Source: an uncultured virus (IMG/VR IMGVR_UViG_3300046500_000156) (taxonomy: Duplodnaviria > Heunggongvirae > Uroviricota > Caudoviricetes > Schitoviridae). Taken from it: 20,000 nt of DNA. Shown piece by piece: positions 1-20,000 of this stretch. Position 1 is the first letter of the stretch. Every line of letters begins with the position of its first letter. The stretch lies in IMG/VR virus record IMGVR_UViG_3300046500_000156. One strand, written 5' to 3'. Under the pieces are notes generated by a model, which saw nothing but the letters and a program-made list of their open reading frames with translations, did no database searches and was not told the DNA's origin. A program made the position numbers and the translations under genes.

Positions 1-129
1 GTCCATGCCGAGCGCACGGATAATGTCCTCGCACTCCGCCTGATACGGAGCCTGTTCCTTGCGCTGCGGATTGTCGACACGGCACAGGTAGTAGTTCACC
101 TTACCGCCCGTGAGCTTGGCGTCGCTCAT
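1..129 (-). CDS. Conserved phage protein, N-terminal part only (runs off the window edge); DUF3310-like, at the N4 gp41-like position
   Basis: Manual translation from ATG at 129: MSDAKLTGGKVNYYLCRVDNPQRKEQAPYQAECEDIIRALGMD. It starts 2 nt after the upstream stop. GG.VNYY...ECEDII.ALGM resembles the start of a common phage family (from memory). Not in the ORF track. Confidence 0.65.
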   Translation of the reverse strand, partial: MSDAKLTGGKVNYYLCRVDNPQRKEQAPYQAECEDIIRALGMD

Positions 130-131
130 GA

Positions 132-482
132 TCAGAGCCCGCCCTTGATGACCGACATCACCTTCTTGGCTGCGCTCTCGTCCACCTTCGGAGGCGCGAG
201 GAACTCGTCCTCGGTCATGAAGCCGAGCGTGACGATGTTGTTGATCACCACATCGACGATGTCGATGGTCTGGAACTCTTCGCCGAGCTTCTTGAGCAGC
301 TGCATCTGTACGGCCTGCTGCGCCTTGCCGATCATGGCCGAAGGAAGCTGGTCCTTGTCGCCCGTGATGGTGGCGTTCAGCGGAACCGAAGACGGCTGTG
401 CGTTCTCGACACCCTTCACATGGAAGACGATGGTGGCCGAGACGAGGAAGAAGAAACGTTTCTTGGATGCGGGAGCTTTCAT
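132..482 (-). CDS. Hypothetical protein, 116 aa (immediately downstream of the DNA polymerase, N4 gp40-like position)
   Basis: ORF track; GAGG upstream of ATG; codon usage like the neighbours; syntenic position. Confidence 0.8.
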   Translation of the reverse strand: MKAPASKKRFFFLVSATIVFHVKGVENAQPSSVPLNATITGDKDQLPSAMIGKAQQAVQMQLLKKLGEEFQTIDIVDVVINNIVTLGFMTEDEFLAPPKVDESAAKKVMSVIKGGL

Positions 483-497
483 GTGGGCCTCAATTGA

Positions 498-531
498 TGA
501 AGAAGGGGAGCCGGTTTCCCTTGGCTCCCCT
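498..531 (-). terminator. GC-rich hairpin with GAAA loop: weak intrinsic terminator or 5' stabilising hairpin
   Basis: Minus strand AGGGGAGCC-AA-GG-GAAA-CC-GGCTCCCCT, followed by TCTTCA. Arms at 504-512 and 523-531. The U-tract is weak. Confidence 0.55.
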
Positions 532-547
532 CAAACTTATTTCTAAT
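529..547 (-). promoter_or_regulatory. Repeated motif copy 1 (ATTAGA-AATAAG-TTTGAGG), candidate phage middle promoter
   Basis: One of six co-oriented copies with identical 6-nt spacing. Confidence 0.6.
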
Positions 548-596
548 GGACGGATGATAAAGGACGATTTCAGCGGTGTCTAGCGGTTAACTGCAA

Positions 597-615
597 CCCC
601 AAACAAACCTCTAAT
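597..615 (-). promoter_or_regulatory. Repeated motif copy 2 (ATTAGA-GGTTTG-TTTGGGG)
   Basis: Same bipartite motif; abuts the polymerase stop codon. Confidence 0.55.
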
Positions 616-3236
616 TACGCAGCGAGTTTCTCCATGGCGGCATCGAGCACGGCGAGGATCTCCGGCTCTCTGGCCCCATTGGGAATGGTGATTTCGTTGG
701 CCCAGGTCGGGAAGAAAATACCGACCTCGCCGCCGAGCTTCACCTGGTCATGCCAGATGTCCGGGTGGTCCTGCCACTGCACGGCCTTCACCAGGTGTTC
801 GTTCATGAATTCGAGACACTTCATGTCCTCATCCACCAGGTAATACTGGGCATCGTGGATGTGGGCGCAGGGCCGAATCCGTGTACGCATGTACGGGGCG
901 GCCCGCACCTTTTCCATGAACTCGACACCGGCTCGGGTGTTGAGCAGACACCAGCTCTGCCCGAGCGCATTGCCGGCAGTACGGCCTTCAGCTTCCGCTT
1001 CCCGTGGCGTCTTGCTCGTGCCACGGATCACCTGAGCCAGACGGGGAGTGCGAACCCTCAGACCAAAAGCCACGGTCACGTAACCATCCTTGGATGCTTT
1101 GTCGAGCTTGTCCTGCACCCAGTCGATGCTCACCTTGTAGAGCGACTTGTACGCCGCCTCGATGGACATGGCCAGCGTGAGCGAAAAGCCGCAGTTCTTC
1201 ATCAAGGTGGCATACGTCCCTTGATAGGTGAGGGCGAAGGTTGGTGCCTTGGACTTGCCGCGTAGCACGGAATACTTCCCGTCGATGGAGTTGATGCTGT
1301 CCACCGAATTGGGATCGATGTCTGGCATCTGCTCACCGAAGTACGAGTAAGCCCGCAGACAGTGTCCGTCATAGCCATCGGTGTAGACCTTGAGCTTGTT
1401 CGGATCCTTGGTCGTGAGCGCACTGATGCGATCCTCGAGCGAGGCGAAGTCCAGTCCCGCATAGATCTTGCCGGGTGGTGCTTCGACGCACTTCTTGATC
1501 ATCTTGCCGTACTCGCCCTTGCGGCCCTTGTGGCCACCAGCTGGCAGGTTCTGCAGGTTCGGCTCATTGGATGACAGCCGTCCGGAGACGGTGCCGCCCA
1601 GGTTGAAGCCACCGAACATGTAATACCAGCCGTCAGGACCGAGCTGAGCGTTCTCCATCGCCGGGATGAAGGTGCCCAGAATCTTCTCGACCAGCTTGAA
1701 GTCGAGCATGGCCTTCAGGAACTCCAGCATGTGTGGATCCTGGGTGTGGTTCTGCAACGCCTCGAAGGTCTTGGCGTTGGTCTTCGGCTGCCGGGTGGCG
1801 GACAGGTCGATGACTGGCAGACCGTGCACCTCGAAGAGCAGGTCTTGTAGCTGGGGCGCCGAGCGAGGATTGAACTCGCGCTCATCCTGCGGGCAGTCTG
1901 CGACCGTGACGCGCTTCTTTTTCAGGGTGGCGTTCTTCTTCTCCGCCCATTTCTCAGCCCGTCGATACGAATACTGCTGCGCAATCTTCGACTGGCTGAT
2001 GATGGTCAGCGACCGGTCATAGTCGGTCTGCATTTCTGCTTTGACCTTCTTGACCGTCTGCATGTTGATGGGCAGGCCCGTCAACTGCATCTGGATGATG
2101 TCCACCGTTCCCGGTTTGAAAAGGGTCTGGTAGATGTTGAGCTGGTCATCCTTGACCATGGTCGGGTAGTGCTTGTTGTAGACGAACCAGGTAGACAGGC
2201 AGTCCACCAGGTTGTATTCCAGCAACTGCGGCAGGGGGATCTTGGTGATGTCCTCGATCTCCGATTGCGCGTAGTTGCCGGCGAATGCCTGTGACTGGTC
2301 CTTCAGACCGAGACTGTTACCGGCACAGGAATTCGTCGCCAGATACGTGATCAGCAGCGTGCAGTCCCAGTTCCGGAGCATCACTTCGATGCCGTTGAGC
2401 AGGCCTTCGGTGTCGACGATGTGCTTCATGTACAGCTGATAGATCAGGATGTACACGTCAAAAGCGATGCGGTGATAGGCCGCTTTCTGCTTGAGCCGGT
2501 TGAAGAACTTGCGCAGCAGCATGCGGCGGTGCTCGTTTCTCACCTGTCTGCCGAACGGGGCTTCGGTCGCTCCCTCGATGGGCACATAGTCCACCGGGAA
2601 GGCAATCCCTTCTCCCTGGTTCCAGGCGAAGCTGATGGTGCCGATGCCAGCGTTATAGTGCTTCAGGCCAAACGTCTCGATGTCAATCGACAGCGACACG
2701 TTCATGTCGATGAGCTTGTCCAGCCACGCCTCGATCTCCACATCCGTCTGAGGATAATCAGCGAATTTGATGATGCCGTGGCCGGGTGCCTTATAGGCGC
2801 CGGTTGCGTGCTCCACCATGGCGTCGATGCCTTGCTTGATCTTCGCCCGGATACCGGTCGGATCGGCAAAGAGCGCTCTGAACGAAGGAATGTAGAGCAC
2901 CTTCTGGTCGCCGAACTTGGAGTCCATCACGTAGCCGAGATTGGCATCGCTCTTGTTGGCGCCGGTGAGCGTCTTGAAGTAGCCGGAGTCAGTCACAAGG
3001 ATGTACTGCACCTTGTTGTCATCCAGCGTGCCTTGCAGCTGCTCCTTGATGTAGCGCTGCATCTCGGCAGCCGAAGTCTTCTTGCCGGTGAAGTGCAGGT
3101 CGAGCACCATCACGTCATCCTGATGCACTTTCCCGCCCTCGGGAAAGTACGCACGGGCAATCTCATCCTTCATGATCTGACCGACCAGAAGACACACCGG
3201 ATACTCCGGCTGCTGTGACCAAACGTGATGCCGCAT
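615..3236 (-). CDS. polA: Family A DNA polymerase with 3'-5' exonuclease domain (N4 gp39-like)
   Basis: ExoI SIDIET; ExoIII YNLVD; GTVSGRLSS.EPNLQNLP; motif A DFASLEDRI; motif B RGKSKAPTFALTYQG; motif C HIHDA. Start moved from 3398 to ATG 3236, which has AGGAG 9 nt upstream and removes the overlap with the upstream gene. Confidence 0.97.
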   Translation of the reverse strand: MRHHVWSQQPEYPVCLLVGQIMKDEIARAYFPEGGKVHQDDVMVLDLHFTGKKTSAAEMQRYIKEQLQGTLDDNKVQYILVTDSGYFKTLTGANKSDANLGYVMDSKFGDQKVLYIPSFRALFADPTGIRAKIKQGIDAMVEHATGAYKAPGHGIIKFADYPQTDVEIEAWLDKLIDMNVSLSIDIETFGLKHYNAGIGTISFAWNQGEGIAFPVDYVPIEGATEAPFGRQVRNEHRRMLLRKFFNRLKQKAAYHRIAFDVYILIYQLYMKHIVDTEGLLNGIEVMLRNWDCTLLITYLATNSCAGNSLGLKDQSQAFAGNYAQSEIEDITKIPLPQLLEYNLVDCLSTWFVYNKHYPTMVKDDQLNIYQTLFKPGTVDIIQMQLTGLPINMQTVKKVKAEMQTDYDRSLTIISQSKIAQQYSYRRAEKWAEKKNATLKKKRVTVADCPQDEREFNPRSAPQLQDLLFEVHGLPVIDLSATRQPKTNAKTFEALQNHTQDPHMLEFLKAMLDFKLVEKILGTFIPAMENAQLGPDGWYYMFGGFNLGGTVSGRLSSNEPNLQNLPAGGHKGRKGEYGKMIKKCVEAPPGKIYAGLDFASLEDRISALTTKDPNKLKVYTDGYDGHCLRAYSYFGEQMPDIDPNSVDSINSIDGKYSVLRGKSKAPTFALTYQGTYATLMKNCGFSLTLAMSIEAAYKSLYKVSIDWVQDKLDKASKDGYVTVAFGLRVRTPRLAQVIRGTSKTPREAEAEGRTAGNALGQSWCLLNTRAGVEFMEKVRAAPYMRTRIRPCAHIHDAQYYLVDEDMKCLEFMNEHLVKAVQWQDHPDIWHDQVKLGGEVGIFFPTWANEITIPNGAREPEILAVLDAAMEKLAA

Positions 3237-3250
3237 CTCGTGAAGCTCCT

Positions 3251-3784
3251 TCAGTAAATCAGTCGGGTTGTTGCGTACAGCTGGATCTTCGGCAGGATCT
3301 TCTCGAACTGCCGTCTGTCCCTCGGGGTGAGATGACATGTCGCCTCCTCGAAAGGCATCGTGCGTTCCAGATTGGAGCCAGTGACAGCAACCAGGCACTC
3401 CGGCATCCGGTTGCGAAAGTCCTGCCGGTCATTCCAGCCATGCAGACACTTGAAGAGCGTCTGCTGGATCTGGTCTTTATCCAGGCGGAGTTCTCGCGTT
3501 TCCTTGAGCCACTTGTCCATCTGATCGTTCAGTGCGAACGCCAGATTGGATGCGCACTTGGTGGGAACCTTGACAGTGCGGCCATGCGCAAACACCTCAC
3601 CGCCATACCGGAAGGCCAGCCAGCCCCGTTGTTCCGGGGGCAGGATCTCTTCGTGCATTTCCACGATGCGATCCAGTGCCTGCTGCATCCTTCGGCTCTC
3701 TGGCTCAAAAACTCGGTCCATGAACTGGGTGAGCCACTTGTACGTCTGGTTCCCTGCGGTGACAGGTAAGGGCTTGGTGGCCAT
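3251..3784 (-). CDS. Hypothetical protein, 177 aa (between helicase and polymerase, N4 gp38-like position)
   Basis: ORF track; AAAGGAAAG RBS; tight packing and synteny. Confidence 0.85.
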   Translation of the reverse strand: MATKPLPVTAGNQTYKWLTQFMDRVFEPESRRMQQALDRIVEMHEEILPPEQRGWLAFRYGGEVFAHGRTVKVPTKCASNLAFALNDQMDKWLKETRELRLDKDQIQQTLFKCLHGWNDRQDFRNRMPECLVAVTGSNLERTMPFEEATCHLTPRDRRQFEKILPKIQLYATTRLIY

Positions 3785-3794
3785 GATCTTTCCT

Positions 3795-5093
3795 TTATCG
3801 GGTCATGCCTCCGAACTTCTCGGCCAGGTCGCCATAGCAGACGACCCTTCGGCGAGCACGGCTGAAGGCGACATAGAGCAGGCGGGCAGCCTGGTCCGGA
3901 TTGCGGCAGGTGGACAGGTCATCGAGATCGATGAACACCGTGTCGTAGGTGGAGCCTTGCGCCTTGTGGACGGTGGCCGCATCCCGCTGACGCAGATCCG
4001 GGTGGGTCTTTTTCAGGTCGTAATACATGAACCAGTTCTTCTGGCTCTTGTAGTACTTCAGCAGCCGGTCGAAGTGATCCCGGTCCACTGGCACTTCCAC
4101 GTCGCGGTAGACCTCGTTGTAACGGTTGGCCAGCGTCGTGTGGATGATCTCGAGCTCCACGCCACCTTCGAGCTGGATCATCTCGGTGTCACCCTGGTAG
4201 ATGATTTCGAGTTCCTCTTCCACGTGGATGGTCATGTTGCCCAGCATCACCGCGGAGTTGTTGATGAGGAATTCACCCACCGTGTAGTCGTTGCCCAAGC
4301 CCCGCATCTCACGGATGTGGGCGTTGTAGTCCTTCACCCGGTTATTGGTGTAGGCGAGGATGCGCTTGTCGTGCGTCTGCTCGGCAAAGGCCTTGGCCAC
4401 TTCCGCTTCCATCGCCGGGCCATCGAGCCAGTCGATGATGCCGGGGACAGCCCGGATGGGCTTGAAGACACCGGTTTTCACCGTCTCACGCAGCTGGGCG
4501 TTGGTCGCCTGCAGCTCGGGGATGGTGGTGCGCATCTGCTCTTCGAGCTCGAAGAAGGGCAGACTGGCGACATACACGGGGCTCACCGCTTCCATGATCG
4601 GGGAGAGCTGGCAGTGATCGCCCACGTAGACGATCTTGCAGCCGTTGGTGCCTTCCAGGATCTTGTTGCGCAGGGGCGTATCGATCATCGAGGCTTCGTC
4701 GATGAAGAGAATCTTGTTGTGGTGCACCTTCCATTGTTTCCCTGGCTCAAGACGGGTCTGGCCGGTCCTGAAATCTTCCTTGATGATCAGGTTCAGGAAC
4801 GAATGGATGGTTTGCGTGGGCCGTTTGGTGGCTTCCGCCAGCACTTCAGCGGCCTTGTTGGTGGTGGCCGTCATCACCACTTCGGTGAAGCGGGATTTCT
4901 CGCCAAGCATCTGGCACATCTGCTCGTATTGGGGCATCACCTGATCGATCAGGTAGCTCATCAGGTACGTCTTGCCCACGCCTCCGGGGCCGGAGATGCA
5001 GAGTTCTTTGTCAGGACCGAACAGGAATTGCATGAAGCCTTCCGCTGCGGCCTGCTGTCCGCTATTGAGCGGAATGGTTTTCAGTTGTTCCAT
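3795..5093 (-). CDS. SF1B DNA helicase, Dda/RecD-like (N4 gp37-like)
   Basis: Q-motif LNSGQQAA; Walker A GPGGVGKT; TATTNKAA; Walker B FIDEASM; VGDHCQLSP; ATVHKAQGSTYD; LLYVAFSRAR. Confidence 0.95.
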   Translation of the reverse strand: MEQLKTIPLNSGQQAAAEGFMQFLFGPDKELCISGPGGVGKTYLMSYLIDQVMPQYEQMCQMLGEKSRFTEVVMTATTNKAAEVLAEATKRPTQTIHSFLNLIIKEDFRTGQTRLEPGKQWKVHHNKILFIDEASMIDTPLRNKILEGTNGCKIVYVGDHCQLSPIMEAVSPVYVASLPFFELEEQMRTTIPELQATNAQLRETVKTGVFKPIRAVPGIIDWLDGPAMEAEVAKAFAEQTHDKRILAYTNNRVKDYNAHIREMRGLGNDYTVGEFLINNSAVMLGNMTIHVEEELEIIYQGDTEMIQLEGGVELEIIHTTLANRYNEVYRDVEVPVDRDHFDRLLKYYKSQKNWFMYYDLKKTHPDLRQRDAATVHKAQGSTYDTVFIDLDDLSTCRNPDQAARLLYVAFSRARRRVVCYGDLAEKFGGMTR

Positions 5094-5122
5094 GTAGGTG
5101 TACTAAAGACGAGTGTGACCAA

Positions 5123-5146
5123 TCCCTCCGGGGTGAGCCAGAGGGA
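5123..5146 (-). terminator. Intergenic hairpin upstream of the helicase (possible weak terminator or processing site)
   Basis: Minus strand TCCCTCTGG-CTCACC-CCGGAGGGA (9 bp including one G-U), followed only by TT. Confidence 0.35.
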
Positions 5147-5165
5147 AAGGATAGGGAGGGGTGTT

Positions 5166-5687
5166 TTAGACGGTTACGGCTTCGTCGTCAAAGACGGGGA
5201 TGCGGGCCGGAACGAACTGACCCAGATCGGCCTTGAAGTAGTTCGGGCCTTTCATGATCTTGCCGTTGGCATCGACGATGGGCTGGCCGTTGCTGTCGAA
5301 CTTGGACCAGTTCGATGCGTTGACCTCGTCGAGTGCTTCAACCACCGGGAAACCAGCATGCTGGCCCACGCCAGAGCTGGTGACGATCTGGTCACAGATG
5401 GAGTCGAGAAACTCCTGACGATCCTTGGGCTCGACCGTAATCGAGTTGGGATTCGTTTTCAGAAACTGAGCCAATGCCTTGAGGGCAACTCTCGCTTCAT
5501 GCAGACGCCAGTCAGCTCCTGCCGTGACCGCGGTAAGCGCGTCAAGCATCTCTGCGACTTCTTCGAAGTGGACACCGAGCTGAGTATGGAACTGCTTGTT
5601 GGTTGGGGTAGGCCGTGCTGCCTCGAACCACGCAAGAGTTGCGCTCAAGGTATTAGGCTGCTTTCTTTGGCTTTGTTGGTTTGACAT
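5166..5687 (-). CDS. MazG-like / PRA-PH-like all-alpha NTP pyrophosphohydrolase
   Basis: HFEEVAEM...EFLDSICDQIVT...EVNASNWSKF...GKIMKGPNYFKADL: EExxE/ExxD metal ligands and the C-terminal signature of phage NTP-PPases. Start set at ATG 5687 (MSNQQ). Confidence 0.88.
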   Translation of the reverse strand: MSNQQSQRKQPNTLSATLAWFEAARPTPTNKQFHTQLGVHFEEVAEMLDALTAVTAGADWRLHEARVALKALAQFLKTNPNSITVEPKDRQEFLDSICDQIVTSSGVGQHAGFPVVEALDEVNASNWSKFDSNGQPIVDANGKIMKGPNYFKADLGQFVPARIPVFDDEAVTV

Positions 5688-5997
5688 CGGGTTTCCCACT
5701 CTTGGATAAATACTCCTCCACAAGCAGGTTTCTCACAAAGTCCTTGATGGAAATATGAGGGCCAAGCTGCTGAGTTAGCCATTCCTGCTGCTTTGGAGAC
5801 AGTGACATGAAAACATCTTCCATGAAGGTGCGCCGAGTGTCAGAGGGACTGACGCCAAGTGCCTTCAGGCGGATGGTGACGGTGGTGGGATGACAGCCCA
5901 GTACTTTGGCAATGGAGGACAAGGACAACCCAACTGAATTCAGTCGGATAATGTCCTCGTCTGTTGCCTTCCGGTTGGGCCGGTAAACGTTCGACAT
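5653..5997 (-). CDS. Helix-turn-helix DNA-binding protein, 114 aa (N4 gp35-like position)
   Basis: DEDIIRLNSVGLSLSSIAKVLGCHPTTVTIRLKALG is an HTH pattern; GAGGAG RBS upstream of ATG 5997. Confidence 0.8.
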   Translation of the reverse strand: MSNVYRPNRKATDEDIIRLNSVGLSLSSIAKVLGCHPTTVTIRLKALGVSPSDTRRTFMEDVFMSLSPKQQEWLTQQLGPHISIKDFVRNLLVEEYLSKSGKPDVKPTKPKKAA

Positions 5998-6009
5998 AAC
6001 TGCAACTCT

Positions 6010-6028
6010 CCTCAAAATAACCTCTAGT
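6010..6028 (-). promoter_or_regulatory. Repeated motif copy 3 (ACTAGA-GGTTAT-TTTGAGG)
   Basis: Same motif and spacing; overlapped by an inverted repeat TCTAGT(6023-6028)/ACTAGA(6037-6042). Confidence 0.55.
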
Positions 6029-6096
6029 TTGACATGACTAGAACTATCTTGGAAGAGAGGCCGGTTTACTGTGTCTTTTCCCACCAAACTCAGACT

Positions 6097-7986
6097 TTAG
6101 ATCTGGAGCTTTTTCTTCAGTCGATAGACCTGGTCCTTGGACAGTCCGGTTTTGGAAGCAACTTCTGAATTAGCTTTGCCGGCTTTCAGGAGTTTCTTGG
6201 CTTTCTCCCACTGTCCATCCGCAGCTTGGACAGCCGCCACCGGAGTGGACTTGACCGGGGCTTGAGCCTTCGGCTCGTTTACTGGCGCGGCTTCGCAGTT
6301 AAATGTCTTCTCGACATCCTGGGCATCCTCGGCAGAAATGCCCAATACTGCCCAGCCTTTTCGAGTCGACTTACGGAAAGCCACCAGAGCTTGTGCTGCC
6401 TTTTGCTCTGCGGGGAATGACATCGCCCCTTGGAATGCGGACAGCAGTTGCTGAGCCTTGTCCTTTTGGCTCAACTTAGTCTCGGATTTCGCCGTCTGGG
6501 TTTTGTCCACTTCGCCCGGCGAGGTTTCTTTGGGGTCAGTTGACATAATTGTTTTGATCGAACTTTCGTCCGGCTGCACCAGATCCGTGGCTTTCACGTC
6601 AGGAGCGACCGGGGCTTTCGCTTCCAGCGCTTCCTGCATGTCGAGCGTCTCGGCCTTGTCCAGTACTACGACTGCCGGCACTGTCCTGGACTTGCCCGGT
6701 TCCACGTCCGTGTAGGTGACATTCGTACCCTGATCGCCACCGACTTCCACATACTGGGTGATGCCGATGTGCTCGCCTCGCAGCACCTGAGCCAGGAGAA
6801 GCGCACCTTCCGGGTCCGAGCTGATTGAGCCGCCGTTGTTGACGATGGCTTTGAGCTTGGGCGGAAGATTGGCCACGATGTGGTAACCGCTCACCCGCAT
6901 CTTGGTGTGGTCGTATTCCGGCACCGCGAACACGTCCTCCGGACGGACCTTGGCGATGACCGTCACGTCGCCTGAGAAGTTGGCCATATACGAGAGCGCG
7001 CCTACGTGCAGGCCGTTGGAGCAGTCACGGCGGCGGTTCGGATCGACCAGACCCGCCTTCATGAAAACGAAGGCGCCGACCTTCTGACGGATCCTGCCGG
7101 TGTGCACATCGACGAAGGTTTCACCATCGCGGCGATTGAGCCGCTTGTAGATGACGATGGTGCCGTCATCAGCAATCGGCAGATCGCCATGCTCGATGAA
7201 CTGCATCAGGTCTTCAACCGAGTGGCCACGCTGATCGATGATGTCAGCCAGGCGCTCGATGAACTTCGTGAAGCCCACGTAGTTCTCCAGCTTCTGGCTG
7301 GAACGCAGCTGACGGGCGAGCTTGTGCGCATCCGGAATGATGGCGCCAGTCGTCTGATGGACGGCGACGATGGTCTCCGTCTTCTCATCGAGGGGCTTGT
7401 GGAACTCCGGATCGACGGTCGTCTTGCTGTTGCTGACCAGCTGCTGCAGGCGAACTTGCGCTCGCTCGATCTTCTGATCATTGGTCAGCGCAGATTGAAT
7501 CTGACGGGTAGTTGCATATCCCGCCTCACCCCTTGCCTGGTGTGCCTGGTCAAACGCAACCTCAGCCGCATCAGGTACAACCGCCTGCGGAACTTCATTT
7601 TCCTCTCTGGCTCCCTGGTTCGGTACGTCCCTGCCGGGGAACACGCCAATGTCCAGCGGCGAGACGTGTGCTACTTCGACCGGCACGGCATCCGGCGACT
7701 CCGTGTTGACGAGCTTCTTCAGGAAACTCTTCGCCACCCGGAAGAACTTGACCACGCCGCCTGTCCCCTTCTCCGCATCGACGAACTCGGTGCGCTGCAC
7801 GACGATGGGCGTGACATCGACCAGTGCAGGCATACCCTCTGCCAGCGGAATGCGGGCATCGGCCACGATCTTGGGCAGACGGGCATCGCCTTGCGGGATG
7901 GTCAGGGTCGAGCCGTCATGCTTGTACAGCACGGCGTGTCTGGTATCGACCGACAACGCCACAATGGTGATGAGTGTCTTATTCAT
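6097..7986 (-). CDS. rIIB: rIIB-like protein with Ala/Lys/Pro-rich linker and C-terminal HTH
   Basis: rIIB core: SVEDLMQFIEHGDLPIADDG.IVIYK...D.HTG...VDPNRRRDCSNGLHVGALSY...KVRPEDVFAVP.YD.TKMRV..Y. Directly downstream of rIIA with an 8-nt overlap. Confidence 0.9.
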   Translation of the reverse strand: MNKTLITIVALSVDTRHAVLYKHDGSTLTIPQGDARLPKIVADARIPLAEGMPALVDVTPIVVQRTEFVDAEKGTGGVVKFFRVAKSFLKKLVNTESPDAVPVEVAHVSPLDIGVFPGRDVPNQGAREENEVPQAVVPDAAEVAFDQAHQARGEAGYATTRQIQSALTNDQKIERAQVRLQQLVSNSKTTVDPEFHKPLDEKTETIVAVHQTTGAIIPDAHKLARQLRSSQKLENYVGFTKFIERLADIIDQRGHSVEDLMQFIEHGDLPIADDGTIVIYKRLNRRDGETFVDVHTGRIRQKVGAFVFMKAGLVDPNRRRDCSNGLHVGALSYMANFSGDVTVIAKVRPEDVFAVPEYDHTKMRVSGYHIVANLPPKLKAIVNNGGSISSDPEGALLLAQVLRGEHIGITQYVEVGGDQGTNVTYTDVEPGKSRTVPAVVVLDKAETLDMQEALEAKAPVAPDVKATDLVQPDESSIKTIMSTDPKETSPGEVDKTQTAKSETKLSQKDKAQQLLSAFQGAMSFPAEQKAAQALVAFRKSTRKGWAVLGISAEDAQDVEKTFNCEAAPVNEPKAQAPVKSTPVAAVQAADGQWEKAKKLLKAGKANSEVASKTGLSKDQVYRLKKKLQI

Positions 7987-10474
7987 CTTGGTTTCCGTTT
8001 TTGAGTGCGCTCTGAACGAGCGATTTGAGTCCAGCCTTGCGTTCCGGATACTTCTTCACCGTCTCCAGGAAGTCGGAGCGGTAGAAGAGGAGGTTGAGTA
8101 GATCGTCTTTGCGCAGTGCCTTCAGCTTCGGGATGATCGGCAACTCGATGAGCTTGGCCGGACGAACGACATCGCCGTAGTGCTTGAGCTCGTCCATGCT
8201 CAGGTGCGGCAGATGCGCCCCAAAAGACGAGGCACTGATGTCTGCTACCTGGTGAACGACACGTTCCATCGCCGGATCGGTGATGAGCTTGTCGAAGCCG
8301 GGCAGTTTGATGCCGAGGTAAGCGCACAGGTCGAGATAATCGACACTCACGCGATGATCCTCAGCCACACCGAGCTTGCGGAACTTGGTGCGGTACTCCA
8401 GATACGCCTTGGAGTTCGCACGGTCCCACGCCTTCTGGGCGAAATACGTGTCCATGTCCACCGCACCGCGCTTGATGGCCATGTTCTTTTCCGTGCCAGT
8501 ACGCACGACCACGCCGAGCTTGCGCTCGTCATCGGTGAGATCGAGGTAGTGACCGAAGCGGCCCAGGCGCCCTTCACTGCCGATATGGTCCACTTCCACG
8601 TAGAACAGCGGCGTGTCCGTGGTGTGCTCCGCCTCCGTGATCAGCTTGATGTTCGAGTGCGACTTCGAACGTAGGCCGTGCTCGTTGAAAACATTGCACA
8701 GCGACATCAGCAGGTTGGGCGAACGGGTTGCCGTACCGCTGAACAGACCCGCGGTCTTCGTCGGCTTGCGATTGGCATTGCGGCGCAGACGTTCCGCTTC
8801 CAGATCAGCCGCGGCATCGTCCCAGTCGTGATTGAGCGTGAGATCGACCACCTGCATGCCGGCATTGCGGAATGCGTTGATGATGTCGTCCTTGGCTCCA
8901 TCCTTGGCATTGGCGAGCTTGTAGACCCACGAGGCCTTGCCGATGGTCACGAACGGACAGCACTCGATAGAGTCCTTCAGCCGCTTGGTGCGAGCGGTGA
9001 CGAACACCGTGGGGTTGTCGATGAGCTGCATGAGATCCGCGAAGTACGTCACATCGAGGTTGCCGAGCAGCGAGTCCGTGCGGTTGCTGGAGTGGTGATA
9101 GAAGTCCTGCGCATGGTGCAGCGACTTCACCTTGAGCAGCGTGGCATGCTTCTGGAACACCTGAGCCAGGGGACGCAGAACGTAGTGCTTGAGGAACGCG
9201 TACTTCAGTGCGTTCTTGGTCTGCCAGTCCTTGTTCCCCAGACGGCGACGAAGACGGTGATACTCGTGCGTCGCTGCCTTGTTGCTGAAGATGTGCGTGG
9301 CCTTGAAGCCGCGGTGCTCTGCAGCCTTCAGCTCCGCTTCGTACTTGGTTCGCTTGGCGAGACCCAGCTGCGATTGCAGATAGCGGCGCACCGGTACCGG
9401 CGTGATGGCTTCCATCATGTTGGGGTAGAACTCCACCCCTGAATGGAGATGACCCTTCTCCAGACGCTGGACCGCTTCCTTGATCGAAGCCGGGATCTGC
9501 TTGATGATGTCGTCCTCGATGCGAGCAACGAGAGCGACACACAGATCCGCCAAACCGTCTTCCGTCATCTTGGAAGATGAGAGTGCTTCACGGTTGGGCG
9601 TCAGTGCCAGCGTGCCGGGAGCAGCCTGCACGACCATCTTCTTGAAGCCGACGATCTCCATGAACTGCTTGAGCAGGCTCACAGCCTTGTCCGTGCCCGG
9701 CGTTTGCAGCATCGGATAGATGACCGCACCGTAGCGCACGAACAGCGAATGCGCACCCATGTAGCTGTCGTACCAGCGCTCCGAATCCACGTCATAGCTG
9801 CCGGGTGTCGGATCGAGATTGATCGTCGGCAGACGAGTCGAGATCTCCCCGCCGAGCTCGTCTCGGCTGTACAGATCCACCAGCATGTCGCCGTGCATGG
9901 CGACAACCTTGATGTAGCGCACCATGTGACGCACATCGTCATCCTGCAGCTTGAAGCGCACGGTCAGCCCGCTACGCTCGGTGGCTGTCTGCATGACACG
10001 GGTGATGGCAGGACGGCCTTCTGCCTCGACGCTGGCTTTCACCAGGTTGTAGACAGTCTTCTTTCCCTGGCTCTCGGAGATCACCCGGAAGGATTCCGTG
10101 TAGGCCCAGGGGGATTTGCAACCGAGACCGAAGCCGCCTGTCACAGCCTTGTTCTGGCGCTTGGTGGAGTTGCCGAAGACACCGTAGATCTGCTCGAAGA
10201 GATCTTCCGGAATGCCGTTGCCGCTGTCTTCCACGACGAGCTCGTTTTCGTCGGTGATGGTGATCTTCACCGGCACATCGGTGCGCCCTGCCTCGATGTG
10301 GGCATCCCACGCGTTGCAGAGGATTTCACGGATGCAGGCGAGCTTCTGGTTGGAGTACAGGTTGGTGGCCAGCATCATGAGGAATGCGGCGTCATCGACC
10401 ATGCCCATGGCGGTGGTCTTTTGTGCGCCCAGCGTGGCGGCGGTGGCTTCACCTGCGAGGTCAGCGACTTCCAT
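7979..10474 (-). CDS. rIIA: rIIA-like protein with N-terminal GHKL (Hsp90-like) ATPase domain
   Basis: LYSNQKLACIREILCNAWDAH; EDSGNGI; YGVFGNSTK; GGFGLGCKSPWAYTESF; TPNREAL. Start ATG 10474 has AAGGA upstream and a TAATG overlap with the upstream gene. Confidence 0.92.
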   Translation of the reverse strand: MEVADLAGEATAATLGAQKTTAMGMVDDAAFLMMLATNLYSNQKLACIREILCNAWDAHIEAGRTDVPVKITITDENELVVEDSGNGIPEDLFEQIYGVFGNSTKRQNKAVTGGFGLGCKSPWAYTESFRVISESQGKKTVYNLVKASVEAEGRPAITRVMQTATERSGLTVRFKLQDDDVRHMVRYIKVVAMHGDMLVDLYSRDELGGEISTRLPTINLDPTPGSYDVDSERWYDSYMGAHSLFVRYGAVIYPMLQTPGTDKAVSLLKQFMEIVGFKKMVVQAAPGTLALTPNREALSSSKMTEDGLADLCVALVARIEDDIIKQIPASIKEAVQRLEKGHLHSGVEFYPNMMEAITPVPVRRYLQSQLGLAKRTKYEAELKAAEHRGFKATHIFSNKAATHEYHRLRRRLGNKDWQTKNALKYAFLKHYVLRPLAQVFQKHATLLKVKSLHHAQDFYHHSSNRTDSLLGNLDVTYFADLMQLIDNPTVFVTARTKRLKDSIECCPFVTIGKASWVYKLANAKDGAKDDIINAFRNAGMQVVDLTLNHDWDDAAADLEAERLRRNANRKPTKTAGLFSGTATRSPNLLMSLCNVFNEHGLRSKSHSNIKLITEAEHTTDTPLFYVEVDHIGSEGRLGRFGHYLDLTDDERKLGVVVRTGTEKNMAIKRGAVDMDTYFAQKAWDRANSKAYLEYRTKFRKLGVAEDHRVSVDYLDLCAYLGIKLPGFDKLITDPAMERVVHQVADISASSFGAHLPHLSMDELKHYGDVVRPAKLIELPIIPKLKALRKDDLLNLLFYRSDFLETVKKYPERKAGLKSLVQSALKNGNQDE

Positions 10475-10800
10475 TATTCGGTCCTTGTGAGAGGTGTGAA
10501 CGAAAACTTGAGAGGCGGTTTGTAGTGCTCTTCCCAATCGGCATCGACGATCCAGCTGCGCTTCCATGCCTGCCGGAAGCCGTCTTTGTCATCCCATTCG
10601 GTGGACGGGGCCGGCATCTCGATGTAGTGCTTGAACGGCGGCTGTGCGTGTTCATGAGGAAACGGCAGCAGCACCAGTCCTTGGATGGCCAGGGTCAGGA
10701 TCATCTGGTTGTTCCAGTCGGCACCGCCACTGGCCCAGTTCGGACCTGAGCCAAGGAAGACCAGATCCAGCCTTGCCCGGTACTCCACTTCAGAGAGCAT
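10474..10800 (-). CDS. Hypothetical protein, 108 aa (MLSEVEYR...)
   Basis: Strong AAAGGAGG RBS upstream of ATG 10800; its stop is coupled to the rIIA start. Confidence 0.8.
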   Translation of the reverse strand: MLSEVEYRARLDLVFLGSGPNWASGGADWNNQMILTLAIQGLVLLPFPHEHAQPPFKHYIEMPAPSTEWDDKDGFRQAWKRSWIVDADWEEHYKPPLKFSFTPLTRTE

Positions 10801-10826
10801 GATGTCTTTCCTCCTTTGATTAGCTA

Positions 10827-10845
10827 CCTCAAAGAAATATCTAAT
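10827..10845 (-). promoter_or_regulatory. Repeated motif copy 4 (ATTAGA-TATTTC-TTTGAGG)
   Basis: Lies just downstream of a terminator and upstream of a separate RBS. Confidence 0.65.
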
Positions 10846-10853
10846 CGAAGGAC

Positions 10854-10883
10854 AAAAAGAAGGGGCACCGTTTCCAGTGCCCC
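10854..10883 (-). terminator. Rho-independent terminator after thyX
   Basis: Minus strand GGGGCACTG-GAAA-CGGTGCCCC-TTCTTTTT. Confidence 0.85.
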
Positions 10884-10934
10884 GATAAAGGCTGGCTTGT
10901 AGGGGGACTATCCCCAAACAAACAGATCAACCTC

Positions 10935-10953
10935 CCACAAACTTAATTCTAAC
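10935..10953 (-). promoter_or_regulatory. Repeated motif copy 5 (GTTAGA-ATTAAG-TTTGTGG)
   Basis: Same motif and spacing; its TAG is the thyX stop codon. Confidence 0.5.
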
Positions 10954-11920
10954 CGGCGACGAATTCGCTCGGCAAGAGTTTTCGGTATTGTTGCCAGCCA
11001 ACCAGGTTGCCGTGGAGATCTTCGTGCTCCCAGTAACCGTGCTTCTCGCCTTCGAGCCAGCGATCCGGTGTGGCGACGTGTTCAGCGGGACTAGCATGAA
11101 GTGGCTCGGCTACCACCAGCTTGTTGTGCAGCTCGATGTCCTCCAGGAGAGTGGTCTTACGACCATCGTGTGTGAGATACGACACCCGAGCATTGCGGGC
11201 CGTGCTGACCTTGCGCAGCACAGCGTAAATTTCTTCCTTGCGAGGCATGGCGTAGCTGCCATTGACACCCTGCAGATACTGGACAGCTTGGGTCCAGTCT
11301 TCGGCTTCGACATAGGGCAGGTGCCACTCACCTACTTCGAGACGCCGGGGAACCGACAGCAGCATGCCGTGCTGCATCAGGTCCGAGAGTTCCTTGATCT
11401 CCGGCTGGGCGTCTTCGTGACTGCGCAGCGCAAAGAAGTTGGCGTAGCTCGTGGCCGTGCAGACGACATTGATGTGCGCCCACGGTTCGAGCAGCCGGTT
11501 CGCGATCTGCTTGTGCAGACCCAGGGCAACCAGTGCCTTGACATGCACGATGACTTCGTCGAGCGCATCGAGCCAGTGACAGGAAGCGAGCAGCTTGCCT
11601 TCTGGATCGAGCTCCTGGTGGGCTTGCATGCCCGGCTGATTCGCACCCCAGTGGATGGGGACAACCGGATCGCGCTGAATGTCTTCGATCATCCGGTTGA
11701 CCGGAATGGCTCGGCTGGATGAAGCATTGCGGGACAAGTCTTTGTCGTACATCAGCCCGTCAGTCAGTGCTTCGTAGATCACGGCTTCCGGCGTGGAACT
11801 GAGAATCCGGTGCGTGAGCTCTTCAGCATGGATAAAGCGGGGGTAGCGCAGTTGGAATGTCGTCAGCCGCTGGCCAGCGGGACTGATCGAATCTGCGATG
11901 ACTCTGACTGTGATTGTCAT
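10949..11920 (-). CDS. thyX: Flavin-dependent thymidylate synthase ThyX (phage type)
   Basis: RLTTFQLRYPRFIHAE..THR...SRNASSSRAIP; HKQIANRLLEPW; NFFALR...AQPEI; STARNARVSY; HASPAEHVATP. Confidence 0.92.
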   Translation of the reverse strand: MTITVRVIADSISPAGQRLTTFQLRYPRFIHAEELTHRILSSTPEAVIYEALTDGLMYDKDLSRNASSSRAIPVNRMIEDIQRDPVVPIHWGANQPGMQAHQELDPEGKLLASCHWLDALDEVIVHVKALVALGLHKQIANRLLEPWAHINVVCTATSYANFFALRSHEDAQPEIKELSDLMQHGMLLSVPRRLEVGEWHLPYVEAEDWTQAVQYLQGVNGSYAMPRKEEIYAVLRKVSTARNARVSYLTHDGRKTTLLEDIELHNKLVVAEPLHASPAEHVATPDRWLEGEKHGYWEHEDLHGNLVGWQQYRKLLPSEFVAG

Positions 11921-12402
11921 TTGATGGCTTCCTTGTTAAGGAGCTTGTGTAATTTGTTGAGGGTGTACTCAATCCCACCAACGTGGTGCTGCACCTTCAG
12001 GGACTGCTCCAGCAGCTGCTTCCTCGTCGCAGCAATCTGGAGCTGGTCGGTGAGATTGAGCGCTTGCTTCAGGCTGAGCAGTTCGTCCCCGTTGAGTCCG
12101 AACTTGCCAAGCCTTTGATACCGCTCACCCACAGAGATGAGGCTGCCCAAAGCAGGAATGAAGACTTCTTCTTCCAAAGTCTCCATGCCGGCTTCATCAG
12201 CAAACTCGATGAGTGAGGCACCCACCAGAATGCGGAAGGTGACGGTCAGGTACGTCTCCTCGTCACCCCGACCTTCTGCCATTGCAGCAAGCTGCCCGTG
12301 AGGTACGAGTTGCAGATTGAGTTCGGCTTCCCTATTGAAGCGAACAAGGGTCGAGCCACGGACAAACTTCTTGCGGGACTGGAAAAACTGGGGACGGGGC
12401 AT
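11917..12402 (-). CDS. Hypothetical protein, 161 aa
   Basis: AAGGT RBS; ATGA overlap with the thyX start. Confidence 0.8.
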   Translation of the reverse strand: MPRPQFFQSRKKFVRGSTLVRFNREAELNLQLVPHGQLAAMAEGRGDEETYLTVTFRILVGASLIEFADEAGMETLEEEVFIPALGSLISVGERYQRLGKFGLNGDELLSLKQALNLTDQLQIAATRKQLLEQSLKVQHHVGGIEYTLNKLHKLLNKEAIK

Positions 12403-12420
12403 TTCGATTACCTTGCTTTG

Positions 12421-12537
12421 TTACCGACGAACTGCTCTGCTGAGTGCTTCTGCAACACCCACGATTGCGTAGGCAATGAAGGCGACGATGATGATGGTCG
12501 TGCCGGGGTTGTTATCCATGAATTGGTACAGGCTCAT
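12421..12537 (-). CDS. Small single-pass membrane protein, 38 aa
   Basis: Manual translation MSLYQFMDNNPGTTIIIVAFIAYAIVGVAEALSRAVRR; AGGGAG RBS; ATGA overlap with the upstream gene. Not in the ORF track. Confidence 0.75.
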   Translation of the reverse strand: MSLYQFMDNNPGTTIIIVAFIAYAIVGVAEALSRAVRR

Positions 12538-12740
12538 TGCGTAGCTCCCTGCTGAAACTGTTTCGTGTAGTCATGGTGATGTGCGCCTCGACGCCCACCG
12601 CCACCATGTGCGGCAGGGACAAACCCCACCGGGCCGAGCTCATCGGAGATGACGAACCGCTTGTTGACGGTGTCTTCCCAGATGTGGCCGAGATCGCCGA
12701 CACCGACATAGCGCCAGCGGTCGAGAGCGAAGGTTTCCAT
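12534..12740 (-). CDS. Hypothetical protein, 68 aa (METFALDRW...)
   Basis: TGATG coupling with the upstream gene and GGAG RBS at ATG 12740; ATGA coupling downstream. Confidence 0.7.
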   Translation of the reverse strand: METFALDRWRYVGVGDLGHIWEDTVNKRFVISDELGPVGFVPAAHGGGGRRGAHHHDYTKQFQQGATQ

Positions 12741-12895
12741 CACCAGGCTCCGAACCACACGCCGATGCCGTGGATGATGCCGATGGGAAAGAGCAGCGCT
12801 CCGGCGATCAGCAGGCCGTAGGCGTGATCCCCAATGCAGGTGAAGATGTGCGTGAGCCAGGCGAGGAACAGGCCCAGTGCGATGAAAACGTACAT
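12740..12895 (-). CDS. Small two-helix membrane protein, 51 aa
   Basis: Manual translation MYVFIALGLFLAWLTHIFTCIGDHAYGLLIAGALLFPIGIIHGIGVWFGAW; AGGAG RBS. AWLTH...FPIGIIHG resembles a recurrent small phage membrane protein (from memory). Not in the ORF track. Confidence 0.8.
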   Translation of the reverse strand: MYVFIALGLFLAWLTHIFTCIGDHAYGLLIAGALLFPIGIIHGIGVWFGAW

Positions 12896-12896
12896 G

Positions 12897-13370
12897 TCAG
12901 AATCTCCTGTTCTTCAGATAGAACGGCAACTTGGCTTTGGCCTGCTCCGTCTTGCGATTGGCGAGTGCTCCGTTCTTGGCCCTTGGCTCAGGTTCTCGCT
13001 GGTCTTCGACAGGCTCACGGAACGCAGGCTTCTGTCCCGGATGACCGAAGACCGTGTAGTCCGGTTTGCTGCCGAAGTCAGCGCCAAGAAACATGTGTCG
13101 CTCCAGCTTCTCTGCCCAACTGTCGGTGGGCTTCGGCGGCAGTGGTGCCGGCTCCTTCAGTTCCCGCTGGAGATCGAGCACCATCTGGGCGATGGACTTG
13201 CCGTAGTAGCGGGGCGTGCTGAACACGATCACTCGACGTTCGAGATGTTCAAGATTCAGCGCCAGCATGCGGTCAGTGATGGCCACTGAGTCCGGCTTTA
13301 AGTCCAGCACCTTGTCCATGAATTCAGCGAAGGCCGGGTCTTGCCTCGGATCTTTCTTTTCCTGGTTCAT
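12897..13370 (-). CDS. Hypothetical protein, 157 aa
   Basis: ORF track; GAGG RBS; TGATG coupling. Confidence 0.75.
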   Translation of the reverse strand: MNQEKKDPRQDPAFAEFMDKVLDLKPDSVAITDRMLALNLEHLERRVIVFSTPRYYGKSIAQMVLDLQRELKEPAPLPPKPTDSWAEKLERHMFLGADFGSKPDYTVFGHPGQKPAFREPVEDQREPEPRAKNGALANRKTEQAKAKLPFYLKNRRF

Positions 13371-13576
13371 CAGTAGTGACCTCGTGCACGGCGAACAGAA
13401 GGGACCATCTCGGTGTTGCCCATGGCCAGTTCCTTCTTGGGCTTCTCTTCGATGGTGACGACGAAGCCTTCATGGCGAGCTAGGGAGATGACTCGCTCCA
13501 GCTCTTTTTCCAGACAGTGCTGGGCATAGCCTTCGGGCATGATGCGCACCAGCTCTGCGAAGGTGGGAAGATTCAT
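13370..13576 (-). CDS. Hypothetical protein, 68 aa (MNLPTFAEL...)
   Basis: GGGGAG RBS upstream of ATG 13576; its stop is coupled to the next gene. Confidence 0.75.
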   Translation of the reverse strand: MNLPTFAELVRIMPEGYAQHCLEKELERVISLARHEGFVVTIEEKPKKELAMGNTEMVPSVRRARGHY

Positions 13577-13577
13577 G

Positions 13578-13724
13578 TCACTCCCCCGAGTCCGCTTGCT
13601 TGGCGAGTGCACGGTGTTCGCGCAGACGCTCCAGCAGACCGTGTTCACTGAACGGAACGCCGCTGATGGTTCCGTGTGTTTCGAGCCATTGCTCGACTTC
13701 ATCGAGCAGCATTGCATCGTTCAT
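13578..13724 (-). CDS. Hypothetical protein, 48 aa (MNDAMLLDEVEQW...)
   Basis: AGGA and an A-rich spacer upstream of ATG 13724; ends 1 nt before the next start. Confidence 0.65.
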   Translation of the reverse strand: MNDAMLLDEVEQWLETHGTISGVPFSEHGLLERLREHRALAKQADSGE

Positions 13725-13747
13725 TTTTTGTAGTTGTCCTGAGTGGG

Positions 13748-13783
13748 AATAAGAAAGGGCGAGCACCTTTCGATACTCGCCCT
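13748..13783 (-). terminator. Rho-independent terminator, possibly conditional
   Basis: Minus strand AGGGCGAGTATC-GAAA-GGTGCTCGCCCT-TTCTTATT: 12-bp stem with two G-U pairs and a GNRA loop. Confidence 0.8.
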
Positions 13784-13801
13784 GCCCAGATAAGTTGAAA
13801 G

Positions 13802-14007
13802 ACGTACCTGGCACTACCTCGGGGAAGGCAGCTTGGAGTGCTCTACCGGTTGAAGTTGGTTATTCAAACGCGGGCCTCAGCAGCAAAACACTCCGAGCTG
13901 ACAACGTGCAGTTACTGGTTCAGGTCTGCCCTAGCCATACTCTTCTTTGACCGGTCGCCTATGAGTTGATCGGATTCTGAAGATACGCCCCACTGCACGA
14001 GGTACGT
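13802..14007 (-). ncRNA. Candidate structured RNA element (multibranch fold), family not recognised
   Basis: Closing helix 13802-13809/14000-14007 (8 bp perfect); helix 13905-13912/13992-13999 (8 bp perfect); helix 13829-13848/13881-13900 (20 positions, 1 mismatch and 4 G-U on the minus strand). Confidence 0.5.
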
Positions 14008-14059
14008 ATTCCTTTAGGAGGAAGTAGGCCAACACCAACATCAGCAAAGCGATGTACAT
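13931..14059 (-). CDS. Small hydrophobic/basic peptide, 42 aa (single TM)
   Basis: Manual translation MYIALLMLVLAYFLLKEYVPRAVGRIFRIRSTHRRPVKEEYG; GAGGA RBS; directly behind motif copy 6. Not in the ORF track. Confidence 0.6.
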   Translation of the reverse strand: MYIALLMLVLAYFLLKEYVPRAVGRIFRIRSTHRRPVKEEYG

Positions 14060-14067
14060 GTTGTCTT

Positions 14068-14086
14068 CCTCAAAGTTATATCTAAT
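14068..14086 (-). promoter_or_regulatory. Repeated motif copy 6 (ATTAGA-TATAAC-TTTGAGG)
   Basis: About 10 nt downstream of a terminator U-tract, the same layout as copy 4. Confidence 0.65.
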
Positions 14087-14096
14087 TGTCTATCTG

Positions 14097-14121
14097 AAAA
14101 AGGGAGCTGTCAAGGCTCCCT
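14097..14121 (-). terminator. Rho-independent terminator ending the AAA-vWA-dcd unit
   Basis: Minus strand AGGGAGC-CTTGACA-GCTCCCT-TTTT. Confidence 0.8.
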
Positions 14122-14150
14122 CACCAAAACAACACCCAACAAAACCAGAA

Positions 14151-14324
14151 TCAATCTGGCTCAGCGAGGATCTTCTGGCGTGCCACCATCAGATCCAGCA
14201 TGAACTTCTTCTCCCATTGGCCGTAGCAGGCGCCACAGTAGAACTGATAGCGCCTGTCGAGCAGCACCCAGGCATTGGGCTCCTTGCAGGTACTACACAG
14301 AGGCAATAGCTGGGACTGGCTCAT
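14151..14324 (-). CDS. Small C4 zinc-finger / zinc-ribbon protein, 57 aa
   Basis: Manual translation MSQSQLLPLCSTCKEPNAWVLLDRRYQFYCGACYGQWEKKFMLDLMVARQKILAEPD (CxxC-16-CxxC); AAGGA RBS; fills the gap between dcd and the terminator. Not in the ORF track. Confidence 0.7.
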   Translation of the reverse strand: MSQSQLLPLCSTCKEPNAWVLLDRRYQFYCGACYGQWEKKFMLDLMVARQKILAEPD

Positions 14325-14817
14325 CGGCTTGTCCTTGATACTTTCCTTCGTACCAGGAGGGGTTCTTCACCTGGTGAAAGATCACCTGACCGATGCCGGC
14401 GCCAGCCGGAATGACCAGTGCCCCTTCACCACGGTAGAACAATTCGAGGGTCAGAAAGCCCTTCCATCCTGGCTCCAGGACTGTATTCCCGATCATCAGC
14501 CCCTGACGAATCCAGGTGGACTTGTCGTGCAGGATGCCCATCAGATCGGGCGGCATCTCGAACTCCTCGACGCTCGATGCGAGCGTGAAGCTGCCGGGCC
14601 GGATATGGTAATGGACCATCTTACCGTCCGGTCCCTTTTCCAGCATGACAGCTCGGCGCTTGAGCGGGCCTTCGGAGACGAACTGGATTTCCTGCTTGAT
14701 GCGAATGTCGTAACCGACTTCGACGAGGCCGTGGCTCACGCCATGGGCCTTTTCCTTGGTTCCCAGCATGCCCTTGATGGGCTGCTTCAAGAACAGGTCG
14801 ATACCGTTGATGACCAT
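14293..14817 (-). CDS. dcd: dCTP deaminase (trimeric dUTPase-like fold; N4 gp26-like)
   Basis: GYDIRI; PGSFTLASSVEEFEMP; DKSTWIRQG; TVLEPGWKGFLTLE; IGQVIF; YEGKYQGQ. Confidence 0.92.
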   Translation of the reverse strand: MVINGIDLFLKQPIKGMLGTKEKAHGVSHGLVEVGYDIRIKQEIQFVSEGPLKRRAVMLEKGPDGKMVHYHIRPGSFTLASSVEEFEMPPDLMGILHDKSTWIRQGLMIGNTVLEPGWKGFLTLELFYRGEGALVIPAGAGIGQVIFHQVKNPSWYEGKYQGQADEPVPAIASV

Positions 14818-15975
14818 TTACGTCACGTCCTGAATGGTGAGGGATTCCCCGAAGGTGGGCTTGTGGCCCCGGCGTGATGGCAGCATCACCCAGAGCACCG
14901 GAATGTCCTCGATCCCTTCCTGGCTCATCGGGGCGCACTCCATGTCGGAGAAGATGATAGCCGCAGTTGGCTTTTCCTCCAAGATATGTCTATGGACACA
15001 CGCCAGAGACGTGCCTCCGCGGCCAGTGATTTCGAGCTTCTCGAACTCGTCATCCTCTTCCCACACGTCCGTGCGGCGGATTGACGTGTCAAACTGCACG
15101 ACCGTGAGCTTCTCCGGACGGAAGGTGTCTTTCACAAACTTGAGTTCGGATTTGAAGCGCACGATGGCCGGCATCTGGCACGAGCCTGACACGTCCATGT
15201 ACCAGGCGAGATTCTCCAGCCGGCCCATGTCCAGACGCCTCGACGGCAAATACATGTCGTCATAGCGGCGATTGGGCTTGGACCAGCTGTAATCCTCGTC
15301 GAGCAGTTGGGTGCACCAGCGCGAGAGGATCGACTGCCACGGAACCACGGGAGTGAGGTATTGCTCGATGAGCTCAGCCACGCCTCCGGGCACATTGCCG
15401 GCTCCGCTCATCTTGGCTTGCTGGACCGCGGTGACCACGGTGTTGATCACCTGTTGCTTCTTGTCCGGAGGTGGCGGATGCATGTCGGTGTGGTAGTTCG
15501 TTGGCGGCTTATGGCCGTTTTTGACAAGATCGTCATAAACGTCTTCTTCGGCCCAGCCCTTGTACTGGCGAGCGTTTAAATCCGGCCAACTGAGTACGCC
15601 TTGGATGTTATCGAACGTAAAGCCCTCTTCCTCAAGCGACAGGTCGATGATGATGTCGCAGGCAATGTTCCACAAAGCCGGGTCTCGGGATCCTCGGCGA
15701 AGCATGTGAAGACGCGCTACGTGCCAGAGTTCGTGCATCAGGTCCGTCTTTCGAGATGCCAAGGGCAAACTCAGAAAGTAGTCCGGGCTCCACCAGATGT
15801 GTATCCCGTCTGTACCGGCAGTGGGTAACGCCCGTGACCATACGAATTCCAGGCTTGACATCACTGAGCCAAGGAAGGCGGCGGTGCCCGAGTGCATGAA
15901 GACTTGCGCCTTCGTCTGATCGAGCAGCTTGTTCAGTGCTCGCAGATCGAGGGATGCCGGATCAGCTGGCTGCAT
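14818..15975 (-). CDS. HEXXH metallopeptidase-like plus vWA domain protein (N4 gp25-like)
   Basis: TAGTDG; HELWH; WNIACDIIID; PNRRY; MIDAS DVSGS; FDT; GRGGT; IFSD. Confidence 0.9.
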   Translation of the reverse strand: MQPADPASLDLRALNKLLDQTKAQVFMHSGTAAFLGSVMSSLEFVWSRALPTAGTDGIHIWWSPDYFLSLPLASRKTDLMHELWHVARLHMLRRGSRDPALWNIACDIIIDLSLEEEGFTFDNIQGVLSWPDLNARQYKGWAEEDVYDDLVKNGHKPPTNYHTDMHPPPPDKKQQVINTVVTAVQQAKMSGAGNVPGGVAELIEQYLTPVVPWQSILSRWCTQLLDEDYSWSKPNRRYDDMYLPSRRLDMGRLENLAWYMDVSGSCQMPAIVRFKSELKFVKDTFRPEKLTVVQFDTSIRRTDVWEEDDEFEKLEITGRGGTSLACVHRHILEEKPTAAIIFSDMECAPMSQEGIEDIPVLWVMLPSRRGHKPTFGESLTIQDVT

Positions 15976-16213
15976 GGCTCACCTCATTGGGAATGAAGTT
16001 GGCCGGCTCCGTGTTGAGCGAATGCAGCTCGATGGCCACCAGCCCGGCGTCCTTCTTCGCTGGCTTGAAGTAATCCATCGCCCGGCACTTGGCTGAGTAG
16101 AGCGAAGGGGCGAACACCACAACCGTCTTTCCCTTGAATAGGGACAAGTAGGTGTGGTCATTGTCCCCCTGCTCATTGATGAAGACAGGCCGGCGATCAT
16201 TGATGATGGGCAT
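15962..16213 (-). CDS. Hypothetical protein, 83 aa (MPIINDRR...)
   Basis: AAGGGA RBS upstream of ATG 16213. Confidence 0.75.
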   Translation of the reverse strand: MPIINDRRPVFINEQGDNDHTYLSLFKGKTVVVFAPSLYSAKCRAMDYFKPAKKDAGLVAIELHSLNTEPANFIPNEVSHAAS

Positions 16214-16385
16214 GGTTGTCCCTTGAAAGACGGATGCGGTAGCCAAACCCGATCTTCAGGTATCGGGTGTAGCCGTTGCGTTCGGAAAAGAGGGGCCGGT
16301 GACTCTTGATCTCGAAGACCCAGCGGCCCCAGCGAATCCAGCCATTTAGCTTCTGGCCGGGTTCCCGGTAGAAGGCGTGGGACAT
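16197..16385 (-). CDS. Hypothetical protein, 62 aa, basic and aromatic
   Basis: AAGGAGAGG RBS; PLFSERNGY segment. Confidence 0.75.
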   Translation of the reverse strand: MSHAFYREPGQKLNGWIRWGRWVFEIKSHRPLFSERNGYTRYLKIGFGYRIRLSRDNHAHHQ

Positions 16386-16480
16386 TGTTCCTCTCCTTGG
16401 CTCGATTTCGACGGGGCGTGATAGCCCATTGCCCTGAGCCAGAAACCCCAGAGCATCATGGTGTAGGTGGGTGCGAACAT
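16346..16480 (-). CDS. Possible small protein, 44 aa (MFAPTYTMMLWGFWLRAMG...)
   Basis: ATG lies 2 nt after the upstream stop (TGATCATG, a junction also seen near 130 and 16657). No clear RBS, and a 40-nt overlap with the next gene. Confidence 0.4.
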   Translation of the reverse strand: MFAPTYTMMLWGFWLRAMGYHAPSKSSQGEEQCPTPSTGNPARS

Positions 16481-16482
16481 GA

Positions 16483-16656
16483 TCAGGCGGGCTGGTAGAT
16501 GAAGATGACGGAGCGGTCTTCGACGCCAGTGAAGTGCGCCTGGTCGTCTTCGATCACGTTGAGAATGGCGAGCTCTTTTGCTTCGTCCTCGGTATCGGCT
16601 TCGACATCGAGGACGTGCTGGATGACTTCCTGCACGGTGACACGGTATTTGGCCAT
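16483..16656 (-). CDS. Small acidic protein, 57 aa, DpnD/PcfM-like pattern
   Basis: Manual translation MAKYRVTVQEVIQHVLDVEADTEDEAKELAILNVIEDDQAHFTGVEDRSVIFIYQPA; AAAGG RBS. Not in the ORF track. Confidence 0.75.
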   Translation of the reverse strand: MAKYRVTVQEVIQHVLDVEADTEDEAKELAILNVIEDDQAHFTGVEDRSVIFIYQPA

Positions 16657-16658
16657 GA

Positions 16659-16925
16659 TCAGCCTTTCGGAAGTAGTGCGGTGTCTTGCTCACCGCGAGA
16701 ACCGATCTTCAGCGTTTCGCTGCGGCCCCAGCAGTGTCCGTTGTCGACGAAACCTGCCGCTACCAGATCGCTCGGACGGCCCAGCACACGGCGAGTCCAG
16801 TCACGGCCATGGCCAAAGCGGATAGCAGCGAGTCCCTCGTAGAAACGGTCATGGTCGATCTCTTTGGGAAAGACGAAGATGGCTTCCTTCCCGCCCACTA
16901 TTGCGACGATGTATTTCATGTTCAT
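16659..16925 (-). CDS. Hypothetical protein, 88 aa
   Basis: ORF track; AAGGA RBS; ...AAGFV...CWGRSETL...SR..DT segment. Confidence 0.8.
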   Translation of the reverse strand: MNMKYIVAIVGGKEAIFVFPKEIDHDRFYEGLAAIRFGHGRDWTRRVLGRPSDLVAAGFVDNGHCWGRSETLKIGSRGEQDTALLPKG

Positions 16926-17074
16926 TCCTTGAATTGGTGGGGGCTTTCCACCCCCTCGCCGGGTTTGTGGACTGTTTTGCCGTCCATCGCTAAGGCAGGG
17001 CCATAACCCCCTGCGTGCTTACGCCTTTGGGTGCCCACCGGACGACCTGCACCATGTCTTAACCATCCAGGCAT
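16922..17074 (-). CDS. Possible hypothetical protein, 50 aa (MPGWLRHG...)
   Basis: Fills the gap after the ATPase and has an ATGA overlap with the next gene; weak RBS and atypical codons. Confidence 0.3.
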   Translation of the reverse strand: MPGWLRHGAGRPVGTQRRKHAGGYGPALAMDGKTVHKPGEGVESPHQFKE

Positions 17075-17097
17075 ACGGGCATGGCACAGCTTCTTGC

Positions 17098-18144
17098 TCA
17101 GGAATTGAGGTACTTCGACACTTCGGTCATACCCTTGGCGAACGCCGGGTGCTGACGCATATCCGGGTGACGGACCATCACGAAGCGGAAGAACAGGATG
17201 CGGAATGACAGGCCGAACTCTTCGCGGTTGACGTAGGTGCACACGTCATCGAAGTTCAGCGGATTGATGCTGTCCATCAGGTGGGCGATGGTGGCCCACT
17301 TGGACGAGGGAGAGGCCGGGATCGGCGTGCCCTTCGGATCACGCACCACCTGATCGATCTTCACCAGCTCCTTCCAGACCGCGGAGAAGGTGATGAACTC
17401 AGTGGCAATGCCCGAGGTGAGTGCACCGGTCAGGATCGGCGCCTTCTCCGTCAGGTCACCCTGGTAGTTGGGCAGCTGACACAGCTTGTTGACGAACTCC
17501 CAGGTACGCGGGCAGGCGAAGGTCTTCTCCGTGTGCGCCGGATTAAAGTCCATCAGCTTGCTCGGGAACTGCGACAGGAAACCGATGATGCGCGCATCGT
17601 AGTTTTCCTTGAACGCCACGTCATGCAGCCATTCCTCGAAGCTCACTTCGAGCTCCAGATGCACGACACGGGACTGCATCGCCGTGGAAATCTGGTTGAC
17701 GATGGCTCGGTCGGTAGCGAGGTTGCCAGCAGCGGTGATCACACACTGCTCGTGCAGAGGGAACTGGCCGACCATCTTGTCGAGGATCAGCTTGTAGGCG
17801 GCGGCCTGCACCGATTTGGCTGACGAATTGAATTCGTCAAGGAAAAGCATCCAGCCATCCCGTTGCTTGGGGAGCGGTGTGCTCTTGAGCGGAAAGAGAT
17901 CGGCGAACGGCGCGAAGCGAGCCTGCCCGTTCTCGTCGAAGCGAGGCAAGCCGGAGAGATCTTCAGGTGCGGAAGTCGAGAGCCGATGGTCGATGACCTG
18001 AAGGTTCAGATCCTTGGCCACCAGCTTCATGATGGAGCTTTTGCCGACACCGGGCGATGCGGTGACGAAGGGGACAAGCCCTGCGTACAGGGCATCGGTG
18101 ATGAATTGACGGAGTTGTCGGGGAGTGCAGCGGTATGCGTCCAT
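17098..18144 (-). CDS. MoxR/AAA_5-like AAA+ ATPase (N4 gp24-like), probable partner of the vWA protein
   Basis: Walker A ASPGVGKS; DHRLS...DLSGLP; Walker B LFLDEFNS; AAGN; SR finger; FACPRTWE. AAGGA RBS. Confidence 0.92.
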   Translation of the reverse strand: MDAYRCTPRQLRQFITDALYAGLVPFVTASPGVGKSSIMKLVAKDLNLQVIDHRLSTSAPEDLSGLPRFDENGQARFAPFADLFPLKSTPLPKQRDGWMLFLDEFNSSAKSVQAAAYKLILDKMVGQFPLHEQCVITAAGNLATDRAIVNQISTAMQSRVVHLELEVSFEEWLHDVAFKENYDARIIGFLSQFPSKLMDFNPAHTEKTFACPRTWEFVNKLCQLPNYQGDLTEKAPILTGALTSGIATEFITFSAVWKELVKIDQVVRDPKGTPIPASPSSKWATIAHLMDSINPLNFDDVCTYVNREEFGLSFRILFFRFVMVRHPDMRQHPAFAKGMTEVSKYLNS

Positions 18145-18158
18145 CTCTTCCTTGGTTC

Positions 18159-18812
18159 CTAGTTATTGACCTCCTTTTTCAGAACCTTGTCAGTATGGAG
18201 TTGCTGACACAGCTCATCAAAGCAGGCAAGCAGACTCTCCTGAGTCAGCTCGCGGAAGTCGTTGATCGTTTTCTCAGGCCGGCATTCAGAGATGCCGAAC
18301 CTGCCTCGGGCTTTCAGAACAACTGAATCCCCAAAAAACACAGGCATCAGCGGCGCAATGAGACGCGTATCCCGATGCTCGGTCACGGCCTCCAGCCACT
18401 GATCAGCCAGTTGATGCTGTTCGTTCGTCCAGCGCCACTCCGGGTGTTGAGCCAGGGTGGGACGATGAAAGAACGACACACTCAGGTTGTCCATGCAGGT
18501 GATTTCACCTTCACCCTGCGTGGACTGAATGAGATATTCCAGTCCGTTCTCGGTGACACGGATCCTTTTCAACCACGCCATGCGCCACTTCGGATCCCGG
18601 TGGTTCGAGATCAGCAGCAGATCACCTGGTCGCAGCACTTCCTTGTCATCGAGCAGCTCGATGGAGACAAAGCCCGCGTGCGTACCAAAGGTCCGCGGCC
18701 TATCCCCTGCTGCATTGAGTAGCCCATGAATACGGGACACACAGAAGTGCAGCAGGTAGTCGGTGATCTTCTGGTGGGCAATGTCGAAGTGCGTGCGTTG
18801 CAGGGTGGTCAT
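18159..18812 (-). CDS. Hypothetical protein, 217 aa
   Basis: ORF track; GAGGAG RBS. Confidence 0.8.
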   Translation of the reverse strand: MTTLQRTHFDIAHQKITDYLLHFCVSRIHGLLNAAGDRPRTFGTHAGFVSIELLDDKEVLRPGDLLLISNHRDPKWRMAWLKRIRVTENGLEYLIQSTQGEGEITCMDNLSVSFFHRPTLAQHPEWRWTNEQHQLADQWLEAVTEHRDTRLIAPLMPVFFGDSVVLKARGRFGISECRPEKTINDFRELTQESLLACFDELCQQLHTDKVLKKEVNN

Positions 18813-18886
18813 CTAAGGACTCCTCAAAGATATGGCGAAATAGTGCCATAGCAATGATCAGACCTCATGTGTGCAACCGCACGTAG

Positions 18887-19377
18887 TTATCCGCCCTGCT
18901 GCTCCTTGTCTTGCCTTGCTCGGTCGATGGCGGGCGGATTCGGAAGCGACATCCAGTGTGTCGGCGCTTCGTGGTGGTCATCGCAGACGTTCGACCATGA
19001 CCAACGGCTTTTATCGTGCTTATGGCGATAGCGGTATGCCATGTCAACGCCACCATCGTTCCAACCGATGAGCACCGATTCTCCGAAGCCGGGCAACCGC
19101 TCGCTTACGCTGATCCACTGGCTTGCATCATCCGGCGTGGGGTGGGGGTGAATAGCTCTTGCTTCATGCCTTGGAAAGCATTGAAGTCAGGCCGTTCGAC
19201 TTCATGCCAAGCGCCGTTGACGTACACCTGATAGATCGGCTCTTGCTTCCTCTCCGCCAATACGCGGGATTCGAGGGCGCGGGCGAAGGCGAGCAAAGAT
19301 TCGCCCGTAAAGCACCACTCTTTCGCGCCTCCGTGATCCTGCGTAGTGGCGAGTTGTTTGATTTCGTCGTTAGTCAT
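18887..19377 (-). pseudogene. Frameshifted DUF551-type gene (ORFs 19105-19377 and 18887-19096 are probably halves of one gene)
   Basis: Frame 1 ends ...KQELFTP. The -1 frame reads HPTPDDASQWISVSERLPGFGESVL...THWMSLPNPP and has no ATG/GTG/TTG upstream of the WISV motif. The junction lies in the C-runs at 19139-19148. Confidence 0.65.
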
Positions 19378-20000
19378 TTGCTCGCTCCCTTGGCCGAATC
19401 GATGAAAGTCCGAATGTCGCTTAGATCACCATCACCGCCGCGCATCAAGACGTGCCTCGTATAGCTGTTCAGCAGATCCACGCTCAAGTTACGACTGAGC
19501 CAAACGAGCCGCTCCGCATCAATCCTGTCTTGCTCTGCGGACTGGGCGAGAGGGGCGGAGATAGCATCTCCGATATTCCAGAGCATCATGCAGAAATTAG
19601 CCACGTCTCGCGGATCGCCCTTTTCAACGTGCTCCCGGAGCATTCGCGATAGAACTTCAGGCGGGCATTGCTCCCATCCGCCACGCCCATTAGCGCGTGC
19701 CGCCGCCATCTTTTCCTTCATGGCCTGCGCGAACCGATCTACTGCGTGATCGTCAGCATGTTCATCGGGGTCAACATACAAAACTTTGACGACCCCTACG
19801 CCTCTGTTGATCGAATCGGCGAGCGCCTTCTCGTGCGCCTCTTGCTTGTCGCTCGGATTGGCGAAATGAGCACGAATGCGTCCCACAAGGGAGAACGTCC
19901 CCGCATCATCCCCGATCGGTGCTCCGAGATCATCGAGCCACATGCGCACGCATCCCGCTTCTTCGGCCTCGGCATAGGCTTTTCTGGGATTGTGATATTC
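19374..20000 (-). CDS. Mosaic phage protein (5' end outside the window) with an AVDRFA..MKEK...GRGGW...KGDPRDVANFCMMLW module
   Basis: The frame is open to the window edge (EYHNPRKAYAEAEEAGCVRMW...), so the ORF-track start at 19949 is internal. ATGA overlap with the next gene. Confidence 0.75.
   Translation of the reverse strand, partial: EYHNPRKAYAEAEEAGCVRMWLDDLGAPIGDDAGTFSLVGRIRAHFANPSDKQEAHEKALADSINRGVGVVKVLYVDPDEHADDHAVDRFAQAMKEKMAAARANGRGGWEQCPPEVLSRMLREHVEKGDPRDVANFCMMLWNIGDAISAPLAQSAEQDRIDAERLVWLSRNLSVDLLNSYTRHVLMRGGDGDLSDIRTFIDSAKGASK

Follow-up and report, generated by a model that had tools for sequence, protein, structure and literature searches.

A hairpin-closed RNA module shared by several phage lineages follows a small membrane-peptide gene in the dcd–thyX interval of an N4-like phage

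Phage RNase III processing hairpins lie between genes, as they do in the T7 early region, and the T7 early mRNAs are the comparison for stems that are cut by RNase III or that protect a 3′ end. YrlA RNAs (RF02553) have a long stem that closes the molecule end to end and an internal UUCGA module, and some are phage-encoded near tRNAs (PMC4201824). The transcripts of permuted, two-piece tmRNA genes (RF04321 / RF01850) are cut by tRNA-processing enzymes, and according to a published account their intervening segment (IVS) can even carry a tRNA gene (PMC11915505). The IVS is known just as a segment that is removed.

The locus described here lies in a 20,000-nucleotide stretch of DNA (hereafter called the window) from an uncultured soil virus of the Schitoviridae (IMG/VR IMGVR_UViG_3300046500_000156), in a neighbourhood that the initial annotation had correctly labelled as the dcd–thyX interval of that family. 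The anatomy of the interval, the homology of its RNA to RNAs in other phages, the covariation of that RNA, its strand and its separability from the neighbouring peptide gene are all firmly established. The wider explanation that we prefer, and to which we give somewhat better than even weight, is that the interval is the head of an operon with two independent modules, the second of which would yield an RNA that is discrete and stable and that works by way of its junction. A trans-acting function for this RNA, taken by itself, is plausible but falls a little short of probable.

The initial annotation had described a unit at 13748–14086, bracketed by two terminators, that runs from a promoter motif and a ribosome-binding site through a 42-aa ORF into some 150 nt of untranslated, folded sequence. 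The minus strand indeed has these parts: a first terminator, a promoter-like element, a Shine–Dalgarno (SD) sequence, the ORF, the structured RNA of about 150 nt and another terminator. Every coordinate given for the interval refers to that strand:

14120–14096, minus strand: upstream terminator-like hairpin, GGGAGC / loop CUUGACA / GCUCCC followed by UUUUUC, read by eye.
14085..14113, minus strand: sigma-70-like match, TTGACA, 17 nt, GACAAT (10 of 12 consensus positions).
14086–14068, minus strand: motif ATTAGA-N6-TTTGAGG, numbered copy 6 in the initial annotation (repeat family D10).
14059, minus strand: ATG, preceded by the SD sequence GAGGAAG.
13931..14059, minus strand: ORF, counted with its stop codon, for a single-pass membrane peptide of 42 aa (ORF call).
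13905..13945, minus strand: conserved 41-nt block that spans the peptide stop codon.
13821..13906, minus strand: structured RNA module, a reduced family member (covariance model R1, 57.3 bits, E 3e-15).
13900–13896/13833–13829 and 13894–13881/13835–13848, minus strand: helix P1.
13879–13875/13851–13855, minus strand: inner helix UGAGG/CUUCA with a small apical hairpin.
13786..13832, minus strand: spacer specific to the window's lineage, some 50 nt long and predicted to form two small hairpins; it includes 13802–13809, the 3′ partner in the long-range closing helix.
13747..13783, minus strand: intrinsic terminator from the terminator scan, a 12-pair hairpin (13783–13756) with an interrupted U tract.

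The upstream hairpin, which is absent from the output of the terminator scan, is predicted to terminate the dcd/Zn-ribbon transcript. The −35 hexamer of the sigma-70-like match falls within its loop, and the same hairpin with TTGACA in the loop is present in two N4-like relatives, L002 and L003; in a third, L004, the TTGACA belongs to another hairpin. The match is the sole promoter-like site that a consensus scan found in 12000–16500. By eye, TTGACA followed by a 17–18-nt spacer before TACATT, TATATT or CAGAAT is retained in L002, L003 and L004. These three also retain the ATTAGA..TTTGAGG motif, whose TTTGAGG overlaps into the SD sequence. Its consensus, (A/G/C)(T/C)TAGA-N6-TTTG(A/T/G)GG, occurs six times on the gene strand (14086, 10953, 10845, 6028, 615 and 547).

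At the other end of the unit, 13783–13756 forms a G+C-rich hairpin followed by the U tract UUUCUUAUU, as expected of an intrinsic terminator, and an equivalent terminator lies 3′ of the RNA in L002, L003 and L004. The spacer at 13786..13832 has no counterpart in these three relatives, where the RNA almost abuts the terminator. The unit had been called self-contained, but it is not entirely so. The genes from 13724 downwards would depend on read-through: no promoter motif was found between the 3′ terminator and these genes, and the next copies are at 10953 and 10845. The terminator must therefore presumably be leaky.

The 42-aa peptide is evidently a real gene, restricted to one clade. It belongs with small hydrophobic peptides of less than 60 aa, having a hydrophobic N-terminal stretch (YIALLMLVLAYFLL) and a basic tail, and its translation is identical to the sequence quoted in the initial annotation. 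Nine distinct homologous sequences are available (the window, P0001–P0004, L002, which is the same as P0005, L004, P0006 and P0007). In alignment A3, which comprises seven of them, P0006 and P0007 having come later, the invariant residues are M1, Y2, R21-A22-V23, R25, R35-P36 and E40-Y41-G42; P0006 has S at the R25 position, read by eye. Insertions and deletions are whole codons, in frame, and a codon-by-codon comparison of the window and L002 shows identity at 22 codons, synonymous differences at 8 and non-synonymous ones at 13. The peptide has no match among Pfam or PHROG families, and its best score in the protein atlas was 0.79, below lead level. A profile search of viral contigs returned 14 stretches, two of which were confirmed; one is L002, and the other (L098) proved false, lying inside a larger ORF with an R1 match of at most 8.6 bits. 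The peptide profile search also reached two long proteins, of 623 and 909 aa, over partial stretches (E ~1e-5); these were excluded because they are not comparable. The gene block around the interval is rich in small membrane peptides (12740–12895, PHROG 7319, E 5e-16; 12421–12537).

L004 matches the 41-nt block at the end of the gene with 97.5% identity over 40 nt, whereas its dcd protein is just 60% identical. The block has a possible 8-codon mini-ORF (MARADLNQ; ATG 13938–13936, TAA 13914–13912), in which the variants in soil runs fall at third positions (13930, 13924 and 13915) and at one second position (13928).

The initial annotation had also named three helices, and all of them are present in the minimum-energy fold of 14100–13740. 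Two are long-range: the closing helix 14007–14000/13802–13809, with pair probabilities of 0.78–0.89, and the 8-bp helix 13999–13992/13905–13912, with 0.75–0.96. The third, 13900–13881/13829–13848, is paired at 19 of 20 positions around a single C·A mismatch (13895/13834), with core pair probabilities of 0.94–1.0. Against dinucleotide shuffles the whole unit reaches z = −3.70 on the minus strand, where none of 100 shuffles folds as well, and z = −2.04 on the plus strand, where 2 of 100 do. For the 78-nt core the figures are −4.21 (0 of 200) versus −2.84 (2 of 200) for the opposite strand. L003 folds equally well on both strands (−4.71 versus −5.16).

The 20-position helix is P1 of an RNA family. 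In the family layout, P1 is a closing helix of about 20 bp, followed by a junction, a short helix S1 and variable distal hairpins. Strands A (UGCCG) and B (AACAAGCGGAUUCGNCCG), both near-invariant, form the junction, and S1 adjoins the two of them; S1 and the near-invariant strands are additions seen in the fuller copies. Judged from its sequence, the window RNA is a reduced, divergent copy. Its strand A reads UGCUG and is absorbed into P1 in the fold, its strand B (GAAUAACCAACUUCAACCGG) matches at 14 of 20 positions (by eye, alignment A2), and 5 of the 7 positions of its S1 equivalent pair. A soil variant of the window type carries both 13898 C>A and 13831 G>T, which turn a G-C pair into U-A, and in a close relative's contig 102 other letters replace the inner 63 nt of the window's module (13819–13881).

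Full-length sense matches to R1 were found in only 4 of 91 sources (505,621 bases), namely the window, L002, L003 and L004. Further matches came from L129, a Bosavirus-like contig (38.9 bits), and from Stenotrophomonas phage QDWS359, whose RNA locus is L156 (43.8 bits); for comparison, loci that have the strand-B word alone score 18.6–21.1 bits in R1. L129 and QDWS359 have a wholly different P1 sequence and retain strands A and B. In one more locus, L119, the core is circularly permuted and the position of P1 is taken by a 4-bp capped hairpin only; the 216-nt intergenic region around it folds no better than shuffles (z = +0.30). The family is small. Its members, from three lineages, are four N4-like phages, a related pair of Bosavirus-like phages and a single permuted core.

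P1 keeps its pairing as its sequence changes. In alignments fitted to the model, 16 of the 20 P1 pairs show compensatory changes and 94.8% of cells pair (5 sequences). This, like the folding energies on the minus strand, bears out the structured RNA put forward in the initial annotation. None of 500 shuffles equals the P1 pairing, and slid controls pair at 33–42%. Over six sequences, the P1 cells comprise 101 Watson–Crick pairs, 10 G·U, 0 A·C, 5 other combinations and 4 gaps. The presence of G·U without A·C, together with the four G·U pairs of the window's 20-position helix, shows that the strand had been called correctly. S1 also varies in a paired manner: at least three contiguous pairs adjoin both strands in 6 of 7 copies, and the pair types seen are C-G and U-A (position 1), G-C and A-U (position 3), and A-U, C-G and G-C (position 4). 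The conservation of strand B is partly a matter of ascertainment, because L129 and L119 were recovered via the strand-B word.

Other searches yielded few or no further members. The strand-B 16-mer gave 43 loci, 41 of which were scored with R1 (two known contigs were left out); one was full-length (L129), one was the permuted core (L119), and the remaining loci are, by eye, matches in coding sequence, with many coming from a single phage group. An 18-mer gave five loci, one of them new (L163) with a local match only, and a pattern fitting the L003 variant only gave 10 other loci with local R1 matches of 9–10 bits. In genome scans, a specific strand-B pattern had no match and a 21-mer had five bacterial matches, local only (18.6–21.1 bits). 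By eye, these matches appear to lie in coding sequence that reads as RNKRIRP-type peptide, one of them seemingly in a gene for a ribosomal protein, and the scans gave no cellular homologue. The DNA of 13400–14400 matched none of 50,697 GenBank phages, and the exact 26-mer of the window's P1 had no match in viral contigs. The nearest record (G001) is identical at 1–4705 only; it lacks the interval, and the RNA has no second copy in it. Of the 79 dcd loci from N4-like phages that were compared, just those of the three closest relatives have the interval element. A metagenome scan for the dcd/Zn-ribbon overlap pattern had no match; the profile of the downstream-anchor protein gave 125 candidate stretches in metagenomes, none of them confirmed, and 145 stretches in viral contigs, of which the three confirmed are all already-known contigs. 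All 24 runs listed as holding the stretch or part of it are rhizosphere, soil or fungus metagenomes, and none is recorded as RNA.

The suggestion that this is an undescribed phage non-coding RNA stands, in that Rfam 15 has no match to it at gathering or permissive thresholds. The whole window had no match at gathering thresholds, and in 13700–14150 the best E-value was 1.3, with everything far under gathering. Nothing matched across the RNA in L002–L004, and L129 and L156 matched tRNA and tmRNA models only. A literature search found no description of a P1–junction–S1 RNA. Like YrlA, the module has a long stem formed from its 5′ and 3′ ends and an internal, T-loop-like UUCGA; unlike YrlA, it has no D- or T-arm pairs, and RF02553 does not match it (a sub-threshold match in L156, 37.7 bits against a gathering threshold of 69, lies over two tRNAs). 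Y RNAs are encoded beside a Ro60 (TROVE) gene, but the Ro60/TROVE family PF05731 was found in none of five records, with positive controls in Deinococcus and Bacteroides.

The RNA is found in very different genomic contexts. L003 has the promoter and the RNA and no peptide; L129, L156 and L119 likewise have the RNA without the peptide; and in L002 an extra terminator-like hairpin separates the two. In L129 the RNA lies flush between tRNAs at 708–781 and 489–561. In QDWS359 the module is a 98-nt insertion in the loop of a permuted tmRNA (RF04321, 108.7 bits). It starts directly after the CCA of the acceptor piece and ends 2 nt before the 5′ G of the coding piece, so that this full-length member is the IVS itself; an annotated 'hypothetical protein' CDS overlies both the unannotated tmRNA and this RNA. 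G002 has a full copy between tRNAs and a reduced copy in its tmRNA loop (17.3 bits), and the reduced copy resembles that of the window in architecture. Other phage tmRNA IVSs (BUDD, X1 and JGB6) do not match the model.

Within a phage tmRNA gene, the module is homologous to the inserted IVS only. Unlike the Stenotrophomonas phage, the window and its three complete N4-like relatives have no tmRNA, and their module has a promoter-like element and terminator of its own. ARAGORN found no tmRNA or tRNA in the window or in L002–L004, and RF04321 has no match in G001 or G003–G006. The three complete N4-like relatives have no tRNA genes and no tmRNA genes, an absence that fits with their use of an own promoter and terminator. 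We considered and rejected tRNAs as a regular feature downstream of dcd, as ARAGORN made only isolated calls in 5 of 60 other dcd loci (six calls, one a likely false tmRNA).

We propose that the interval is a phage operon head. The sigma-70-like −35/−10, overlapping the ATTAGA..TTTGAGG motif, would initiate a transcript that carries the 42-aa membrane peptide first and the hairpin-closed non-coding RNA second. The majority of transcripts would probably stop at the intrinsic terminator to give an RNA of about 330 nt, and the remainder would read through into the small genes leading to thyX. We infer this promoter activity and read-through, and likewise the release of a discrete RNA and any function in trans. 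The RNA would be discrete and stable, given that other phages site the module where tRNA-processing enzymes would excise it; the conserved junction would be its working part, most likely through binding of a protein or an RNA in trans, and it would not regulate the peptide. With its shortened interior and mutated junction strands, the window copy may have only a hairpin role left, as a processing site or as a 3′-end-protecting stem.

A more specific form of this proposal, which is rather improbable, is that the RNA gene is exchanged horizontally between phages and that its junction serves as a decoy in infected cells by binding a host factor of translation or tRNA handling. Candidate targets would be SmpB, a reader of the tRNA elbow or a tRNA-directed defence nuclease, and delivery would follow three routes: an own promoter and terminator, a site between tRNAs, and the permutation loop of a phage tmRNA. 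The GGAUUCGAC stretch of the junction resembles what we take to be the D-loop analogue of tmRNA, and the junction also has the T-loop-like UUCGA.

The strongest alternative, unlikely on balance but deserving real weight, is that the RNA acts in cis alone, in processing or stability, and has no trans-acting product. P1 would then be an RNase III-type site or a 3′-end-protecting stem that parts the peptide mRNA from the distal genes, and the hairpin would also assist excision of the tmRNA intervening segment. P1 covers about two helical turns in every copy. A helix of 20 bp would be long enough for the RNase III substrate that the initial annotation had suggested. As in the T7 case, this is a long intercistronic hairpin with an internal loop, in a polycistronic transcript, with a presumably leaky terminator downstream. 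Moreover, the reduced copies in the window and in the G002 tmRNA loop lose the core and retain P1, and the tmRNA loops of other Xanthomonas phages have a long stem directly after the CCA, with unrelated interiors. For the N4-like phage LUZ7, extensive terminator read-through and processed small RNAs have been described (PMC9163698), which we count in favour of this alternative. However, a cleavage stem leaves unexplained an 18–21-nt near-invariant junction common to unrelated phage families, a point on which the module also differs from the T7 hairpins, as it does in having a core that occurs circularly permuted. Nor does it account for the covariation of S1, for the permuted core of L119 with its 4-bp capped hairpin in place of P1, or for the full inter-tRNA copy of G002 beside the reduced copy in the tmRNA loop.

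The initial annotation had raised a Hok/Ldr-like dual-function toxin mRNA, with a 3′ structure that regulates the peptide. This reading is not borne out, because the RNA occurs without the peptide and in differing contexts; the unit consists of two separable modules, and the Hok-like reading therefore fails. A type I toxin-like or exclusion cassette, in which translation of a membrane toxin peptide is limited by fold-back of the mRNA including its 3′ structure, is now very unlikely. Like hok/sok and ldr/rdl, the unit has a short membrane peptide (hydrophobic N-terminus, basic tail), a structured mRNA, a predicted SD-sequestering hairpin and long-range pairing. In the minimum-energy fold the SD sequence GAGGAAG pairs with CUUCCUC within the ORF, and the RNAalifold consensus of the three peptide-bearing loci has an SD-sequestering hairpin of 17 pairs, four of them with compensatory changes. 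Within the window's ORF, 16 contiguous nucleotides (codons 18–23) are predicted to pair with both flanks of the RNA, with probabilities of 0.75–0.96, and L002 and L004 retain the CGUGCAGU and ACUGCAC partners; this pairing could mean a functional link between RNA and mRNA in the window's lineage. Unlike in hok/sok and ldr/rdl, no antisense RNA gene was found here and the 3′ structure is an independent module. The plus strand of 12000–16500 has no promoter-like site (a consensus scan, and thus weak evidence), and the U tracts of both hairpins lie on the minus strand only, which speaks against an antisense antitoxin gene. The partner in the 8-bp closing helix (AGGUACGU) is missing from L002 and L004, and that in the other 8-bp helix is conserved but invariant, without covariation. 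The SD sequence and start codon lie outside the long-range helices, small membrane peptides are common in the gene block, and the 3′ fold-back is not co-inherited as an integral part of a toxin mRNA.

The least credible alternative is a DNA-level element (a MITE-like insertion, cruciform or origin) or a decayed tmRNA remnant, functionless as RNA: inverted-repeat bounds, varied genomic contexts and an interior swapped in one relative's contig would suit the former and a tmRNA gene as one context the latter, but the inverted repeats keep pairing and not sequence, the opposite of transposon ends, the transcribed strand has 10 G·U and 0 A·C cells, and the window and L002–L004 have no tRNA-like domain, CCA end or tag frame (ARAGORN, Rfam). 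A riboswitch was rejected, as the length and stability of P1 would not allow switching, the window copy is without the conserved junction, and a similarity-based comparison gave the 3′ strand of P1 no alternative partner in the terminator.

Phage structured RNAs are poorly catalogued, and the RNA described here is missing from Rfam 15, although N4-like, Bosavirus-like and Pam3-like phages share it, which makes at least three lineages that are unrelated to one another. It links three routes to a small RNA: an own promoter and terminator, processing of a tRNA array, and the discarded segment of a two-piece tmRNA. Our proposal is open to direct tests, since the carriers include a cultured phage, Stenotrophomonas phage vB_Sm_QDWS359. 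If the excised tmRNA segment is functional, phage permuted tmRNA genes would be bifunctional, and the family would offer a handle on a host factor targeted by several phage groups.

The initial annotation had described positions 13748..14086 as a self-contained unit of promoter motif, 42-aa membrane peptide gene, multi-helix RNA and terminator, and all of these elements lie in the window where it placed them. When the 361-nt transcript is folded, its minimum-energy structure includes all three helices that the annotation named. The two long-range 8-bp helices have pair probabilities of 0.75-0.96; in the 20-position helix, whose core reaches 0.94-1.0, a single position is a C.A mismatch and four pairs are G.U. 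The unit also folds better than shuffled controls, more clearly on the minus strand (z = -3.70, 0/100) than on the plus (z = -2.04, 2/100); for the 78-nt core the values are z = -4.21 and -2.84, respectively.

All long ORFs of the window are on the minus strand. Among their products, Pfam recognises a family A DNA polymerase, SF1 helicase, rIIA-like HATPase, ThyX, AAA ATPase, DUF2201 metallopeptidase/VWA protein and dCTP deaminase. The last is at most 59% identical to its counterparts in cultured N4-like phages (Erwinia, Burkholderia, Pseudomonas and others), which points to a Schitoviridae-like phage without a close cultured relative. The sequencing runs that contain it come from metagenomes of rhizosphere, soil and fungus.

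We sought relatives of the interval by a dcd-anchored scan of IMG/VR. Among 79 loci it is common only to L002, L003 and L004, three N4-like phage loci whose dcd is 60-62% identical, and three further anchor proteins around it are likewise limited to these contigs. L002 and L004 share the layout of motif, homologous peptide gene, 40-nt block, structured RNA of 160-170 nt, terminator and the same downstream gene; the block, which spans the peptide stop codon, is 97.5% identical in L004, and in L002 an extra terminator-like hairpin separates it from the RNA. In L003 the motif and the RNA are present but the peptide gene is missing.

The promoter-like motif (ATTAGA-N6-TTTGAGG in this unit) occurs six times on the gene strand of the window. 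Between 12000 and 16500 we found a single sigma-70-like site, its TTGACA lying in the upstream terminator loop, where it had at first been overlooked. A TTGACA 17-18 nt ahead of a -10-like hexamer ending at the ATTAGA motif is kept in all three relatives (by eye). Promoter-like element and terminator are thus nested in the window, L002 and L003, where TTGACA falls within the terminator hairpin loop; in L004 it falls in a different hairpin. Just 3' of stop codons and ahead of terminator hairpins, the window and all three relatives also carry copies of a G/T-rich word, GTTTGTTTGGGG or close variants of it.

Features of the window and the N4-like loci
Window 14817-14293, minus strand: dCTP deaminase (Pfam)
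Window 14113-14085, minus strand: perfect TTGACA, 17 nt, then GACAAT (sigma-70-like consensus match)
L002 ~3958-3990; L003 ~3727-3760; L004 ~1666-1695: TTGACA/-10-like arrangement (by eye)
Window 13938-13912, minus strand: 8-codon frame MARADLN(Q/H), ATG 5 nt ahead of the peptide stop codon
Window ~615-590 and ~10925-10905, minus strand; L002 3928-3940; L003 3695-3710; L004 1636-1648: G/T-rich word

By its sequence the 42-aa ORF is a real gene for a predicted small membrane peptide, one of several such in the block. Protein searches returned six homologues (P0001-P0004, P0006, P0007), giving nine distinct sequences once the window, L002 and L004 are counted in. They share an MY start, a hydrophobic stretch, KE[YH][VW]PRAVG, RP and a C-terminal EYG, and their lengths differ by whole codons. 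Compared codon by codon, the window and L002 agree at 22 positions and show 8 synonymous and 13 non-synonymous differences. No Pfam or PHROG family matches the peptide. A 38-aa small membrane peptide (PHROG 23152; window 12421-12537, minus strand) ends in SRAVRR, reminiscent of PRAVGR in the 42-aa peptide. The MARADLN(Q/H) frame is conserved in L002, L004 and soil variants, which may reflect translational coupling or an RNA-level constraint; three of its four variable sites are at third codon positions, a hint only, because the three form one haplotype.

The RNA extends beyond these phages. The module, whose window copy is at 13906-13821, comprises in its fuller copies a closing helix P1 of ~20 bp, junction strands A (UGCCG) and B, a short helix S1 and variable distal hairpins. 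No Rfam family matches it, in keeping with the suggestion of an undescribed non-coding RNA, and ARAGORN found nothing in the window or L002-L004. The YrlA model has no match to the module, and we found no accompanying Ro60 gene in the five records searched. Part of the module, GGAUUCGAC, resembles what we take to be the D-loop analogue of tmRNA.

A covariance model built from the four N4-like copies (R1) matched only those copies full-length and in sense among 91 sources. A 16-base word from the most conserved stretch occurs in 43 viral loci; of the 41 on which R1 was run, one gave a full-length match (38.9 bits), the Bosavirus-like contig locus L129. Its closing helix is unrelated in sequence yet paired throughout, and the junction strands CUGCCGCC and CGGAACAAGCGGAUUCGACCGAG are retained. 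Two tRNA genes directly abut this copy, one on either side; a permuted tmRNA lies downstream of it and ribonucleotide reductase genes are adjacent. The tmRNA loop of the same phage carries a shortened copy (17.3 bits). BLAST from L129 led to the cultured Stenotrophomonas phage vB_Sm_QDWS359, with terminase, two tRNAs, an unannotated permuted tmRNA (RF04321, 108.7 bits) and ribonucleotide reductase in that order. There the R1 match (43.8 bits) coincides exactly with the tmRNA gene's intervening segment: it starts immediately behind CCA and stops 2 nt short of the coding piece's 5' G. Rfam models read this segment as a 98-nt insertion. In a third lineage, a Pam3-like contig has the junction strands in swapped order within a single S1-closed hairpin, as a circularly permuted core would look. 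Two members were found through a strand-B word; the family is small and spans three lineages.

In Xanthomonas phages BUDD, X1 and JGB6, too, the CCA of the permuted tmRNA gene is followed at once by a long, stem-closed structured insert; the insert interiors are unrelated to the module family. Three side observations concern these loci. A 'hypothetical protein', vBSmQDWS359_42, overlies the QDWS359 tmRNA on the opposite strand (tag ANDSVYAQAIAA, by eye). Both Bosavirus-like phages have, between tRNA-Ile and the tmRNA, a second RNA of ~130 nt with a long stem; it matches no Rfam family, scores 23.6 (L156) and 11 bits (L129) with R1 via its stem only, and looks like a further candidate structured RNA. 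A phage tRNA (RF00005, 47.4 bits) is read by ARAGORN with a four-base anticodon (gcgg), suggesting an enlarged anticodon loop.

Features of the tmRNA-bearing loci
L156 (QDWS359, ON331942.1 33420-36452, reverse complement) 1356-1934 and 1367-1661: vBSmQDWS359_42 / tmRNA overlap
L156 1124-1253; L129 433-297, minus strand: ~130-nt long-stem RNA
L129 705-781, minus strand (= L154 5727-5803): tRNA with four-base anticodon
L157 690-880 (BUDD); L158 690-880 (X1); L159 600-740 (JGB6): stem-closed tmRNA inserts

Covariation argues for P1. RNAalifold on the four N4-like copies finds changes on both sides in 10 of 25 predicted closing-helix pairs. With five sequences, 16 of 20 P1 pairs change on both sides and 94.8% of cells pair; none of 500 shuffles attains any of five measures and slid controls pair 33-42%, figures that are supportive rather than final because each alignment was fitted to the model and the sequences come from only three lineages. 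Across six sequences the P1 cells comprise 101 Watson-Crick, 10 G.U, 0 A.C and 5 other combinations with 4 gaps, so the folded strand is the gene strand, as the minus-strand G-U pairs had suggested. S1, which adjoins both junction strands, keeps at least three contiguous pairs in six of seven copies, with alternative Watson-Crick pairs at three positions. Moreover, one soil contig of the window type changes 13898 C>A and 13831 G>T together, turning a G-C into a U-A pair.

The window copy itself is a reduced member. Its P1 is nearly identical in sequence to that of L002 and L004, but UGCUG replaces UGCCG in strand A, strand B agrees at 14 of 20 positions (by eye, RNA alignment A2), the distal hairpins are absent and, of the 7 positions of the S1 equivalent, 5 pair. 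The tmRNA-loop copy of the L129 phage (G002) is a parallel case of reduction. In another soil contig of the window type, the inner 63 nt are swapped for 102 other letters; full and reduced interiors thus seem to alternate among close relatives.

What might the module do? The main rival to a free RNA is a stem that acts only in cis, for cleavage or stability, and for the reduced window copy this is the more likely role. A type I toxin messenger of the Hok kind, initially suggested among several readings, is improbable: the SD GAGGAAG is predicted to pair with CUUCCUC of codons 12-14 (window 14071-14018, minus strand, minimum-energy fold), an SD-sequestering hairpin whose equivalent RNAalifold recovers as the consensus for L002 and L004, with compensatory changes in 4 of 17 pairs, and a contiguous 16-nt stretch of the ORF is predicted to pair with both module flanks, but the module is separable from the peptide, we found no antisense promoter in a consensus scan of 12000-16500 and the unit's closing helix is not conserved.

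PMC11915505 describes cleavage of permuted tmRNA transcripts by tRNA-processing enzymes, and an intact tRNA gene inside one permuted-tmRNA intervening sequence. On comparative grounds the inheritance of the module does not depend on the peptide, and it sits where a discrete RNA would be released. Our preferred reading is therefore a stable RNA, released as a separate species, that would bind a partner through its conserved junction. Since tRNA and tmRNA genes are absent from all three complete N4-like relatives, the module in these phages would rely on its own promoter-like element and terminator.
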